Source: a virus (lineage: Duplodnaviria; Heunggongvirae; Uroviricota; Caudoviricetes). From it: DNA of 64,000 nucleotides. The stretch lies in IMG/VR virus record IMGVR_UViG_2579778606_000002, positions 27,981 to 91,980 of that record. One strand, written 5' to 3'. A model generated the notes under the pieces. That model did not search any database and was not told the origin of the DNA. It saw only the letters and a program-made list of their open reading frames with translations. The position numbers and the translations under genes were made by a program. Positions 1 to 64,000 of this stretch are shown here, in pieces (within the stretch, counting starts at the first letter, position 1; each line of letters begins with the position of its first letter).

Positions 1-141
1 CAATGCCTGATATTCCTCTACAGGGAATGCTGGGCGTTTAACAAACTGTTTTACTTGCTGAGGCTTGTTGTATGTCTGAACCGGAGCGCATCCTGATAAT
101 GCAAATGCACAAACAATAGTCGCTAATATTGCTTTTTTCAT
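1..141 (-). CDS. Lipoprotein, partial (C-terminus lies beyond window start)
   Basis: Minus-strand ATG at 139-141 with purine-rich RBS; N-terminus MKKAILATIVCAFALSGC = signal peptide plus lipobox; frame stays open to position 1. Confidence 0.4.
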   Translation of the reverse strand, partial: MKKAILATIVCAFALSGCAPVQTYNKPQQVKQFVKRPAFPVEEYQAL

Positions 142-334
142 AACTTTCTCTTTTCTCAAATAAATAACGCAAACCAATAATAACCAGTGTTATCATTAAC
201 TTAGCGCAACTTAACTTTTCTGTTAGATAATACATTGAATAAAGTTAAAGATGAATGCCGTTTAATAATGTTTGGTGTAATAGAAATCACATTCTCAACA
301 TAGTTATTGCTCTTTTTTCATTCGGAGCATGATT

Positions 335-820
335 ATGATCAATAATGAACCTCGCTGGCTTATTGAAGCCCGTAAAAATATTGGAGTCACCGAAATAAAA
401 GGAGCGAAACACAATCCTGAGATCGTCCAGTTCTGGCGGGATATTAAGCGCGGTGGAATTAAAGACGATGAAACGCCGTGGTGCGCAGCATTTGTCGGTG
501 CAATGCTGGAACGTGTAGGCATCCGCTCAACAAGATTTGAGTCGGCAAAATCCTATCTGGATTGGGGCGAGAAATTAGATACACCGGCATACGGATGTAT
601 CGTTGTATTTACTCGCGCAGGCGGTGGGCATGTAGGCTTTGTTGTCGGACGCCGCGCCAATGGCGATCTGCTTGTCTTGGGTGGGAACCAGGGGGATGCT
701 GTTAATATTCGCGCATTCCCAACATCAAGAGTGTCTGGCTATCGCTGGCCTGCTGGCGAACCACGCAATACAGCTCTGTTACCTGTCGGCGACGCAGCAA
801 CCTCAACTAATGAGGCATGA
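335..820 (+). CDS. Putative cell-wall peptidase (CHAP/NlpC-P60-like)
   Basis: ORF track 329..820; GGAG RBS favours ATG at 335; conserved Cys (TPWCAAFV) and His (GGGHVGFV) in CHAP-like spacing. Confidence 0.5.
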   Translation: MINNEPRWLIEARKNIGVTEIKGAKHNPEIVQFWRDIKRGGIKDDETPWCAAFVGAMLERVGIRSTRFESAKSYLDWGEKLDTPAYGCIVVFTRAGGGHVGFVVGRRANGDLLVLGGNQGDAVNIRAFPTSRVSGYRWPAGEPRNTALLPVGDAATSTNEA

Positions 821-843
821 AAAAGCCCCGGCCAGGCCGGGGC
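821..843 (-). terminator. Rho-independent terminator-like GC hairpin (gccccgg..ccggggc) with flanking A/T tract
   Basis: 7-bp GC stem seen directly; A-run on plus side gives U-tract on minus strand, 9 nt downstream of the Rha-fragment stop. Confidence 0.5.
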
Positions 844-851
844 ATCACACT

Positions 852-1064
852 TCAAGTTACGATCCAATCATTACCGACTGCATCCGCCGTCGATAAATCG
901 ACTTCCCGGATCTGGCATCCATTAATACAAAACCATCCGGTAGTAGAGCAATTATCAGGCCAGATCCATATACCAACACTCCATGCTTTACGGCAGCACA
1001 CTTCAGCCTGTCCTTCCCTGATTTTTTTTACCGCCTGCATGATGTCCATCACTCGCCTCCCCAA
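852..1064 (-). pseudogene. C-terminal part of Rha-family paralog in a shifted frame (apparent frameshift)
   Basis: Translation aligns with the C-terminus of the intact paralog 53648..54589 (both end ..DWIV[TS]) but is out of frame with ORF 1049..1756. Confidence 0.35.
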
Positions 1065-1756
1065 CCGATCACCTGGAATTGTCCCATCCTTGGGTGATAC
1101 CAGCGTTTTCCTCGGTGTTCAGCCTCCGACATCATCAGGGTAAAGGCATTCATGAAGGGAGATAAGGCCACAATAGTACGACGCGACAATACCCCCTCTG
1201 GCGTCAAAAACTCATGCGTATCTGTGGGAATCCGGTAAGCGTTGACCAGGTTACGGCATTTGGCTTCAGTCAGGCCACATTTCGCCGCTAACTGGCGATA
1301 GCCAATGTAACCTTCTGGCATGTTGCCCTTCTTGATCTGCTCGACGGTTTCAGCAACCTGGCTAACCTTTGACTCAACAACATGAAGCCGCTTTTGCTGC
1401 TGAACTGCATTTGCAGCCATTGCAGCGATCATCTCTATTTCGGTCAACGGCTGGCGTACTTGTTCTTCCAGTTCGCGCCAGCGGTCCACCAGCCGGGCGG
1501 TGAATTCGGGAGAGAGCTGCGCAACGACGATAATGCTATCGCGCTTGCCTTGCTCGCCTTCGAAGACGTAAGCCTCAACACTACGTCGTAGTCCTAAGTT
1601 ATTGATTTTTTCGAAAACCTCAATTTGAGGACGAACAATAACGCCACCTTTGTCTAATGTCTCAATAGTGCGTTTCACATTGTCATGACGTTTTCCCACC
1701 AGCTCCGCGATCTCAATGCTGGTCATTGATGGCTTTTCGAGAATGCAGATATCCAT
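1049..1756 (-). CDS. Rha-family phage regulatory protein (antirepressor-like), truncated relative to paralog
   Basis: N-terminus MTSIEIAELVGKRHDNVKRTIE and block FEGEQGKRDSIIVVAQLSPEFTARLVDRWRELE typical of Phage_pRha; paralog at 53648..54589. Confidence 0.65.
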   Translation of the reverse strand: MDICILEKPSMTSIEIAELVGKRHDNVKRTIETLDKGGVIVRPQIEVFEKINNLGLRRSVEAYVFEGEQGKRDSIIVVAQLSPEFTARLVDRWRELEEQVRQPLTEIEMIAAMAANAVQQQKRLHVVESKVSQVAETVEQIKKGNMPEGYIGYRQLAAKCGLTEAKCRNLVNAYRIPTDTHEFLTPEGVLSRRTIVALSPFMNAFTLMMSEAEHRGKRWYHPRMGQFQVIGWGGE

Positions 1757-1980
1757 CAGTGAGACTCCGCAATGCCGGGATTGGTAATATTGCGATACCA
1801 GGGATTGGTGTTTGGTTGTGGGGAAGTAGAGAAACGACCAGTGAGAACGCCATACTGATCAGGGATCAGAGAACGGGCTTCTTTTTCAGTTGCGGCAATT
1901 GCGAAGTGATCGCAGTGTTTTTGCAGGGAGTGAAAACGCCAGATGAATTCTGGACGTGAGCAAGGATTGGCATTAACCAT
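1756..1980 (-). CDS. icd: Icd-like small protein (host cell division inhibitor-like) preceding Rha gene
   Basis: 74-aa ORF, stop/start overlap with downstream Rha gene; motif EFIWRF..EKEARS shared with paralog 54589..54804; arrangement as P1 immI. Confidence 0.45.
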   Translation of the reverse strand: MVNANPCSRPEFIWRFHSLQKHCDHFAIAATEKEARSLIPDQYGVLTGRFSTSPQPNTNPWYRNITNPGIAESH

Positions 1981-2014
1981 AGTTACGGCCTCACTAACAG
2001 GTTTAACAACCTGC

Positions 2015-2200
2015 TACCCGCTGCTAAACAGGTGGCAGGACGTGACGGGGTTAGCAGACTGGCGTTAGTGAAACCAGCAGGCCGAAGCCTCCCCATCACG
2101 CCCCACCATAATTTGGGCGTAACGCGGTTTTACGGACACAAAAATACCGCAATATCGGATATCTGCGGTTGTCCGCACTAACATTCAGGCTGCTAAACCC
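2015..2200 (-). ncRNA. Candidate c4-like antisense RNA / translational control region of icd-rha copy 1
   Basis: Direct boxes CTGCTAAAC near 2021 and 2190 with inverted copy GTTAGCAG near 2050, about 45 nt upstream of icd start; analogy to P1 c4. Confidence 0.25.
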
Positions 2201-2308
2201 GGTCGCAGAATTTGCTACGACGGCATGAATATAAGCCTGAACATTAGAAAGATCAACAGAATTTTTATCAGATGCTGTTTTTTAGTGACGATATAAATCA
2301 TACATTCT

Positions 2309-2340
2309 TGATTAGAAACATCAATTTAATTTTCTAACAT
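2309..2340. promoter_or_regulatory. 32-bp operator-like palindrome (TGATTAGAAA..TTTCTAACAT)
   Basis: Member of a recurring inverted-repeat family seen at about six loci; lies upstream of icd-rha copy 1. Confidence 0.5.
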
Positions 2341-2396
2341 ACATTTTCGAGCGATGAAATTCCCGCCGCACGGTTATTGTACAGTCAATCGCAACA

Positions 2397-3359
2397 TCAT
2401 CCCCGAAAGCCCTCCGGAATTGACCAGTCTTCCCGGTCAAATTCAGACCGATAGCCACGCTGTTTCATCAGGTCAAAGGCTTCACCAATGGTTGCACACC
2501 CCTGGGAGCCAGAATAATCCATTGAGAAATCCAGGGCACTGGATTGTTTAGGCTTATTCACTGCTGTAGCGGCACTACGTATCCATGCAAATTTTTTTGC
2601 CAGCTTTTCAGCGGTACGATACAGAGCCTGCCGTTTTGCGTGCCCCTCATCTGAACGACGCTTTGCAGCTCTCGCTTTTGCCGCCGCCAGGCAGTGGTTG
2701 GTATGTTCTTCCCTGATTACTGGTTTTTTATCCAGACCCCCATTATCCGCTTGAGAACTATCTGCTGGTGAAGCCTTTGGCTGAACCGCGCATGATCTTT
2801 CTCTTCTTTTGGCTATAGAGTGACTCTTATTTTCTATTGGCTGTTCATTTTGAACATGGGGGGACTTGTTCAATTTGAACAGGGGGTTCCCAGTTTCAAA
2901 AAAATAACGAACCTTTGAAATCAACTGCTTAACCAGTTTTGTGGCGTTGGCAAATTTGATGCCCTGCTTACTCCCTATCTCCATTGCTACATGAATGAAG
3001 TGGAGAAATTGTGTTGTAAACCGGTACACGTTACACACCTGAGCATTGTTATTCGCTACCTGATGCTGCTTAACAAGCATTCCGCACTTCGTCGCTTCGG
3101 CAAATGCCCGGCGCACAGTAGAAATACTGCGTCCTGTAATCTCGGACATATCCGCATATGAGCGACGGATCATGTATTCATCGGTAGCTCCTGCCAGGTT
3201 GGCGAACTCGGCAATAATGGCGCTATGTGAAGGGGAAAGAAAACCGCTATGACGAGCAAAAAAACTCAACTGATGACCTTTGATTTTTTTGTGGTATTCA
3301 GTGTTGTTTTTATACTCAGAAGTGTTGAAAGTAACTGAAACTGAATTTAAAATACTCAC
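2397..3359 (-). CDS. Hypothetical protein with predicted HTH (ITGRSISTVRRAFAEATKCGML); possible replication or regulatory protein
   Basis: 320-aa ORF (GTG start in track) flanked by operator-like palindromes; no confident family assignment. Confidence 0.5.
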   Translation of the reverse strand: MSILNSVSVTFNTSEYKNNTEYHKKIKGHQLSFFARHSGFLSPSHSAIIAEFANLAGATDEYMIRRSYADMSEITGRSISTVRRAFAEATKCGMLVKQHQVANNNAQVCNVYRFTTQFLHFIHVAMEIGSKQGIKFANATKLVKQLISKVRYFFETGNPLFKLNKSPHVQNEQPIENKSHSIAKRRERSCAVQPKASPADSSQADNGGLDKKPVIREEHTNHCLAAAKARAAKRRSDEGHAKRQALYRTAEKLAKKFAWIRSAATAVNKPKQSSALDFSMDYSGSQGCATIGEAFDLMKQRGYRSEFDREDWSIPEGFRG

Positions 3360-3420
3360 CAGATAGTTCCGTGAAAAATCTATCTACCGTATAAATCTAT
3401 GCCAGTGGATTTATACACCC

Positions 3421-3453
3421 AAAAGCCGCTACTCAGCGGCTTTTGCTTTTTTT
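3421..3453. terminator. Bidirectional rho-independent terminator (aaaa-GCCGCT..AGCGGC-ttttgcttttttt)
   Basis: Stem 3424-3441 with A-tract upstream and long T-tract downstream, seen directly. Confidence 0.6.
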
Positions 3454-3530
3454 GGCAGTCGCTACCGGAGCAGTGACCGCGATCCTACTCGATCACGTGC
3501 CGTCGGATCAACAGTGTATAAAAACACACT

Positions 3531-3562
3531 GTGTTAGAAAATTAAGCTAGCTTTTAGCTCAC
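3531..3562. promoter_or_regulatory. Operator-like half-site GTGTTAGAAAA plus degenerate second arm
   Basis: Same half-site as the 32-bp palindromes; overlaps 3' end of 3559..4557 and lies upstream of 2397..3359. Confidence 0.35.
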
Positions 3563-4557
3563 ATCCTCTTAGACACAAAGATCAGCGGAGTCACCGTCTT
3601 GTTCTCTTTCACCGGTATTTCTTGTTGTTTATTGGCTGATATTGGCAGACCATAAGTGGCATTAGCCCCCAGGGATTCAAGCATCGCTGCGACAATGCGT
3701 GCATCATCCTCTGACTGCATACGGCAGAGCGCCCGGCGCTGTTCTGCGCTGATAAAAACAGGCATTTCCTGGATAGCATCACGCAAAATACGGCGGCATT
3801 TCTTCGCGTTCTCCCCCTGGCTTTCCATCATCGCGGCCTGGTCGCGTAGTTTGTCGCGAAGCTGCATATTTTCCACTTCAAGATGTATCAGTTCCGACTC
3901 CAGAACTTCACGTTGTGCTGATTCGAATATGGCTTGCTGACTCTTCATTGCTGAAAAGTGGTGAACCAGATCCGTAGCAGCATTATCGGTAAAACCTTGT
4001 TCGATAAGTGCCGCATGAATCGCCGCGTCGCGTTCTTCTGCTGATTCAAGCATCAGGCTTTTCTTGTCGAGGCTGATATAGTTAGGCACAGTTACGTAAT
4101 CAAAACCGTGAAAAGACTTTACCAGGGATACAGAGTAATCTGGACCAGATGTAGCCCATGACCAACCACCTGCGCCAGAATTAATCATACCCTGAACAAT
4201 ACGTCCGGTGTCCGTATCCAGTATTTCCTGTGTATGGGTAACAATGCCGTTGTCGTCAATTGAAATGTCGATAGTCCTGTTTGACGGCACGTTCTCCAAT
4301 ACAACAGGCTTCCCATCTACCATCACAACAGAGACTTCCGGCAAGTCCAGGCTTTTCGTTTTGTTATAGTGCATCGCCCGGCGACCATGACCGTAATAAC
4401 CATACATCTCACCCAGTGCGATACGCTCTTTTGTTTCTGGCGAGTTGAATGTGTCTCGTACCGACTGGATAACGTAATTGCGATTGTTCTGAGGTGTGTG
4501 TTTGCGGATTTTCTCTACCAGGGAGAAGCGATCCGTAACGGTATTCAGTGATTGCAT
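3559..4557 (-). CDS. Putative head processing/scaffold protein (position of P1 pro)
   Basis: 332-aa ORF directly downstream of portal-like gene; coiled-coil-rich C-terminal half; function by position only. Confidence 0.3.
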   Translation of the reverse strand: MQSLNTVTDRFSLVEKIRKHTPQNNRNYVIQSVRDTFNSPETKERIALGEMYGYYGHGRRAMHYNKTKSLDLPEVSVVMVDGKPVVLENVPSNRTIDISIDDNGIVTHTQEILDTDTGRIVQGMINSGAGGWSWATSGPDYSVSLVKSFHGFDYVTVPNYISLDKKSLMLESAEERDAAIHAALIEQGFTDNAATDLVHHFSAMKSQQAIFESAQREVLESELIHLEVENMQLRDKLRDQAAMMESQGENAKKCRRILRDAIQEMPVFISAEQRRALCRMQSEDDARIVAAMLESLGANATYGLPISANKQQEIPVKENKTVTPLIFVSKRM

Positions 4558-4570
4558 TATTTCCCTCCGG

Positions 4571-6256
4571 TTAATTATTGCTCATCACAAATTTTGCAAA
4601 GTTGATTAATTGTTCTTGCGTCCAGTTTTCCGGATCGTCACCGGACGACAACGGCGCGGATTCGTACATACCATGCTCGTTGTTTTGCTCTGATTCATTC
4701 GCTTTAAACTCTTTGATCATTACGTTGAGAGTGTCATCGTCGATACAAAGCTGTTCGGTGAACAGATAACGCATAAACGCGTCGCTACCCGCCAGTTTCG
4801 GGTTGTTCTGGATCTGGTCCATTATTTGCGAGATGACAGCTACGAAGTTGGCGCGCGCATCCAGCTCTCGGTTTTCCTCTTCCTGGATAGCTGTGTTCAT
4901 TGAGTTGAATTGCACGTCATAAGGACGGTTTTTTTCGGTGTAAACCTTCCCGTATTTATAAGCGAGGTGAATGTCATGAAGCCGATAAATAGTCCGCTGG
5001 GCGGCCTGTCTGATCCAGTTCGCGCGTAAGGCGGCCTGGATAGCTGTTTGCTGCCAACCGCCTTCTCCAAGTCCACCACTCATCTGATCAGCCCAGCCAA
5101 GCATTGTTGCGTCAATACCGAGGCTTGCCGCGAGCTGTCGGAGATGAAACATAACGTCTTCGATACCACTGATATCTGCGGGTATAGATTGCGTATCAAT
5201 GGTGATCCCGTTCTTCCCATCCCCCATGACGGGTATCAGATGGTTAAGTACAGATGGGAGAGCATTAGAATTAATCGACCGTTGCGCTACGAGGTCGCTA
5301 TGACGCTTCAGTGCCTGGCTGACCCCGCGCGTATAATTCGCCGCATTTACCGGATCTATCGTGTTCGTTGTGAGTGCAATCAGGCGATCAATTTTTGCAG
5401 CGTTGTTTCGCGTTGCTTTCAGCGCAGCAAGCGCGGCACATAAATTCAGGTAGGGTTCATAACTGTATTCAAGAAATGACGTACCGTAGTTCTGCGTCTC
5501 CATTAACGGCTTGTCCTGCTGTTCACTAAGCAAGGAATAGCCTTTAGTGCCGTAAGTTACTGGCATTACATTATGCTGAGGCGTCCAGTACGGGTTTTTC
5601 ATGGAAACCAGATTCCATGGTTCGGTTATAACTCTGCGCAAAGTATGCGTATCCAGAATGTAATCACCGCTGAATCCGACAAGTTGGCTACCGCGATAAA
5701 ACTCCTGAACGAAATGAGGGAGCGTGTAATAGCTCGACTCAATTCCAGTTATCCCCTTCCCTTGCTCTGCATATGGACGGATATACGACACACCGAAAAT
5801 AGCCATGATCATGGCCCACGATGGCAGGCCATCATTAATCATTGAGCTTAAATCAGCGGTCAATTCCTCACATCGACTTACAGCCTCCTTATCTGCCCCA
5901 TTTTTCGGAGCGAGAATAAATGCGAGGCCTGTTTTTTTTGATGGAGCCAGAGAATGCGCAATGTGAATGTTTAATGCTGTGGAGACAGTCGGACTTTTCG
6001 CCATCGTCTCCAGTATGTTGTATTTTTGCAGGCGGTCGCCGGGCAGTTCTGCCGAAATTGATACTGTATCTGCCGCGCTTGTCATGCCATCGCTATTGCC
6101 ACCCAGGATACCCGGACGTAAAGCAGACAGACCAGAACGCGCAACGACACTATGACCGCTTGTAAAAACGACCGGATCAGCAGGCGTGACATCGCCACTG
6201 TTGAAGGCTTTCTTCAATGCCGACAGAAAGCCTTTGTTTTTGTCTTTCGTTGCCAT
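4571..6256 (-). CDS. Putative portal protein (position of P1 prt)
   Basis: 561-aa ORF of portal-typical size upstream of head-processing candidate; no motif-level confirmation possible. Confidence 0.35.
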   Translation of the reverse strand: MATKDKNKGFLSALKKAFNSGDVTPADPVVFTSGHSVVARSGLSALRPGILGGNSDGMTSAADTVSISAELPGDRLQKYNILETMAKSPTVSTALNIHIAHSLAPSKKTGLAFILAPKNGADKEAVSRCEELTADLSSMINDGLPSWAMIMAIFGVSYIRPYAEQGKGITGIESSYYTLPHFVQEFYRGSQLVGFSGDYILDTHTLRRVITEPWNLVSMKNPYWTPQHNVMPVTYGTKGYSLLSEQQDKPLMETQNYGTSFLEYSYEPYLNLCAALAALKATRNNAAKIDRLIALTTNTIDPVNAANYTRGVSQALKRHSDLVAQRSINSNALPSVLNHLIPVMGDGKNGITIDTQSIPADISGIEDVMFHLRQLAASLGIDATMLGWADQMSGGLGEGGWQQTAIQAALRANWIRQAAQRTIYRLHDIHLAYKYGKVYTEKNRPYDVQFNSMNTAIQEEENRELDARANFVAVISQIMDQIQNNPKLAGSDAFMRYLFTEQLCIDDDTLNVMIKEFKANESEQNNEHGMYESAPLSSGDDPENWTQEQLINFAKFVMSNN

Positions 6257-6439
6257 GAGTCACCGCGAAATGTTTTCAGTTTGCGGCAGCATAGTCAGTA
6301 TGTGATTTTTGATGATGGATCTTTTCAACTAGAAATATTGGCTGGCCCCTCTCGTAACAAAGTGAAGAATAAAACTTGAATATGCACATTGTGCGTATTA
6401 AGATTAAAAAAGTTGACCACTTTGCTGCGGAGAAATTCC

Positions 6440-6742
6440 ATGAAAAGCTCTTTAATTAACTCCAAATTACACCAACTTGCTATCAAAAATCGAGTTCCTG
6501 CATGGTCGGTTTACATGCATATCAGCCACGCATGTCTGAGCAATGAAAACATTTACAATCTGCAAATTCTAAGCCGGGAAGGCAGGACTTTGTTTAGCGT
6601 TGCAGAGGATTCCTATAAGGCCTGGGATATGCTGGATGACGCGTTAAGCCAATACGCGCAAACAGAAGAATGCCAAAAAGAATGGGCCAGGTACTGTGAT
6701 GAAGGGATGCCATGCTGCGGTCTGTTCGGCGCAGCTCTGTGA
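6440..6742 (+). CDS. Hypothetical 100-aa protein, candidate toxin partner of downstream HTH protein
   Basis: ATG at 6440 with GGAG RBS; opposite strand to flanking operons; no recognisable family. Confidence 0.45.
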   Translation: MKSSLINSKLHQLAIKNRVPAWSVYMHISHACLSNENIYNLQILSREGRTLFSVAEDSYKAWDMLDDALSQYAQTEECQKEWARYCDEGMPCCGLFGAAL

Positions 6743-6754
6743 ATCGATTCAACG

Positions 6755-7018
6755 ATGATATACTTCGTTGCGAATCACAGCATTGGCAAAGGGCATATTG
6801 TGAAACAACTCCCACCAAACACCCCGGAAACCATAATTGAAATCCGCCAGCGAATGGGGCTAACGCAAACGGAGTTAGCCCACAAAATGGGGTATCAACT
6901 CCGGGCTTGGCAATTCAAAGAAGATAGAAATAAACCGAGACGCCTTATGGCTGGTGAATTTGAGTACCTGTTATTGCTTGCTGGAGAGCATCCTGAATTT
7001 ATTCTTACACCACGCTAA
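6755..7018 (+). CDS. XRE/COG2944-like HTH DNA-binding protein (HigA/MqsA-type antitoxin-like)
   Basis: Motif ETIIEIRQRMGLTQTELAHKMGYQLRAWQ..KP matches short HTH antitoxins/regulators; 12 nt after upstream ORF. Confidence 0.55.
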   Translation: MIYFVANHSIGKGHIVKQLPPNTPETIIEIRQRMGLTQTELAHKMGYQLRAWQFKEDRNKPRRLMAGEFEYLLLLAGEHPEFILTPR

Positions 7019-7039
7019 AAAAACCCGCCTGACGGCGGG
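7016..7039 (-). terminator. Rho-independent terminator (CCCGCC-tgac-GGCGGG with A7 on plus = U7 on minus)
   Basis: Hairpin and homopolymer tract seen directly between the convergent genes ending at 7018 (+) and 7053 (-). Confidence 0.6.
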
Positions 7040-7052
7040 ATTATCAATCATA

Positions 7053-7346
7053 TCAATTCACATCAATGTCTTGATATGATTCGCCAGTATCGTCTTCGTC
7101 GTCAGGATCTCCTTCCACCTCTGGCCACTCAACCTCCCAGCCAACAGTTTCCAGGCTCCGCAGAACAAACACCCCATCGGCATGAATGGTATTCACGATC
7201 CCCATTGCGGAATTTGTGTTGATAAAGCGTAAATCTTGCGCAATATTTTCTTCCGAAATATCGCCTTCAAATATACGCAATGTGCCGTCATCAGAGCATT
7301 CAACAATCCCTCTAATCCCAGCGGGACTCACAATGCTATACTTCAT
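7053..7346 (-). CDS. Small acidic hypothetical protein (C-terminal DPDDEDDTGESYQDIDVN)
   Basis: 97-aa ORF overlapping the end of the 1013-aa gene; last gene before terminator. Confidence 0.5.
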   Translation of the reverse strand: MKYSIVSPAGIRGIVECSDDGTLRIFEGDISEENIAQDLRFINTNSAMGIVNTIHADGVFVLRSLETVGWEVEWPEVEGDPDDEDDTGESYQDIDVN

Positions 7347-10300
7347 TTTGCAACTCCTTCATACATCCCAAGAAAAATTCCAGCACGCCGTCATTGTTTA
7401 ATACAGAGTTAGTCGCCTGCTCAGGATCGGCATACATCTGCAAGGCCATAGAAAAAATCTCAGTCGCCCTGCAATTGCTTAATGCAGGTGGCTTTGATAT
7501 AAATCTGCCGCTGACAGAACTTACCGTATTTTCCATATAAATTTTAGACATATATCCATGACTTAGGTCGGTTCGCACCAAATACTCAGCACTGCCACGG
7601 CTACCAATATTATGATAAAAAACTTTACCGTTAGTTTTTGATTTAATGAAGGCTTTGGCCCTCTCCAATAGATGGGGATTTGAATGTTCTATATGGTGAC
7701 CTATTTCATGCCATAATACACGCTCGTGATCACTATTAGCATCAATTGTTATATTCCCATTTCGACTTGCAAAAGCACGAACATTGTTCTTGTGGTTAAT
7801 ATTTTTTAATGTAGATAAAGTCCCTCCTGAAATAATATAGGCTTTTTCAATTGTCTCGCGAATACTGTATGCTTTACGGGAGAAAGTTTCATTATCGTGA
7901 CCACTTAACTGCTCTGCTTCATCAGAAATAGCAATCCCACGACTCCATTCCTTAGACTGGTCATGTGACACATTTGACGATTCAAGAATCATGTCAAATG
8001 CGGCTCTGACTTTTTTATGTACTACATTTTCAAGCGCATTAGGATAGGCTTTTTGTCCACGTGTTAATGAAGCTATTTCATATAATTCTGCTTGCAAGTC
8101 TTCCGGTATGTCCAGATTAAAAACAAGCATTTTTTTCAGTTCATATCCAATCCCATGATCATTCTGGTGCAAAACCTCAGCAAGGTAGTCAGTGAGTTTT
8201 TCCTTATTTGACCTAACTTTATTGATTTGTTCTATAGTAAAGTCAACGCGCTCCTTGATTCCGTAATATGAGGAATGCTCTGCTAATTCCACTATCTCCT
8301 TAAGCCTGACAAGTGTCTCAATATACGCATCAGCGATCTCCTCTGCCGTTAGTTCGGAGCTAACTCCGACGCTGGCTGTTATTTCCCTACCAGCCGCCAT
8401 AATATCGTTGATATTATGCAAGCTCTTTTTGAATAACTTCAAAGTATTTTGGATTATGCGCACCATCTCTTCTGCGCTTCCAGCTTTATTCATTTCCTTT
8501 CTAAATCTTAAAGCTGTTTTCTCTGCAATAGACGCTGGAGATTTTAAATAGTTACCTAACCAAACAAGACAACCATTGCGCAATTCATCAATGCTAAAGT
8601 CATCAGGAATATGTTTTGCTGCATTATGTAAAACACGTATAAATTGTTCAGCGGGCACGCCTTCTTCTGACATATTGCAAAACGTTTCAATGTCACAATC
8701 AATATTTCTTTCATCTGCGAGTGAAGGAGCTTCATCTCCTTTTTCAATCGCGTCACGCAGTGCGTTAGCATAAAAATTGCTGCGTTGATAAGACAATAAC
8801 ATCGTTGTTAACACAGCGTTGCTGTATCCATAACGTTTAGCCCACGCCTTAATCTCATTAACGGTGACATTGCGAATATAAAAACCAAGTTCCAAAAATA
8901 CATTGCGCTTTATTTTTTTTGCGGACTCCTTAATTTTTTCTGACGCCTTCACGATTCGGATCAAGTCCTCCACGCTGGTCGCATCAGCAATTAGCTTTGA
9001 AATGTATGGTTCGACATCTCCCGAAACCGATTCGAACATGGCGAAATTAAGCCCTTTACCTTCGCCATACTCAGCCTCAATTTCATCAGAAACGGCAGAT
9101 AAAATGCTACGCAGATCGACATCTCCGCCGCCGAACATATCGCCTAACGCTTGTTGCTGGTGAATAAGTTCATCGTTAATTTTTTGCGCCAGTTTCTTGA
9201 AAGCTGCCCCCATTCGCTTAGCGCTTCGGTTGTTGGCAACAATAAACAGAGCAAGCGCTTCTGCTTCCGGAGTGCTATCTCCAAACAATCCACGCTGTGC
9301 GATCACCTCTTCTACTGCCTGACCGTTATCTTTTGCTTCACGAACAAGGTTAATTGCTTCCTGTAGCGCGGCAATAGCCTGTTTATCCAGACCATTCAAT
9401 TGCTCTATACCGTCTACCAGTCCGGTTACCGTGTCATGGTGAACATCACCTGAAAGCGACTGCATTTGCGCAAAATCGCTGGCTGCCGTATTTAATGCGG
9501 TAAGGATGTTACGCATTTCCGGATCTGGCTCTTCCGCCACCAACCGAACAAGCCTTTCATCCTTGTACGCTTTGGCAAAAATTGCATTCTGGATGCGGTC
9601 GATAAGTTGTTTCGTTGGACGCCCATCGGCTGTAAGCAAACCTGCCGTCGCCGTATCACCTATTTCGCGCAAAAACGCACGAATAAACGCATCATTGGAC
9701 CGCGCCAGTAGATTCCCATCATCTGAAGGATTAAATAGCGCCATGACGCTCTCAGTGAGAAATTGCGCATCCGCATACGCTTTTTCACTTGCAGCCATCT
9801 CTTGCAGATCGCTGATGTTTGAATCGCGGGCGAACTGCGCACGATCAACATCAGTGAGTCTTTCGCGCACCAATACGGGCATAGACATTTGTGAAATGTC
9901 GTCAGGATTCAGACCAAACTCTTTTGCATGATCGATCAGGTACTGGCGATATTCATCCGCCTGCCCTTGCTCATAGGCACGCCAGATACCCATGCTCCTT
10001 CCGTTGCCGGATTCAACAACGTTGTCCGGACCAACTATCGGCGCTCCGTGGCTGCTCATGCCGGAATCCGTTAATTGTGCCGGGCGTAAATTGGAGGCAA
10101 TACGGTTAACCTGGAGTTTGCTGGATAGCCGTGTACGGTCACGTGGCTGGAGTTCTTCCGGGAAGGCCGGATTAATCGTACCGTCAAGGTTGTTCGAAAT
10201 GATCAGACTGCTGGCATCAACGACCTTAAAAGCCGTCTTTACCTCTGCCCCTTTACTGGTGACTACGTAACTACTGCGCCCCTGGCGTGTTTCTCGCCTC

Positions 10301-10377
10301 TCTAATGAAGAAACCAGCGCAATAACACTGTTAATGTCTGCTGCTTCGGATAGCGCGGAAGTAACTGACTTGTTCAA
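7336..10377 (-). CDS. Large multidomain protein with C-terminal zincin-like HEIGH motif (position of P1 ddrB)
   Basis: 1013-aa ORF; WHEIGHHIEH near C-terminus; last large gene of the lydA-lydB-hdf-darA-ddrA-like block. Confidence 0.55.
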   Translation of the reverse strand: MNKSVTSALSEAADINSVIALVSSLERRETRQGRSSYVVTSKGAEVKTAFKVVDASSLIISNNLDGTINPAFPEELQPRDRTRLSSKLQVNRIASNLRPAQLTDSGMSSHGAPIVGPDNVVESGNGRSMGIWRAYEQGQADEYRQYLIDHAKEFGLNPDDISQMSMPVLVRERLTDVDRAQFARDSNISDLQEMAASEKAYADAQFLTESVMALFNPSDDGNLLARSNDAFIRAFLREIGDTATAGLLTADGRPTKQLIDRIQNAIFAKAYKDERLVRLVAEEPDPEMRNILTALNTAASDFAQMQSLSGDVHHDTVTGLVDGIEQLNGLDKQAIAALQEAINLVREAKDNGQAVEEVIAQRGLFGDSTPEAEALALFIVANNRSAKRMGAAFKKLAQKINDELIHQQQALGDMFGGGDVDLRSILSAVSDEIEAEYGEGKGLNFAMFESVSGDVEPYISKLIADATSVEDLIRIVKASEKIKESAKKIKRNVFLELGFYIRNVTVNEIKAWAKRYGYSNAVLTTMLLSYQRSNFYANALRDAIEKGDEAPSLADERNIDCDIETFCNMSEEGVPAEQFIRVLHNAAKHIPDDFSIDELRNGCLVWLGNYLKSPASIAEKTALRFRKEMNKAGSAEEMVRIIQNTLKLFKKSLHNINDIMAAGREITASVGVSSELTAEEIADAYIETLVRLKEIVELAEHSSYYGIKERVDFTIEQINKVRSNKEKLTDYLAEVLHQNDHGIGYELKKMLVFNLDIPEDLQAELYEIASLTRGQKAYPNALENVVHKKVRAAFDMILESSNVSHDQSKEWSRGIAISDEAEQLSGHDNETFSRKAYSIRETIEKAYIISGGTLSTLKNINHKNNVRAFASRNGNITIDANSDHERVLWHEIGHHIEHSNPHLLERAKAFIKSKTNGKVFYHNIGSRGSAEYLVRTDLSHGYMSKIYMENTVSSVSGRFISKPPALSNCRATEIFSMALQMYADPEQATNSVLNNDGVLEFFLGCMKELQNEV

Positions 10378-10470
10378 AATACACTCCCCTTACATAGAAA
10401 GCAGGAAGTGTAAAAAGTGTGTGATTTATGGACTTACAGGAAAGTGAAAGGGGCATTTCAGCCCCTTTGA

Positions 10471-10839
10471 TTACCCTGCATAACCGTTGGCTTTCACCCA
10501 GCTTATGGTCTGCTCTTTAGCCTGTTCCAACGTAAGGAACTCGCCTACATAGTTTGAGATCCCACGTAGCGCATCAATAAATTCCATTTGCGTGGACTTT
10601 GTGAATGCACCTCCAAGGAAGTCTGTCACTATCTTAGGAATGTCACCTGCAACAGTATCTGGCTGCGCCTGCGGATCCGATACTGATTGGGCCGCAGCCC
10701 CAAGCCCCAGTTTAAGCATCACATCAACAATCTGCTTACCAATTGAGACGCGTTGCAATACTGGCGCGGTTTTCTGCGCCTGCATTAAATCTGATAGCTC
10801 TTTACCCAATTTCAGACGGTCTAAAACAGAGATAGTCAT
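10471..10839 (-). CDS. Hypothetical protein (position of P1 ddrA)
   Basis: 122-aa ORF between the 641-aa and 1013-aa genes. Confidence 0.45.
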   Translation of the reverse strand: MTISVLDRLKLGKELSDLMQAQKTAPVLQRVSIGKQIVDVMLKLGLGAAAQSVSDPQAQPDTVAGDIPKIVTDFLGGAFTKSTQMEFIDALRGISNYVGEFLTLEQAKEQTISWVKANGYAG

Positions 10840-12764
10840 TAAGCACCTCCCTGCTGAATTTCAGCCAGAATGTTGATCAGGTAGTCAACTGCTGCGCCAA
10901 CCGTTGCTTCGTTCTCGTCATATCGACCAGCACTGATAAGAGCGTTTGCAGCTTCCTGCACATGATCAAGTTCAGCACTTATGACCGTCAGATCGCGGGA
11001 TGTGAACTGCTCCGGAACGGATTTCAGGTACTCAAGCGCTTTATCTGCTTCCTGGTCAGCTTCGCTTGCTGATTCACCCGCTTCTTCTGGCTCCGGCTCC
11101 TGTTCTGGTGCTGGTGCAGGTTGCGATTCTGGCTCAACTACAGGATCTGTTTTTACTTCGCTTGAATGATTTTGAAGGGCGTTATACACGTCCATAATGA
11201 AAAGGTTCTCCCCATCACCAAGTGGATATGCCACGTTCGGGAACGCTTTGCGGAAAAGAATTTTAACTTGCGCCTTGAATGTTTTCAGGTCACTTCCAAA
11301 CAGATCTACATAGCCATCAATATGTTTTACCATGCTGGACGCAACCAGCTCGTTCGCCATCCCTCTCAGTTCATCGTCATCAGGCAGATAGCGTAATTCG
11401 TACTGACTGACTTCTTCGTCTGTCAGTTTGCGGTCATACGTAATGATTCCGTGACGAGCATATTCGTAATACGGATCAGCCTGATCAGGACGGTCAAGTA
11501 CAGCTTTATTTCCTTCAGGAACCGCACCAACACCCGCCGGGCGAGATTGTAGCGCATAGCGATATTTACCAACCTCCAGGGGATCAGGATGTGATGCTGG
11601 TTGTGGCTCCTGTTCAGGCTGCGGCTGATCAGTTGGCTCAGGCTGGCCCGGCAACACATCCACTTTGTATTGATCAGCATTATGTTCACGATAGGCTTTA
11701 AGTAATTTGGTTGCAGCGTCCGCTGAACTCCCACCTTTAACAGCACTGACATCAATACTGAAATTGCCTTCTGGTGCCTCAATCGTGACAAAGCTATCAC
11801 TGCCTGACGTGACATACTTAACTACAGCACCATTATCCAGCGTTGTTTGGCCTTCTGTAGCAAGATTATGTTTTATGTGTCGCAGTTGATCATTGAAGGC
11901 ACGCTCTTTAGTTCCTTGGCTCTTAGCTGACAATAAATTATCGCGCTTAGCCTGCAATTCCGCGTTAAGGGCTTTTTGTGCGTCTAATTTATTCTGCATA
12001 TCATTGAGTGTTGAGCGTTTCTCTGCCAGCCCCCGCTGTGCGTCTTCAACCTGCTCAATCAGCACAGAACGTTCTTCTGCCAGCTTGTCGGCTTCATTGA
12101 GATACCCCTCAATATCAGCCTTCATTTTGTCCTGGCGCTCCTTTGCTTTTTTGAATTTTGCACTGTTACGCTCAATGAGGTTAGAAAGCGCCTGACACAC
12201 CTGGCTCAGAGATACATCACGCCCACCGATTGGCGCAACAACATGCGTAACGTTTCTTTTGTTAAGAAGAAACTGAAACGCAACCAGCTCGTCATCCCCT
12301 TTAATTCTTGTGCCGTCTGCGGTTGGAGAATGGAAAATTATGCTTGTCGTTTGTCCATCGGTTAGAGGTATTTGTGCTGTTACAACAGGGATATTAGCAA
12401 CCCGGCGCACGCGCCCAATGATTGCCCCACCGATACTATTACGTCCGTCTTCATATTCACCTGCCTCATCCGTACCCGCAGCAATGTCAGTGCCATTCAG
12501 GCCGCGATTAAGCGCCCGGACAAATGCTCGCATTGTTTGCGCTAACCGCAATTTTGTTGTGGTTAAAGCTTCGAACATTGCCTCATTGGTAGTTACCAAA
12601 ATTTCGTTGCCCATATAGGCCAGCTCGATATCTTCCAGCGTCGCAGGCTCGATAAGTAAATCATCCTCGGTGATATCTTCCGCCACCCAACGATTAGGCG
12701 TATATCCAGTGAGCGTATCTGCAAAAGTGGACTGGATATTTATTCGAATAGGTTTCTTTATCAT
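10839..12764 (-). CDS. Putative virion internal/anti-restriction protein (DarA-like by size and position)
   Basis: 641-aa ORF with central coiled coil and Pro/Glu-rich acidic segments; assignment positional. Confidence 0.35.
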   Translation of the reverse strand: MIKKPIRINIQSTFADTLTGYTPNRWVAEDITEDDLLIEPATLEDIELAYMGNEILVTTNEAMFEALTTTKLRLAQTMRAFVRALNRGLNGTDIAAGTDEAGEYEDGRNSIGGAIIGRVRRVANIPVVTAQIPLTDGQTTSIIFHSPTADGTRIKGDDELVAFQFLLNKRNVTHVVAPIGGRDVSLSQVCQALSNLIERNSAKFKKAKERQDKMKADIEGYLNEADKLAEERSVLIEQVEDAQRGLAEKRSTLNDMQNKLDAQKALNAELQAKRDNLLSAKSQGTKERAFNDQLRHIKHNLATEGQTTLDNGAVVKYVTSGSDSFVTIEAPEGNFSIDVSAVKGGSSADAATKLLKAYREHNADQYKVDVLPGQPEPTDQPQPEQEPQPASHPDPLEVGKYRYALQSRPAGVGAVPEGNKAVLDRPDQADPYYEYARHGIITYDRKLTDEEVSQYELRYLPDDDELRGMANELVASSMVKHIDGYVDLFGSDLKTFKAQVKILFRKAFPNVAYPLGDGENLFIMDVYNALQNHSSEVKTDPVVEPESQPAPAPEQEPEPEEAGESASEADQEADKALEYLKSVPEQFTSRDLTVISAELDHVQEAANALISAGRYDENEATVGAAVDYLINILAEIQQGGA

Positions 12765-13402
12765 GCATCTTCCTCCAGGCGCGCTATTTCTTCTTTCAAT
12801 ACGCGAGTTTTCGCCAGTTCCTGCGCCATCTCGGTTCTAATGATTTCAGTTTCTCTTGTTGCGCGGTCTGAATTACCTTGCACCTGATTTAATTTTTCTT
12901 TGGCCCTTTCAATATCCTCGCTGATCGCATCGCGAGATTCCTTTGCCTCTGCTAGTTTCTGCGCATTGGACTTAACGCCTTTTATTTTCTTATTCCCATC
13001 ATCAATATCTTTCGCCGCACGAGCTAACTTACGCGCCAATGATTTCTGAAATGATGATGCGCCTTTATTAAATAAAGCAGCCAGTGATTGCCCTAAAGCC
13101 ATCAGCGTTTTAACTGGCTTGAAAGGAACAATTTTTCCGTTCAGTTTTACACCAGAAATATCACCAGTATCATTAACCTGAACGTCCATCGTCTGCTCAT
13201 CGATTCCGATAAGGGTAAACGTGCGCGTCATGATCCCGTCTTTCTTCCTGCCATTACTGGCGGGGATCACCCTCGCTATCTTGTAGCCTCCTTTACCGAT
13301 TTCTTTGACGAGTTTTGCCAGCCCCTTTTCGTTTAACTCATCATAATTAAGAAGAACATAATTAGATTTATTTGACATTCCAGTCTCCTTCACACTTTTC
13401 AA
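12761..13402 (-). CDS. Hypothetical coiled-coil protein (Hdf-like position)
   Basis: 213-aa ORF overlapping the next gene by 4 nt; C-terminal coiled coil. Confidence 0.4.
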   Translation of the reverse strand: MKSVKETGMSNKSNYVLLNYDELNEKGLAKLVKEIGKGGYKIARVIPASNGRKKDGIMTRTFTLIGIDEQTMDVQVNDTGDISGVKLNGKIVPFKPVKTLMALGQSLAALFNKGASSFQKSLARKLARAAKDIDDGNKKIKGVKSNAQKLAEAKESRDAISEDIERAKEKLNQVQGNSDRATRETEIIRTEMAQELAKTRVLKEEIARLEEDA

Positions 13403-13814
13403 TCATAAACTGACGTTCTATGCAGTCATTGATAGGGAAAATGCGATAAAGCGGATTCAGGCGGCAATTACCGTTAGTCAATGTGACCTTTAGATCCCAC
13501 TTCGCTGGCTCAAGATATTTCGTGTCGATGAGCAAATATTCTTCTCTCTCACCGCGTTTTGATGCGTCAACTGGTCTTGTTTTCCCCGAAATAACCACAG
13601 ATGGATTTTTCAAGTCCTGCAACCAATATTCGATTTGTGCATTGCTTACCCAGCTTCGCTTAACGCGAAGCGACACGGGAAACGCTATAGCAGACTCTTT
13701 CACTACAGCTTCGCCAATGCTCAAAATATCAACACTCTTGCGACGAAATAAGAAACGGTCAATAACGGCAACAAATGCCATGATAAAAATGAAATAATTT
13801 CCAAAGTCACCCAT
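13368..13814 (-). CDS. Putative lysis regulator (LydB-like position) with N-terminal hydrophobic segment
   Basis: 148-aa ORF immediately after the holin-like gene; N-terminal FIFIMAFVAVI helix. Confidence 0.35.
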   Translation of the reverse strand: MGDFGNYFIFIMAFVAVIDRFLFRRKSVDILSIGEAVVKESAIAFPVSLRVKRSWVSNAQIEYWLQDLKNPSVVISGKTRPVDASKRGEREEYLLIDTKYLEPAKWDLKVTLTNGNCRLNPLYRIFPINDCIERQFMIEKCEGDWNVK

Positions 13815-14140
13815 TACTTCTCTCCACCTTTTCCCCCACTCGCTATTACGCTTAAGAGATTCAAGACGTTACTAGCTCTGGACTTCAAGCCCTGTAAAAT
13901 TTCACTTCCGTTGTTACTGGCAATCAGAACAACGCAGTAAATGATGCCTTCCGGCCATTCATAGCTATCAGCCACCCAAAACCCCGCAAGCCCGGCAGTT
14001 ACTGCAGTAAACAATTCACTCGCGAGGTTGAGCAGTGACGCAGAAATGCGCCCGTCTCTAACTCCGAGAAGGAATACGCCGGTTCCACTCAGCAGGGATG
14101 TTATGACTGCTACAGCCAGATTTTCATAATCTGCAAACAT
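13814..14140 (-). CDS. Putative holin (LydA-like), multi-pass membrane protein
   Basis: 108-aa ORF with hydrophobic helices (LAVAVITSLLSGTGVFLLGV; AVTAGLAGFWVA; IIYCVVLIA) and charged C-terminus. Confidence 0.45.
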   Translation of the reverse strand: MFADYENLAVAVITSLLSGTGVFLLGVRDGRISASLLNLASELFTAVTAGLAGFWVADSYEWPEGIIYCVVLIASNNGSEILQGLKSRASNVLNLLSVIASGGKGGEK

Positions 14141-14222
14141 ACCCCTCCAGAAATGACGTTTAACGCGGCTTCAACTTATCCAGTTTGTTATTTCCCGACT
14201 AAATGCCATTCACACAAAATGG

Positions 14223-14441
14223 ATGCATATGATGGCCCGGTGGTCCGTAAACCTCGTCACTCAGAGCGTGGAGGATGCCAAATTCGCGTATCAACAAAAT
14301 GGTCCAAACACGGCTTTAAAGAGAAATACGCTTGAATGCGCAAGATGTGAGCTGATTCTTGAGGACAAAATGATGACATGTGAGTCTTCACAAGCGTCAT
14401 TCAGTGAATATAATGCCCCCCTCTCAGATACCACTAACTGA
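14223..14441 (+). CDS. Small hypothetical protein with CxxC motif
   Basis: 72-aa plus-strand ORF between lysis and tail-fibre genes, followed by its own terminator; weak RBS. Confidence 0.3.
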   Translation: MHMMARWSVNLVTQSVEDAKFAYQQNGPNTALKRNTLECARCELILEDKMMTCESSQASFSEYNAPLSDTTN

Positions 14442-14454
14442 GTGTTCATTTTGC

Positions 14455-14485
14455 CCGCCGTCATTGACTGGACGGCGGCTTTTTT
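14455..14485 (+). terminator. Rho-independent terminator (8-bp GC stem plus T6)
   Basis: CCGCCGTC..GACGGCGG followed by TTTTTT, 14 nt after stop at 14441. Confidence 0.6.
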
Positions 14486-14536
14486 GTACCAAAGGATTGT
14501 ATTACTAAAAAAGGTCACAAAAGCACTCACTAATAA

Positions 14537-14557
14537 AGCCCTCAACAAAAGAGGGCT
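14537..14557 (-). terminator. Terminator-like hairpin downstream of tail fibre assembly gene
   Basis: AGCCCTC-aacaaaa-GAGGGCT with U-rich minus-strand tail; convergent with the plus terminator. Confidence 0.35.
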
Positions 14558-14600
14558 TGAAATATCAAAAAAGCAGTGCTGATTGGATTGTTATGATTGT

Positions 14601-15023
14601 TTATACAGGCATCTCAGGCCATGAGATATCTGCATCAACAGAAGTGTCAACTCTATTAAGAAGAACTCTATACCTCTTTAACTTTGTCAACATTTCTATT
14701 TCCTCATCAGTGGCAATATCCATATCAACAGCATCCTGAAGCGTTGATATTTTTATGCTCACATCATTCATAAGACTACTTTTGGTGTTTTCAGCAATGC
14801 TGACTCTATCCTCTAAGCTCATAGGTTGTGGGTCAGATAACATTGGATAACCATCGCCATTTGCAATTATTATTTTCCCATTGCCATACCCTGATAACAA
14901 TTCATCATATAAGTCATCAGGTATATGTACAGTATCGGACGGCCATGAACCGTTTTTATCGTAATCTTCTTTTAGTCTGTCGTCGTAGAAACCACCAGTC
15001 TCTTTGCTGTAATACTTTGCCAT
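14601..15023 (-). CDS. Tail fibre assembly protein (Tfa/gpU-like chaperone)
   Basis: 140-aa ORF immediately downstream of tail fibre; C-terminal KRYRVLLNRVDTS..DISWPEMP signature. Confidence 0.75.
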   Translation of the reverse strand: MAKYYSKETGGFYDDRLKEDYDKNGSWPSDTVHIPDDLYDELLSGYGNGKIIIANGDGYPMLSDPQPMSLEDRVSIAENTKSSLMNDVSIKISTLQDAVDMDIATDEEIEMLTKLKRYRVLLNRVDTSVDADISWPEMPV

Positions 15024-15054
15024 TTAAGCACCTTCATTCTAATTAACTATATTT

Positions 15055-18000
15055 TTAATACCCATAAGCAACATACTGTGCATATATTTTATCAGTGGAG
15101 CTACTTTTCACTGTAAAACCAGTGGCTGAGTGGTTGTATGTATAAAGAATTGAATTGACAGCATTCCCGCTGTGAGGCGAAATCACAACTACCGCACACG
15201 CCTCAGGAAAAGCAGTCGGAAATTTAACCACGCTTCCTGGAGTTAAATTTGTTATAAACCCCCACTGCATCATCACCTTAGTTGATGTATCCTTATGCCA
15301 TCCATGAATGTTGGCATATGCTGTGTTTTTAGCCTGATATTTCGTGTTGAAATTACTATAGTTACCAGGGGTAATCTGACCAGCGGCAGATAAATTCCCC
15401 ATAACCCTTACATGACCATCAGCACGTCCTAATTCTACGCGACCATCACCGCCATCTATCTTTAATGGAGTGTAAACGACATCACCATTAACATTTTGCC
15501 CAGTGGTTGATATCTGGAAACTATATCCAGTATTAGTTATTAGGAATCCATAGTTATTATTATAAGTTAGGCGTATAGCATTTTGGCTGCTGGATATAAT
15601 TTCACCGGTAACAGTACCACCTGTTGTTGGTAACGCACCAACATGACTTGCCGTTAATCTGATGTCTGCAGAACCATCAAAAGCCACTCCACTTATTTTT
15701 CTGGCAGTTTTTAACTTTGTCGCTGTAGCTGCATTACCACTTGTATTTTGATTTCCGGCAATATTAACGCCCGGAAGATTGATGTTTGCTGTACCATCAA
15801 ACGAAACCCCGCCGATTGTGCGTGCCGTCTGAAGTTTCGTTGCAGTTGCAGCATTGCCGGTAGTGCTCTGATTACCTGTTTTATTCACGCCCGGCAGGTC
15901 GATATTGGCACTACCATCAAATGACACCCCGCCGATTGTGCGTACTGTTTGCAGTTTTGTTGCAGTTGCAGCATTACCGTTCAAACTACCATTGATGCCG
16001 CCAGTAACATTGAGTCCATTACCGATCGTAACAGCACCATTGGCATTGTTAATGATAAGCGGCCTTAACCTATTATAGGTTCCAAGATTGTCACCCGAGG
16101 CGGTCAACATGAAATATGTGTTTGAACCATCGTTTCGGATAAAGAATCCGTAGTTTCCGTAGGCAATGCGCAGACCATTCACCGATCTTGAAATGATCTC
16201 ACCAGTAGCCGTTAAACCGCCGTTGAGATTTCCTCCGGTTATTGGTAATGCGCCGACATCCGTGGCGGTCGGTTTAATGTGCGAACTGTAAATTACATAT
16301 ACAGTTCCATCTGTCAGACCTGTTGGTTTATTCGCTGTATAAGATGGTGATGTATGAATCGTTACGCTGGCGTTACTGGTATAATCCCACTGAATATTAA
16401 CACGTGTGGTGAAATTACCTATTTCAACATAAACATCATAGGTATCACCGGATGTATTCACCCATGCAAAATTAGTAAATCCAACCGATGTCCGTCGCCA
16501 TAACGCACCAGAAAGACCTTTTGGATTCCCATTTCCCGCACGAAGAACAAGTTCAGATATACCAGCCTGCATAGGGGAGTTAACATTATATCCAGAACCA
16601 CCAATCAGGCTTATGTAAACCACGGAACTGGACTGTGGCATGGTTACAGTTGCCAGCTTGAACCATCCAGTACCACCACTAAAAGACATTGTTGTTGAGT
16701 TGATCGTGCCTATAGACCTTGGAGTTAGCTCAATGTTTTTAGAACCGTCAAACAACACCCCATTTATAGTTCTAGCGGTTTGTAACTTGGTCGCTGTCGC
16801 TGCATTACCGGATGTATTCTGATTACCCGCAACGTTAACACCAGGTAAATTAATATTCGCAGTACCATCAAAGCTAACTCCGCCGATAGTTCTTGCCGTC
16901 TGTAGTTTTGTAGCAGTTGCTGCATTGCCAGTTGTATTCTGATTGCCAGTGGCATTCACACCAGGAATGGAGTCCCTTGATGTATATACCTGCGCCCACG
17001 CTGACCATGCCGCATCAGTGTGATCTCTTCGGGAGCGAATGAAAACCGGCGCATGTGCACCGCTCGTACCACTCCAGCCAATAAGCAACTCGCCCTCACC
17101 AGCAGCACTCGCACCTTTCATGTGCAATACGTTGCCATACGCGGTCGGGTAGCTATTGTTGTACGCCTCATACATCTGCAATCCAGTAGCAGCACCTTGT
17201 GTTGTATCGGTGAGCGCAGTAACACGCCCTCTGGACGTAATTGTTGGTATCGAAATGTTCGCAGAGCCATCAAACTTAACACCGTTGATTGTGCGTGCTG
17301 TTTGCAGTTTTGTTGCAGTTGCAGCATTGCCGGTAGTGCTCTGATTACCTGCTTTATTCACGCCCGGCAGGTCGATATTGGCACTACCATCAAATGACAC
17401 CCCGCCGATTGTGCGTACTGTTTGCAGTTTCGTAGCGGTTGCAGCATTGCCGGTAGTGCTCTGATTACCTGCTTTATTCACGCCCGGCAGGTCGATATTG
17501 GCACTACCATCGAACGACACTCCGCCGATCGTTCGAGCTGTCTTGAGCTTTGTGGCAGTATCTGCGTTTCCCGTCAAATTACCAGTAATACCACCGCCAA
17601 CTTTTACGCCGTTACCGATGGACACCAACCCAGTTCTTAAGTTTATAGAAAATGGTCTTAATGGCCCGATGTCACCATTTTCACCCTCCCCTTCATTTGT
17701 CGGGATAAGATGAAGAGATTCCTCGGATCTCCTGAAGATAAGGCCAAAGTCCTGGTTAAATATTCGAAGCGCATTTATTGTGCCAATTTTTAGCTGCCCC
17801 CCCATTGTGTCGCCAGAACGCTGAACTGCGTTACCAGCTTGAGAAGCAATATCCGTTAAGCCAAGATCTTCCGGAGTCAGAGTAATATCTGCCGACCCAT
17901 CAAATGCCACACCGTTAATCTTTCTGGCTGTTTTTAATTTCGTCGCAGTATCGGCGTTCCCGGTCAGCGTACCAGTGATCCCCGCGCTGAAAGTCTGGCG

Positions 18001-19275
18001 TGCACTCCAGGTATTAGCTGTGCTCAACAGGGGGAGCTTTTCTCCGCTGGTTCCGAGTTCTCTTAAACCAAGGTATTGGATAACAGCCAGCGTGCTTGTT
18101 TTAGCAAGAATATCGCGACCGACTGACGTTAAATCAGTCTGGGCTACAGTGTCTGTTCCGGTAAAGTACGGTAATTTATTTGCCCCCGTCGCCAGGCCAG
18201 CGAGCGCGGTTAAGGTTGCGTCGAGAGGCTGCTTACCTGCCAGGGCATTTGTCATTGTAGTCGCAAAGTTCGGGTCATTGCCCAGCGCCGCAGCAAGCTC
18301 ATTAAGAGTATCAAGAGCTTCTGGTGATGAGCCGACCAATGCAGAAATAGCGGCACGAACATAAGCGGTTGTTGCAATCTGAGTGTTGTTCGTACCTTGT
18401 GACGCCGTAGGAGCTGTTGGAACCCCCGTAAATGCCGGGCTTAATAACGGCGCTTTAAGAGCTAAAGCATCATTAATCGTCTGGCTAAACTGGGGATCAT
18501 TGTTTATTGCATCTGCAATTTTTTTCAGCGTATCCAACGCTGAAGGAGAACCATCAATAAGGGCGGTTATAGCGGCCTGAACAAAGGCAGCGTTTGCGAT
18601 TTGTGTACTGTTTGTACCTTGTTCCGGAGTTGGAGATGTAGGGACACCTATAAATTCCGGGCTATCAACCGGAGCTTTAAGTTTATTTAACGTGCTGATA
18701 GCAAGTGGGGTTGCAGCTTTATATTCTTCGTCACTATCCAAAGCACTGGAGAACTCAACACCTACAGCACGATTAGCGCGATATTTAGTGCTAATCATAT
18801 CTGCGGTGACGGCTTGAGCATTGTCAGGCACGATCACTCGGCATAGCTCAATCTGGTTAGATGCTATGCCCTCATCAACGAGAGCTATAATTCTCGCTGC
18901 GCTAATATCCGATGAACTATCTACCTGGCTGGTTTTCACTCCATGTTCGTAATTAGCTTCAAGAACGATGATTGTCGTTACACCTGCTTCTACAGGAACA
19001 ACAACATCACTGACTTGCTGCACGGATATCTGACATTTACCCACGTCAACTGAAGCCGCCCCTCTTCCCTCTGTTTTCTCGGATGTAATCCGCACAAACA
19101 GGCCATCCCCTGGCACCGGTTCAAACCCACAGTACACACCGGGCAGAACGATATTTTTCATCTTCCTGTTTAGAGCTTCGGTGCTATACAGCTCAAAGTA
19201 TTGCATGTCTGCAATTAGTGGAGCGGAAATGTCCGAAGATAAGGTGACAATGTTCTTTACTTTATCTGCGCACAT
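15055..19275 (-). CDS. Tail fibre protein with tandem fibre repeats
   Basis: 1406-aa ORF; about 10 copies of G-N-(A/Q)-x-T-A-T-K-L-(Q/K)-T-(A/V)-R-T-I-G-G-V-S-F-D-G-S-A-N-I; followed by Tfa. Confidence 0.8.
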   Translation of the reverse strand: MCADKVKNIVTLSSDISAPLIADMQYFELYSTEALNRKMKNIVLPGVYCGFEPVPGDGLFVRITSEKTEGRGAASVDVGKCQISVQQVSDVVVPVEAGVTTIIVLEANYEHGVKTSQVDSSSDISAARIIALVDEGIASNQIELCRVIVPDNAQAVTADMISTKYRANRAVGVEFSSALDSDEEYKAATPLAISTLNKLKAPVDSPEFIGVPTSPTPEQGTNSTQIANAAFVQAAITALIDGSPSALDTLKKIADAINNDPQFSQTINDALALKAPLLSPAFTGVPTAPTASQGTNNTQIATTAYVRAAISALVGSSPEALDTLNELAAALGNDPNFATTMTNALAGKQPLDATLTALAGLATGANKLPYFTGTDTVAQTDLTSVGRDILAKTSTLAVIQYLGLRELGTSGEKLPLLSTANTWSARQTFSAGITGTLTGNADTATKLKTARKINGVAFDGSADITLTPEDLGLTDIASQAGNAVQRSGDTMGGQLKIGTINALRIFNQDFGLIFRRSEESLHLIPTNEGEGENGDIGPLRPFSINLRTGLVSIGNGVKVGGGITGNLTGNADTATKLKTARTIGGVSFDGSANIDLPGVNKAGNQSTTGNAATATKLQTVRTIGGVSFDGSANIDLPGVNKAGNQSTTGNAATATKLQTARTINGVKFDGSANISIPTITSRGRVTALTDTTQGAATGLQMYEAYNNSYPTAYGNVLHMKGASAAGEGELLIGWSGTSGAHAPVFIRSRRDHTDAAWSAWAQVYTSRDSIPGVNATGNQNTTGNAATATKLQTARTIGGVSFDGTANINLPGVNVAGNQNTSGNAATATKLQTARTINGVLFDGSKNIELTPRSIGTINSTTMSFSGGTGWFKLATVTMPQSSSVVYISLIGGSGYNVNSPMQAGISELVLRAGNGNPKGLSGALWRRTSVGFTNFAWVNTSGDTYDVYVEIGNFTTRVNIQWDYTSNASVTIHTSPSYTANKPTGLTDGTVYVIYSSHIKPTATDVGALPITGGNLNGGLTATGEIISRSVNGLRIAYGNYGFFIRNDGSNTYFMLTASGDNLGTYNRLRPLIINNANGAVTIGNGLNVTGGINGSLNGNAATATKLQTVRTIGGVSFDGSANIDLPGVNKTGNQSTTGNAATATKLQTARTIGGVSFDGTANINLPGVNIAGNQNTSGNAATATKLKTARKISGVAFDGSADIRLTASHVGALPTTGGTVTGEIISSSQNAIRLTYNNNYGFLITNTGYSFQISTTGQNVNGDVVYTPLKIDGGDGRVELGRADGHVRVMGNLSAAGQITPGNYSNFNTKYQAKNTAYANIHGWHKDTSTKVMMQWGFITNLTPGSVVKFPTAFPEACAVVVISPHSGNAVNSILYTYNHSATGFTVKSSSTDKIYAQYVAYGY
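15700..18000. repeat. Tandem near-identical DNA repeats (about 110-120 bp units) encoding tail-fibre repeat motifs
   Basis: Blocks such as gcattgccggtagtgctctgattacctg..ggcaggtcgatattggcactaccatcaaatgacac recur several times. Confidence 0.65.
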
Positions 19276-19277
19276 AA

Positions 19278-19724
19278 TTATCCCTCGACCTGTTCAATGG
19301 TCATGAGCAAGCTGTATCGCTTACCTTTGAATAAGGTGTCCTGTTGAGTACAAACAACCCCAAAAGCCTGATCCTCTGCATCTACGAGAACCAGCGTATT
19401 GAAATCGTAAGGTGTATCGTCCGGCATCGTTTCTTGTGGAAAAGCGGCATTAATCGTAATGACACCATCGAGGCTGGAAAGAATGAGATTGGATTCAGCA
19501 AAATGCTGTGCATCACTTAACTTGAAGTCGAGCGGAATATCAGAAATAGTCCAGCCACCAGCACTATTTACAGTCACAAGATCGGACTTGCACCAATAAG
19601 CCTTTGTCATAACAAAACGCTCACCTCTGCCGATTGCAGACTCTGCACGGCGAGAGTAGTAGTAAGAAAGGAGTTGCGCCTTGTAAATACTGGAATCGCT
19701 TTGGGATTTTAAAGTTTCAGCCAT
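19278..19724 (-). CDS. Hypothetical tail/baseplate-associated protein
   Basis: 148-aa ORF between baseplate genes and tail fibre. Confidence 0.4.
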   Translation of the reverse strand: MAETLKSQSDSSIYKAQLLSYYYSRRAESAIGRGERFVMTKAYWCKSDLVTVNSAGGWTISDIPLDFKLSDAQHFAESNLILSSLDGVITINAAFPQETMPDDTPYDFNTLVLVDAEDQAFGVVCTQQDTLFKGKRYSLLMTIEQVEG

Positions 19725-19840
19725 ACGAACATAGCCCCTTTAACAAGCAATAAATCGAAGGGCAGTATGTTCAGTTTGTGATTTCCAGTGGTCTTTTGTT
19801 TTGAGAAATGGCCCCACCTAGGTTGGCGGGGCCTGGTTTG

Positions 19841-20683
19841 CTAAGGTGCAAAATTATAATCCAGCGCCCAGGCGTCGAGCGGGAGTTCATCGAGATGAAG
19901 CACTCTTTCCCTCGTTCGGTCTGGCCTTCCTGCGAACTGGATGCCGCCTATTTGAATGATCGTATCGCTAATAGATAGCTCATCGACCATCTCTTGCGTC
20001 GTGTACACCCCCTCAATAAAGGACACTTCCGCAGATAAGCAATTCAGGATCTCCGCCATTTCCGGCAATGTTGCGCTTAACTGGAAAGAAACACCATCAA
20101 ACACGATATGCAATGGCAATAGCGGCGCTATAACCGTATCAAAATCAGCAAGTAGCTTCTGTACAGCAACGTCTCGGTCACCGCTATCATAAGCTCGATA
20201 CAGCTTATTTTGGTTGACGACAACCAGCCCTCTGGATGTCAGGAAAAACTCACCATATTGTGCCTGAGCGGTCGGTATTTCATTTGCGGTCGCGAAGAAT
20301 GAACCATAGGGATGTTTTTCTGTATCGACAGGCGCATACAAAGGTTCCCATGAGACGGGGATTGTGCCAAATTCACGCCAGAACGTTTGCTCTATCGGCC
20401 TTACTGTTCCTTTGAAGTGCACCTCATCCAGTCGTTGAGCTAATAGCATTGGCCTGCGTGTTTTGTCCGTTTCTGTGATAACAAAGAAACGACCATATTC
20501 AGCAATGCGAGTGTCCATATCCTCCCTTGCCATTGTGAAAAACGATTTACGGTTGCTTATTCGCGTGAGAATAGGTTCAACCGATTCATTCCACACGTCC
20601 TGAATCGTATCAACAAAGGCGGCCCACAATTTAGAATCCTGTTTAAATTGCGTCAGACGCTCTTTTAGCCAGTTATTCTGCAT
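19841..20683 (-). CDS. Putative baseplate/tail protein (gpI-like position)
   Basis: 280-aa ORF downstream of baseplate J-like gene. Confidence 0.35.
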   Translation of the reverse strand: MQNNWLKERLTQFKQDSKLWAAFVDTIQDVWNESVEPILTRISNRKSFFTMAREDMDTRIAEYGRFFVITETDKTRRPMLLAQRLDEVHFKGTVRPIEQTFWREFGTIPVSWEPLYAPVDTEKHPYGSFFATANEIPTAQAQYGEFFLTSRGLVVVNQNKLYRAYDSGDRDVAVQKLLADFDTVIAPLLPLHIVFDGVSFQLSATLPEMAEILNCLSAEVSFIEGVYTTQEMVDELSISDTIIQIGGIQFAGRPDRTRERVLHLDELPLDAWALDYNFAP

Positions 20684-20692
20684 TGTGACCTC

Positions 20693-22123
20693 TTACGGAT
20701 AGGTTATGCTGAACGTTGATGATTCCACGTCCAGATAAACAAAATCATTAAAGTACACAGCTTCTTTCATGTTCTGCGTAGCCACGTCATAAGACAGGAA
20801 CATATCCAGCGATTCGATTACTCGCCAGATATCTTTTACTTTGACCTGTGCATAACATTGCTGTGAATCGTCATCACTCTGCAATAGCTGGCTAAATGAC
20901 ATGGAGTCTTTACCGAAGTTCTCCTCCAGTGCCGCTTTAATTGCAGTTAGCGCGTCATCCACCAGCACACTCTTTTTTACGATACCGGTAAATTTGATGT
21001 TGAACGGCTGTTCATTGGTGGCGACGTATTCGAACTTCTTATTCAGCTCATTAGGGATACTCTCAAGGGCTGATAATATCTCTGTTTTCAGAGCTTCCTG
21101 TGTTACGCCGGGCTTGTGCCCACAAAAGAAAATTTTGTTGATATTACGCACATCAAAGCCCGTGATTTTCTCCTGTAGCGCCTCCCCCCACACGTTAAGC
21201 CATGACGTGCCACTGACCACGTTCTGAATGAACTGGCGGTAATCACCGCCCCAAACAACCTGCTCATCGTAGGCCACATAATACTGCGCCCTGTTTCGGG
21301 TTTCCTCGGTAGTTTCCATGCCACCACCGCCAGAAATGATCGAATCGGTTTTTACTTCCAGTGATTCGACATACCCGGAGATGTTCCCTGCTGGTTCAAG
21401 TTTCTGGCCTTCAGCCAGCGTGTAATCACCGAGGCTTGCCATAATATCAATGCGTACCTGACTCCCTGCCGCTGGCATCATCCCCATTGATCCATCACCG
21501 AAGCGCACGCCGATCTGTTCTGTCGGCTTATAAACCAACACATAATGTTTACTGTTATCCCTGGACATGCGGAACAGGGGGTTATGTGTCCATTTTTCCT
21601 CGACACCATTAGTTATCACGACAACTTCCAGGCTGGCGACTTCTGCTGTTAACTCACGGGAAAGTAACAGCGTCAAGAATGGTGTTTCTTGCACCACGTC
21701 GAACGTTACGCTGACTGCTTCATGCTGTTTTACTTCTATGCCGGGTACTGTTTCACCAGCAGGGATAACAACACTACTGCTGGTTGCAATTGGTGTCTGG
21801 TCACTTGTCAGTAATTCAGCCCCTCCGGGTAGCGTAATATCCCTGTCGGTTTTGTTGGTGATGGAAACAGTGCCGTATGACGCATCGACCAAACGACCGA
21901 CATAGCCACGGTCTTCCGCTGCCGCGAGAATACTTGCTCTACGCGTCGCGGTGGAAATGAATCCTTCTGTAAGTGCACGGCTTGCAAATGTACGCGCAAT
22001 ATAAACAATCTGCGCGCCCAAAACGGACTGCATTTGAATAAACTGGCTGTTTACAAATCGCGCCCACCAGGGGTTTTCGTTCAGCTTGGCATTAAACTTG
22101 TCCAGTAATTCGGTAATACTCAC
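20693..22123 (-). CDS. Putative baseplate wedge protein (gpJ-like)
   Basis: 476-aa ORF following gp25-like gene, 4-nt overlap; order W-J-I-fibre typical of myovirus baseplates. Confidence 0.4.
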   Translation of the reverse strand: MSITELLDKFNAKLNENPWWARFVNSQFIQMQSVLGAQIVYIARTFASRALTEGFISTATRRASILAAAEDRGYVGRLVDASYGTVSITNKTDRDITLPGGAELLTSDQTPIATSSSVVIPAGETVPGIEVKQHEAVSVTFDVVQETPFLTLLLSRELTAEVASLEVVVITNGVEEKWTHNPLFRMSRDNSKHYVLVYKPTEQIGVRFGDGSMGMMPAAGSQVRIDIMASLGDYTLAEGQKLEPAGNISGYVESLEVKTDSIISGGGGMETTEETRNRAQYYVAYDEQVVWGGDYRQFIQNVVSGTSWLNVWGEALQEKITGFDVRNINKIFFCGHKPGVTQEALKTEILSALESIPNELNKKFEYVATNEQPFNIKFTGIVKKSVLVDDALTAIKAALEENFGKDSMSFSQLLQSDDDSQQCYAQVKVKDIWRVIESLDMFLSYDVATQNMKEAVYFNDFVYLDVESSTFSITYP

Positions 22124-22494
22124 GCTGTATCTCCGCTATCTTTCTGCATAACAACATTCACGGTGCCTCCTTTTGCCTGGAAGCTAATTAGTAACTGGTC
22201 TTCAGAGACAGTCGCGCAGCGGATCGCCTGGAGTCCAAGCCCTGGTAAGTCCTGCTGTAGCTTCGTCATCATTCGCGCTTCAATCGCCACTTCAACAATG
22301 TGTGACGTATCAGAACCGAAGGGTTCGTGTTTGAACTCCTCCATCGGATTCCCCCATGACGGCAATCCGTAAACGCTGCCATTTGGTGTCCGTAGCCATT
22401 CATCGAGTCGGGCTATCCAGGCGTTTGTGTCGCCTTCAGCGATCACCACCCCGCTCTCGTTTGTCTGAAGGCGGGCATCAATCTCATAAAGCAT
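22120..22494 (-). CDS. Putative baseplate protein (GPW/gp25-like)
   Basis: 124-aa ORF directly after tape-measure gene; weak GPW-like motif GSVYGLPSWGNPM. Confidence 0.35.
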   Translation of the reverse strand: MLYEIDARLQTNESGVVIAEGDTNAWIARLDEWLRTPNGSVYGLPSWGNPMEEFKHEPFGSDTSHIVEVAIEARMMTKLQQDLPGLGLQAIRCATVSEDQLLISFQAKGGTVNVVMQKDSGDTA

Positions 22495-22499
22495 CAGTC

Positions 22500-25400
22500 T
22501 TAATCCTCCAGTAATTTGTCAAGAGATGGGTCATTGATAGTCGTGCTGGCACGCTGACGAGGTTGTGGTTGTGATGTGTTCACAACTTTGTCCTGATCGC
22601 CTTTGCGGTTGTCTTTGCTTACGCCAAGAATCTCTTTGAGAACGGAATAAACGTTCTCCAGTGCTTTCAACATAGCCGGATCGTTATTTGCGGTATCTGT
22701 TGTTAGCATCTGCCTTATTCCGCTTCGTGCGAGGTCCGTGACGGTTGGTAGCTGAGGAGGCATTGCAAGGAACGGTTCTTTAGCAGCCACGCCCGAAGCA
22801 AACAGGCTTTGATTGATTGCGCCAGTCGTGTCCCTGATCGTATCCGCCGTTTTCTGTATGCCACCATTCAGCCAACCGCCAACACTCCTTGTTAACGGAC
22901 TAATAGCGCGAGCAACATCGGTATTCTGTCCAGAGGACTGCAATACAAAGTCATTTAACATTCCGGTGCTATCAATACCGCCCACAAGTCGCGAGAGGTT
23001 ATCTCCAACGGCGGGGAGGACGGCGGAGCCTACCTGGTTAAGCCCTGACACAGTTGAATCAAATAGCGAGCCAAAGAAGCCCCTGTCCTCACCTTCAACC
23101 ACCTTGTAGCCGTTGTCGTAAATCTGCACACCCGCCGGTGTCGATGTGGCACGCTTCTCGCTGATGGTTGCCGGACTCTCCGGAAGCAGGTCAATGGTTT
23201 CTGTATCGCGGTTAACGTTGCGCTTTTGCTGTATAGCCGTAGTGATATCGGCGATCGGTTCCGCCTTCTGGAAACTAAAGTTTTTGCCCGTTGCTCTGGA
23301 TATTTTTTCAACAAGAAACTTATCCAATTGCTTGGCTTTTGCTGCTAACGAGGACATCTCTTCCGGAGAACTGGCAGGGCCGAGATTTAGCCCCATATTG
23401 GGATCTCCCCCAACTATCCCGGCGATGACGCCCCCAACACCGTCTGCACTCATTAACCGCTCCGTCAATCCGGCTGCGGCGGAAGAATTGCCACTAGCTT
23501 TCGCGTGGCTGATCGCTTGGGCATTTTCCTGTTGAGCTGCCTTCGGTTTTTTAGCTGCCTGTGCGTGTTGAACCACGTCAGTAGGGCTAGGCATTACAGC
23601 CTGGGCTACGCTTGACGCAGGAATAGCAGAAGATGAGCCGTTGGCGTATTTGACTTTGCTACCGACACTATATTGGGAGTTGCGAGCGATTAGAGGACCG
23701 CCCTTTTCCTTCTGGATTTTATTAATGTGTTCCAGCGTTTCATTATTGAATTGCCCTTCCCAACGCCCAGTTTTAGCGTTGAATGAACCAAGAGCTGTTT
23801 TGATGAAATTGTTGTTAACCGCCGGGTTACCCCCCTCCTTCGTCGCAATAGCGCGAACAAGGTGCGTCATAACTTCAGGGTTGCTAACGTCTATTTTATC
23901 GTTGGGGGATACCCCTAGATATTTGCTGACGTTTTCAATGTACTGATTGGTGTTGTTCTCTGTTGGTGGTGCCCATTTTGAAATGATGCTGGATACTGTT
24001 TGCAGCTTCTGATACCCAGCGGCAGCACTTGTACCGTTGTAATAACTCGATACCTGGTTTGCCAATGCCCGAATCCCTTCTTCGGGCGTATTAAACCGCG
24101 CAAAACGCTGTTCGCCTTTCGCGTTCGGCGCTTCCAGTACCGCCCCCTCCTGATTTGCAAAAACCAGGTTCCCCAGGTTGTTATTCCGGTAATTCCTGTT
24201 CTTGGCGTTGCTTCCGCCTATATTCAGATCAGTCGTTATTGTATTTTTTTCAGGCGCTTTAAATTCGTCTGGCGATTTGTAGCCGTGTTCACCCACGCCA
24301 TCCTCACCTCTGCGCCCGCCCTGTAGCTGTCGGGCCAGATCATTAATTGCGGCTACCGTTTGCTTGGTGCCATCTTCAACGGCTTTCTTAACCTGCGCAG
24401 TGCCTTCGCTGCTTGATGAGAACGATTCTTTTAGGCTGCTGAATGCGTTCTTCGACGCGTCGATAGAACTATTTATGCCGCGAGCAATATTGCTGGTATC
24501 AAGACTCTGAAGTTTTTGTCCGACACCTTCAAAGCCTAGCGCGGACATCCCCTCGCCAATGAGGTTAGCCGCTCCCGTCACCAGACCGCCCATATCCAGG
24601 ACGTTAGCAGCGGCATAGGCGCTCTTTTGCTGTGTTGTAACGTCCTGCCCTTCCTTCAGGTTATAAGTCGCCCTCTGCGCTTCTGTGTCGCTGTAGCCGT
24701 CTACGGCATCATAACCAACCATAGCCACCTGGCCGATGACTGGAATCGCCCTGAATCCGGCCCTTGCGGCAACACCTCCGGCAGCTTTGAGAGCCACTTT
24801 TCCAGCTTCTTTTTTCGCGATGTTTTCACCAGTGACAACGGCAACCTTACCCGCCTCTTTCCTGGTAAGGCTTTCCCCTGCGGAAGTTGCCGCTTTACCA
24901 GCGTCTTTCCCTGCCGCTCCACCAGCCGCCGTTTTGGCTACACTTTCTTCAGTGACCTTACCTGCTCTGGTTTTAACTGAAGATTTATCACCCGATGATT
25001 TTGGTGAGGTACTACCCTCGTTCCCACCAGCATTTTTTGTCCGATTTTTTTCCTCGCCCGCACTGTTGTTTTTGCCTGGCTGATTTTTTTTCCCCTCTTT
25101 GCCTTCCTGACTCCTGCCCGTCTCAGTAGGTTTGCTGGTGTTTTTTCCCTTCTTGCCCTTGTTTTCTTTACTGTCTCCAGTGCGGCCCGTGTTGCCACCA
25201 CGTGCACTGCTACGACCGCGTGTAGGGGATATTTTGGTACGTAATCTGCCACCGCCGAGGAGGTCGCTCAGTTTTAGCCCACTCTCCTGCGACTTTCGTA
25301 GTTTCCGGATCTCTTCGGATACAGTTTCCAGCTCATCAATTATCTGGCTGTCGTTGCGTTGAAGAACTTTCGTTTGTTCTTCGATCGCACGTACAGATTT

Positions 25401-26363
25401 TTCTTTAACGGCTTCAGTAAATGCCTTTGCTGAACCGGGCGCGTTATCTGGAGTCTTCCTTTCATTGTCAGGTGCCGGGTAAGTAATGGCGGGGGCTTTC
25501 GCGACCACCGGTGCGCCAGCCGCCTTGTCGTTGCCATTATCTATCCATTCTTTCAATGATTTAGCCTTGCCTGTAATCTCGCGGCTGATATCAAATACGC
25601 CCCGTGCTGCCATCCATAGTGGACCACCAGCCCCTACCCCGGCAACATCGGTTACAGCTCCATCGTCGGCTTTCCCTGAACCATCAACCCCCATAATGGA
25701 ACCGAGTTTTCGCAGGAACCCAACCTGTAGTTTTGCCTGTGCGCGTAGCTCATTCTGGCGTGCGAGATCCTCGTTTTTTTTCTGAGAGGCAAATCGTCCG
25801 TTGCTATCCCGTAACGGTGCACCAGCGATGCTCTGGTTTTCTCTAACTGGTTGTTCTTGCCTTGCAGGCTGAATGTCAGGAGTGAGCGATTGAATGCGCT
25901 CAGGTGATGACTTCGTGGCTTTGCCTTCAGCCATCGGTGCTGTTTTTGATTCCGAATGAGCGGTGCGGTGATCTGCTGCTGCTTTTTGCGGATTATCTAT
26001 CTCGCTAGTGTTGTTTATACGTAATCTCTGTTTCTTGGTAGGCAGCCGGTCTTTATACGGCCCCTGAATGAAACTGTTGCGTTGCGCCCCTGCTTTCTCT
26101 GTTCGGGACAGGCGACGACTTACGCGTCCTTGTGGTGCGTCGCTGGTTTCAGGATTGCGTCCGTAAGACTCAAGTGCTTTTATTATTTCTGAAAGCGCAG
26201 CTAGCTCTTTCGCGTTTGCCGTTTGTATTGCGTCGATTATCGCTATTCGGTCTTTTTTATCGTTCAAAATAACCTCACTTACATCGGCGGTGATCACCCT
26301 GTTTTTTTGGCGTGGGCTTTGTATTTCTCTTCCAGTGCTTTTTCCATATGGAGTGCCCGCCAC
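22500..26363 (-). CDS. Tape-measure / injection protein (P1 Sit-like) with embedded globular domain
   Basis: 1287-aa ORF; Lys/Gly/Ala-rich repeats (KEAGKVA..) and coiled coils; upstream of baseplate genes. Confidence 0.55.
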   Translation of the reverse strand: MAGTPYGKSTGREIQSPRQKNRVITADVSEVILNDKKDRIAIIDAIQTANAKELAALSEIIKALESYGRNPETSDAPQGRVSRRLSRTEKAGAQRNSFIQGPYKDRLPTKKQRLRINNTSEIDNPQKAAADHRTAHSESKTAPMAEGKATKSSPERIQSLTPDIQPARQEQPVRENQSIAGAPLRDSNGRFASQKKNEDLARQNELRAQAKLQVGFLRKLGSIMGVDGSGKADDGAVTDVAGVGAGGPLWMAARGVFDISREITGKAKSLKEWIDNGNDKAAGAPVVAKAPAITYPAPDNERKTPDNAPGSAKAFTEAVKEKSVRAIEEQTKVLQRNDSQIIDELETVSEEIRKLRKSQESGLKLSDLLGGGRLRTKISPTRGRSSARGGNTGRTGDSKENKGKKGKNTSKPTETGRSQEGKEGKKNQPGKNNSAGEEKNRTKNAGGNEGSTSPKSSGDKSSVKTRAGKVTEESVAKTAAGGAAGKDAGKAATSAGESLTRKEAGKVAVVTGENIAKKEAGKVALKAAGGVAARAGFRAIPVIGQVAMVGYDAVDGYSDTEAQRATYNLKEGQDVTTQQKSAYAAANVLDMGGLVTGAANLIGEGMSALGFEGVGQKLQSLDTSNIARGINSSIDASKNAFSSLKESFSSSSEGTAQVKKAVEDGTKQTVAAINDLARQLQGGRRGEDGVGEHGYKSPDEFKAPEKNTITTDLNIGGSNAKNRNYRNNNLGNLVFANQEGAVLEAPNAKGEQRFARFNTPEEGIRALANQVSSYYNGTSAAAGYQKLQTVSSIISKWAPPTENNTNQYIENVSKYLGVSPNDKIDVSNPEVMTHLVRAIATKEGGNPAVNNNFIKTALGSFNAKTGRWEGQFNNETLEHINKIQKEKGGPLIARNSQYSVGSKVKYANGSSSAIPASSVAQAVMPSPTDVVQHAQAAKKPKAAQQENAQAISHAKASGNSSAAAGLTERLMSADGVGGVIAGIVGGDPNMGLNLGPASSPEEMSSLAAKAKQLDKFLVEKISRATGKNFSFQKAEPIADITTAIQQKRNVNRDTETIDLLPESPATISEKRATSTPAGVQIYDNGYKVVEGEDRGFFGSLFDSTVSGLNQVGSAVLPAVGDNLSRLVGGIDSTGMLNDFVLQSSGQNTDVARAISPLTRSVGGWLNGGIQKTADTIRDTTGAINQSLFASGVAAKEPFLAMPPQLPTVTDLARSGIRQMLTTDTANNDPAMLKALENVYSVLKEILGVSKDNRKGDQDKVVNTSQPQPRQRASTTINDPSLDKLLED

Positions 26364-26414
26364 TGCGGTAATTGTTCAACGTCACTAACTGGCTGGTAGC
26401 CGTATAACGTCAGG

Positions 26415-27365
26415 TTATTGATAATGGTTAGCCATCCATTCAGATCTAATTGATGGGATAAACTCTCTATTGAGAAATGGGGCGTACAGCGTGGTAGTCA
26501 CGTCTGCACCCTCCTTAGCGTTTTTGCAGCGTTGTGGCGGTAGGATCAGGCGGCTTGTGCCTCGTTCAATAGCCATTTTTAAGCCGTGGCGAAGGTCTTT
26601 CTGCATGAGCTGAATGCGAGCTACCAGAGGGGTAAACTCGGTTTCCAGTGCCATGTTTTCAATGATATCGAATCGTCTGTTTGCAGCTTGTGTGAAGTCT
26701 TCTGGATCGTCGTTCAGAGATGTACACAAGGCCAACTCAGCTATGCGGAGACGAGCAACCTCAGCACTGTACTCTGGAGTTTTCATATCAGGCAAAGTGG
26801 CGCGCATACGTTCAAGCAATTCAGCGCCTTTCCCTGTTAGCGGTTTAAGCGTCCACTCGGTTGGTACTCCGTTTATAGGGACCATAGTTTTAACAAACGG
26901 CGGGACAGTCAGGATTTCTACCGTTTCGGCAAGGTCTGAAAGGTTAATATCTGCGTGATGAACGTTTCCACAGTGACCACACTCATATGAGTAAGTCATG
27001 ACGGCATCAGGCCTGGAATTAACAAAGATCCACCAAAGCGCGGTTCTGCGATCCTGAACTGTCCAGTTTGAGCTGTCGCTAATTTCGCCATCTTGCATAG
27101 CGTTGAGGTATTCTGTTGTGGTTGCCTCGTCTTCTGCCGGATTGATGTCTGAATATTTCAGGGCATCTTTCACAGTAGGTGCATGAAACTGAATTTCTAT
27201 TTCAGGCTGTGAAGGCAATGGGAATTTGGGAATGTTCAAGGATTCCTCCAGAAAAGTCGGTACTCGTTTGGCTGGAGGATAGGGAGTGTGTGATTTTGAC
27301 TTTAACCTATTTATCCACAGGGTAGATCCAATAAATAGATCCCAAAGAGAACCAGTAAGATCCAA
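26415..27365 (-). CDS. Hypothetical protein, first gene of tail operon (CxxC-containing)
   Basis: 316-aa ORF (TTG start in track, true start uncertain) divergent from repA; contains YECGHCGNVHH. Confidence 0.45.
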   Translation of the reverse strand: MDLTGSLWDLFIGSTLWINRLKSKSHTPYPPAKRVPTFLEESLNIPKFPLPSQPEIEIQFHAPTVKDALKYSDINPAEDEATTTEYLNAMQDGEISDSSNWTVQDRRTALWWIFVNSRPDAVMTYSYECGHCGNVHHADINLSDLAETVEILTVPPFVKTMVPINGVPTEWTLKPLTGKGAELLERMRATLPDMKTPEYSAEVARLRIAELALCTSLNDDPEDFTQAANRRFDIIENMALETEFTPLVARIQLMQKDLRHGLKMAIERGTSRLILPPQRCKNAKEGADVTTTLYAPFLNREFIPSIRSEWMANHYQ

Positions 27366-27416
27366 AGAAGATCCCGGATCGCTGCGAGCCGCGCCATCAC
27401 TGGCCTAAATGGCGAT

Positions 27417-27524
27417 CAACATTGACTATGTGCGATTTAATGTTGACTATGTGCGATTTAATATTGACTGTACGCGATTTAATGTTGACTATATGCGATA
27501 TAAACATTGACTGTATGCGATAAT
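27417..27524. repeat. Origin iterons: five direct 21-bp repeats (consensus TGTTGACTATGTGCGATTTAA)
   Basis: Five contiguous direct repeats seen immediately upstream of repA, like P1 oriR/incC. Confidence 0.8.
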
Positions 27525-27544
27525 TCTCTCAGCCGTCAGACGGC

Positions 27545-27553
27545 TGTGGATAA
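27545..27553. promoter_or_regulatory. DnaA box (TGTGGATAA = reverse complement of TTATCCACA)
   Basis: Perfect 9-mer next to the iteron array and an adjacent hairpin cagccgtc-aga-cggctg. Confidence 0.5.
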
Positions 27554-27601
27554 GTATCTTTCATTTGGCTATAAAGCCCCGTCAATCAAGGAAATAACAG
27601 G

Positions 27602-28486
27602 ATGGTAGATGACAAAAAAGGCTTTCTGAATGTTGAGGAAATATCAGGGAATACCGGAGAAATCCACAGCTTAAAGCCTAACAATAATAGTACTATTCAG
27701 CCGATAGCTTTGTTGCGGCTTGGGGTGTTTGTTCCCACATTGAAATCTACCAGTGTTGCTTTACGTCGCAAGAACGCCGGTTTAACTAACTCCACTGATG
27801 CGACAGAAGAGCTGTCCAGCCTGAAGATTGTAGAGCAGGAAGGGTATCAGGGTATTGAGATTCATGGTCCACGCCTGGATATGGATACTGATTTTAAGGT
27901 GTGGATAGGCATTACATCTGCATTGTTTGACTATAAACCAGATAATGATGGTGTGATCACCCTGACATTCTCTGAATTTGTGGATCGTTGCGGTTATCCA
28001 AGGAAGCGGCTGTCCAAGGCTTTTCGCAAGAGCATTGGCGACTCTCTAACGCGTATTCAGCAGACGTTGCTGAAGTTCAACTTGCCCACCAGCAAAGAAC
28101 ATGTTCGTTATATCCAGATGAATTTATTGGCATTTAGTGAACTTGATACTGAAAATGACATTATAAGAATCCAACCGCAGAAGCAGTTGTCTGAGTTGTA
28201 CTACGTTGACTATAAGCGAATATTGAAGCTCAAAATGCTCGATAAACTTGGCAGGAAAGAGACAGCCAAGGTGCTTTATACGTTTTTCGAAGCGTTACCT
28301 TCAAACCCTGCGCCAGTGAGTATTGAGCGCCTTCGTGCCAGATTGAACCTCAAGTCCTCGGTTAGCGTTCAGAACAGTGTGATTCGTAAAGCCATGAAAG
28401 ACTTAGAAGCTGTTGAATATCTTAAATTTTCAGAGATAAAGAATGGTCGGAAAATAGGTTTCCAGATCCATAAACGAAATCCATAA
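27602..28486 (+). CDS. repA: Plasmid replication initiator RepA (P1 RepA-like)
   Basis: 294-aa ORF with AAGGA RBS; segments QPIALLRLGVFVP and FFEALPSNPAPVSIERLRARL recall P1 RepA; iterons on both sides. Confidence 0.8.
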   Translation: MVDDKKGFLNVEEISGNTGEIHSLKPNNNSTIQPIALLRLGVFVPTLKSTSVALRRKNAGLTNSTDATEELSSLKIVEQEGYQGIEIHGPRLDMDTDFKVWIGITSALFDYKPDNDGVITLTFSEFVDRCGYPRKRLSKAFRKSIGDSLTRIQQTLLKFNLPTSKEHVRYIQMNLLAFSELDTENDIIRIQPQKQLSELYYVDYKRILKLKMLDKLGRKETAKVLYTFFEALPSNPAPVSIERLRARLNLKSSVSVQNSVIRKAMKDLEAVEYLKFSEIKNGRKIGFQIHKRNP

Positions 28487-28715
28487 CGTTGACTGTGTGC
28501 GATTCTAAGCGTTGACTATACGCGACAAACATTGGCGCAGGCGGATTTAGTTATTAGCTTTTTCACATGATCAATGGATAAACCAGCTATTTTATTGAGT
28601 ATTTGTCGCTTATAGTCAATCTTTTCTCATTTCTTGTCGCGTGTAGTCAATGTTTTGTGATCGGGATCGAGTACAGTCAACATTAGTTGTAGGCCATTTC
28701 GCCTATAGTCAACAT
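28487..28715. repeat. Downstream iteron array (incA-like copy-control repeats, both orientations)
   Basis: Two direct copies (CGTTGACTGTGTGCGAT, GTTGACTATACGCGA) then four or more inverted copies (..TATAGTCAAT). Confidence 0.7.
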
Positions 28716-29008
28716 TTCTCCATCAGCAGTCTTAAGGGCAATTCTTACATCATTAGTTAGTTGGTTGGATCTTTAACGGCTAACATTATTTGTAATTTAT
28801 TGATTAATAAGGAATGTGTAAAAATCAACCTCAGATGGCATCGTATGCTATAGCTATTTTTATAGCACTACTGTTGAATGTTTTATGGTTGTAACGCGTT
28901 GATTTTGTTGTGATGTGTAAAAAATGCCATCATTGACGTAAACAGCAGGTGTAGATATTGCCCTCAAGTTTGCCCCTTCCCCACCTTCTCGCACTTTAAT
29001 ACTACATT

Positions 29009-29746
29009 TCAAAACTTGATCACGTTGCTGGCGGCGCTTTTAAGTGCGCTTGTTGCTAAACCAGCAGCTCCATTGACTAATGCGGACAGGCCTGAACCAG
29101 CAGATGTGTATCGCTGGAACGTGATCGGATAGGACAAGAATTCGGACACCTGATCACGTGAGCGGCTGATCTCTCCTATCTGAGTCGGAAATACACGCAT
29201 TTCCTCTTCCAGCTCTTTCCCGCCTTCCTGTGTAACGCGGTATAGCCTGATATTCATGAGATAATCTGGCGGCAGGTTTAGCGTACCATCGCTATTGGTT
29301 ACACGGGCGCGGCGCTCCTTGAACCAATTCATTATTTTGCCGTCTTCTGTGTCTCTGACCGTCATTGTTACCGGTCCGGCGGTTACGTGCGTTGGCTTAT
29401 TGAACTCGACGCTACCAATGATTTTGCTTTCTGTTTCAATATTCCCGCTACTGTAAGTTATGTCCTTAACGAACATATCAAAGCCGCTTAATCCGTCTAC
29501 GTCTACCGTCCACTGCCAGCCCTGGGCATAGCGGATACGCATAGCCGTAGCAACTACGTTCTTTCCGTAAGCGATGTCATTGCCGTAGCTCCCACTAACG
29601 CCACTGCCAGACACCGCTCTATCCAGAATGTCGCTGATAAGGTTGCTGGTGAACGATTTCGCGCTAAACGATACCGCACTGGATAGCGTTTGCGTTGCAG
29701 CACTAAAAATACTCACGTAGCCCTCCGTGTTAAAAAATGGTGGCAC
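29009..29746 (-). CDS. Hypothetical structural protein
   Basis: 245-aa ORF at end of sheath/tube operon, overlapping upstream gene. Confidence 0.4.
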   Translation of the reverse strand: MPPFFNTEGYVSIFSAATQTLSSAVSFSAKSFTSNLISDILDRAVSGSGVSGSYGNDIAYGKNVVATAMRIRYAQGWQWTVDVDGLSGFDMFVKDITYSSGNIETESKIIGSVEFNKPTHVTAGPVTMTVRDTEDGKIMNWFKERRARVTNSDGTLNLPPDYLMNIRLYRVTQEGGKELEEEMRVFPTQIGEISRSRDQVSEFLSYPITFQRYTSAGSGLSALVNGAAGLATSALKSAASNVIKF

Positions 29747-30281
29747 CAGGGATAATGGCCCGGTTGGCTGCCATTTTTTCTTCTATCTCCTGAACACGCG
29801 CGTAGAGCGTCGCCTCATCAGGAAGATCGGAGTAATCAAACTTGCCATCAATTGACGCCCTTCGCTGGCGGGCAACGTTGCGGACATTGATTAGTGCTTC
29901 AAGATATTCCTCAAGCATTCCGATAATCGCAGGTGGAACTTGCCACTCATCCAGGTTGCGATCGCGGAGATTTACAAGGTATTGCATCTTGAAAGGCCAG
30001 CGTTCAGAACCGGTAAGCTCAAGTTCGACAAAACCGGCAATCTCGTCGGCGTAAACCAGAAGTCCGTTGTGGTCAGTGACGTGGACCAGAGACAGATAAT
30101 CATCCGGAACAGGGATCGCCGTACCGTCTGCTTTCTCCAGCTTTAATGCCTTCACTACTCCCGCTCTGTCCTGGTAAGTAGTCAATGCTTTGATCAGGAA
30201 TGCTTTCAGTGTCTCCTCTTCCCGTACAAGAAGAGGATTGAATCGCGCTTTAACGCTTTCTAATAGTTCAGAAGGTGTCAT
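29730..30281 (-). CDS. Hypothetical structural protein
   Basis: 183-aa ORF in tail gene block. Confidence 0.4.
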   Translation of the reverse strand: MTPSELLESVKARFNPLLVREEETLKAFLIKALTTYQDRAGVVKALKLEKADGTAIPVPDDYLSLVHVTDHNGLLVYADEIAGFVELELTGSERWPFKMQYLVNLRDRNLDEWQVPPAIIGMLEEYLEALINVRNVARQRRASIDGKFDYSDLPDEATLYARVQEIEEKMAANRAIIPGATIF

Positions 30282-30332
30282 AGATGCTCCGGACGGAGGG
30301 GGATAACCCCGCTCTTTTGAGCGGGATCGGTA

Positions 30333-30824
30333 TTACTCAACCCAGTTGTACACAATACGCAGGGTCGGTCTGACAACCGCCGTTACATCTTCTGATGAGA
30401 AATCAACGGCATCGGAATACACTTTGCAGTGTGAGTAAGTACGTGACAGACCTTTGCTGTCACCGCTGTTAGATTCAGCGGCAGCCTGGAAAGAGATATC
30501 CAGATATTTCTTCTGATAAACCATCTCTTTGACGGCAGCGAGTACAACACCTTCAATCGTCTCCGCACAGGTAACCTGAAATTCACCTGAGTTACGCAGC
30601 GGACCGTGTTGGTTGAACTTCATACCGCCTGGTGCGTAATCTTCTACGTCTTCACGCGTCATTTCCGGTAACTGCGCAGTGCGGATCAGCACTGACAGAT
30701 TTTCGTATCCCTTAATGGTCATCCAGTATTCAGTGCCAATTAATTTTTCGCCTGCTGCCAAGTTCTTGTTGAATCTGGCTTTCAGGAAGGCGAGATCGGC
30801 TTTTGTGTTTGAAAAACCGGCCAT
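30333..30824 (-). CDS. Putative tail tube protein
   Basis: 163-aa ORF downstream of sheath gene, tube-typical size; positional inference. Confidence 0.35.
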   Translation of the reverse strand: MAGFSNTKADLAFLKARFNKNLAAGEKLIGTEYWMTIKGYENLSVLIRTAQLPEMTREDVEDYAPGGMKFNQHGPLRNSGEFQVTCAETIEGVVLAAVKEMVYQKKYLDISFQAAAESNSGDSKGLSRTYSHCKVYSDAVDFSSEDVTAVVRPTLRIVYNWVE

Positions 30825-30832
30825 AATTACTC

Positions 30833-31450
30833 CTAAACAAAAACAGATGAGATATTGCTGCGGTTAATAGATGTGTTGCCACTGCATTGCAGAGTGACCG
30901 TGTTGTGGGTGAAATAGCCTTCCGATGTGCGCGGGGCGTCAAGCTGATAGCTGACGCTTTTGATCACAACGTTCGTTAACATCACGTTCCTGCCGATATT
31001 TATCGTTACGGCCTCCGGGACTCGACCAAAAGGCGTAATGTCGTTTAGTTCTGGCGATGCCATTTTCAGCAACGTCGTGATGGCGTCATTCACCTCAATT
31101 TTTGCGCTGGATGTAGCTAAAAAATCCAGGACAAGGGTAAATTCCGGCGGTTGTTGCCCTTCCCACACGAGGGTGGAGTTGAACCGGCTTTTACTCGTGT
31201 ACCCTGATAATGTCTGCACGATGCCTGCAAGAGATGATGCAGCCTCGCTAATAGCGCCTAACATGCTGCCCATCGCTTTATCTTCAAATGGCGACTGCCA
31301 CAGAGACGATAGTTCGGCAGAGGAACCTTCGCCGATATATCCGACTACCATATCCTCACTTGACTTGATGTAGGCTTTCATTAGCGGGCTTATGCCGTCT
31401 GCCATGATCGCGCCGCAAATCACTGCTATTTCTCCCAAACAGGCCACCAT
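30833..31450 (-). CDS. Hypothetical structural protein
   Basis: 205-aa ORF in tail gene block. Confidence 0.4.
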   Translation of the reverse strand: MVACLGEIAVICGAIMADGISPLMKAYIKSSEDMVVGYIGEGSSAELSSLWQSPFEDKAMGSMLGAISEAASSLAGIVQTLSGYTSKSRFNSTLVWEGQQPPEFTLVLDFLATSSAKIEVNDAITTLLKMASPELNDITPFGRVPEAVTINIGRNVMLTNVVIKSVSYQLDAPRTSEGYFTHNTVTLQCSGNTSINRSNISSVFV

Positions 31451-31468
31451 TACAGGTGGCTTACATCA

Positions 31469-32215
31469 TTACAGACCGCGTTTTTTGCGAATGCGGATAG
31501 ACTTACGGCGGCGAGTGTTAGCTATCGACGTATGTGCCTTACGGCGAGCTTTTTTCAGCGCCTGCTTTTGTAAGGACGTCATGCGACGCGGGCGCGGGCG
31601 TTTGCGGATGATAGTAACCTTGCCATCACGAACGACTTTTTTGCTGACAGCTTCGAGCATTGCTGCATTGCCACCAGCAACGGTGTAAATCGCAATGGCT
31701 TCTTCCATCATTTCACTATCGCTTTCTGACAGTGCGTCAAATACGCGTTCTGCTGCCGCGTCATCTTCGTCATCGATCATCTCGGTGACGTCGTCCTGAT
31801 CAGCGCCCAGGGCCACAGCCGCGTTAGCCAACGCCGCGAGTGCGTCGTTATATGCGTCAACCTGTTCGTCGGTCAGTTCCGTGTCTTCGTCAATGTCGGC
31901 CAGGCCAGCCATTGTGATTGCCAGCGCATCAAATGAATCCGCTTCAGGGTCGCCATCTTCTACCCAGCTCGCCAGCATTGAAGCTGCCAGACTGCGGATG
32001 TCACTTTGTGCACGGGATTCCACCGCTTCCATCATTGCGGCTTCGATATCCGCGCCATCTGTTCCATTCTTGGCACTTTCCAGGATGGCGTTATCGCCAC
32101 TTTCAAAACAACCAGAATCTTTGGCGCTTTCCAGTATGGCTGTATCTGCGTTATCGGCTGTTTTGCCTGCAAATAGCGCGCGCATGAATGGATCAACAAC
32201 AGAATAGTTTTTCAT
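31469..32215 (-). CDS. Highly acidic protein with basic C-terminal tail
   Basis: 248-aa ORF, Asp/Glu/Ala-rich body and RKRPRPRR..RRRKSIRIRKKR C-terminus. Confidence 0.4.
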   Translation of the reverse strand: MKNYSVVDPFMRALFAGKTADNADTAILESAKDSGCFESGDNAILESAKNGTDGADIEAAMMEAVESRAQSDIRSLAASMLASWVEDGDPEADSFDALAITMAGLADIDEDTELTDEQVDAYNDALAALANAAVALGADQDDVTEMIDDEDDAAAERVFDALSESDSEMMEEAIAIYTVAGGNAAMLEAVSKKVVRDGKVTIIRKRPRPRRMTSLQKQALKKARRKAHTSIANTRRRKSIRIRKKRGL

Positions 32216-32258
32216 TAGGAAACCTCATTCATCCCCGCGTTTCAGCGGGGAAGATAAA

Positions 32259-33914
32259 TCAACGCATCAGGATTGGTTTGCCGAGGATTCGACGGGCAGT
32301 GCCTGTTGGGCACACGGACCATTCCACTTCCCACAAGTCGATGTCTTTTTGAGTTACCTTGACCACATAAGGGTCAGAACCTTGAGATTCATCGCGTGGT
32401 GTAACCAGCGCACCAGCCGCATAAAAACGGTCCAGAAGATCTGTCAGTGCGTTAGTCAGACTTTCCTGCGTAACGCCATCAGGTTCATGCTTGATTGCCT
32501 GAGCAACTTCATAGAAATTGCGGGCAATTGCATTCATCAGTGATGAAACGTGCTGGAATCGCAGATAGTTATTTTTGCTGTATGTCGTCAGGGAGTCGTC
32601 GATGTAGACAGAACCATCCGCTGCAACGCTTACAGGGTTAATACGAGCGGTCACATACGCTTCACGATCGATTGTGCCAATTCCGGAGAGTCTGGTGATG
32701 TTCTGGCGATCAATGATTGCCCGAGACAGACCAGCCGGGGCGTAATGCCAGCCGCCTACATCAGACACAAGCGCAACGCCTTTCGCTTTTGCCACGAACG
32801 CATCACAACTGATTCCGTAAACCACATTCATACCGCTGAAAGTGTCACGGCATGAGTACGGGAAGTGATAACGTGCAGCCTGGTGGGATTTGCCGAAACC
32901 ATGTGATTTAGCTTCTGCGATAGCGTTTTCACCAGTCTGAGCACATTTCAGGTCGTAGAACATATCCACGCGAACGTCTTCTGCCAGCGTATTGATTTTT
33001 GCCAGCACGGATGCGTCGTAGCAGCCCAGAGAAAGCAGCGCGGTATAATTAACTTCTGACGCTTCGAGAACCTCTAACGCTTTCAGATAATCATCAGCGT
33101 CAATTGAGGACAGATCGCCATCTGTACCGCCTTCAAACGCTACATCTTCGAAAGTCAGCAAGTGAGCGGAGTCTTCGGCACCATCAGCCAGTACAGCTCC
33201 AAGCCTGGAGGACTGACTTTCTAACAACGCAGGAATCCATGCTGGCTGGCCCATATCGTTCGTTGCATCCGGATCGAAAGAAACCTGGTAGCTTTCCAAA
33301 GTTTCTACAGAACCATCGGTCTGTGTCTCTTTCAGTTCCAGAGTGAACAGGTCATTTTCTTCGTCCTCACGGGTCAGTGATAACGTGCGGTTTGTCGAAG
33401 CATCACCGTCCTTTATGTAGAAAATAGCCAGTTCACTGCCGGAAATTTCAGGTGTTTCGCTTGCAGCGAAAGTTACCGGAGAAGTGGCTCCAGAAACGGC
33501 ACGAACGGTCAGTGTATCGCCGATATTTACCGTTGCTTCGGTCGGAGCAATTTGCAGAGTTTTTGCTGACTTGGTGCTTTTCGACCTGGCCTGAACAGAA
33601 ACGGCAATGCCCGGTACTTTCATGTCTTTTGCGCATACGCGAACCACATAACCGGTGCCGCCTTTTACTGCGCGTTCAACGTGGCGATATGGTTCAAATG
33701 CGGCCCCGGTGCGCGGGTGAAGAGGTGAACCTAACACGCTCTGATAGTTGGCTGCTGTAACCTGCAAAACCTTGCCTGGTGCTCCTCTGCGGGAAATCAC
33801 CAGCCCGGCAAAGACGGAAGCACCGCCAGATGTGTTGGACAGAATAGCATCGGCGTTTACGTCCGCTACCGCAACGCCCGCCGCCTGACCAACAGAAAAA
33901 CCAATTTTATTCAT
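32259..33914 (-). CDS. Tail sheath protein
   Basis: 551-aa ORF; size and C-terminal segments (RFYAAGALVTPRDESQGSDPYVVKV) consistent with contractile sheath proteins. Confidence 0.55.
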   Translation of the reverse strand: MNKIGFSVGQAAGVAVADVNADAILSNTSGGASVFAGLVISRRGAPGKVLQVTAANYQSVLGSPLHPRTGAAFEPYRHVERAVKGGTGYVVRVCAKDMKVPGIAVSVQARSKSTKSAKTLQIAPTEATVNIGDTLTVRAVSGATSPVTFAASETPEISGSELAIFYIKDGDASTNRTLSLTREDEENDLFTLELKETQTDGSVETLESYQVSFDPDATNDMGQPAWIPALLESQSSRLGAVLADGAEDSAHLLTFEDVAFEGGTDGDLSSIDADDYLKALEVLEASEVNYTALLSLGCYDASVLAKINTLAEDVRVDMFYDLKCAQTGENAIAEAKSHGFGKSHQAARYHFPYSCRDTFSGMNVVYGISCDAFVAKAKGVALVSDVGGWHYAPAGLSRAIIDRQNITRLSGIGTIDREAYVTARINPVSVAADGSVYIDDSLTTYSKNNYLRFQHVSSLMNAIARNFYEVAQAIKHEPDGVTQESLTNALTDLLDRFYAAGALVTPRDESQGSDPYVVKVTQKDIDLWEVEWSVCPTGTARRILGKPILMR

Positions 33915-33979
33915 GCTGCTCTTTTCCTCTTTATCGAGCGGATGAGAGAAGTCTCCCCATTAGCATGGGGAGACTTTTA

Positions 33980-34270
33980 TCAGGCTTCGCCGACCGTGAA
34001 TCTGTCACCTACCGTCACTTCTTTGGTTGACGGTTCAACGCTGACGGCGCTTACCTTCTTTGTGGCTTCATTAACCGTTACGGTGCATGTTGCCGTTTTA
34101 TTGCCATCGGTGGTCTTGATAGTGAGCACAGCCTGACCTGCTTTAAGTGCGGTACAGGTTTTGCCATCTACGCTCACAATGTCCGGATGATCTGACTCGA
34201 TAGTGAAAGATTTATCTGTCGCATCGGAAGGTGTAATAGTTACCTGAATATCAGCCATTTTTTCCTCCAT
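33980..34270 (-). CDS. Ig-like (Big_2-like) domain protein
   Basis: 96-aa ORF with alternating beta pattern and Thr/Val-rich strands (TATCTVTVNEATKKVSAVSVEPSTKEVTVGD). Confidence 0.45.
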   Translation of the reverse strand: MEEKMADIQVTITPSDATDKSFTIESDHPDIVSVDGKTCTALKAGQAVLTIKTTDGNKTATCTVTVNEATKKVSAVSVEPSTKEVTVGDRFTVGEA

Positions 34271-34399
34271 ATAGCCCCCTATTCAGGGGCTGGTCTTACT
34301 TCTTTTTGGGTGTTTTTCGTGTCTTTGAAGTGCTTGCGGCGATAGTTTCACCTTCGTTTACTTCAATTGCCGTTGGTGAAACTGACACGTTCGCCACTG

Positions 34400-36097
34400 C
34401 TACTTTTTTTCGTTGATTTGCCCGCTCAACATGTCAATCGCACCTTCTTTCGAACGTGTCAGGCGAAGGCGAGTGAAATAGTTCTCACCGTTGCGCGGAT
34501 GCACATCGTTGATTGCTGTACCCCAAAGAGTGGTGCGGTTTACCAGGGCTGGATTTGTTTCGTGGACATACGGAATAGCAGGCACAGCATCACCAGCGAC
34601 CAGGCCAGCTTTACCAATGCCTTCGCCACGACCATAGAAGTAGATGTCGTCCAGGCCAAAGTCGTAGCCATGTTCCTGGAATTGTTTGCAGATAGGCTTC
34701 GGCACTTCGTAGATACGAATGGAACCAAACAGGGTGCCGATGTATTGAATGTACGGCGACTGTACATAGCCCGGTGCCAACTGGAAGTGCTGCGGCGGTA
34801 AGGAACGCAGGAAGTTAGCAGCATCGCCACCAGCAAAGCCACCACGGATACCGGTAGTCAGGGTGCGGTCAGCCATGTCCTGTGACAGCGCGTTCACTAC
34901 ATGGCGAATTAAACCAACCCACGATTCGTAGTTCTGCGCTTCTGGCAGTGCCACATCAAATTTACGACCGTAAACTGTGTGGAATACCAGAGTGCGCAGG
35001 CGCATCATATCGATTTCGTGGGAAATCCAGTTGCGCATTGCGGAGAATTGCAATGCTGCCAGTTCGAGTCCGTGTTCACGGCTCAGGTCAGATGCTGTCA
35101 TAACCGTATGTTCGGATGCGATCACGTACTGCGACGGGCGCAGGGCGTAATTGCGCATGGACTGGTTAATGACTGGTATCAGGCTCGGATTGCGTTCAAT
35201 GTTGATTTCAACCTGAACAGCGATTTCTGTGCCTTCTGCTGGTGCTTCATTAAAGGTGATATCGATAACGCCGGTATCGTATTTAACTTTTGCTGTAGCA
35301 GAGAAAGAGTTGCCGTTGACGTCTTTGTCGTTGAAATACAGGTTGCCGTCACCATCATCTACTTTGGACGGTTTGCGGTTAATCAGCAGTTTGTTGTAGC
35401 CCTGGCGCAGCGGGCAGGCCTGGCCTTCGAAGTTCTGGATATCAAACTGGAAGGTGGTTTTGCTGCCATCGCCTTTTTCGGTCAGGATGTACAGGCGTTT
35501 CATCTGCGAATACACGCCAGCAGACTGCATGTTCAGTTCATCGCCCTGCTCGAATGTACCGAATTTTGTACCAGCAACGTTGGTCAGCTCGTAAATATTG
35601 GTTTCATCACGATCACAAGGGATAAACGTACATGCGTCGCTGGTGGCTGCGCCGAGAGAAGCAGGCAGGATCAGTGCGGCATATTGTGCAACCTTCATTA
35701 CACCATCGGAGGTGCGCATGTCCTTGGCTACTGATTCAAACATGGCTTTGCCAGCGCCTTCATGCGTCTCTTTAGCGGACTCCATCATCAGGCGCTCAAG
35801 TGCTACATGGGCGTTGGCTAATACATCGCTTGCCGGATAATGCCCATGCTGGCGTTTGTATTCATGAATAGACATGGCCCAGCTACCAATAATCTGGCGA
35901 GCTGCTTCTGGTCCAACGCCTTCAAACATTGGCTCTTTCTGGATAGCTTTTTCCAGGTTAGCCATCATCACTTCGTTGTCGGTAATCATGTTACCGGCAG
36001 CATCAGTGGTTGGATCGACGGTCATAGCCATGACGCTTGCCGCCCGATTCATAATCTCGCGCTCGCGCTTACGAGCTGGCTCAATGTTCTTGTTCAC
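34400..36097 (-). CDS. Putative major capsid protein (position of P1 gene 23)
   Basis: 565-aa ORF (GTG start in track) heading the head/sheath block; assignment positional. Confidence 0.4.
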   Translation of the reverse strand: MNKNIEPARKREREIMNRAASVMAMTVDPTTDAAGNMITDNEVMMANLEKAIQKEPMFEGVGPEAARQIIGSWAMSIHEYKRQHGHYPASDVLANAHVALERLMMESAKETHEGAGKAMFESVAKDMRTSDGVMKVAQYAALILPASLGAATSDACTFIPCDRDETNIYELTNVAGTKFGTFEQGDELNMQSAGVYSQMKRLYILTEKGDGSKTTFQFDIQNFEGQACPLRQGYNKLLINRKPSKVDDGDGNLYFNDKDVNGNSFSATAKVKYDTGVIDITFNEAPAEGTEIAVQVEINIERNPSLIPVINQSMRNYALRPSQYVIASEHTVMTASDLSREHGLELAALQFSAMRNWISHEIDMMRLRTLVFHTVYGRKFDVALPEAQNYESWVGLIRHVVNALSQDMADRTLTTGIRGGFAGGDAANFLRSLPPQHFQLAPGYVQSPYIQYIGTLFGSIRIYEVPKPICKQFQEHGYDFGLDDIYFYGRGEGIGKAGLVAGDAVPAIPYVHETNPALVNRTTLWGTAINDVHPRNGENYFTRLRLTRSKEGAIDMLSGQINEKK

Positions 36098-36176
36098 GGT
36101 TAAACCCTAAATTCGGGCGCGGCGTGAAGATTCTTTTGACGAGGTGACAATACTCACTTTGTTATTTAGTCAATAG

Positions 36177-36255
36177 CATTAGAAAAATAATTTTCGTTAA
36201 CAATCTTGTGTTAGTATGGTCTAATCTTAATTTTCTAACACAAAACATTAGAACA
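36177..36255. promoter_or_regulatory. Cluster of operator-like half-sites and a 34-bp palindrome (GTGTTAGTAT..TTTTCTAACAC)
   Basis: Several TTAGAAAA/TTTTCTAACA motifs in the divergent region between capsid gene and ORF 36257. Confidence 0.45.
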
Positions 36256-36256
36256 A

Positions 36257-36649
36257 ATGGCGTACAAGATCTTCGTTTCATACAAAAATGGTGCTAAAAG
36301 CCATTCTCTGAATACAAGCAGCAGATGCCTTGTAGAAGCTCAACTGTCATCAATCCTTACTGAAAGAGACATTCTTTCCCTGGCTGAACGAATCGTGATT
36401 CTCCATTCAGGAAAGGCTATTCTTAATGTTCCCGCGCTTACCCCGCCTTCTGACGTTTTGGCATCTGTTAAGTGGCCTCAAATTGGCACGCCTGTAAGAG
36501 TGGAAGATCCTGTAACGACCACTCTTTATATGCCGAAGTCAGTAAGGGATTGGCTTGCTGCGGTTGGTAATGGGAAGGTCAGCGCGGGGCTTCGGAAGCT
36601 GGTTGAAATGGCTGATATTCCGGAGCTGAAAAATGCATGGAGACAGTGA
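36257..36649 (+). CDS. Hypothetical protein, possible small regulator
   Basis: 130-aa ORF with ATG directly downstream of operator cluster. Confidence 0.45.
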   Translation: MAYKIFVSYKNGAKSHSLNTSSRCLVEAQLSSILTERDILSLAERIVILHSGKAILNVPALTPPSDVLASVKWPQIGTPVRVEDPVTTTLYMPKSVRDWLAAVGNGKVSAGLRKLVEMADIPELKNAWRQ

Positions 36650-37119
36650 GTAGAGGAAACATGAGTCACGCGAACCCATCGAAAACACAATATCGTTTAA
36701 TGCTGGCTATCGCGTCAGCTATACCAACCAGCCTGAATCCACCCGCTGGCTATCCCGCTATTGTTGATGATTGTTTTCAGTATTACGGTGAAGACATCCT
36801 GAGTCAGTCCAAGGCACTCAAACAGTTATGCAAGGCAGGCATTCTTCACTGCATAGGCGATCCGGATGATTTTGTAGTCATGCTGGCAGATCGTGACTCT
36901 TTTCTGCTGTCCTGGAAAGCCGGGGCGCGCGAAGCGCGTTTGGGTAATGGTATTGGCTACATCGACTATAGCGATTGTCCGCTGGCATTTGCTGGTGGAT
37001 ATATGCATTGGCATGAGCGAAATAGAGGCCGTCAGCGCCAGTATCGCTTGAGTGACTTTAACGTCTGTCACGGTTTCGAAGAAGCTGACAGCCAGGACAT
37101 CTGGCTTCAGGAGCCTTAA
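36637..37119 (+). CDS. Hypothetical protein
   Basis: 160-aa ORF overlapping the previous gene by 13 nt. Confidence 0.4.
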   Translation: METVSRGNMSHANPSKTQYRLMLAIASAIPTSLNPPAGYPAIVDDCFQYYGEDILSQSKALKQLCKAGILHCIGDPDDFVVMLADRDSFLLSWKAGAREARLGNGIGYIDYSDCPLAFAGGYMHWHERNRGRQRQYRLSDFNVCHGFEEADSQDIWLQEP

Positions 37120-37405
37120 CCCCCTTCCCTTCCCAAATCTCCCTATTCCTTTGGTTATTCAGTGCGTTTCGTTGGTTGCATTCATCGATAGTGCTGAATA
37201 ACTGTTCAGTGTATGCCGGATACTTGTTTAACAGCACAGGCGTGTCCTCTGGCACTATGCAAGGGGTATAATCAATCAGATTTCCCTGCGGTTTGCTGGT
37301 GGCTTCTACGGTAATTTGCATTGGCACGCTGATTGATTTCTTTTGCCCGTTCCCGCTGCATCCTGATAACGTCATCAGGCACACGCACATCATTAACCCC
37401 GGCAT
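37058..37405 (-). CDS. o-spanin (Rz1-like outer-membrane lipoprotein)
   Basis: MPGLMMCVCLMTLSGC signal peptide plus lipobox; gene starts inside i-spanin gene in another frame and runs past its stop. Confidence 0.6.
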   Translation of the reverse strand: MPGLMMCVCLMTLSGCSGNGQKKSISVPMQITVEATSKPQGNLIDYTPCIVPEDTPVLLNKYPAYTEQLFSTIDECNQRNALNNQRNREIWEGKGVKAPEARCPGCQLLRNRDRR

Positions 37406-37730
37406 TGCGTAACGCAGTTTCAAGACGATTGATTTCATTCTGGCTTTCCTCCCGTTGTTTGATCAGGCTGGTATTCAGTTCTGCTGTTTTGCGCTGGTAC
37501 TCCTTCTCCAGTGTTTTAATTCTTTCGTTTTCAGCCATCATGGCAGATCGCGATTTTTCACTTAACTGCAATGCGGTAGAAAGCGTGTTGTTCTCTCTTT
37601 CAAGTTGTGATTTTGAGTCTTCCAGGGAACGGATATACCTGATGTGATCGATAACTGCCGCCGTAGTACGGTAAATTCCATAAATGGCTAAAAGCGCAAC
37701 TACTATCAAAATTATCTTTTTCAAAACCAT
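37272..37730 (-). CDS. i-spanin (Rz-like: N-terminal TM plus periplasmic coiled coil)
   Basis: ATG at 37730 with GAAGAGG RBS; MVLKKIILIVVALLAIYGIY TM helix then coiled coil; overlapped by lipoprotein gene. Confidence 0.6.
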   Translation of the reverse strand: MVLKKIILIVVALLAIYGIYRTTAAVIDHIRYIRSLEDSKSQLERENNTLSTALQLSEKSRSAMMAENERIKTLEKEYQRKTAELNTSLIKQREESQNEINRLETALRNAGVNDVRVPDDVIRMQRERAKEINQRANANYRRSHQQTAGKSD

Positions 37731-37800
37731 CCTCTTCAGATTTTTTGTTGGTGTGATATGTGTACCAATTTGCAACCATTTATGGGCTTAAATGGTGTGG

Positions 37801-38595
37801 TTATGGTTCCTTTTTAGTGTTGCTTTGGAGCGCATCGATCACACCTTGTGGCATGATCAAACTGATTGCCGGACTCATTACTTCATCGCCCAGTAGAGAA
37901 CCGGTTAACGTAATAGCTACAGCATTCTCCAGTCCCTGTTTGGCTTTTCCGGTAGAGTCCTTAAATTGCTGTACAAGTGTTGAGAGACTACTGCTCGTGT
38001 TGTTTATTGCATTTATTTGTTCTGTTGCTGCTTCCACAGCGTCTTTTAGTGCTTTGATCTCTTCTTCTGTTAGTGCTGGTTGCTGTGTTGTTCCGGTGGA
38101 ACTTCCGTTGCCTGAAGCCTCCCCGCTTGACGCCTGAACTTTTGCATTTATAGCGGTCATGGCTGAAGTGATTGGCACCAGTTCAAATGCTGCCAACGCG
38201 TCAATAAGCGATTGCGGATGCAGGGTATCTCCCATAACTGTTACGAGAGCAAATTCTGGCGCAGGAGATAACTCATTACCTTTGACGTAACATTCCCAGC
38301 CAATTTTCATCTGAAGTAATTCAGTTGGCGAAGTATACGGAGACAGCGAGTCGGCTAAATTGGTTGCTTCTGCACTGACAGTTTTCAGTTGTTCTGAAAA
38401 GACAGAAAGCTGATTGACCCATGAAACCACCGACGCCGGGTATGCTTTATCCTTCAGGATAAGAGCCTGGATATTCTCTTCCAGAGAACTGGCATTGGAT
38501 GACGCTGTTTTACTTAGCGTGATAGATGCAGGCGTAGTTGTGCCTGATGCATTTAGAATTTTGAATGCATTAACTTCAGCGATTGAATCAAGCAT
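37801..38595 (-). CDS. Hypothetical protein downstream of PAAR-like gene
   Basis: 264-aa ORF, 1-nt overlap with upstream PAAR-like ORF. Confidence 0.4.
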   Translation of the reverse strand: MLDSIAEVNAFKILNASGTTTPASITLSKTASSNASSLEENIQALILKDKAYPASVVSWVNQLSVFSEQLKTVSAEATNLADSLSPYTSPTELLQMKIGWECYVKGNELSPAPEFALVTVMGDTLHPQSLIDALAAFELVPITSAMTAINAKVQASSGEASGNGSSTGTTQQPALTEEEIKALKDAVEAATEQINAINNTSSSLSTLVQQFKDSTGKAKQGLENAVAITLTGSLLGDEVMSPAISLIMPQGVIDALQSNTKKEP

Positions 38596-38879
38596 TATGA
38601 CACCTGAAAAATTGCCTCACCATTGGCGATGACTGAGCCACAAGAAAGGGGATCTCCCACACAAACAACTCCTTTCCCGCCTATTGCAAACCATGAGCGC
38701 GTCGATACGGCTGATCCGGGGTGCGCGCTATTTCCGTCTGTATGGCTGGGGAACGCTCCCCCATCTACAACCACTGGCTTTCCATTTACGGTAAACCAAG
38801 AAACTGTTTCTGCTACAGGTCGCGGAGGGAATCCTCCATGACCAGAACAAACTGTGTCACTGGTCGCTATTGCACTCAT
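38595..38879 (-). CDS. PAAR-like spike-tip protein
   Basis: 94-aa ORF with repeated Gly/Cys motifs (CSGHGG, VNGKPVVVDGG, GKGVVCVGDPLSCG) reminiscent of PAAR repeats. Confidence 0.4.
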   Translation of the reverse strand: MSAIATSDTVCSGHGGFPPRPVAETVSWFTVNGKPVVVDGGAFPSHTDGNSAHPGSAVSTRSWFAIGGKGVVCVGDPLSCGSVIANGEAIFQVS

Positions 38880-38939
38880 CTAACACCTCCTTTTTCTTAA
38901 ATCTTCTCCACTTTGTGATTTTCACTCTTCAGATCTCTT

Positions 38940-39120
38940 ACTTCTCACATTTGTCTCTGATTTGTCTCAAACAGGTGTCGTGGGTACATCATGTATCATC
39001 TAAGTCTCTTTTGTGTCTCTCTTACGTCTCTAGTTTGATGCTTTTTACGCTATCTAACTTCTGGTCTTATTTTGTTTTCTCATATAAAATTCAATTCTTT
39101 CTCAAATGTGTCTCAGAAGT
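38940..39120. repeat. parC-like centromere region with multiple (T)GTCTC iterons
   Basis: Six or more short GTCTC-containing repeats upstream of the ParM-like gene. Confidence 0.4.
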
Positions 39121-39131
39121 GGAGCAATATG

Positions 39132-40088
39132 ATGCGCATTTTTATCGACGATGGTTCTACCAATATCAAAATGCTGTGGGAACAAGACGGGGAAACTCGA
39201 ACCCATATCTGTCCGAACAGTTTTAAACGTGGATGGTCCGCCACATTTGGCGCAGGAAAGCCGTTTAACTACATCATTGATGGCGAAAAATATTCATATG
39301 ACTTGATCTCGCCGGATGTGCTGCCGACGAATAACGTTGAATGGCAATACAGCCCGCTTAATGTGCTTGCTGTTCATCATGCCCTGCTTACAAGTGGCAT
39401 TGAGCCTCAAGAAGTGGAAATAGTTGTCACGTTGCCACTGGCAGAGTTTTATGACGACGACGCACAATACAACATGAAAAATATTGAGCGGAAAAAGGCC
39501 AGCCTGATGCGACCAGTCACCCTTAACAAAGGTCAGGTTTTTACTATCAAAAAAGTGACTGTGCGCCCGGAGTCAATACCCGCAGGGATCGGTCTGTGCG
39601 ACAGCCTTGTGCCAGCGCATTCTGTGCTTATTGTTGATCTTGGTGGGACTACTCTGGATGTGTCGATGGTCGCCGGGCAAATGACCGCCGTTTCTCGCGT
39701 ATTTGGCGATTCTAATCTCGGCGTTTCGCTGGTAACTAAAGAGGTCAGACAGGCACTTGCAAAAGCGAATACCGAAACCTCTAATTATAATGTCGATCAA
39801 TTAATCATTAATCGTGATGATGAGGATTATTTGACCGACAATATTAACGATCCGTCTGCTATTGATGATGTTAAGAAAGCCATTTCGTCAAGCATAGAAC
39901 GACTCCGTACACGCGTACTGGATGTGATCAGTGATTTCAAAGGATACACGCATGTTATGGTCATTGGTGGCGGCGCGCCGCTTGTTGCTGATGCTATCCG
40001 TGAGCAGGTAAACATTCGTGACGATAGGTTTTTCGTTGCTGATGATCCACAACTTGCTCTTGTCTATGGCCTAAAATCTATCGGTTGA
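39132..40088 (+). CDS. parM: Actin-like segregation ATPase ParM/StbA
   Basis: N-terminus MRIFIDDGSTNIK and HVMVIGGGA match plasmid R1 ParM; GGAG RBS. Confidence 0.8.
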   Translation: MRIFIDDGSTNIKMLWEQDGETRTHICPNSFKRGWSATFGAGKPFNYIIDGEKYSYDLISPDVLPTNNVEWQYSPLNVLAVHHALLTSGIEPQEVEIVVTLPLAEFYDDDAQYNMKNIERKKASLMRPVTLNKGQVFTIKKVTVRPESIPAGIGLCDSLVPAHSVLIVDLGGTTLDVSMVAGQMTAVSRVFGDSNLGVSLVTKEVRQALAKANTETSNYNVDQLIINRDDEDYLTDNINDPSAIDDVKKAISSSIERLRTRVLDVISDFKGYTHVMVIGGGAPLVADAIREQVNIRDDRFFVADDPQLALVYGLKSIG

Positions 40089-40098
40089 TGAGGTTGCC

Positions 40099-40464
40099 AT
40101 GTCTCAGGAACGTCGAAAAGTATTGTTTTATCTTCGTCCTGGTCTTAACGCCAGTGAGCAATATGCTGATGCAAAACTTGAGGGCCATCCATTAAGAGAT
40201 CGCAATGATATGGCGCGCACAGCGATGCTTGCAGGTATCGCTCTTGGCGAGGTTGATAGCAGATTACCTCCCATGTTGGCATCGCTTTTATCCGGTGATA
40301 ATAGCCCTGAAGTGATCAGAAAAATGCTGGTTTCATTTCTTGAAATTTCGCCTGAAGTTCGGGAAAACCCTGAAGGAAACCCCTCAGCCTCAGCGGATGT
40401 TAAAAAACCTGGCGTTTCGAAAAGCCGCTCTGCACAGAATTTGGCAAACTCACTCCCTGATTAA
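40099..40464 (+). CDS. ParR-like centromere-binding adaptor
   Basis: 121-aa ORF directly after parM, as in the R1 parMRC cassette. Confidence 0.5.
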   Translation: MSQERRKVLFYLRPGLNASEQYADAKLEGHPLRDRNDMARTAMLAGIALGEVDSRLPPMLASLLSGDNSPEVIRKMLVSFLEISPEVRENPEGNPSASADVKKPGVSKSRSAQNLANSLPD

Positions 40465-40489
40465 CAAATCTACATCTTCAAAGGCTGCA

Positions 40490-40740
40490 ATTTGCAGCCT
40501 TTTTTATACTGTTATGGTTCTAATTTGGTGTTCTTTTAGTACCAAAACGGTGTTGTTATGGTGCTGTTTTGTGTCTGGTTCCACTTTGAGGCTGATTTCG
40601 TGTTAAACAGGATGCAACAGAGGGTAAATTTAGAGTGTTTAGTGTTATACTTTTGCAAAGCATAGTGACTCCACTATAGAGCCAAAACCGCATCAATAAG
40701 GCTTCTGTTTGGAACCAGTTTGATACCAAAATAACACCGA
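40490..40740. repeat. Centromere-like repeat array upstream of parA (GGTGTT / TAGTACCA / TGGTTCC motifs)
   Basis: Short motifs recur here and again downstream of the cassette at 41680-41785. Confidence 0.4.
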
Positions 40741-40749
40741 GGAACGGAT

Positions 40750-41391
40750 ATGATTATATTGGTAGTCAGCCAAAAAGGTGGCTGTGGAAAATCAACCACA
40801 AGCGTAAACATCTGTGCGGAGCTTGCCCGCGAAAATAAGGATGTAGTGTTACTAGATGCAGACAAGCAAGGAACAGCTGCCCGCTGGGCAGCTGACCGTA
40901 ACACGGCAGAGGTTTCTCCTGTAATTCATTGTGTCCAGAAGTTTGGTAATATTCGAGAAACACTTCTCGATCTGGATAAGCGTTATGAATTTGTAGTTGT
41001 TGATACAGCCGGGCGCGATAGCAAAGAGATGCGTACAGGCATAACCGCTGCAGATATTGTGTTAGTCCCATTCAGACCATCTCAACCAGATTTAGACACG
41101 CTGGCACACTTTGTTGAAGTGTTTGAAGAGGCTTTGGACCTGATGCCTAATCCTAGCATTAAGGCGTTCGCAGTCTTAACAATGGCCCCATCCAATCCGG
41201 TTGTGAATGAAACCAATGAGGCCAAAGAGTACCTGGCTGAATATCCGCAACTGAAGTTGCTGAAAACCATCATTCGTGATCGTAAGGTTTACCGCGATTG
41301 CATGGCTGAAGGGAAGGGCGTTGTTGAGATGGACAACGGGAAAGCTAAAGGTGAAATCCAGATGTTGGTTAAGGAGTTATTAAGTGATTAA
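40750..41391 (+). CDS. parA: ParA-family partition ATPase (small type Ib, ParF-like)
   Basis: Deviant Walker A box VVSQKGGCGKST near N-terminus; 213 aa. Confidence 0.8.
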   Translation: MIILVVSQKGGCGKSTTSVNICAELARENKDVVLLDADKQGTAARWAADRNTAEVSPVIHCVQKFGNIRETLLDLDKRYEFVVVDTAGRDSKEMRTGITAADIVLVPFRPSQPDLDTLAHFVEVFEEALDLMPNPSIKAFAVLTMAPSNPVVNETNEAKEYLAEYPQLKLLKTIIRDRKVYRDCMAEGKGVVEMDNGKAKGEIQMLVKELLSD

Positions 41392-41671
41392 GCCTCGTAA
41401 ATCGGTAAAAGCCCCCGAAGTAAAAGACCCCGATCTTGAACGCCGAATTGAGGATTTTGCCAGTAAGGCTGATTTGGTGCCGGGTGAGCAACCAGAAGAC
41501 AACAAAGTGCTCGATAAGGACGCCCCACGTGATTTTAAATCCATTCGTGTTGGCTTCAATGAATACGAGTACCAGGTACTTGATGCGTTAAGCAAAAAGC
41601 ATAATCGCAGCAAATTGAATATGATCCGCCATGCTATCCTCATGCTTGCAGAGTCTGAGGATACAAAATGA
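41384..41671 (+). CDS. Small partition adaptor (ParG-like RHH candidate)
   Basis: 95-aa ORF overlapping parA stop; C-terminal YEYQVLDALSKKHNRSKLNMIRHAILML resembles a ribbon-helix-helix. Confidence 0.45.
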   Translation: MIKPRKSVKAPEVKDPDLERRIEDFASKADLVPGEQPEDNKVLDKDAPRDFKSIRVGFNEYEYQVLDALSKKHNRSKLNMIRHAILMLAESEDTK

Positions 41672-41679
41672 CGCCGGAA

Positions 41680-41785
41680 TAACACCGTTTTGGTTCCATG
41701 TGGTATTTTGAGGCTACTTTGATGCCTTTTTAGTACCAGAATAGTGTTATTAGTGTACCGTAATGGTGTTTGTTTGGTGTTATAA
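41680..41785. repeat. Centromere-like repeats downstream of partition cassette
   Basis: AATAACACCG, TGGTTCC, TAGTACCAGAA and GGTGTT motifs related to the upstream array. Confidence 0.4.
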
Positions 41786-41806
41786 AAGCCCCATGTGGGG
41801 CTTTTC
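41784..41806. terminator. Bidirectional terminator (aaaa-GCCCC-atgt-GGGGC-ttttc)
   Basis: Hairpin between the convergent partition-adaptor and dam-like genes with A-tract and T-tract. Confidence 0.6.
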
Positions 41807-42841
41807 TTAATTAAGCGTGGCTATAATGTCGTTAGCTATCATTCGCGTTGATGCTTTACAGGATACAGAGCGACGGGATGGCATAGGATACACCTTGAAG
41901 CCATTGCCAACGTAAAGTTCGCGAATGTTAGGCGCACCACTGTTTGTTATCACAATTTTCGCTCCGCGTCTGTGGGCATCCACCAGCAGTGACACCAGCC
42001 GTTGTTGATCTTCAAACCTAAAGCTATGCCCTGAGTAATTTGTAAATCCGGTAGTGTCGGGCAATGGTTCATAGGGGGGATCGCAGAAAATCACATCATC
42101 ATTCCCGGCAGCCTCAATTACTCCAGCAAAATCGCCGGACACAAATTCCGAATACTTTGAAATATCGTCAGCCAGGAACGCCTCCATTTCCGCGAGAGGG
42201 AAGTGGGGTGATTTCTGCTTTCCATATCCGACGTTGAACTCTCCTTTACGGTTATAGCGAGTGACGCCATTAAAACAATGACGATTGAGATACAGGAACG
42301 CCGCTGCATGGTGAAGGGAATCATAAGCACCATTGTTGAATGCATTGCGAACATTCAAAAATGCATCAGCAGAGTTGTAATCCTGAAAAAAACGATATGC
42401 CAGTGTGATAAGAGAATGCCCTTCACGCTGCAATGTCTGATAGAAGTTAATCAGGTCATTATTGATATCGTTCAGCAGGTTGCTTTTAAATCCGGCATTA
42501 GTGAAAACAGCGCCACCTCCAACGAAAGGTTCTATCAACCGTTTTCCGTGGGGCAGGTGTTCGAAGATAATGGGCAGTGCAGAAAATTTGCCGCCGACCC
42601 ACTTAAAGACTGGGCGATCAAATTCGTCCTCCGAGCGAATACGTCGCATATGGCTGATAGTGGCTTCCGCCGCAGGACGATGATTGTCGCTATAAGAAAT
42701 AAATTTAGCACCAATATCAGCCACGGATTCCCTCCTTATTTGCTTCAAATACAGCTCTTGCAAAACCGTAAGGTGTCGCGCTACGAAAATTCGCTCTTTC
42801 AGGTCCTGGCGGTGCCTTGTGTATTCGGTTGTCTGGATCAC
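41807..42841 (-). CDS. dam: Dam-like N6-adenine DNA methyltransferase (true start probably internal, near 42649)
   Basis: FKWVGGK and DPPY motifs, alignable to E. coli Dam; track start overlaps upstream ORF. Confidence 0.75.
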   Translation of the reverse strand: MIQTTEYTRHRQDLKERIFVARHLTVLQELYLKQIRRESVADIGAKFISYSDNHRPAAEATISHMRRIRSEDEFDRPVFKWVGGKFSALPIIFEHLPHGKRLIEPFVGGGAVFTNAGFKSNLLNDINNDLINFYQTLQREGHSLITLAYRFFQDYNSADAFLNVRNAFNNGAYDSLHHAAAFLYLNRHCFNGVTRYNRKGEFNVGYGKQKSPHFPLAEMEAFLADDISKYSEFVSGDFAGVIEAAGNDDVIFCDPPYEPLPDTTGFTNYSGHSFRFEDQQRLVSLLVDAHRRGAKIVITNSGAPNIRELYVGNGFKVYPMPSRRSVSCKASTRMIANDIIATLN

Positions 42842-43523
42842 CTAACGACTCGTCGATTCGCGGAGTTGGCATGATGAATCCTTGTCCGCTCCACAGGCAT
42901 GTTTTTTTGGTGTAATTGTCTTCCTTGCAATATGCAGTGAAGTGATAAGGATGGAATATGTGATCAGGTTTACGCCAGAATGTCGATATTTGGCTGACCG
43001 GGTTTTCAATCATGTACGGGCAACCAATCATCTTTGCAATGTCGTAACACTGCCAGACAACCTGCATTGCTTTGAACTGGAAAACCGGATCTTTTTTCGC
43101 TTTATCTGCGAACCAGCGTGCGCCAGATACAGCCAGGTCAGTACACGGAGGGAAACCGGCTAAAAATACAACTCTGTGCAAATTTTTCCGAAGGAAATTG
43201 TAGACCTCATCACTGTCAATAATTGCGCTGATACGTGTGAGTACAGCACCTGACTCCATCAATTGGCTGCCGGACTCCTGGTGTTGCGGATCGACAATGA
43301 CTGCATCAATGCCGTGTTCCAGCCAGGGGGAAACCATATTCCCTGTATAATCACAAAGACTCACCGCCAGCGGTCGGTTATTAATGCTCTGCTTCACCGC
43401 CAATGGCCTCCACCAGCGAGCTAAACATCGCGGATAATTCGCTTGTGAACAGAATGAAGTCAGCATCAAATCGCTGGGCAACATCTTCACGGTCGATGTC
43501 ATCGTTCTGGTCATAGAGATCAT
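42717..43523 (-). CDS. Divergent C5-cytosine methyltransferase-like protein (start uncertain)
   Basis: GFPPC (motif IV-like), MIENPV (ENV motif) and a C-terminal motif-X-like segment; overlaps rdgC and dam ORFs. Confidence 0.45.
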   Translation of the reverse strand: MISMTRTMTSTVKMLPSDLMLTSFCSQANYPRCLARWWRPLAVKQSINNRPLAVSLCDYTGNMVSPWLEHGIDAVIVDPQHQESGSQLMESGAVLTRISAIIDSDEVYNFLRKNLHRVVFLAGFPPCTDLAVSGARWFADKAKKDPVFQFKAMQVVWQCYDIAKMIGCPYMIENPVSQISTFWRKPDHIFHPYHFTAYCKEDNYTKKTCLWSGQGFIMPTPRIDESLGDPDNRIHKAPPGPERANFRSATPYGFARAVFEANKEGIRG

Positions 43524-44286
43524 CGCAAAACGTCAGTGCTTTGATGCTCATGTCATCGTTTAACCTGAAGGTCGCGCGGTCCTGCCAGTTGATTGCAACT
43601 GTTGTTGCAACTTTTCCGGCTTCAATATGAGTCATTATTTCCTCTGACTGTAGGTCTACTTTCTTGCAACGAACTGCGCCGCCGTCATCGAACAGAGATT
43701 TCAATATGGCTTCTTCGCCTGCTTTAAAGCCTTGAGGAAATGTTGACTTGAACCATTCGGTCATAGTCATTTCGAGCGGTTCTATCGGCGTGAATGGAAT
43801 CACTGGCAGGCTGCCAAGTGATTTACGTAAGAGCGCCAGCATTTCTTCTGCTTTTCTGGCGCTGGAAGCTTCTACGAAGACCAGATAGTTGTCGCGATCA
43901 ATAAGGATTCGCGACAATGATTTGCGAGTGAATGCGCGAGGCAACAAAGAGTGGAGAACTTCATCCTTCAGGGTGTTTTTTTCCGACTTCTTCAGCTTAC
44001 GAGATTGCTCATTTTCGAGCTTTTCCACTTTTTTCTGCACTTCCTCCTTAATGACATGAGAGGGCAGGAGCTTAATTTCTCGCTGTTGCTGGAGAAGTAG
44101 AAAACCGTGGTATTCATGGATCAGGTTGTCAGCCAGAACCGGCACCCATCCGACTTTTGCCATTTCTTGTGATGCGCATGGAGTGAATGTGAATTGGCTT
44201 AAGGCATCACTAACGGTGGTTGAGTCCAGTTTTATTTCGCGGGCAAGGCGATAGACGTATATGTTTTTAAAGGCGACTAATCTCAT
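43381..44286 (-). CDS. rdgC: RdgC homolog (recombination-associated protein; P1 hrdC-like)
   Basis: Alignable to E. coli RdgC along its length (LRKSLGSLPV, HIEAGKV, FCDDLYDQNDDIDREDVAQRFDADFIL); ATG at 44286. Confidence 0.8.
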   Translation of the reverse strand: MRLVAFKNIYVYRLAREIKLDSTTVSDALSQFTFTPCASQEMAKVGWVPVLADNLIHEYHGFLLLQQQREIKLLPSHVIKEEVQKKVEKLENEQSRKLKKSEKNTLKDEVLHSLLPRAFTRKSLSRILIDRDNYLVFVEASSARKAEEMLALLRKSLGSLPVIPFTPIEPLEMTMTEWFKSTFPQGFKAGEEAILKSLFDDGGAVRCKKVDLQSEEIMTHIEAGKVATTVAINWQDRATFRLNDDMSIKALTFCDDLYDQNDDIDREDVAQRFDADFILFTSELSAMFSSLVEAIGGEAEH

Positions 44287-44299
44287 TTTTAGCAAAACT

Positions 44300-44331
44300 A
44301 TGTTAGAAAACAAAACTCAATTATCTAACAC
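44300..44331. promoter_or_regulatory. 32-bp operator-like palindrome (ATGTTAGAAAAC..TATCTAACAC)
   Basis: Same inverted-repeat family, about 14 nt upstream of the rdgC start. Confidence 0.5.
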
Positions 44332-44345
44332 AGTTTTGCATTTTG

Positions 44346-45023
44346 CTATCCCTTCACAAAGGAGAAATTGCTCGCTGTTGCTTTTAGCGCGCCACCAGCT
44401 TTCAGGGCTATATCACCATCAGCTGCGACGGTTACATTGCTGCCTTTTACATTAACGTCTCCATCAGAGGATACATTGGTTTTGCTGCTTGATTTGACGT
44501 TAACCTCACCTCCAGCATTAAGCACTATATTCGCCGGGCCGATTATGTAAATCTGGCCGGATTCGTTCATCCCTATCCTTGATCCTGCGGCGGTGTTTGC
44601 TATTTCATAGCCACCGCCAGCCGTTCTTACCTCAAGGATATTGTTTCGGTGAATAACAAAATCTTCAGTCGCCGAAAACTGGGGGCGGGCAGGAGCACCA
44701 TCAACTTCTTCTGGCGACCATCCACTTCCTTGTCCGGAGGCTTCCGGAGGCACATTTGGTACGCCTCCTGGGGCATCCTGCGCCGCGCCAACGATTAAAG
44801 GTCGGCGCGTGTCTATCCTGCCTTTAGCATCCAGATAAGGAAATTCGACCCAGACTAAATCGCCGCTGACTGTAGGTGTAAAGGCGTTACCGATAGGCAT
44901 TTGATACTCTGCCCATGGGAGGTCTTCATCCGGTACACCGTCCCAGTCAGGCAGTATGCGGACCTGCGCTCGCATAAGTCCGGCAGGGTGTTTGGTCCCT
45001 ACGATTTGCGCTCTGCGTTTCAC
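44346..45023 (-). CDS. Putative baseplate central spike (gpV-like)
   Basis: 225-aa ORF; C-terminal beta-helix-like repeats (NIVLNAGGEVNVKSSSKTNVSSDGDVNVKGSNVTVAADGDIALKAGG). Confidence 0.4.
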   Translation of the reverse strand: MKRRAQIVGTKHPAGLMRAQVRILPDWDGVPDEDLPWAEYQMPIGNAFTPTVSGDLVWVEFPYLDAKGRIDTRRPLIVGAAQDAPGGVPNVPPEASGQGSGWSPEEVDGAPARPQFSATEDFVIHRNNILEVRTAGGGYEIANTAAGSRIGMNESGQIYIIGPANIVLNAGGEVNVKSSSKTNVSSDGDVNVKGSNVTVAADGDIALKAGGALKATASNFSFVKG

Positions 45024-46000
45024 TGGTTGGGTACTCCTAATATCATTCGTGTTGTATAGCCGATCCGGTCTTCAAAATGGGCTACGTTTTTCACCAGCAG
45101 CTTACGAGGCAACGATTCGTCCAGCTTATTTTCCTGGTCGTAACGATACACGAGGATCTCAATAACCATTCCCGGCGTGATGTCGGGATTACCCGCGACC
45201 TCAATATCCATTTTGGGTACGAGCGACAATTGCATATTGCGCAGAGTTTCCATATCCGGATCGGATATATAGCATATTGGAAGTGAGCTATCGCCATATT
45301 CGACATAGCCTTCAGTCATTGAATAGCCGGTAAATCGATACTGAGTATTTGCCGTAACGGCATACTCTTGCTGTATAAGCCTCATTTTTGAAATCGTGTA
45401 TTCCGCCCTGGGGTTGTTCCCTTCATAGGTGAATGATGGTTTGGCTTTCATAAGGTCAGCTAATGTATAAAAGTTAAACTGACCACGGCAGGCCCAGCAT
45501 AAAGCGCCTTTGTCGCGGGCCATTTCAGATAGCATTTTGGAGGGTTTTTCCCCGGCGGAAAGATGGTACGTACAGCTTCGTTTCAATGCGCTGGAGGCGA
45601 TTTTCAGTGTACCGGTATACGTCTTGAAAATGGTATCAGGCGTTTTATTTGTATGCAGGTTAGCCCGTATAGCGGGGATCTTAAATATCCGAACGTCTTC
45701 ACTGACTGCAATGACCGTGATGACATCACCAGCCAGCACCGCAGATGTTACGAAAAAAGTTGTTTTAAACGTGCCTGAATTGCCTTGTGGATCTCCCATC
45801 TCTGCAACCAGTGCTGCGCCGTATTTTGTTTTCCAGTCATCAATTATGGTGCCGGTAATGTCGTGAATTTCCAGTTTCAGCAATGGTGCACGCAGGTTTG
45901 CCTTTTCCACATATACGGCAGTGAATATCCACTCCCTGGGTACTTTGTTTCCGTTGATGGTAACGGACTGTAGAAAGTATTGCTGTAGCTCCTGGGACAT
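45020..46000 (-). CDS. Hypothetical baseplate/tail protein
   Basis: 326-aa ORF, 4-nt overlap with the spike gene. Confidence 0.4.
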   Translation of the reverse strand: MSQELQQYFLQSVTINGNKVPREWIFTAVYVEKANLRAPLLKLEIHDITGTIIDDWKTKYGAALVAEMGDPQGNSGTFKTTFFVTSAVLAGDVITVIAVSEDVRIFKIPAIRANLHTNKTPDTIFKTYTGTLKIASSALKRSCTYHLSAGEKPSKMLSEMARDKGALCWACRGQFNFYTLADLMKAKPSFTYEGNNPRAEYTISKMRLIQQEYAVTANTQYRFTGYSMTEGYVEYGDSSLPICYISDPDMETLRNMQLSLVPKMDIEVAGNPDITPGMVIEILVYRYDQENKLDESLPRKLLVKNVAHFEDRIGYTTRMILGVPNQ

Positions 46001-46003
46001 GGC

Positions 46004-46771
46004 TTACCCCATTCTCAGAGAGGTTTCAGTAATAATTCGTTTCGCGTCCAGCTCCCAGGCGGTGATCACGTCTGCTATAACACTAATTGCCGTTTGTGCA
46101 GCATAAATACGCTCTTCCCCAATTGGGGCTGAAACATCAGCAAAACTGATGTCTTTAGCATCCTGAATCGCGCAAATTAGCGGGACGGGTACTCGTACCA
46201 GCGGGGTTGTTGCTTCAAACTGCGTTCCTGCCATCAAGCGAAGACGTGCTCCTAGCGAATTACACATCAGACTCATGGTCGCCTTATCCGTCGCCATTAA
46301 TGTAACGTCATACGTCAGATTTGCCTGGGTGTATTCCAGGGCTACTAAAGGCATACCGCTGCCAGGTTCGCAGAAGTGATCACAGCTTTTGCGGTCTATC
46401 TGCTGGTCATTGTTGATATAGCTGATATCCATTGAGCGCGAGATATTAATCAGAGGGAGTGCATCGCGATTAATGTTCGGATTCTCTGGCTTTCTCCCTT
46501 GCCCGGCATTAGCACGGCGAACCGCTTTAAGGAACTCGACCGCGTTATCAAAACGGGCAACATAAACACGCTCCGCTGGTGGGCGACTCAGGAATGATGC
46601 AAAGCGCCTTTCTTCTTTTGCTGGTTCCACCAGCGTTACGTCAGAAAAAATGTCACTGATTAGCGTAGCAAAAGCGTTATCCACTCTTTCCAGACCAGTT
46701 GTCTGGAATTTTCCAGTACGCGTTGTCTGCCACTCGCCAATGCGGGACAGGAGAGTTTTGTTGGGTGTCAT
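46004..46771 (-). CDS. Hypothetical tail-associated protein
   Basis: 255-aa ORF in the same operon. Confidence 0.4.
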   Translation of the reverse strand: MTPNKTLLSRIGEWQTTRTGKFQTTGLERVDNAFATLISDIFSDVTLVEPAKEERRFASFLSRPPAERVYVARFDNAVEFLKAVRRANAGQGRKPENPNINRDALPLINISRSMDISYINNDQQIDRKSCDHFCEPGSGMPLVALEYTQANLTYDVTLMATDKATMSLMCNSLGARLRLMAGTQFEATTPLVRVPVPLICAIQDAKDISFADVSAPIGEERIYAAQTAISVIADVITAWELDAKRIITETSLRMG

Positions 46772-47571
46772 TCGATCACTCCGTTTTGAGTGGTATCAAA
46801 GTTCCTGGCCGGGATGCAGTAATAAAGGGAGCCGACGTGTTGTGTTCCGTAGCTGAAGATTCGATGCACGTACCACCAGCGGCGGGCGAGGCTATTCGCC
46901 ATTTCTTCGTTCCATTCCAGGATTGAACCAACAGGTACGTTGTTTGCAGCAATACGCAGGATTAGCACTTCATCAGCAAGACCATCCTGTTCTCCATCGG
47001 CATCAATGGCATGAAACGAATCCCTTCCGTCCGGGTTATCCAGGACGTATACGATTTCCGGTTCCAGATAGGTAAGCTCACGCTGGTTGTTGTCCAGTTG
47101 CGTGAAAGACTCTTCACCTGTTTCATCGTTTACGACGCCATAGGTGCCATCAGCCGGGCGGTATAAAAGCGCCTCGAACGCGTCAGGGCTTGATTCAATA
47201 ATGAGCATCCAATCGGCGCGGATCTGGTCGTTGAACGCTTTATGTCCGTTATATCGGGTTTTAAGCTGCTGGTTTGGTTCTCTGTTAGCGAGCGATGCCG
47301 GTAGGGGAGCGATGTCAGGTTCAATCACTTCCGTAACAGAGTCACCAGCATTATCAGGCCAATTATCATGGCTATTAGATTGGGTGGCGGCGTGCTCTTC
47401 CAGAATACTGAATGGCCCTGCACTGACATTCCCATTTTCCGTTGTGCTTCCTTCATTCGCTTCAACCGTCGTTGTCTCTTCTCTCTGCGTGCTGTCATGT
47501 TCTGTTCCCTTTCTCATCAGGCTTGCATCATCAGCAACCCATTCATCAAAACGGCCCATAAGCGTCCTCAA
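46768..47571 (-). CDS. Hypothetical acidic protein
   Basis: 267-aa ORF, acidic N-terminal half. Confidence 0.4.
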   Translation of the reverse strand: MRTLMGRFDEWVADDASLMRKGTEHDSTQREETTTVEANEGSTTENGNVSAGPFSILEEHAATQSNSHDNWPDNAGDSVTEVIEPDIAPLPASLANREPNQQLKTRYNGHKAFNDQIRADWMLIIESSPDAFEALLYRPADGTYGVVNDETGEESFTQLDNNQRELTYLEPEIVYVLDNPDGRDSFHAIDADGEQDGLADEVLILRIAANNVPVGSILEWNEEMANSLARRWWYVHRIFSYGTQHVGSLYYCIPARNFDTTQNGVIE

Positions 47572-47710
47572 AGGTCGATTTATCAGGTATCGAAAGGAAG
47601 ATTTTCGGGAGATTGTGATTTGTTTGCTGACAGGAGATTTATGTAGATTGGGGAGGCGAAAACTATCAGAGGTGCGGTATCATTGCTCGGTTGAAATTTA
47701 AGGAGAGACA

Positions 47711-48250
47711 GTGAGTCAGGAAGTTGAAAAGTGGCGAGCATTTGAACACCCTGATGGTGTTATTCGTGATTTGTCATTTCTTGATGCTCATCAGGCTGTG
47801 TTTGTTCAGCAACAAGAAGGAAAGCAACCGATAGAGTATCGCTTTTGGGTTACGTACTCTTTTCACTGCTTCACAAAAGACTATGCACACCAGACTGAGG
47901 AAGAGAAACTGGCGTTAATGTACCACGCCCCTAAAGAGTCTCGTCCATTTTGTGAGCGTCGCTATAATCTTGCTAAACTTCACTTAAAAGAGGCAATTCT
48001 GTCATTGTCGGAAGGTAAGGTGATCCATGCCGGATACGGAAGCTATGCCGTTATTGAGGTAAATATTGGGGAGGGTAACAAGGAATATTATTTTGTTGCG
48101 TTTAAGGCTTTCAGGGAAAAGAAAAAGTTGCGGTTACACATCACTAGCGCCTACCCGGTATCAGAAAAACCAAATGGCAGGTCAGTGAAGTTTTTCGCAA
48201 TCGCATACAATCTGTTAAGGAACAAACCGCTTCCTAAGCCACCAAAATAA
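47711..48250 (+). CDS. Hypothetical protein; solitary opposite-strand gene (accessory candidate)
   Basis: 179-aa ORF with AAGGAG RBS (GTG start) inside a minus-strand structural block; followed by a GC hairpin. Confidence 0.5.
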   Translation: MSQEVEKWRAFEHPDGVIRDLSFLDAHQAVFVQQQEGKQPIEYRFWVTYSFHCFTKDYAHQTEEEKLALMYHAPKESRPFCERRYNLAKLHLKEAILSLSEGKVIHAGYGSYAVIEVNIGEGNKEYYFVAFKAFREKKKLRLHITSAYPVSEKPNGRSVKFFAIAYNLLRNKPLPKPPK

Positions 48251-48253
48251 CAA

Positions 48254-48273
48254 AGCCCACCTTAAGGTGGGCT
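48254..48273. terminator. Terminator-like hairpin (AGCCCACC-ttaa-GGTGGGCT)
   Basis: Perfect 8-bp stem 4 nt after the stop at 48250; U-rich flank stronger on the minus strand. Confidence 0.45.
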
Positions 48274-48475
48274 TCGCCAGAAATTATTTTCTGGTATTCA
48301 GAACGCCATTACCGGACTTTGCCTTGACCAAGTATCACAACTGGTTTGACCTGTTATGATAGCTGGTTGCGGGATGTCTGAATTTCTTCAGTCTGCTGCA
48401 TCCTCGAAGGTTTGGTTCAACATGTACCATTCCTTCACTGTCATAATAGTGTACTATTCATGTCCTTGCAAACAC

Positions 48476-49681
48476 TTATACATTTTTTACGTTGTTCTTC
48501 ACATACGCCATGAACATCTTTTCGGCTTGTGCTGGTGGTGTTCCTGCCATAACAAGCGCATCAATGAACGCCTGCTTCTTCAGTGCGAACTGATCAGCAA
48601 GGCGTTGCTGAAGTTCCTTGTTTTTCTGCTTCTCCCGTTGCAAAGCAGCTTCTTTTGCCGCTGCCCGTTTTTTCTGTGCGTCGGATAACTTTCTGGCCCT
48701 GGTCAGTTGGTCACGCAGCTTGTCGATCTTACCGTTGTCCTTTGCCAGTTTTGAGCTTAAAGCGGCCTGGCGTTTCTGATAGAGCTTCCATTCACGTTTA
48801 GCTGCCTCAACATTCGTTTTGCTGCTACGGTTTCGATTGAACGCCTTCTCGTCTTCTTTTGTGAAGTGTTTTGTCGAGCGGCGGCGATCGTCACCAAAGG
48901 CAACTTGCGTTGCAGCTTTTTGCAGGGCGCGAGCAATACTCATCTGCCAACTGGCAGACTGTAGTCGTGTCATTGAGTGGATCACATGTTTACAGGCGAC
49001 GCCTTGCAGCTTAGGGTTGCGAACTTTTGGATAGGCGTATTCTTTTGGCGGGGCCAGGGCAAAGTTACCCGCAGTGGCGATGTAGCGATACCAGTATTGA
49101 TGGCGACCGCAGTCACAATCGAAAGACACTCGCCCGGCACACAGTGATTTTGTGACTTTCAGGGCTGATTTATCGTCTTCTGCGATGTCATCGACCATCT
49201 GATCCCATTCTTCAAAACGTACCCGGACAATGTGGTGCTGGTGAACGGATATATCGGACGCTTCCACGCGGATATTAATCACATTGTGACGAAGAGATAC
49301 GGGCGTAGCTCTTTTGATACCAGAACCGTCGTCTACGGCGTTATTTGCTCGCTTAATATCGATAGCCTGGCTGGACGCTACCAGTTGTGCGTATGTAATG
49401 CCACCCGTCTTGCTGTCGTATTTTTCGCGTGCTTTGCTTCGCAGCTTTTCGAAGCCTTTCAGATCGTCACGCGTAAAGAACGTGCCGCCTTTCTTTTTCC
49501 CCAGCTTAAGAATGTCTTCGGCTGATTTATTCCTAAGCCTGCCCGGCGTGAGTGTCCTGTGCGCCTGGCGGCGTTTGCGGTTTTGCTCTTTCCTGATGAG
49601 TTCAAATACGCGTGTGAAATCCTTAGAGGACAGGCCGTCAGTGATATATCGCCCGTCCTGATTTTTCAGGAAGTCAGGCAT
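48476..49681 (-). CDS. Hypothetical protein with CxC...CxH zinc-finger-like motif and long basic coiled-coil tail
   Basis: 401-aa ORF; FDCDCGRH...VACKHVIH; Lys/Arg/Gln-rich coiled coil at C-terminus. Confidence 0.45.
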   Translation of the reverse strand: MPDFLKNQDGRYITDGLSSKDFTRVFELIRKEQNRKRRQAHRTLTPGRLRNKSAEDILKLGKKKGGTFFTRDDLKGFEKLRSKAREKYDSKTGGITYAQLVASSQAIDIKRANNAVDDGSGIKRATPVSLRHNVINIRVEASDISVHQHHIVRVRFEEWDQMVDDIAEDDKSALKVTKSLCAGRVSFDCDCGRHQYWYRYIATAGNFALAPPKEYAYPKVRNPKLQGVACKHVIHSMTRLQSASWQMSIARALQKAATQVAFGDDRRRSTKHFTKEDEKAFNRNRSSKTNVEAAKREWKLYQKRQAALSSKLAKDNGKIDKLRDQLTRARKLSDAQKKRAAAKEAALQREKQKNKELQQRLADQFALKKQAFIDALVMAGTPPAQAEKMFMAYVKNNVKNV

Positions 49682-50003
49682 TTTCTATCTCCGGTGCCGA
49701 GCCAGCGTAATCGCGAATCTTGTTTCTTAGCCATGCTGCGTCAGGAAGAGTTAACGTTGTCCCTACCGGCATTTCTTCCATTTCTGACTCATGGCCCACC
49801 AGCACGCGAAATACCCAGCGCAAATCAGCGTTGCCATAGGCGCGATAGGCCGCCAGGTCTGAGCGATAAACCTCATCAATTTTTATCGTGTACTGGAAAT
49901 TATCGGAGTGGTACTCCGATACCCGCTTGATCATCTCCTGATGGAATAGTGCGCGCAGCACATCGTCTTCAATGCATCGATCGTCGAGCCTGCTGTAACT
50001 CAT
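49674..50003 (-). CDS. Hypothetical protein
   Basis: 109-aa ORF overlapping the downstream gene by 8 nt. Confidence 0.4.
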   Translation of the reverse strand: MSYSRLDDRCIEDDVLRALFHQEMIKRVSEYHSDNFQYTIKIDEVYRSDLAAYRAYGNADLRWVFRVLVGHESEMEEMPVGTTLTLPDAAWLRNKIRDYAGSAPEIENA

Positions 50004-50334
50004 AACAGTTCCTCACAGTCATAACCTGGGGGGAACTGTATGCAGGGTGTGAAATGCGAGAAACAGACAGTCCACCAGTTCAGGGGGATGTGGTTCATAA
50101 ATCCCCTCACTGGTGACAAGTGACTTTCATTAATCTTTATGCGGGGGCCAGCTTCATTGTTTGCTGGCTGTAGATTAAAAATTAAATAGTGTGAATGACA
50201 TGGACGTTATTCTCGAATTGTTAAAGCTAATTGTTCTGTTTATGAACGCCTCGTTGACCACGCAAATACTGGCGTTAGTATTTTTGTTACTCTTCTACCT
50301 GGTATTAAGGGAGTTAACTAAGCTACTGAGTTGA

Positions 50335-50988
50335 TTAAAGTATCACCGTATCTTCATCAATTACTTGCCCGGCCAGCGATTTTGGTTGGGTATTTCCTGC
50401 TTTAGCTTTTTGATCGCTGATAATGGACAGGAACGAGGCCATTATCCCTGCTTTGTTTTCTTTCTCTACCGCTCCTGTCATTTGTTTCAGGTAATCCGCG
50501 CTGGCAACATTGTGGTATACCGTTGCATAGCAGCACAGAATCATCAGGATGTGCTCTGGTCGGATATCTTGCCAGTTAACTCGATAAACCTCTTCACCGT
50601 TGCCGTTGTATTCGGTATCGACGATAGAGTCGGGGATCTCAAATGCCCCTTTGTTCTTGTCAGGCAGGGATAGCAGCCTTTGTAGTTTCAGCTCCCGGTA
50701 TCTCTCCATGCCGACAATGATCGCTGCTCTGCCGTCGGCGTGCCGTGTTTTTAATGTTACCTGGCTGGCACCTGTACCGGCTGAAATGGTTGGCGTGATT
50801 TCGTCAACCAGCACCTTAAATTCACTTTTACGCAGCTCGGCAATTGCTGGTGGAATTTTTCGTTTTTGTTCAATAGCAGATGCAGGGAGCGGCTTTACTT
50901 TGTCAATTACAAGCGCGCCGTCTTTCAGGACTGCCGTAGCCATCAGCGGCTTGTTAGTAGAAAGACTGAATATTGCGATCTTTTGCAT
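50335..50988 (-). CDS. Hypothetical protein
   Basis: 217-aa ORF with GGAG RBS immediately downstream of a strong hairpin. Confidence 0.45.
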   Translation of the reverse strand: MQKIAIFSLSTNKPLMATAVLKDGALVIDKVKPLPASAIEQKRKIPPAIAELRKSEFKVLVDEITPTISAGTGASQVTLKTRHADGRAAIIVGMERYRELKLQRLLSLPDKNKGAFEIPDSIVDTEYNGNGEEVYRVNWQDIRPEHILMILCCYATVYHNVASADYLKQMTGAVEKENKAGIMASFLSIISDQKAKAGNTQPKSLAGQVIDEDTVIL

Positions 50989-51013
50989 GGCTTTTACTCC
51001 ACGATAGCAGGCA

Positions 51014-51039
51014 CAAAAAAAGGCCGCACATGGCGGCCT
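51014..51039 (-). terminator. Rho-independent terminator (A7 + GGCCGC..GCGGCC hairpin on plus = hairpin + U7 on minus)
   Basis: Seen directly; sits between the low-GC plus-strand cargo genes and the RBS of gene 50988. Confidence 0.5.
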
Positions 51040-51253
51040 GCTTTGGCGTTATGACTCCCTACCGCGCATCGGCTGAAAGTTAGTCGTCAAAAGAACCTTC
51101 AACGGGAGCCGTTTGCGCAATGGATTTTGTCCAGATTGTGATTTCCAGAATAGTGTCAACAATTTTTTTGATTTTTTTATTCGCGCTGAATTTGGCCTAA
51201 GTCATTTTGGCGTAGACGTTTGTTTTTGTAACATAAAACTTCAGTTTGTTTAC

Positions 51254-51883
51254 ATGAAGGATGGTTTTGTGAAGTTAAGGGTTTTGGGAGCAGTGCTCGC
51301 GGTTATATTGGGGGGAGTTTCTCTTAATGCTGCCTATGCAGGCGCGTTACCTGCAAAGTATGAGGCTGGGCTGAAGGTGTTACGAAACGCCAAAACAAAC
51401 TATACGCCTGATGAAGTTTCAAACTATTGCCAGAAAGAAAATATCCCACTGAAGCCTGTAGAGCCATTCTTTAAAAGCAACATTGAGTTCTGTGTATTTG
51501 CGTATGCAGCAGATGAAACAGGAAAGGCCATACAAAAGACAGGGTATTCCACCAAAGACACAATGTCAGTGTTAAGTAACGGCGTGTTGCAGTTTGAGCT
51601 TTATCGTCAGCAAGGAATGGGAGATCTATTGCAGCCTTTGTATGTGCTGGCTTGGGTGCCTGAAGGGCAGCAGTTTCTTATCCGGAAAGGGATGCTTCGG
51701 CAAAGTGATGTGGCAGGATTCAATAACATGATGGAACTTGAACGATCCGCGAAGCAAAAACCAGCACCTAAGCAACCTACAGCGGAATGCATTGGTAGTG
51801 AGATCCAAAAGATATTAAGTGAGCAGCCTTACATTGATCGTGGGGTAGCCGAAGTCGCTGCAAAAATGAAATGTACTAATTAA
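51254..51883 (+). CDS. Secreted/periplasmic hypothetical protein (signal peptide)
   Basis: MKDGFVKLRVLGAVLAVILGGVSLNAAYA signal peptide; several Cys; low-GC gene. Confidence 0.5.
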   Translation: MKDGFVKLRVLGAVLAVILGGVSLNAAYAGALPAKYEAGLKVLRNAKTNYTPDEVSNYCQKENIPLKPVEPFFKSNIEFCVFAYAADETGKAIQKTGYSTKDTMSVLSNGVLQFELYRQQGMGDLLQPLYVLAWVPEGQQFLIRKGMLRQSDVAGFNNMMELERSAKQKPAPKQPTAECIGSEIQKILSEQPYIDRGVAEVAAKMKCTN

Positions 51884-51926
51884 AGTCAAATAGAATAACA
51901 AAATGGTAAAGTCTGGAGTTTGTGAA

Positions 51927-52748
51927 ATGTTTTTAAAGAAATGCGGAAACATATTTTGTTCAACAGCGTTTACTGCTGTTATTGCTCTTTCGGTTCCCAG
52001 CATATCTTTTGCTGAAGATTTTAGCAAAATTGACTGTAACGCCACAAAAACAAGGCAGATGTTGATCGATGATTATAACGAACTTTTAAAAGATGAACCG
52101 GAAAAAGTAACAGTAATTGATGCTTACGATCAGATTAATGAAATAAGCGAAAAAAATAAACTCCAATGCCTAGGAACGTATGAGTTCTCTGATGGAAGCA
52201 CGCTTAGAGTTAGGTATAATTTATACCTAAACAGCCTAGGTACACCTATATATAAATTTGTCCCAGTTGAGGATTTAACGCAATATGACGTAAGCGCATC
52301 TATTCATAATGCTCCTGCAACCATTACGAGTGCGCCTGAAAATAATGGAGAAACATACGCCTGTAAGGTCGCTGTAACCTACAATGGAAAACGCTCAAAC
52401 TACATGGGGGATTCTGGTACATGGGACCGTGTGATTACTGATTATGGATCTTACTTCTCATGGGATTTGCCACGCGGAAACAGAGGTAACAGCACTGGGC
52501 AGGATGCTTTTAGTGGTATAGACGTATCAAAGCCTGTATTAGAAAATCAGTTGGTGAGAAAGGAAGTCGAAAAAGATGGTAGTGTGGTTGATGAGTTTAG
52601 GACTGAAGTAAGCTATGGTGAGAGACAATCAGCACATAAGTTTGTATATGCCCGTAGAATAAAACCTACAGGGACGAGAGAATATTATGTCACAGATCTG
52701 ACTGATAAACGGGCATTTATGTTTCTGAATTGTCAGCAAGATTCGTAG
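51927..52748 (+). CDS. Secreted hypothetical protein (signal peptide)
   Basis: MFLKKCGNIFCSTAFTAVIALSVPSISFA signal peptide; AT-rich coding region. Confidence 0.5.
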   Translation: MFLKKCGNIFCSTAFTAVIALSVPSISFAEDFSKIDCNATKTRQMLIDDYNELLKDEPEKVTVIDAYDQINEISEKNKLQCLGTYEFSDGSTLRVRYNLYLNSLGTPIYKFVPVEDLTQYDVSASIHNAPATITSAPENNGETYACKVAVTYNGKRSNYMGDSGTWDRVITDYGSYFSWDLPRGNRGNSTGQDAFSGIDVSKPVLENQLVRKEVEKDGSVVDEFRTEVSYGERQSAHKFVYARRIKPTGTREYYVTDLTDKRAFMFLNCQQDS

Positions 52749-52787
52749 TTGATATAGCAGGCTTAAAGATTAAGCCTGCTATTTGTT

Positions 52788-53144
52788 TTACTCGGTAATT
52801 GTTTTGCAGTTGTTTTTATTTAAGGCCAACCCAAGTTTACTTGAGGCTAACTCATTTTCTGTGTGAGTGCCAGCAAATACAAAGCCTTGTTTTATCTTGT
52901 TTATGGTGAAATATTTGTTGTACATGAAAGCCCAAATAAAAGAGGCGATCCAGGGGCCAATTCCGGCAGTGAGGAATGCCAGTATCAGCATCACCAAGAA
53001 CACCCCAATGAAGGTTATAAAGTCTTTCCTGAACAAAGCAGGAAAAGCACCAAACAAGAATGTAGTCCAAGAAAAACCATAAAAACCGGTTATTGACTCG
53101 CCAGTTTGAGGATTTTCAAGTTTAATTTTAGTAGCCAAAACCAT
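52788..53144 (-). CDS. Small inner-membrane protein (two predicted TM helices)
   Basis: 118-aa ORF with hydrophobic helices FLFGAFPALF / FIGVFLVMLILAFLTAGIGPWIASFIWAF. Confidence 0.45.
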   Translation of the reverse strand: MVLATKIKLENPQTGESITGFYGFSWTTFLFGAFPALFRKDFITFIGVFLVMLILAFLTAGIGPWIASFIWAFMYNKYFTINKIKQGFVFAGTHTENELASSKLGLALNKNNCKTITE

Positions 53145-53269
53145 TCATCCTTTAACATAAAAAACAAATACTTATAAAGCTGTGTGAGTCTGCAATACTA
53201 CTAATTTACACTTTGTAATGCAATGAGTTGATGTATGTCTTGTGACGCTGTTATTCATATCTGTAGGAG

Positions 53270-53608
53270 TTAAGATTTTTCGGTAATGGTGATTTCATCT
53301 CCTAGCCGATAGCGGCGGGGAACGGAACTCTCCATCAGGTCACGAATTGCTCCCGCCTCACGCAGTTCCTCTGTCTCCCAGTATCTGTTTGTCACCAGGT
53401 CAAGGCTGGCAATGACTTTATGCCGGTCATTCGGCATTGCTTCTTTTTCAGCCATTATCATCAGTGAGAACTCTTCATCCAGTAGAATTTGATACCAGAC
53501 TTTTGACAGTTCCAACTCTCTAATGAGGGTGAAGCGCCGCTCAATTGTGGCAGCAGAATAAGTGAAATCTATTTTTTTGGTGGCATACATTTTGCTGTGT
53601 CCGGTCAC
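53270..53608 (-). CDS. Hypothetical cytoplasmic protein downstream of Rha copy 2
   Basis: 112-aa ORF starting right after the post-Rha hairpin; true start possibly at MYATKK. Confidence 0.4.
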   Translation of the reverse strand: MTGHSKMYATKKIDFTYSAATIERRFTLIRELELSKVWYQILLDEEFSLMIMAEKEAMPNDRHKVIASLDLVTNRYWETEELREAGAIRDLMESSVPRRYRLGDEITITEKS

Positions 53609-53620
53609 TTAGTAGTTAAA

Positions 53621-53639
53621 GCCCCGGCATGACCGGGGC
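53621..53639. other. Conserved GC hairpin after Rha gene (GCCCCGG-catga-CCGGGGC)
   Basis: Same stem as hairpin 825-843 after Rha copy 1, but without a clear U-tract here. Confidence 0.4.
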
Positions 53640-53647
53640 AAAAGCTA

Positions 53648-54589
53648 TTAACTAACAATCCAGTCGGTTGCTGCTATATCTTCTGGCTGCAAATCAATCG
53701 CACAGATCTTACCGTCGCGAATGGTGCGCCAGTTTTTCCGTGAGCCTCTTTCGGGCCATACCCAGACACTTTCAGGCCAGGATGCTCGACGGCATACGGT
53801 TGCATACCCTGTTTTAATCTTCTCTCTGGCGGTATGCAACGACAGGTTTGCCTTTGGGCTATCAGGCACAGGGTGGTGAATGGCCTGAAACAGCCCCATC
53901 CTGGGGTGATACCAGCGTTTGTTGCGTGGTTCTGCCTCCGACATCACCTGCTTAAAGGCTTTCCGGAAGGGGGCCAGGGCCACAATTGAGCGTCGCGCAA
54001 GCAAACCGTCGGGAGTCAAAAACTCATGCGTATCAGTGGGTATCCGGTAAGCGTTAACCAGGTTGCGACATTTGGCTTCAGTCAGGCCACATTTCGCCGC
54101 CAGCTGGCGGTAGCCAATGTAGCCTTCCGGAATATTGCCTTTCTTTATTTGCTCGAGTGTTTCAGCGACCATCGATACTTGTGCTGATACCTCGGCTACC
54201 TGGGCATTTACGGCGTTGATCCGGCGTTCATGCTCAAGATGCATTTGCGCCATTTCAGCCAGGATTTCGGCTTTTGATTTTAACTGTACCCGGGCATTCT
54301 CCAGTTCGCGCCAGCGGTCCACCAGCCGGGCGGTGAATTCCGGAGAGAGCTGCGCGACGACAATGATGCTGTCTCGTTTTCCTTGTTCGCCTTCAAATAT
54401 GTAAGCCTTGGAAAATCGACGAGGGCCAACTGATTGTTTATTTTCAATTTCCACAGATTGTGGAAATTGGATCACACTCTTTTTAGCCAGTGTTTCGATA
54501 GTTCTCTTCACACTATCTTGGCGACTTCCTACCAGTTCCGCGATCTCAATGCTGGTCATTGTCGCTTTTTGAGAGATGGACAGATTCAT
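53648..54589 (-). CDS. Rha-family phage regulatory protein (antirepressor-like), intact paralog
   Basis: 313-aa ORF; N-terminal Phage_pRha-type segment nearly identical to copy 1. Confidence 0.7.
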   Translation of the reverse strand: MNLSISQKATMTSIEIAELVGSRQDSVKRTIETLAKKSVIQFPQSVEIENKQSVGPRRFSKAYIFEGEQGKRDSIIVVAQLSPEFTARLVDRWRELENARVQLKSKAEILAEMAQMHLEHERRINAVNAQVAEVSAQVSMVAETLEQIKKGNIPEGYIGYRQLAAKCGLTEAKCRNLVNAYRIPTDTHEFLTPDGLLARRSIVALAPFRKAFKQVMSEAEPRNKRWYHPRMGLFQAIHHPVPDSPKANLSLHTAREKIKTGYATVCRRASWPESVWVWPERGSRKNWRTIRDGKICAIDLQPEDIAATDWIVS

Positions 54590-54804
54590 CAGTGCACCTC
54601 CACGCAGTTCATTGGCAGATTCCAGTAATTGAGGATCTCCATCGCATCAAGAGTGAAGCGTGCGGCAAAAATGCAGGGTTCTTCAGGAAGGTATGAACGA
54701 GCTTCTGCTTCGGTTGCAGCCATGACGCAGATATACAGGTGTTTTTGGCAGGAATAGAAACGCCAGATAAATTCAGAATGAGTTGGGGTAGGGATAGTAG
54801 CCAT
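54589..54804 (-). CDS. icd: Icd-like small protein, copy 2
   Basis: 71-aa ORF with GGAGG RBS; 1-nt stop/start overlap with Rha gene; EFIWRF and EAEARS motifs shared with copy 1. Confidence 0.45.
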   Translation of the reverse strand: MATIPTPTHSEFIWRFYSCQKHLYICVMAATEAEARSYLPEEPCIFAARFTLDAMEILNYWNLPMNCVEVH

Positions 54805-54839
54805 ATTGGCAGCCTCCTTTTGCTAATTTAAGGAGCTAC

Positions 54840-55050
54840 CGCGTGAGGTTCCAATCTCAATGGCGGTAGCACTGACTGGGTTGGAACTACCGGCGCAAAA
54901 GGGAACCGGCCTGCCTTTCGGCAGCCCAGCCAGCACTACCATTGATCTCTGAGCTAAACGCTACGTATGGCTGTGCGATGGCATGACACAAGAAAAGACG
55001 CTTTCGGCGTCTGTGTCGCCTTTTGCATTATCCGGGGTTCCAATCCCGGC
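54840..55050 (-). ncRNA. Candidate c4-like antisense RNA / control region of icd-rha copy 2
   Basis: Direct boxes GGTTCCAATC at 54847 and 55036 with inverted copy GGTTGGAAC at 54879, about 45 nt upstream of icd start. Confidence 0.25.
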
Positions 55051-55117
55051 ACCCGTTTTTCTAAGGTGCCGTAGAAATATACCCCACGATAATGCCAGGG
55101 CGCAACTGTGTGTTTTC

Positions 55118-55285
55118 TTATGCTTTTCTTTTCTTCTTTTGGGCTTGCTTGCAAGCGTAGGCCATTGCTTTAGCTTTCACTTCATCCAGCTTCCCGGTGA
55201 TCACTTCTTTTCCAAGAGTGACAAACCAATCATAGCAACCGCCAGTGATGTTCTGGATTTGAAAGTTGAGGTAGCGAACGGTCAT
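55118..55285 (-). CDS. Small basic hypothetical protein (55 aa), not in ORF track
   Basis: ATG at 55283-55285 preceded by GGGGGTG RBS; encodes MTVRYLNFQIQNITGGCYDWFVTLGKEVITGKLDEVKAKAMAYACKQAQKKKRKA. Confidence 0.35.
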   Translation of the reverse strand: MTVRYLNFQIQNITGGCYDWFVTLGKEVITGKLDEVKAKAMAYACKQAQKKKRKA

Positions 55286-55605
55286 TTTGACACCCCCAGC
55301 GCGAGTAAAGAATGCAGATTATCGCGTGAGTGGCGGACAACGAGTGATGGGAAAAGACAGTAGCTGTTCATAGTGTAGTGACTCCTTGCTTTCGGAGCCG
55401 CCATCGACTGTTCCACGGTCTGGTGGCGGCGCAATAAAGGCTGGAACACCGTGAGTCAACGGGGGCTTTTCAGCCACCTATATTGCACCGCCATTGGTAT
55501 GGCGGCGGCAATCATACGAAAAACCAAACGGTTTGTCTCAAAAAGTTGACCGGTGTACCAATCGGTTGTGAATGTACAACGGTGAATTTCACAATTCAAC
55601 TTAAA

Positions 55606-55637
55606 ATGTTAGAAAACTAATTTATTAATTCAGTCAC
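55606..55637. promoter_or_regulatory. Operator-like half-site ATGTTAGAAAA with degenerate partner
   Basis: Overlaps the ref stop codon; upstream of the small ORF and icd-rha copy 2. Confidence 0.35.
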
Positions 55638-56192
55638 CATCTGATACAACGTCATTTCATCAGCATTGTGCCGCCTGAAATCTGCTTTGCCGCCTATTTT
55701 TCCATCAGCATGAACAGGGACCAACCAGGGGTATTGCTCGCGTATCTCTGCTGGCGCTGCGTGTTGATGGTGCCATTTACACAAAGGGAGAACGTATTTA
55801 TGCGCGTTCTCTGCCGTTCTCCCGAAGATGTGGTGCAGGGATACCACAGGGCTATGCTGTCCGTGCATATGGCAGGCAATGCAGGGGAGAGCACCGATGG
55901 TAGTTTGTATCCGGCGCTCATCTGCTGTGAGTGTTCTGCCTTTCAGGCCGCGTGACGCGCGAGTTTTTTTGACAGGAGCAGAAGCGGCCTTCTCTTTTCT
56001 TCGCTGTTCATATTGCTTCGCTTTTTCAATTTTCTTTTGCCGATATTCAGGCGATGCGGCTTTTTCTCGCGCACGCTGCTGCTGGCGTTGAGCTTGCTGA
56101 AGACGCTTTGCCCTTTGTTCCTCCCGCCATTTCGGATCAGCCAGTTTTTTCAGGGCTTTTTGCGTCTGTTTCTCCCAATAGCTTTGCTTCAT
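55617..56192 (-). CDS. ref: Ref-like recombination-enhancement nuclease (HNH-type core, basic N-terminus)
   Basis: Lys/Arg/Gln-rich N-terminus then LPCIACHMHGQH..HHIFGRTAENAHKYVLPLCKWHH; ATG at 56192 (track start is upstream TTG). Confidence 0.55.
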   Translation of the reverse strand: MKQSYWEKQTQKALKKLADPKWREEQRAKRLQQAQRQQQRAREKAASPEYRQKKIEKAKQYEQRRKEKAASAPVKKTRASRGLKGRTLTADERRIQTTIGALPCIACHMHGQHSPVVSLHHIFGRTAENAHKYVLPLCKWHHQHAAPAEIREQYPWLVPVHADGKIGGKADFRRHNADEMTLYQMVTELIN

Positions 56193-56236
56193 AGAAATAC
56201 CCGGTTTGTCTACATCACCGCTATGGTTGATCAAAT

Positions 56237-56268
56237 GTGTTAGAAAATCAAAATTGATTTTCTAACAC
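56237..56268. promoter_or_regulatory. Near-perfect 32-bp palindrome GTGTTAGAAAATCAA-AA-TTGATTTTCTAACAC (operator candidate)
   Basis: 15-bp arms fully complementary; between divergent ref and the early operon. Confidence 0.6.
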
Positions 56269-56308
56269 AAAATGAAGATACTTTTTTCGGACGCTATATC
56301 AGGAGGTC

Positions 56309-56464
56309 ATGATGCTTGTCGCAATAAGTGCAATCCACCAGCAATCCGGTACAGAAATTGGGTTGCTATATGCCCTGTTTTTCACTGTCCTGGCGTTGTT
56401 TGAGCTGGGTATTGAACTCTTTGCTCTCATTAACTTTTGCGTAACGTTCCTGGGGAAACTTTGA
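56309..56464 (+). CDS. Small hydrophobic membrane peptide (51 aa), not in ORF track
   Basis: AGGAGG RBS then ATG at 56309; MMLVAISAIHQQSGTEIGLLYALFFTVLALFELGIELFALINFCVTFLGKL; stop overlaps next ATG (TGATG). Confidence 0.4.
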   Translation: MMLVAISAIHQQSGTEIGLLYALFFTVLALFELGIELFALINFCVTFLGKL

Positions 56465-57075
56465 TGGCTATACGCATTATGAAAATTTACATCGCGGGTC
56501 CGATGACTGGTTATCCCGACTACAACCGCACAGCGTTTTTTTCGAAAGCAAAAGAGCTGATGGAGGCAGGGCATATTGTTCTGAATCCGGCGCTGTTACC
56601 TGCTGGCCTCTGCCAGAGCGAATACATGGATATTTGCCTTGCTATGGTGCGTTCGGCTAATGCGGTCTATTTGCTCAAGGGGTGGGAGGAATCAGTTGGC
56701 GCTCGTGCAGAGCACGAGCTGGCTCAAAAGCTGGGGCTGAATGTAATTTATGAGTCACCAACCAACATTGAATGCCAGGTTGCTCCGCATATTTACCGGG
56801 AACTGGTCAATGCACTGCGTGATATCGCTGCTGTATATCACGGCACAGAACAGCTTCGTGAGCGTTTAGCCCATACCATTTCCTATTACCTGTCTTTATC
56901 TCATGAGCACAAGCTCCGCCAGAAGGTAATGATCAAATTTATCATGAGGTTATCGAAATCCCTGGCAAACGCCGATCCAAAGAATCCATTACCGAAAGAG
57001 GCAATGAATTACCTGAAGTCCTGCAACGTTGTTTCTGAAGATGGCGTTCTTTTGGTTAGAAGGAGTTCTGCGTGA
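56464..57075 (+). CDS. DUF4406-like (nucleoside 2-deoxyribosyltransferase-like) protein
   Basis: MKIYIAGPMTGYPDYNRTAFF..GHIVLNP motif; track ORF starts at upstream TTG 56437. Confidence 0.6.
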   Translation: MAIRIMKIYIAGPMTGYPDYNRTAFFSKAKELMEAGHIVLNPALLPAGLCQSEYMDICLAMVRSANAVYLLKGWEESVGARAEHELAQKLGLNVIYESPTNIECQVAPHIYRELVNALRDIAAVYHGTEQLRERLAHTISYYLSLSHEHKLRQKVMIKFIMRLSKSLANADPKNPLPKEAMNYLKSCNVVSEDGVLLVRRSSA

Positions 57076-57389
57076 GCTGGCGGGGATGGGGAAGGGCAGA
57101 AATCATGATACTCCGCCAGTGCGCCGGGACTATGACAGTCGAGAGTATTGGGAGGCTGATCGGGCGTACCGGTAGTGCTGTCAGAACCAAAGCGCGGCAA
57201 CTGCGGATCTGCATGATTCTGAAAGGAGACTTTCACCCGTCAGCCAAATACCGGCAGGGCGATATAGAACTGGCACGGCAGCTTCATCGGTGTGGTGTTC
57301 CCCGCCGTGAGATCGCAGAAAAACTCGAAATGCCCCTGGGCATGATTAATCAGTACGTTTATTTCGAAAGGAGAGTGTATGAAGTCTGA
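57072..57389 (+). CDS. Hypothetical small protein (possible HTH)
   Basis: 105-aa ORF, GTG start with AGGAG RBS, GTGA overlap with upstream stop. Confidence 0.45.
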
Positions 57390-57741
57390 AGGTTTAACGC
57401 CCGCACAACTGGCAGAGCGTAACGCTGAATTACTCAGGATTACCCAGGAAAAAGCCTTCCACATACTCGAACGATTAGAGACGCTCTCTACGGAGGAGGA
57501 GATATCCCCGGAGATGCTGGTCGAGTGCAGCCGTGTGATATTGCGTCGCAAGAACGACATCGCGCGGCTGACATCTGGCGCACCATCCGTATCAGCCAGT
57601 CCAACGCTTTATTGCAGCTTCTGTAACAAATCCCAGCACACCGTTAAAAAGTTAATTGCCGGGGACAACGTTTTCATCTGCAACGAGTGCGTGAAAGATT
57701 GCAACAACATTATCCAGGAAGAGCAAAGGGAATCAGCATGA
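57379..57741 (+). CDS. Small protein with C-terminal ClpX-type C4 zinc-finger domain
   Basis: [39 protein letters not shown] is about 70% identical to the E. coli ClpX N-terminal zinc-binding domain. Confidence 0.7.
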
Positions 57742-58385
57742 AATTTTCCAAATTTTCTGAGTTGGTGAATCGTATTTTGTCCAACAACCACAGCCATCGT
57801 CGCGATATGGATGTAACAATCGTTGTTCATTCGCCTGGCAGCATTGGTTCAACACCTTCAGTTGAGGTTCAGTCAATTCACGCTGGTTTTGATTGGGATT
57901 CCGGGAAAGTGCTTATTTTCCCATCACAGCCACTGACCACGCTAACACCAGAACAGATTACTGATATCACTGATAGTGTGCGCAAAGGTCAGTCTTGGCA
58001 CGCATATCAGGAATACAAGAAGCATCAAGAGCAGTTGGAAAAATTGTCGATTGAACTGGATGCCGCAAAACAGCGCATTGCAGAGCTGGAGGGTAATCGC
58101 ACGGCGCTGGCAGTGGAGAATGAGCTGGCTCGTAAGGCAGTTCAGGCATTCTGCGATGTTGTTGGCGACAACACCGAGGTTATCGCTGAGGTGGTTGGGC
58201 GAGATGGCGTTCTGGTTATTTTGGAGGCCATGAAGGCAACAGGAAATATGCCAGCCACCGATGCTTTCCTGGCTGAAGTACGGGCGCAGGGCGTGGAGAT
58301 GTTTGCGGAGTGTGCATACACGCTTGAACATCATGATCACGCAGTAGCCTTCGCCGCTGAGCTTCGCAAAGGAGGCAACCAGTGA
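57737..58385 (+). CDS. Ea22-like family protein (paralog 1)
   Basis: Shares [15 protein letters not shown] and [10 protein letters not shown]-terminal segments with paralogs; ATGA overlap with upstream gene. Confidence 0.55.
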
Positions 58386-58969
58386 GCAAGATTGACTATC
58401 AAGAACTGCGCGAGGCGGCGGAACAGGCAACGCAAGATGAATGGGTAGCATATATTTTGCCGGGTCATAACGGCATTTATCCTGCGCGCACGTCTGAGGG
58501 TAGGCATTGCGGATACTTTATTGACTGGCCTGGCGTCTGTCAGGGGCGGGAGAGCATCAGCATCAGAACCTACGCAGTGAATTGCAATGACGCATGGCTA
58601 AACACCGAAGGTGATGACATCTCCGGCTCATACGTTAAGTACAAAGACCATCAGGAAGTGGTTGCCGCTCTTGAGGCCAAGTGCGCGGCGCTGGCAGTGG
58701 AGAATGCGGCGCTTAAACAGTCGGAGAAGGAATTTAATAACTTCTGTCGTCAGGAGTACTACGGTTGGGAGGACAACTTCACGGAAACCCCAGCTACCGA
58801 CGCTCTCCTGGCTGAAGTACGTGCGCAGGGGGTGGATATGGCTCGTAACGCGATGATTGATTTTGTTGATGGTGAAGTTGGGCCAAACAAGAACGTTCCG
58901 GGGCTGATTAGAGGCGCAGAGATATGCGTAAGTATTGCTGAACAGCTTCGCAAAGGAGGCAGCCAGTGA
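58382..58969 (+). CDS. Ea22-like family protein (paralog 2)
   Basis: N-terminus [14 protein letters not shown] and C-terminus [24 protein letters not shown] shared with paralogs. Confidence 0.55.
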   Translation: MSKIDYQELREAAEQATQDEWVAYILPGHNGIYPARTSEGRHCGYFIDWPGVCQGRESISIRTYAVNCNDAWLNTEGDDISGSYVKYKDHQEVVAALEAKCAALAVENAALKQSEKEFNNFCRQEYYGWEDNFTETPATDALLAEVRAQGVDMARNAMIDFVDGEVGPNKNVPGLIRGAEICVSIAEQLRKGGSQ

Positions 58970-59241
58970 ATATCGACACGACAATAACGATCGATACGCT
59001 CCTAAATACCGGTCTGGCACTTCTCGGTTGGCTTTACATCATGTCCCGTACATGGCGATGGCTGGGTTCCATTTTCCTGAAACAGTGGAAAAAACGGCGC
59101 AAACAGGAACTACGCCAGAAGGCATTAGAAGCGTTCTATGACGCATTTGAGCTTAGCCGCATTGAACCAGGTACAACAGCCAGGATAGCGACAAAAGGCG
59201 ACCTGATGATAGTGATGTTCAGACAGGAGAAAACAAAATGA
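58966..59241 (+). CDS. Small membrane protein
   Basis: 91-aa ORF with one TM helix (LLNTGLALLGWLYIM). Confidence 0.4.
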   Translation: MNIDTTITIDTLLNTGLALLGWLYIMSRTWRWLGSIFLKQWKKRRKQELRQKALEAFYDAFELSRIEPGTTARIATKGDLMIVMFRQEKTK

Positions 59242-59462
59242 CAGAACAGACGATGACAAATCGCGAACTTGTTGATGCCGCGATTGAACTTGCTGGCGAT
59301 TTTTATTCCATGTTGGGTTACGAGCATCGACCTGGTTTTAAGTATTGGGAGTCACCGCATCCGCAAGAACAACAGGTGTTTGAAATGGCCTGCCGTGCTT
59401 TTGAGGTTATTCGCGGTTCTGATGTGATGGAGGCCGTTGCCGACTTGGAGGATGAAGAGTGA
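59238..59462 (+). CDS. Small acidic hypothetical protein
   Basis: 74-aa ORF, overlapping start/stop with neighbours. Confidence 0.4.
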   Translation: MTEQTMTNRELVDAAIELAGDFYSMLGYEHRPGFKYWESPHPQEQQVFEMACRAFEVIRGSDVMEAVADLEDEE

Positions 59463-59770
59463 GCATCATTAAAGAAATGCCGGTAGAACGTGATGAATAT
59501 GGCTGCTGGACACATCCGGAGTATGAAAAGTTTTGCGCAGGTCGTGAATATATATCCACTGAGGAATTTGACGCCTGGATGAAGGAAAATAATCTTCAGT
59601 GGACTATTCGCAGTATGGATGAAGATCATTTTAATCTGGACGCAGATGGTCCCGATATTGCCGCCTGGGAACCAGAGCGACCAGAGGGCGAAGGATGGTT
59701 TGTTGGCTCTATTCATGACACTGAAGATGGCCCGGTTTGTATCTGGCTGCGGGAGAAGGTTGCCGCATGA
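59459..59770 (+). CDS. Hypothetical protein
   Basis: 103-aa ORF in the overlapping early operon. Confidence 0.4.
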
Positions 59771-60453
59771 CCCAGGCGCTGCATGAAGTGAATTTATATA
59801 GCCGTATTGATGGTTCAGGCTACAGAAACATATGGGTTGTTGGTGATCTGCATGGTTGCTACACCAGATTGATGTCTGAACTTCATCGTGTGGACTTTGA
59901 CCCGACACAGGATTTACTGATATCGGTTGGCGACCTTATCGATCGCGGCACCGAAAATGTTGAATGCCTGGAGCTATTGCAGATGCCCTGGTTTCGGTCG
60001 GTTATGGGAAACCACGAGCGATTAATGATCGATGCGTTAAGCCCCGCAGGCAACGTGAATAACTGGCTAATGAATGGCGGCCAATGGTTCTTCATGCTGG
60101 ACGCTGATCGGGAAATATTAGCCAGGGCGCTGGTGGAGCTGGTAAGACGTTTACCCTATATCATTGAGTTGAACACCGGGCATGAAACTATCGTTATAGC
60201 CCATGCCGACTATCCTGATAACGAATACCAGTTTGGTAAACCTGTTAGCGATCTCAATGTTACCTGGCGGCGTGAGCGATTTTATGACGCGGTTGATGGT
60301 GTTGGTGGAATGATCACTGGTGCAGATAGCTTTATTTTCGGGCATACGCCAGTAAACAGCCCGAAATCTTTCTGGAACCAGCACTACATAGACACTGGCG
60401 CGGTTTTTTGCGGAAATCTGACGCTAAAGCAGGTGAAGGGAGGCCAGCCGTAA
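59767..60453 (+). CDS. Ser/Thr protein phosphatase (lambda PPase-like metallophosphoesterase)
   Basis: GDLHG, GDLIDRG and GNHE motifs; alignable to lambda phosphatase along its length; ATG at 59767. Confidence 0.8.
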
Positions 60454-60484
60454 TCCTGAACACATCGTTTATGCACTCAAAACC

Positions 60485-60516
60485 GTGTTAGAATATTGAT
60501 TTTAATTTTCTAACAT
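60485..60516. promoter_or_regulatory. 32-bp operator-like palindrome (GTGTTAGAAT..TTTTCTAACAT)
   Basis: Same inverted-repeat family, about 40 nt upstream of gene 60558. Confidence 0.5.
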
Positions 60517-60557
60517 ATTATTTTACCGCTCGGAACAAAACAGAGTCGGTATACATT

Positions 60558-61553
60558 ATGAGTGCAATAATCACACCTCATTTCGTAAACGGAGCTGGTG
60601 TGGCTGTCTTTCCGGTAGACAAGCCCACCAGCAACTACATTGGCGCAGGTCGCCGTTTCATTATCTCTCCACTTCCGCGCGAACAGGCTGAAAACACGCC
60701 AGATGGCGTAGTGGATCTGAACTATTCGCTGGTTGCCAACCAGTCTCTGAAAGCATTTTTTCAAAGCGAGCGCGTATTTAACGCATTAGGCGGTGAAGAT
60801 TCGCTTGTTCATTGGGTAAGTTCCAATATCCACGATTGCCAGGCGCACGATAAGCGCGATTGCAGCCACCAGCTAACCACTCATTTCTATAACGGCTCTG
60901 CCGTTCGCCTGTGCTGGAAACATGATGCGGAATACATGATGAAGGGGTACGGCAAGCTGGATGACCAGTTATCCCTGAATCGTGCCAACTGGGTTATGAA
61001 CTGGGCTGCGAGCGAGTTAAAACTACCGCCAGAACGCGATCTGAGCATGGTTGAACTCACTTTTTGGGCCATTCGCCGGAATCTGAAAGACGAGCTGCCA
61101 GATGAAGCCGGTCGCATTGCATTTTGTCAGCCAAAACAGGAAATCCCTACCGGCACACTGAAAGAATCGGATATCACCTGGGAGCACAGCACCCGTGAGC
61201 TGGTGGACATAACCGCAGAGCAGATCGTCAACCTGTCTGTAGATGAGGATTCCGGCCTGCTGTATATGCGCCGACCAAAAGCGGTTCTCGGTAAAAGCCC
61301 GGCTTATCTCCGGTTTGTGATTTCTCGTCCGTGCATCGGATGCGGAGGCAAAGTTAATCACCCGTTCATGTACCGCGCCCGCTCGTTAAACGAACACGAT
61401 CGCTGGGCCGTTCCTCTTTGCGATGAATGCGCCAGAAGCGCAGAAAACGATGTCCGGGCATGGGAAAAAGCACATGGCATACGCCTTTACGTAGCCGCCA
61501 ACCAGCTTTTCGACTTCGCCATCGAGCGCGGAGTGATCACGTTCAATAACTGA
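60558..61553 (+). CDS. DUF968-like protein with C-terminal Ref-like Zn/HNH-type motif
   Basis: C-terminus RPCIGCGG..HPFMYRARSLNEHDRWAVPLCDEC parallels the Ref core (PCIxC..VPLC). Confidence 0.5.
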   Translation: MSAIITPHFVNGAGVAVFPVDKPTSNYIGAGRRFIISPLPREQAENTPDGVVDLNYSLVANQSLKAFFQSERVFNALGGEDSLVHWVSSNIHDCQAHDKRDCSHQLTTHFYNGSAVRLCWKHDAEYMMKGYGKLDDQLSLNRANWVMNWAASELKLPPERDLSMVELTFWAIRRNLKDELPDEAGRIAFCQPKQEIPTGTLKESDITWEHSTRELVDITAEQIVNLSVDEDSGLLYMRRPKAVLGKSPAYLRFVISRPCIGCGGKVNHPFMYRARSLNEHDRWAVPLCDECARSAENDVRAWEKAHGIRLYVAANQLFDFAIERGVITFNN

Positions 61554-61569
61554 TGGAGTGGATCAAAAA

Positions 61570-62148
61570 ATGAAAGAACGCGGGATGATTTTTAACGATG
61601 AGATGGTCCGGGCAATTCTTGGCGGGAATAAAACACAGACTCGCAGGATTGTTGAAGAAAAATTCTATGGACGAGCAGTTGCCGCAGAGTTGCTTGCCAA
61701 GCATTGTCCATATGGTCAACCGGGCGATCGTATTTGGGTTCGCGAAACCTACCGGGTACATGGCAAAGCGACGGACGTCGCAACGCTGGTTTATCGCGCA
61801 AGCGTGCGTAACTCCTGGACAGAACAAACGCACCGGGTTCCGGTCGATGTTTGTAATAAACCAGTATCAGAAAAGTGGACGCCATCAATTCACATGCCGC
61901 GCTGGGCATCGCGCATTCTTCTGGAAATTACCGACGTGCGTGTGGAACGGCTGCATGACATGAGCGAGGCAGATGCTAAAGCAGAAGGCGCAACTCCGGC
62001 GACGTACAAGATTACGCCACCTGAAGCTGTTTATCGCGTTGGTTTTGGTGATATCTGGCGCAGTATTTACGGGCAGGATAACTGGCTATCTAACCCGTGG
62101 GTATGGGTAATCGAGTTTAAGCGTATTCAGGGGGCAACCAGTGAGTGA
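61570..62148 (+). CDS. ASCH-domain-like protein
   Basis: MIFNDEMVRAILGGNKTQTRR (GxK..R motif); ATG at 61570 with GGAG RBS (track start is upstream GTG 61558). Confidence 0.5.
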   Translation: MKERGMIFNDEMVRAILGGNKTQTRRIVEEKFYGRAVAAELLAKHCPYGQPGDRIWVRETYRVHGKATDVATLVYRASVRNSWTEQTHRVPVDVCNKPVSEKWTPSIHMPRWASRILLEITDVRVERLHDMSEADAKAEGATPATYKITPPEAVYRVGFGDIWRSIYGQDNWLSNPWVWVIEFKRIQGATSE

Positions 62149-62407
62149 GTCAAAATGCCAAATTAATGGCAACAAGATAGAACCGTGCGCGGCGTTGACG
62201 CAATCCCTGGAACATGACGCTGAATACACGACGCGAAAAGGTCTGCTGAAATACAAAATCTATAACCATGCATTAATTCATTCACAAGACCTGATCATGC
62301 TGCGGTCAGGCGAGTTTTCTAAATCGCCTATTCGAGTTTCATTTTGCCCATTCTGTGGTGAAAGTCTGAAAACGTGGGAAGCGGAGGCAGCCAGTGAGCA
62401 AAATTAA
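62141..62407 (+). CDS. Small Cys-rich (zinc-ribbon-like) protein
   Basis: 88-aa ORF with C..C and CPFC pairs. Confidence 0.4.
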   Translation: MSESKCQINGNKIEPCAALTQSLEHDAEYTTRKGLLKYKIYNHALIHSQDLIMLRSGEFSKSPIRVSFCPFCGESLKTWEAEAASEQN

Positions 62408-63134
62408 CTATCAAGAACTGCGTGAGGCAGCAGAACGTGCAATTCCAGAAATGGAGCTGCTGACGCTTCCATTTGATGCTTGGTTAAGCAAACAGGAGCT
62501 TAAAGACTACGGTGTGGATATTGATGTCATCAACACCTTCAGGCTTCTGGCTGGACCGGAAACCATGCTGGAACTGCTGGATGAAATTAAGCGCCAGGAA
62601 GACACAAATATTGATGCCACGTGCCGAATTTCAGAGCTTGAGACTATTCTAGCGACGCTGGTGGCAGAGAACGCCGGGCTGAGACACGTAATGACCACCT
62701 CCATTGAGCATGAGAATGTGGAGATTGAGCAAACGGCAGGTTGCCCACGTTTTAAGCTGAAAGGCAAAGACAGACTGATTGCAGATCTTAGAAAGCAACG
62801 TGCCGAATGGATACGGAAAGCATTGCGTTACTCTGAAGAACGCGCAGCATTGGCTAAACGAATCGAAGAGATGGAGCAGGCCAACACAAGACAGGACGCC
62901 AATATAAACCACCAGCAGGAGGGCGTGACTCAATCAGTCACCCGATACATATATCACTACAACGCAGTGAATGGTTCTGACTCTATGTCTGGAATTGCGC
63001 GGTTAACTTTCATGATCAAATCACAATCTGACCTTGACGCACTTAAAAGCGCACTTAGCAAGGTTGGTGGTTTCCGTGCAAAAGCAATTACATCTCTTTC
63101 ATATCTTGGGTGTGAGGAAGATAGCAAACGATGA
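62394..63134 (+). CDS. Ea22-like family protein (paralog 3)
   Basis: N-terminus MSKINYQELREAAE shared with paralog 2. Confidence 0.5.
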   Translation: MSKINYQELREAAERAIPEMELLTLPFDAWLSKQELKDYGVDIDVINTFRLLAGPETMLELLDEIKRQEDTNIDATCRISELETILATLVAENAGLRHVMTTSIEHENVEIEQTAGCPRFKLKGKDRLIADLRKQRAEWIRKALRYSEERAALAKRIEEMEQANTRQDANINHQQEGVTQSVTRYIYHYNAVNGSDSMSGIARLTFMIKSQSDLDALKSALSKVGGFRAKAITSLSYLGCEEDSKR

Positions 63135-63664
63135 AAGAAGGATTTAAAGATAATTCAGGTGCAGCGCAAAACACTGGAGAAATCATTGAGGCATTTAATG
63201 GGGAGGAAATGCCCACTTTATTCAGAAAAGAATATCCGCGAAAGAGTAGAGCAATAGAATTGCTGTTTATCATTCTGTTTTTCGTGTTGCTGATACCAAT
63301 AGCCTCAATATTAGTGACTGTTCTAATGGGGAGAGTATTTGAACCGTTAGTTGAACTGTATATCGATATAGTGTGGACCCCATTCAGGAAGCTACACAAT
63401 AAAATTAACCCACATAAGGAAACAGATATGGCAACTTTGACAAAAGAAGATCGTTTTACCAAAAAACAAATCGCCGAGGCAAAAATCCTCGATAACAACG
63501 GAACCTACTTCATCAACGGTTCCATTCTTCCTGTTTATATCAATGAAGATGGAGACACTTACCTTATTGAAGAGTACGAAAAAGGCGAGCCGAGCGAACA
63601 CCTCATTAAAGATTTGTTCGCGGATGGCGTTATTGTTGCTGTTAATCCGATTGGCTACAACTAA
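63131..63664 (+). CDS. Hypothetical protein with internal TM segment (possibly two small genes)
   Basis: 177-aa ORF; hydrophobic stretch LLFIILFFVLLIPIASILVTVLMG; internal Met at MATLTKEDR could start a second gene. Confidence 0.4.
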   Translation: MKEGFKDNSGAAQNTGEIIEAFNGEEMPTLFRKEYPRKSRAIELLFIILFFVLLIPIASILVTVLMGRVFEPLVELYIDIVWTPFRKLHNKINPHKETDMATLTKEDRFTKKQIAEAKILDNNGTYFINGSILPVYINEDGDTYLIEEYEKGEPSEHLIKDLFADGVIVAVNPIGYN

Positions 63665-63674
63665 AGCATAAATT

Positions 63675-64000
63675 ATGACCAGTATTACCAGAGAACAGGC
63701 CAAGAAAATTATTGAAGCTGCCGATGAGGTTATTAGTGCGCTTGCCGGAACTAACGAGGATGTTCACCCTGGTAGCGATAACATGCTACGTCTGTGGGAT
63801 GACCTGAATGACCGTTACGCGCCGCCGGAAGTTGTGCGTGAGCTGGCGCGTATCGTGCTGGCATCGCTGGAAGCGGAGCCTGTAGCGTGGCGATATCGCT
63901 ACGTGAAAAAAGGCGTTACGGACTCTCAGGGGGAGCCGTGGGTTGGTGACTGGAAATATGTACCGACAAAAGAGGATTGCAACGACAGGCCGAGCTATGA
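63675..64000 (+). CDS. Hypothetical protein, partial (runs off window end)
   Basis: ATG at 63675, frame open to position 64000 (MTSITREQAKKIIEAADEV...). Confidence 0.45.
   Translation, partial: MTSITREQAKKIIEAADEVISALAGTNEDVHPGSDNMLRLWDDLNDRYAPPEVVRELARIVLASLEAEPVAWRYRYVKKGVTDSQGEPWVGDWKYVPTKEDCNDRPSY

Follow-up and report, generated by a model that had tools for sequence, protein, structure and literature searches.

The window, that is, the whole 64,000-nucleotide stretch of DNA analysed here, belongs to a D6/P1-like phage-plasmid. It includes a tightly packed + strand operon of nine genes whose stops and starts overlap (Table 1). These genes encode a DUF4406 protein, a DNA-binding protein resembling sigma-70 region 4, a protein with a ClpX-type zinc-binding domain (ZBD), two Ead/Ea22-like proteins, three small ORFs and a metallophosphoesterase. 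The ORF of the ZBD protein and its placement within an operon are as an earlier, sequence-only reading of this DNA had described them. The upstream gene ends 11 nt into the ZBD gene, whose stop in turn overlaps the start of the next gene as ATGA. The surroundings of the gene in phage-plasmids are early accessory genes of the lambdoid ea/nin type.

Table 1. Position of the operon, of its candidate operator and of the parts of the ZBD gene in the window
Feature	Position	Strand	Basis or remark
16+16 nt palindrome, TGTGTTAGAAAATCAA-AA-TTGATTTTCTAACACA	56236..56269		Divergent ref/operon promoter region; candidate operator
Nine-gene operon with overlapping stops and starts	56437..60453	+	ORF coordinates, Pfam, PHROGs, annotation of 98%-identical relatives
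Gene for sigma-70-region-4-like DNA-binding protein	57105..57389	+	
Shine-Dalgarno sequence AAGGAG	57368..57373	+	5 nt upstream of ATG; read from sequence
ClpX-ZBD protein gene	57379..57741	+	120 aa, stop codon included; ORF listing
Residues 1-20, mosaic non-conserved leader	57379..57438	+	D6 orf91 match; pLDDT ~62
Residues 21-66, conserved helical-hairpin N-domain	57439..57576	+	Alignment, pLDDT 87-94, profile scan
Residues 67-76, Ser/Pro/Ala-rich linker	57577..57606	+	Without secondary structure; pLDDT ~70-74
Residues 77-115, ClpX-type ZBD	57607..57723	+	Pfam PF06689, ClpX alignment, structure match

The palindrome upstream of the operon is a candidate operator-like element, and its half-site, TTAGAAAAT(C/T)A, occurs eight times in the window against 1.85 expected. 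No site in the window matches the P1 C1 operator consensus with three or fewer mismatches, and the regulatory map of P1 is therefore not transferable to this element. A P1 Phd query likewise gave no match in the window; in a 98.6%-identical relative phd/doc lies about 8 kb downstream, past the window end. No phd/doc was found within the regions examined of the P2-like carriers of the gene, which suggests that its function is not tied to these genes.

The protein belongs to PHROG 6797, a phage family of unknown function that also includes D6 orf93 (83% identical to the window protein) and P88 gp19. Its residues 16-119 align with positions 3-106 of the 107 in this profile (E = 1e-53), a full-length match. 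In RefSeq its relatives carry the name 'ClpX C4-type zinc finger protein'. The family was formerly mis-named 'carboxylate--amine ligase'.

The zinc-binding domain

Residues 77-115 align with residues 13-51 of E. coli ClpX with 28 identities in 39 positions, that is 72%, in agreement with the earlier estimate of about 70%. The domain had been placed in the C-terminal 40 residues; it does lie near the C-terminus but is not strictly terminal, since five residues (QRESA) follow it. With ClpX residues 1-60 as query, tblastn finds the ZBD gene (E = 6e-18) as the sole match in the window. The Pfam profile zf-C4_ClpX (PF06689) is matched at profile positions 2-39 of 39 with 63.8 bits against a gathering score of 27 (E = 1.3e-17), and all 25 aligned family members match it too. 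In a phmmer search of the PDB, all seven matches are ClpX, with E = 1.6e-15 to 1OVX.

The zinc ligands C79, C82, C101 and C104 (codons at 57613, 57622, 57679 and 57688), spaced CxxC-x18-CxxC, align with C15, C18, C37 and C40, the ligands of ClpX (PMC8808172). All four are invariant in 24 of 24 family members, and the hydrophobic core positions of the domain are conserved across the family. In the AlphaFold2 model the domain (pLDDT 88-93) is predicted to form a treble clef of two beta-hairpins and a C-terminal helix, as in ClpX. Foldseek superposes it on 2DS5, 2DS6 and 2DS8 with an rmsd of 0.5-0.6 Å over 38 residues, and TM(target) to 2DS5, 2DS6, 2DS7 and 2DS8 is 0.83-0.91; among the superposed structures, 2DS8 is a complex of the ZBD with the SspB tail. 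After ClpX, the best PDB folds are LIM, ZZ and PHD fingers with E > 0.5. Pfam, phmmer and AlphaFold2/Foldseek all point to the ClpX ZBD and so rule out the generic C4 ribbon that had been raised at the outset as a possibility. The observation of a ClpX-type ZBD in a phage gene is confirmed, and the domain is genuine.

Unlike in ClpX, the ZBD stands on the C-terminal side of the protein, behind a helical hairpin, and is not accompanied by an AAA+ module. The ClpX equivalog models TIGR00382 and NF003745 give scores of 43-47 bits against cut-offs of 359-371, only model positions 5-50 being matched by the 120-aa protein. Absence of the motor means that the protein, while predicted to bind, cannot unfold what it binds.

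In ClpX the ZBD forms a homodimer, on which SspB, RssB, UmuD', lambda O, MuA and FtsZ dock (PMC8808172; PMC7804408). Within the ClpX N-domain, L12, L13 and H23 are required, CSPs are seen at K27, I29 and A30 (PMC8808172), and an F16/I46 pocket is common to lambda O, SspB, RssB and TF (PMC7804408). The mapped contact residues L13, F17, H23, K27, I29, A30 and I47 are all present in the window protein. Among 24 members, F17 is found in all, I29 in 22, L13 in 21, A30 in 19, K27 in 16, H23 in 15 (with Tyr in 6 more) and I47 in 12 (with Val in 9 more). Identity to ClpX over eight contact positions is 68%, compared with 42% at 15 other non-ligand, non-Cys positions. ClpX L12 is replaced in the window protein by T, a residue that is usual at this position in genuine ClpX proteins from other bacteria (P0087, P0120).

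Conservation of the surface is uneven. The subclade of the window protein is the most diverged from ClpX at the surface (E24T, P32D, S33N, D42K), and in its members (4 of 24) the conserved helix residue L43 is changed to Asp. Another subclade (P0019, P0021-23, P0027) has lost H23, A30 and K27, so that the ligand pocket is not uniformly preserved. Deep-branching members share 33 and 31 of the 39 residues with E. coli ClpX, compared with 28 for the window protein, and resemble ClpX more than they resemble the window protein. This pattern fits descent from a ClpX-derived ancestor together with a continued constraint towards ClpX-likeness. At the nucleotide level the window ZBD has no similarity to E. 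coli clpX. A recent capture from host clpX was considered and rejected: sensitive blastn with the ZBD-coding DNA against 5426 E. coli genomes matched family genes only, never clpX.

Leader, helical hairpin and linker

The N-terminal region, previously described as 80 aa long and unrelated, comprises 76 residues and is a composite of leader, hairpin and linker (Table 1). Nor is 'unrelated' an apt description, as the region carries a conserved, family-specific hairpin that is found only together with the ZBD and is under purifying selection. Unlike in other PHROG 6797 members, of which the canonical ones begin MTTSHSAIT..., the first 20 residues derive from a neighbouring Ead/Ea22-like gene. D6 orf91, an Ead/Ea22-like protein, starts with the same 17 residues as the window protein, and the leader of about 20 aa is, judging from this identity, a recombinational mosaic. 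The linker varies in sequence and length across the alignment; in chimera P0026 it is the recombination joint.

The hairpin consists of helices 23-39 and 44-65 (17 and 22 residues) with an acidic TEEE(I/V) at the turn. Its near-invariant columns are T22, E24, K25, R32, L33, E34, L36, E40, I42, L47, L55, R56, R57, D60, R63, L64 and T65. According to the alignment, both helices have hydrophobic faces (A26, F27, I29, L30, L33 and L36; L47, V48, V53, I54, L55, I61 and L64). A HMMER search with the hairpin profile in 1.84 billion representative proteins gave nine matches, all of them family members or fragments, and at all 71 IMG/VR loci where a family ORF was identified the hairpin is fused to the ZBD. 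Foldseek against the PDB and BFVD matched the ZBD only and found no structural match for the hairpin, and a lenient Pfam scan of family members returned only noise for this part. The hairpin profile has no confirmed match in GTDB species-representative genomes; the family gene is accessory and absent from these representatives. The ZBD is a domain already known and named in databases; it is the hairpin-ZBD architecture that is new.

Two antiparallel helices with an acidic turn, followed by CxxC-x18-CxxC, bear a superficial likeness to DksA/TraR. This could make the protein a regulator of RNA polymerase that mimics secondary-channel factors such as lambda Orf73, and one Pseudomonas phage ZBD ORF indeed overlaps a feature annotated 'DksA-like zinc-finger protein'. 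However, the helices are short, and the flexible linker and low pTM (0.37) of the AlphaFold2 model, in which the mutual orientation of hairpin and finger is not confident, are unlike the integrated fold of DksA. Moreover, at E <= 10 the DksA/TraR finger family is matched by no member out of 25, whereas all 25 match zf-C4_ClpX. This reading is very improbable and was rejected on the profile result.

For the window gene compared with homologues from other phage backbones, dN/dS is below 1. Between diverged pairs omega is 0.18-0.5 in the hairpin and 0.3-0.8 in the ZBD, and both parts are under purifying selection. The conservation of the hairpin, its exclusive association with the ZBD and this selection suggest that the protein is probably more than a bare decoy. 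The most likely role of the hairpin is to bring about or stabilise homodimerisation, or to confer specificity for a target.

The hairpin, which is under tighter constraint than the ZBD half, could also belong to a target-specific adaptor or anti-adaptor. In that case it would bind one phage or host protein, and the ZBD would dock the complex on ClpX, via the ClpX ZBD or an adaptor, or shield it. The effect would be to hand that specific protein to ClpXP, or to keep it away, and not to compete in general. A hairpin that exists only with the ZBD is what a two-part tether would require, and the broad hydrophobic faces on both helices suggest a partner or an oligomer. The flexible 10-aa linker recalls SspB (body, linker, ClpX-binding tail), and the protein resembles SspB, and RssB with IraP/IraM/IraD, in its modular design, in which a flexible linker connects a small folded body with an element for the ClpX interface. 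SspB- and RssB-type adaptors act at the ZBD-adaptor interface (PMC7804408; PMC8808172). However, these adaptors carry a ZBD-binding peptide, whereas the window protein carries the ZBD itself. The XB tail of SspB is hydrophobic-basic (...RPALRVVK; PMC8808172); a tail of this kind is absent from the C-terminus of the window protein, and other members end in GAGR, LRK or EGSA. An adaptor is disfavoured by the failure of the hairpin to match any known structure and by the absence of a co-inherited partner gene in any context. Heterodimerisation in trans should also be unfavourable, because the ZBDs of ClpX are already paired in the hexamer at high local concentration (as may be deduced from PMC7804408). 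On balance an adaptor seems unlikely.

Distribution and mobility of the family

The gene is intact in 195 of 5426 complete E. coli genomes, in 95 plasmids and in 74 viral contigs. Its carriers are D6-like and ~108-kb phage-plasmids, P2/P88-like prophages, in which it lies in the gpA-gpQ hotspot, and other prophages. P1 and P7 lack the family gene, which is therefore dispensable for this phage type. No conserved partner gene was detected by pairwise BLAST of flanking ORFs in four backbones or by clustering of ~2,500 neighbour ORFs from 76 loci; the only recurrent neighbours are backbone genes (gpA, ParM, ParR-like, portal) and mosaic Ead/Ea22-like genes. The family thus spreads as a single-gene module among phage backbones, and such mobility without a conserved partner agrees with a protein whose target is a conserved machine of the host.

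A decaying gene fragment or an annotation artefact without function might be suspected from the mosaic N-terminus and from the existence of frameshifted or truncated copies and read-through fusions. Against this, the gene has a strong Shine-Dalgarno sequence and translational coupling, its dN/dS is well below 1 across backbones, its zinc ligands are invariant, and intact copies are found in all three genome sets above. The conservation pattern effectively refutes this explanation, which can be given hardly any credence. The disrupted copies are P0124, P0125, P0127 and P0128, and the fusions are 282 and 293 aa long.

The position of the gene between gpA and the portal gene gpQ in P2/P88-like prophages raises the alternative that the ZBD has been re-used as a generic zinc-stabilised module for dimerisation or peptide binding. 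Its target would then lie outside ClpXP, for example as prophage exclusion or defence cargo. The gpA-gpQ locus of P2-like prophages is a hotspot of anti-phage systems, and a supplementary table lists at the P2 hotspot 'StbA + Plasmid_stab_B + zf-C4_ClpX + hypothetical' (PMC9122126). Treble-clef fingers are versatile interaction modules, and the drift of ZBD surface positions, with one subclade lacking H23, A30 and K27, would be compatible with such re-use. However, neither the window protein nor its four neighbours match any PADLOC defence model at E <= 0.01. The P2 hotspot also holds non-defence cargo (a ParM/ParR cassette), and the neighbours in phage-plasmids are lambdoid ea/nin-type accessory genes rather than defence systems. 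In addition, an identity to ClpX of 72-85% that includes the ligand groove exceeds what the fold alone would need. Re-use outside ClpXP is rather unlikely.

A possible mimic of the ClpX docking domain

The reading preferred here, to which we give a probability of about 0.4, is that of a dimeric ZBD mimic: the protein would dimerise, bind N-domain-dependent adaptors or substrates and sequester these targets in competition with ClpX. An ancestral ClpX ZBD of gammaproteobacterial type would have been captured by a temperate phage and fused, via a flexible linker, to a hairpin unique to the family. The product would fold round one Zn2+, with a ZBD dimer as in ClpX. It would offer the same hydrophobic docking groove to adaptor tails (SspB, RssB, UmuD) and to N-domain-dependent substrates (lambda O-type initiators, MuA, unfolded MqsA). 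In a mimic without an AAA+ motor, ligand binding would be unproductive and would compete with ClpX. N-domain-dependent ClpXP/ClpX reactions would then be selectively damped, and direct pore recognition, for example of bare ssrA tags, would be spared. The beneficiary could be a ClpXP-labile phage or plasmid protein, such as a replication initiator, an antitoxin such as Phd or a UmuD'-like HumD. Alternatively, a competing ClpX-dependent phage could be the victim.

This decoy reading is supported by the ClpX-type ZBD, the missing AAA+ module, the largely kept contact residues, purifying selection, the spread as a lone gene and the orphan ZBDs found elsewhere. The SspB tail peptide competitively inhibits N-domain-dependent degradation (PMC8808172), so competition at the ZBD interface works in principle. 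Other observations count against it. The conserved hairpin is not explained by a simple decoy. Strict mimicry would predict strong constraint on the ZBD, and its omega lies above that of the hairpin. On the alignment, the surface drift and L43D of the window subclade, together with the loss of H23, A30 and K27 in another, also speak against a decoy, as do, from gene content, the lack of a recurrent neighbour as a candidate for the protected substrate and the absence of the gene from P1 and P7. Isolated ZBD-ligand affinities are weak, in the micromolar range; a pure sponge would therefore need high expression or avidity. The literature searched yielded no functional study on a member of this family.

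In a more elaborate and more doubtful form of the proposal, temperate phages and phage-plasmids of enterobacteria would carry a natural dominant-negative ClpX docking domain. This would be a homodimeric mimic, given avidity or specificity by its hairpin, that turns off the adaptor- and N-domain-dependent branch of ClpXP/ClpX and spares pore-recognised substrates. This branch would take in SspB, RssB-sigmaS, UmuD/D', lambda O- and MuA-type clients and possibly Phd. Depending on timing, the protein would stabilise the element's own ClpXP-labile proteins or, when made from a prophage with the gene in the P2 gpA-gpQ hotspot, exclude competitors that depend on ClpX, such as Mu-like phages.

ClpXP controls replication initiators (lambda O), remodelling of the MuA transposase, antitoxins (P1 Phd, MqsA), SOS mutagenesis proteins and sigma-S, which are decision points for temperate phages and plasmids. 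Mimicry of the ZBD would be a plausible route by which temperate phages interfere with ClpXP proteolysis. Known phage inhibitors target Lon, FtsH and ClpC. Phage modulators of host AAA+ proteases include T4 PinA and T7 gp4.5 (Lon), lambda CIII (FtsH), lambda RexB (ClpP-dependent degradation of lambda O, Phd and MazE) and SPO1 gp53 (ClpC). The window protein is like these in being a small accessory protein proposed to alter the stability of selected proteins via a host ATP-dependent protease. Unlike them, it would mimic the docking domain of the enzyme; to our knowledge, none of PinA, gp4.5, CIII, RexB and gp53 copies a domain of the protease itself. We also know of no natural protein that targets the ClpX N-domain interface, and of none that copies the enzyme's own docking domain. 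If the proposal is correct, this would be the first protease inhibitor made by mimicking a domain of the protease itself. It would provide a genetically encoded, branch-selective tool to separate adaptor- and N-domain-dependent from pore-dependent ClpXP proteolysis in vivo, and the cargo known from the P2 hotspot and from accessory regions of phage-plasmids would gain a new class. If the mimic reading is false, the family would still represent a clean capture of a host domain with a new partner domain of unknown function.

Docking-domain mimicry would also account for the recurrence of orphan ZBDs in unrelated phages. Stand-alone ZBD ORFs are found in Pseudomonas phages phi1 and PP9W2 (65 aa each), in Caulobacter phage Cr30 (gp170) and in Bacillus phage G (gp258). 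Like the window protein, each is an orphan ClpX-type finger without an ATPase in an accessory region; unlike it, they have no hairpin, and finger identity is 38-58%. On these sequence comparisons they are probably independent captures, and their occurrence suggests recurrent selection for the orphan domain. The phi1 ORF lies directly after replication protein P.

The ClpX-type finger and its helical partner

The gene of the zinc-binding domain (ZBD) protein lies in a tightly packed stretch: it overlaps the end of the gene before it by 11 nt, and its stop shares ATGA with the start of the next. Residues 77-115 of the product align without gaps with residues 13-51 of E. coli ClpX (28 of 39 identical), and the Pfam profile zf-C4_ClpX matches with E = 1.3e-17 (63.8 bits; gathering score 27). 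All seven phmmer matches among PDB sequences are ClpX (top E = 1.6e-15), and the sole tblastn match of ClpX 1-60 in the 64-kb window is this gene (E = 6e-18). At the level of sequence, the similarity is far above chance. An AlphaFold2 model computed from 25 family sequences (mean pLDDT 81.6; finger 88-93) superposes at 0.5-0.6 Å over 38 residues on the crystal structures 2DS5, 2DS6, 2DS7 and 2DS8, the last being the ClpX domain with the SspB tail; the next PDB folds, LIM, ZZ and PHD fingers, all have E > 0.5. The near-copy of the ClpX domain claimed by the sequence-only reading is therefore present, and the generic C4 ribbon that it named as a refutation is excluded by the ClpX-specific profile, the PDB matches and the superposition. 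Profile, ligands and predicted fold solidly identify a bona fide member of zf-C4_ClpX.

Coordinates of the ZBD gene, its parts and surroundings, and of orphan fingers in other phages
Feature	Position	Strand	Details
ZBD-protein ORF	57379-57741	+	120 codons
Ribosome-binding site	5 nt before ATG of ZBD gene	+	AAGGAG
Leader	residues 1-20, 57379-57438	+	pLDDT about 62, poorly predicted
Helical hairpin	residues 21-66		helices 23-39, 44-65; pLDDT 87-94; acidic turn TEEE
Linker	residues 67-76		Ser/Pro/Ala, variable
C4 antisense RNA	54859-54946	-	Rfam, 76.7 bits; 2.4 kb upstream of ZBD gene
isrK-like Hfq-binding sRNA	54991-55069	-	Rfam, 59.4 bits
Palindrome, candidate operator	56236-56269		16+16 nt, TGTGTTAGAAAATCAA-AA-TTGATTTTCTAACACA; between ref (-) and + operon
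Nine-gene operon	56437-60453	+	overlapping genes, divergent from ref; ZBD gene third
Orphan finger, Pseudomonas phage phi1	L014 2004-2201		65 aa; directly after replication protein P, nin-like region
Orphan finger, PP9W2 (Pseudomonas)			65 aa
Orphan finger, Caulobacter phage Cr30	L015 1600-1725
Orphan finger, Bacillus phage G			gp258
Orphan fingers, PA5oct-like jumbo Pseudomonas phages

The stretch of 76 residues that precedes the finger, previously taken for one unrelated region, is instead composite: a mosaic leader, a conserved hairpin private to the family, and a linker. The first 17 residues are identical to the N-terminus of the Ead/Ea22-like orf91 of phage D6 (L002 4959-5315), whereas the 107-residue D6 orthologue, orf93 (L002 5980-6300), and most relatives begin MTTSHSAIT. 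The window gene is thus a recombinant, equivalent to the D6 arrangement minus the remainder of orf91 and orf92. In another chimera, P0026, an Ead/Ea22-type coiled coil is joined straight to linker and finger in place of the hairpin.

The hairpin alignment has many near-invariant columns, and both helices present broad hydrophobic faces. Run alone through HMMER against the full set of 1.84 billion representative proteins, the hairpin returned nine matches, all family members or their truncated or frameshifted copies, and no match was found in Pfam, PDB or viral structures. It is encoded at 74 IMG/VR loci and fused to a ClpX-type finger in 71/71 with an identified family ORF; the lone finger-less hairpin ORF runs off its contig end. 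To judge from these searches, the hairpin is private to the family. Its orientation relative to the finger is not fixed, since the pTM is 0.37. A hairpin with an acidic tip followed by a C4 finger resembles RNA-polymerase factors of the DksA/TraR type, but such a role is highly improbable: the modules are flexibly linked, and membership was rejected because none of the 25 aligned members matches the DksA/TraR family even at E <= 10.

Both halves are under selection, the hairpin more tightly than the finger. Across copies on different backbones, dN/dS is 0.18-0.5 for the hairpin and 0.3-0.8 for the finger, the windows being small and the estimates noisy. A decaying fragment is the least probable reading, contradicted by this selection and by wide intact conservation. 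Two IMG/VR loci among L017-L090 carry ORFs of 282 and 293 aa that fuse the ZBD gene to the downstream gene, with a frameshift within the ZBD helix (…FICDECGCVQQ…), and the representatives P0124, P0125, P0127 and P0128 are truncated or frameshifted past the hairpin; occasional decay thus occurs beside general conservation.

Docking residues and a possible decoy

The ClpX ZBD is a homodimer that docks SspB, RssB and UmuD, as well as N-domain-dependent substrates such as lambda O, MuA and FtsZ (PMC8808172; PMC7804408). Binding of the MqsA degron needs L12, L13 and H23, while K27, I29 and A30 shift upon binding; the SspB tail site overlaps, and free SspB tail peptide inhibits degradation (PMC8808172). 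A hydrophobic pocket of F16 and I46 (F17 and I47 with Met1 counted) is common to lambda O, SspB, RssB and trigger factor (PMC7804408). Among 24 family members, the ClpX residue is kept in all at F17, and in 22 at I29, 21 at L13, 19 at A30, 16 at K27, 15 at H23 (plus six Tyr) and 12 at I47 (plus nine Val). L12 is kept in one, Thr being the usual replacement. The window protein has all mapped contact residues except L12, and true ClpX proteins from other bacteria (P0087, P0120) likewise have Thr at this position. Over the 24 members the eight contact positions are 68% identical to ClpX, against 42% for fifteen other non-Cys positions that we classed as non-ligand; this lends modest support to a retained docking groove, given that hydrophobicity and a partly structural role could also keep the ligand residues in place.

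The finger is that of ClpX, but the protein lacks the motor and is not a ClpX: its scores with the equivalog models, 43-47 bits, fall short of the cut-offs (359-371). With most groove residues kept and the motor absent, sequestration is the simplest mechanism. Adaptor tails and N-domain degrons would be bound in competition with ClpX. A dimeric form of the decoy would suit adaptors that are themselves dimers, SspB among them, and the hairpin might either reinforce dimerisation as a four-helix bundle or confer specificity for one target. The sequence-only interpretation is supported in part; its decoy idea, now sharper, is reasonable, and we give competitive sequestration by a motor-less ZBD a probability of about 40%. 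Several points count against it: ZBD-ligand affinities are weak, the subclade of the window protein has L43D and further surface substitutions, the docking pocket is eroded in one subclade, the finger is less constrained than the hairpin, and the neighbourhood encodes no obvious client to protect.

A specific adaptor or anti-adaptor, holding a single client through the hairpin, would suit the constrained hairpin and flexible linker. It is unlikely, as it is unfavourable for a ZBD to pair with those of ClpX in trans and no partner is co-inherited: among the flanking and neighbouring ORFs compared, none consistently accompanies the family gene. The window protein is not an SspB-type adaptor, since it lacks the XB tail.

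Phage modulators of host AAA+ proteases include PinA, gp4.5, CIII, RexB and gp53. By analogy, a decoy would act like these, but by different means, the imitation of a docking domain that belongs to the protease itself. No functional study of an orphan phage ZBD was found in the literature. Domain and family are already catalogued; not previously described are the hairpin and orphan-ZBD architecture, how it has spread over phage backbones, and the mode of action suggested here. The protein is at present an annotation-level finding.

Operon context and mobility

The 6 kb flanking the gene are 97-98% identical to non-mobilizable E. coli plasmids of ~90 kb, and the gene is 87-90% identical to that of D6; the window is part of a D6/P1-like phage-plasmid. 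The operon encodes, in order, a DUF4406 protein, a sigma-70-region-4-like DNA-binding protein, the ZBD protein, two Ead/Ea22-like proteins, three small ORFs and a ppp-type metallophosphoesterase. The Ead/Ea22-like mosaics (57738-58385 and 58382-58969) are paralogues in the C-terminal two thirds of their length (27% identity, E = 6e-10), with common LRKGG(N/S)Q ends, and D6 orf91 ends in the same module.

An immI immunity region of the P1 type lies directly upstream of ref and the operon, its C4 and isrK-like RNAs adjoining icd/ant-type genes. The palindrome between ref and the operon is a candidate operator for the element's own repressor: its half-site TTAGAAAAT(C/T)A occurs eight times in the window (1.85 expected), once at 60503-60513 in the gap ahead of a DUF968/pdcB-like gene, and the exact palindrome recurs in four IMG/VR relatives (L023, L025, L027, L028). 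Even with <= 3 mismatches allowed, the window contains no copy of the P1 C1 operator consensus. It is plausible that a repressor controls the operon, which would then be expressed early, as the sequence-only reading supposed.

The gene belongs to a mobile accessory family. It is missing from P1 and P7, and 95 PLSDB plasmids carry it, whereas the surrounding 6 kb are matched at least in part by 877 plasmid records, 81 of these over at least 80% of the length. Of 5426 complete E. coli genomes, 195 have the gene, and about half of these copies are chromosomal. Carriers include ~108-kb phage-plasmids, P2/P88-like prophages (gpA - ParM - ParR-like - ZBD gene - ... - portal) and at least one further prophage type. 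In P2-like phages the interval from gpA to gpQ has been documented as a hotspot for anti-phage cargo; the supplementary table of that study lists 'StbA + Plasmid_stab_B + zf-C4_ClpX + hypothetical' arrangements, and ClpX is absent from its main text (PMC9122126). This location and the surface drift of the finger would fit re-use independent of ClpXP, possibly as exclusion or defence cargo. Such re-use is rather unlikely: the window protein has no PADLOC match, and the identity to ClpX exceeds what re-use of the fold alone would need.

In P88-like P2 relatives the ParM (StbA)/ParR-like (Plasmid_stab_B) cassette sits directly after gpA, inside the hotspot and ahead of the ZBD gene (L003-L006, L016, about 39 IMG/VR loci); a plasmid-partition cassette within integrated prophages is itself a puzzle. 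RefSeq names the family 'ClpX C4-type zinc finger protein' and PHROGs lists it as 6797 with no function assigned; the misnomer 'carboxylate--amine ligase' is widespread in older records, including D6 orf93, P88 gp19 (L016 2914-3246) and many GenBank entries.

Origin and recurrence of orphan fingers

The family gene shows no nucleotide similarity to host clpX in 5426 complete E. coli genomes; the capture is therefore old. Deep-branching members retain the gammaproteobacterial signature AGPSVYIC-ECVDLCN-IIR and are nearer the E. coli ClpX finger (79-85% identity) than the window protein is; they also resemble ClpX more than they resemble the window protein. At 72%, the subclade of the window protein ranks among the most derived, and identity falls to 54% in the subclade of P0021-23 and P0027.

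Hairpin-less ClpX-type fingers of 41-65 aa with no ATPase are found in unrelated phages (see table), and phages seem to have taken up the bare domain repeatedly. Two metagenomic proteins of 176 aa, P0031 and P0032, have two tandem ClpX-type fingers with a third CxxC…CxxC ribbon after them, again without ATPase. The 111-residue P0079 (L011, L012 6001-6336), chromosomal and in a non-phage context, joins a ClpX-type finger to another helical N-terminal region, not homologous to the phage hairpin. Its gene adjoins those of a TatD DNase and a metallo-beta-lactamase-fold protein with a Pfam match to Anti-Pycsar Apyc1.

Follow-up and report, generated by a model that had tools for sequence, protein, structure and literature searches.

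The window analysed here, a 64-kb stretch of a Caudoviricetes virus record, carries an early operon with a gene of interest on either side (Table 1). One is a homologue of ref; the other encodes a 331-amino-acid protein with a DUF968 domain and is the first in a further run of plus-strand genes. A preliminary description of this DNA had the two genes flank the early operon in opposite orientations, which is loosely right: ref runs divergently from the operon, whereas the DUF968 gene is co-directional with it.

Between positions 55300 and 62200, the window shares 91% identity with Escherichia phage D6 and up to 98% with non-mobilizable E. coli plasmids of ~90 kb. D6 is a P1-like plasmid prophage; the genes annotated in its record include counterparts of P1 c1, cre, lpa, pacAB, repL, icd, ant and ref. 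The identity to D6, together with the P1-gene content of D6, marks the window by sequence as a D6-like phage-plasmid of the P1 family.

The ref homologue is a bona fide Ref, as had been proposed. It is matched by Pfam RecA_dep_nuc (PF16786; E 1.2e-35, 122 bits) and by PHROG 2321, 'Ref-like RecA filament endonuclease' (E 2e-80), and none of the Cys and His residues that are invariant in an alignment of 28 Ref sequences is missing from it. Moreover, its first 76 residues include 25 Lys and Arg and 9 Asp and Glu, the same numbers as published for P1 Ref, whose disordered N-terminal segment of about 76 residues is required for DNA binding (PMC4330346).

Table 1. Features of the ref and DUF968 loci (positions refer to the window)
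Feature	Position	Strand	Basis or remark
Single half-site TGTTAGAAAACTAA	55607..55620	+	ref 3' end, upstream of the leftward small-ORF/icd/ant genes
Ref (RecA-dependent HNH nuclease) homologue	55617..56192	-	Pfam, PHROG, invariant residues
Near-perfect 34-bp palindrome, putative C1-type operator	56236..56269	.	Between divergent ref and early operon
Imperfect 32-bp palindrome, putative C1-type operator of the DUF968 unit	60485..60516	.	Inspection, conservation
Putative sigma-70 promoter TTGATT-N17-TATTTT	60496..60524	+	By eye; embedded in palindrome; 8/12 consensus
CDS, PdcB/YdfU-family (DUF968) protein, 331 aa	60558..61553	+	ORF list, Pfam, PHROG, D6 match
N-terminal region, residues 1-160	60558..61037	+	Invariant columns; predicted structure
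Middle region, residues 161-245	61038..61292	+	First half of the Pfam DUF968 profile
Zinc-knuckle His-Me (beta-beta-alpha) domain, residues 246-331	61293..61550	+	C-terminal

Family and architecture of the DUF968 protein

The DUF968-like C-terminal motif that had been reported for the 331-residue protein is indeed there. Within the open reading frame, Pfam identifies DUF968 (PF06147) at residues 161-325 with an E-value of 9.8e-45 and a score of 153 bits, against a gathering score of 27.8, and both RPCIGCGG (residues 257-264) and NEHDRWAVPLCDEC (residues 278-291) are present, as is the motif CxxC...PLCxxC. PHROG 96, labelled 'HNH endonuclease', matches the protein from end to end (E 1e-102). 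The closest annotated counterpart is D6 orf98, which is 98% identical and described as 'similar to P1 pdcB'; the D6 RefSeq record also calls the orf98 product an HNH endonuclease. The start codon at 60558 is backed by the N-terminal MSAIITP common to homologues.

In tblastn comparisons, P7 Upf95.7 is 37% identical to the window protein and lambdoid YdfU proteins are about 26% identical, in each case over the full length, and the proteins are colinear over 98-99% of the query. Both the profile score and this full-length colinearity place the protein in the DUF968/YdfU/PdcB family (PF06147). The gene is, by these comparisons, a known PdcB/YdfU-type member carried by a D6-like phage-plasmid of the P1 family. 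An exhaustive profile search yielded only 139 clusters (50% identity, E<=0.001). The literature searched on DUF968 and YdfU contained no functional study, and among the papers listed for pdcB there were only unrelated acronyms.

The protein is best explained as a three-part zinc protein in which the C-terminal ~85 residues form a zinc-knuckle His-Me finger, preceded by about 250 residues of N-terminal domains that are predicted to be folded. In the N-terminal region, the conserved residues C94-Q95 and C119-W-x-H122-D123 lie on a predicted beta-hairpin and helix. Pfam gives no match to residues 1-160 at E<=10; the region is nevertheless predicted to be folded, with pLDDT values of 66-95 per 10-residue block. 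Structure searches of PDB and BFVD, which do not give the aligned ranges, contained no confident match that could be assigned to it. The middle region is characterised by the conserved motifs LP...GR, ESDI and a PK at residues 240-241. It might be speculated that the CQ...CWxHD hairpin-helix is a second, cryptic and duplicated His-Me or treble-clef module. A second HNH domain at the N-terminus is not supported by hhalign, in which comparisons with the C-terminal domain or with Ref reached ~1% probability, which is not significant.

D6 orf98, P7 Upf95.7 and P1 PdcB share this three-part architecture, and their HNH core is degenerate in the same way, without PHH and CH. The surroundings of the gene differ. 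In P7, phd-doc-fdc precedes it and Op(lpa)-lpa follows directly, and the record annotates no operator ahead of it, whereas in the window and in D6 it lies in the early region behind a palindrome of its own. Genes of the YdfU type are located in the nin region, beside RusA and Q. N-terminal 'fusions' to tail-fibre, capsid or Q domains were encountered; these appear to be chimeras of decayed prophages and are functionally uninformative.

The zinc-knuckle domain and its catalytic positions

An AlphaFold model built with a 31-sequence alignment has a mean pLDDT of 84.5 and contains a predicted beta-beta-alpha unit with strands at residues 269-271 and 284-286 and a helix at 289-297. A model built with a 15-sequence alignment of the D6 clade was poor (mean pLDDT 59.8), and the structural reading given here uses the former instead. 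The supposition that the region folds as an HNH or Ref-like domain is in line with the model. Foldseek against PDB gave nothing significant; among BFVD structures, the matches were small DUF968, HNH and Ref-like phage proteins. At the sequence level, phmmer found no match to the window protein among PDB sequences, and the DUF968 family profile found YbcO alone in PDB, at E 0.82.

The parallel that had been drawn between the C-terminal motifs of the two proteins fails in a pairwise comparison, where BLASTP of the DUF968 protein against the window Ref gave a non-significant E of 0.12, but it holds at the level of family profiles and fold. In particular, hhalign aligned the 31-sequence family alignment with the Ref alignment over 76 columns (91% probability, E 1e-6), with the PC..C zinc knuckle, beta-1, the HD/AH position, PLCxx[CH] and the distal helix His in register. 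The isolated C-terminal domain also aligned significantly with Ref (90.8% probability, E 1.2e-6), whereas the D6-clade profile by itself reached only 8% probability. A beta-beta-alpha core with a zinc knuckle, homologous to known members of the His-Me superfamily and shared with Ref-type proteins, can accordingly be recognised in the DUF968 protein. The C-terminal finger is homologous to the YbcO and Ref cores at the superfamily level, and the likeness is real but remote. In the published classification of His-Me proteins, DUF968 stands in group 7 with DUF1364/YbcO (PDB 3g27) and Ref in groups 26/31 (PMC5714182); the superfamily assignment is therefore already public, in a group apart from Ref.

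The preliminary description went further and proposed two repressor-controlled nucleases of the Ref type with paired functions in DNA processing or anti-defence. Spelled out, the DUF968 protein would be a second RecA-dependent nuclease, released by the same repressor as Ref. The arrangement of the genes is compatible with such a pair, as one operator type precedes both and the layout of ref, early operon and DUF968 gene is kept in D6 and in the relative L009. The protein itself does not resemble Ref beyond the zinc-knuckle core. P1 Ref (PF16786, PDB 3plw) belongs to another family, and the window protein lacks a RecA_dep_nuc match and is colinear with YdfU and Upf95.7. Its first 76 residues include 6 Lys and Arg, compared with 25 in the window Ref. 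It has neither the basic disordered N-terminus of P1 Ref nor the long helical finger insertion. Catalytic histidines are missing too: in the hhalign register, F270/M271, A292 and E296 stand where P1 Ref has H112/H113, H134 and H153. H153A is a published active-site mutant of P1 Ref (PMC4330346). Nor do the two genes always keep company: the DUF968 family is widespread in lambdoid phages without Ref, the two P7 genes are unlinked (separated by about 94 kb in the linear record), and L008 carries the gene without an adjacent Ref. As for anti-defence, the window protein has no match in NCBIfam and no defence-related match in PADLOC. A Ref-type nuclease paired with Ref is thus considered very improbable, and the operator type that the two genes share is explained by its spread over the whole early regulon (see below).

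The preliminary description also took the protein to be a nuclease, which is made doubtful by the residues at the catalytic positions. The family consensus in the core reads QPCxxCGxxADDPHHxIGxGxGGMGTKAHDxFxxPLCRxCHxELHxD, and the window protein reads RPCIGCGGKVNHPFMYRARS-------LNEHDRWAVPLCDECARSAEND, with seven residues of the loop deleted. The zinc ligands C259, C262, C288 and C291 are kept, together with H280-D281 and P-L-C. However, the His pair that closes beta-1 and provides the general base is replaced by F270-M271, the His behind the second Cys pair by A292, and the His of the next helix, which is aligned with P1 Ref H153, by E296, a position that varies within the clade. The window protein thus lacks both the family signature DDPHH...CH...LH and the near-invariant beta-1 His and helix metal ligand of His-Me enzymes. 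By contrast, members of the YdfU type (Qin YdfU, mEp460 gp49; PF06147, group 7) keep the signature and the GxGGMGTK loop. Among the clusters that cover the core (64 at 50% identity), 57 keep HH/H/H, one reads HH|H|Q, and six keep none of these residues intact, namely the D6 type, three P1/P7-type clusters and two others. Mainstream DUF968 members also touch the Pfam profiles HNHc_6, HNH_5, HNH, YbcO or RecA_dep_nuc, some of them significantly, whereas neither the window protein nor the P1/P7-type representative P0140 has any such additional HNH-type match. Loss of the catalytic residues throughout the clade is a modest new point, which appears to have gone unremarked in the literature searched.

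The C-terminal domain is not decaying. Within the D6 clade, no other segment is as well conserved: the domain has a mean pairwise identity of 67%, compared with 53-56% for the N-terminal parts. Moreover, E279, H280, D281, R282 and D298 are conserved, and every clade member carries a Tyr at residue 270 or 272, the place of which is not fixed (the triplets F-M-Y, Y-M-F and Y-L-Y are found). Inactive members are known in the His-Me superfamily (PMC5714182). Among them, Smad MH1 and the nuclease-like domain of Enpp have lost the catalytic His but keep the fold and the zinc site and bind DNA or substrate (PMC5714182). The window protein is like these in that fold and zinc site are kept, the general-base His is lost and no equivalent Tyr is fixed; it differs from them in that the relation is one of superfamily only and that its own DNA binding is a prediction. 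The canonical nuclease mechanism probably does not operate in the window protein. With the catalytic positions replaced, the zinc ligands kept and the domain the best conserved of the protein, DNA binding without catalysis is therefore likelier than cleavage.

Loss of canonical residues is no proof of inactivity, as illustrated by PacI, in which a Tyr stands in for the His (PMC5714182). The protein might then be an active nuclease with a non-canonical site, which would process intermediates of replication or recombination in the early lytic phase. Tyr270 or Tyr272 could act as the nucleophile as in PacI, with E279, D281 and D298 holding the metal and the conserved residues around them, H280 and R282 included, completing the site; alternatively, the N-terminal CWxHD module could be catalytic. 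Such an enzyme would agree with the labels in PHROG 96 and the D6 RefSeq record and with the published hypothesis that group 7 proteins are recombination nucleases (PMC5714182). The strong conservation of the C-terminal domain, its acidic residues and the aromatic residue or Tyr always found at 270 or 272 would be compatible with catalysis too. Against this reading, however, the place of the Tyr is not constant, all three canonical His positions have gone along with the seven-residue deletion in the loop, and the counterpart of Ref H153 varies within the clade. The N-terminal version is weighed down by the ~1% hhalign probability against HNH domains. An active nuclease is consequently regarded as rather unlikely, though worth keeping in mind.

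Palindromes, half-sites and the early regulon

As the preliminary description had noted, both genes stand behind operator-like palindromes of one type. In the palindrome before ref, 16 of 17 arm positions are complementary (a perfect 16+2+16 arrangement), and the ref ATG is 43 nt away; in the one before the DUF968 gene, 12 of 16 arm positions are complementary, and the ATG lies 41 nt downstream. The two are 81% identical to each other. They are built from a half-site, TGTTAGAWAAY, which occurs 10 times in the 64-kb window where 0.14 copies are expected, a number reached in none of 100 shuffles. Inverted pairs of the half-site with equal spacing make up 30-nt units at 44301-44330, 56238-56267 and 60486-60515. 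Further copies in the window adjoin the repL homologue and the icd/ant pair, and a single copy lies at the 3' end of ref, as it also does in D6.

The distribution of the half-site in D6 is informative. Two copies lie directly 5' of c1 (positions 115 and 199, with the c1 start at 227), one upstream of lpa (4632) and one between repL and icd (21266); others occupy the gap between ref and the early operon and a position 43 nt before orf98. The D6 genes that bear the motif (c1, lpa, repL, icd/ant and ref) are C1 targets in P1 and P7, and the P7 record annotates the C1 operators Op(ref) and Op(lpa). The motif therefore recurs at the immunity-controlled promoters, as an operator of C1 should. Compared with D6, the palindrome before ref is a conserved island between diverged flanks on the ref and early-operon sides, and the palindrome before the DUF968 gene is nearly invariant, with diverged sequence just upstream. 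In L009, whose DUF968 protein is 56% identical to that of the window, a TTTTCTAACAC half-site precedes the DUF968 start at a distance of about 40 nt, ref is adjoined by palindromes of this type, and the layout ref(-), early genes(+), DUF968(+) is retained.

Each palindrome has TTGATT at its centre and a -10-like hexamer 17 nt downstream. Before the early operon, the palindrome overlaps TTGATT-N17-GATACT, which was found by eye and matches the consensus at 8 of 12 positions; the counterpart before the DUF968 gene is likewise a putative promoter. A scan with a promoter consensus called no site at either palindrome. The gene for the repressor, c1, was not located in the window, and neither cre nor pacB, which flank c1 in D6, was seen among the window genes examined.

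The palindromes might instead be binding sites of another factor, or signals for recombination or replication, in which case the DUF968 gene would be read through from the early operon. The promoter consensus is weak enough to allow this, no terminator was seen between ppp and the DUF968 gene, and the operator reading is drawn from sequence comparison. It would be hard to explain, however, why in D6 the motif precedes precisely the C1 regulon of P1, namely c1, lpa, repL, icd/ant and ref, why each palindrome centres on a -35-like TTGATT with a -10-like hexamer 17 nt away, and why the motif is so strongly enriched and conserved. These alternatives are accordingly held to be quite improbable. The palindromes are very probably operators of a D6-type C1 repressor that overlap early promoters.

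Proposed role and significance

Taken together, the protein is best viewed as a PdcB/YdfU-type protein with a degenerate finger, placed under the control of C1, that probably binds DNA without cutting it; the probability of this reading is put at roughly 0.6. In D6, P1/P7 and their relatives, the finger no longer has the general-base His pair or either helix histidine, and the loop between its strands is shortened. In a lysogen, a D6-type C1 repressor would occupy the 30-32 bp palindrome that overlaps the promoter, and the DUF968 gene would be silent because of this occupancy. Upon induction or infection, the protein would be made together with Ref and other early functions and would bind nucleic acid in a zinc-dependent manner through its catalytically dead HNH fold, without cleavage. 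Its probable DNA targets would be intermediates of replication or recombination, possibly single-stranded or branched.

It may also be imagined that the PdcB clade is an exapted dead His-Me finger that serves as a DNA-binding regulator or licensing factor instead of an enzyme, which is considered a distinctly unlikely extension. In one speculative form of this idea, the clade would be linked to the activation of late genes. In two unrelated phage types, the lambdoid phages and P1/P7, DUF968-family genes lie directly upstream of the late activator, which is Q in the former and Lpa in the latter. There are also proteins that run on into Q.

The preliminary observation of a DUF968 gene with a Ref-like core behind an operator-like palindrome was confirmed, and its interpretation was in part supported: the fold homology and the operators stand, and the Ref-type nuclease and the functional pairing do not. 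The gene was already public, as were the family and superfamily to which it is assigned; the advance is therefore incremental. A further outcome is a definition of the regulon of the D6-type C1 repressor and of the half-site that is likely to serve as its operator. Databases label the window protein an 'HNH endonuclease', although the D6 and P1/P7 clade has shed every canonical catalytic residue while its zinc site is under strong constraint. Assays of binding and regulation therefore make sense for this protein rather than nuclease assays. These findings also advise caution before such genes are listed among the nucleases or anti-defence effectors of the P1/D6-like plasmids that are very common in E. 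coli and Salmonella.

Start codon, N-terminal domain and downstream gene

In L004, a locus of the 98%-identical plasmid NZ_CP104667, PGAP annotates the DUF968 gene (7869-8822) as encoding 317 aa, 14 codons fewer than the 331-aa reading; the longer form is favoured because its N-terminus, MSAIITP, is conserved across distant homologues. A C94-Q95 ... C119-W-x-H122-D123 motif (residues 92-123; window 60831-60926) is conserved family-wide in the N-terminal domain, and it is located on a confidently predicted β-hairpin and helix. Its second part, for which the family consensus is LCWHHDN, resembles PLCxWHH of Ref. Alignment of this domain with either the C-terminal domain or Ref by hhalign places the motifs in register at a non-significant probability of approx. 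1%. The region may be an additional, cryptic module of the zinc or His-Me-like kind.

The 196-aa ORF downstream matches PHROG 874 (unknown function) and, weakly, an ASCH domain (E 0.06). An ORF is similarly placed after the DUF968 homologue of a relative (L009), whereas D6 carries a different gene at this position.

Late-gene activators adjacent to YdfU/PdcB

Phages of two unrelated types carry the YdfU/PdcB gene directly 5' of a late-gene activator, namely Q in mEp460 (L003 3001-4756) and Op(lpa)-lpa in P7 (L002 3001-4585). In the 607-aa database proteins P0311-P0314, and likewise in P0176, YdfU continues by read-through into a Q antiterminator domain. In five further proteins (P0171, P0219, P0222, P0196, and P0217), the YdfU-like N-terminal 150-250 residues are followed by a domain from a tail fibre, tail tip (J) or capsid. 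Such fusions most likely arose as chimeras through deletions in decaying prophages and are not real domain architectures.

Early operon and the putative C1 regulon

One small protein encoded in the early operon has a ClpX-type C4 zinc finger (CSFCNK...ICNECV) at its C-terminal end, and its counterpart in a nearly identical plasmid record is named 'ClpX C4-type zinc finger protein'. A possible role for this protein is to target or mimic the ClpX N-domain. Two adjacent Ea22-like paralogues have identical AELRKGG(N/S)Q C-terminal tails and share two repeats (58078-58122 with 58662-58706; 58251-58301 with 58790-58840). The number of Ea22-like genes varies among D6-like plasmids, and this region of the early operon therefore looks like a recombination hot spot.

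When operators of P7 (L007 1963-1979 and L002 4046-4062) were compared with window 56238-56267, the D6-type half-site (ATTTTCTAACA) had only a TCTAA core in common with the C1 operators of P1/P7 (ATTGCTCTAAT...); D6 sites are often palindromic pairs. The D6 C1 protein is 345 aa long, and the D6 and P1/P7 repressors appear to be related but to differ in specificity. Several further copies of TGTTAGAWAAY form inverted pairs of 30-32 nt. Taken together, these copies and the genes that they adjoin likely outline the regulon of the D6-type C1 repressor.

Half-site copies and genes in the window
Feature	Position	Strand	Remark
TGTTAGAWAAY, further copies	221; 2305-2339; 3532-3545; 36204-36240; 44301-44330; 55607-55620
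icd/ant pair	1049-1980	-	adjoins half-site copies
repL homologue	2397-3359	-	adjoins half-site copies
hrdC-like exonuclease gene	43381-44313	-	adjoins half-site copies
Second icd/ant module	left of ref		adjoins half-site copies
C4 zinc-finger protein	57379-57741	+	
Ea22-like paralogue	57687-58385	+	
Ea22-like paralogue	58382-58969	+	
196-aa ORF	61558-62148	+	starts 4 nt past the DUF968 stop
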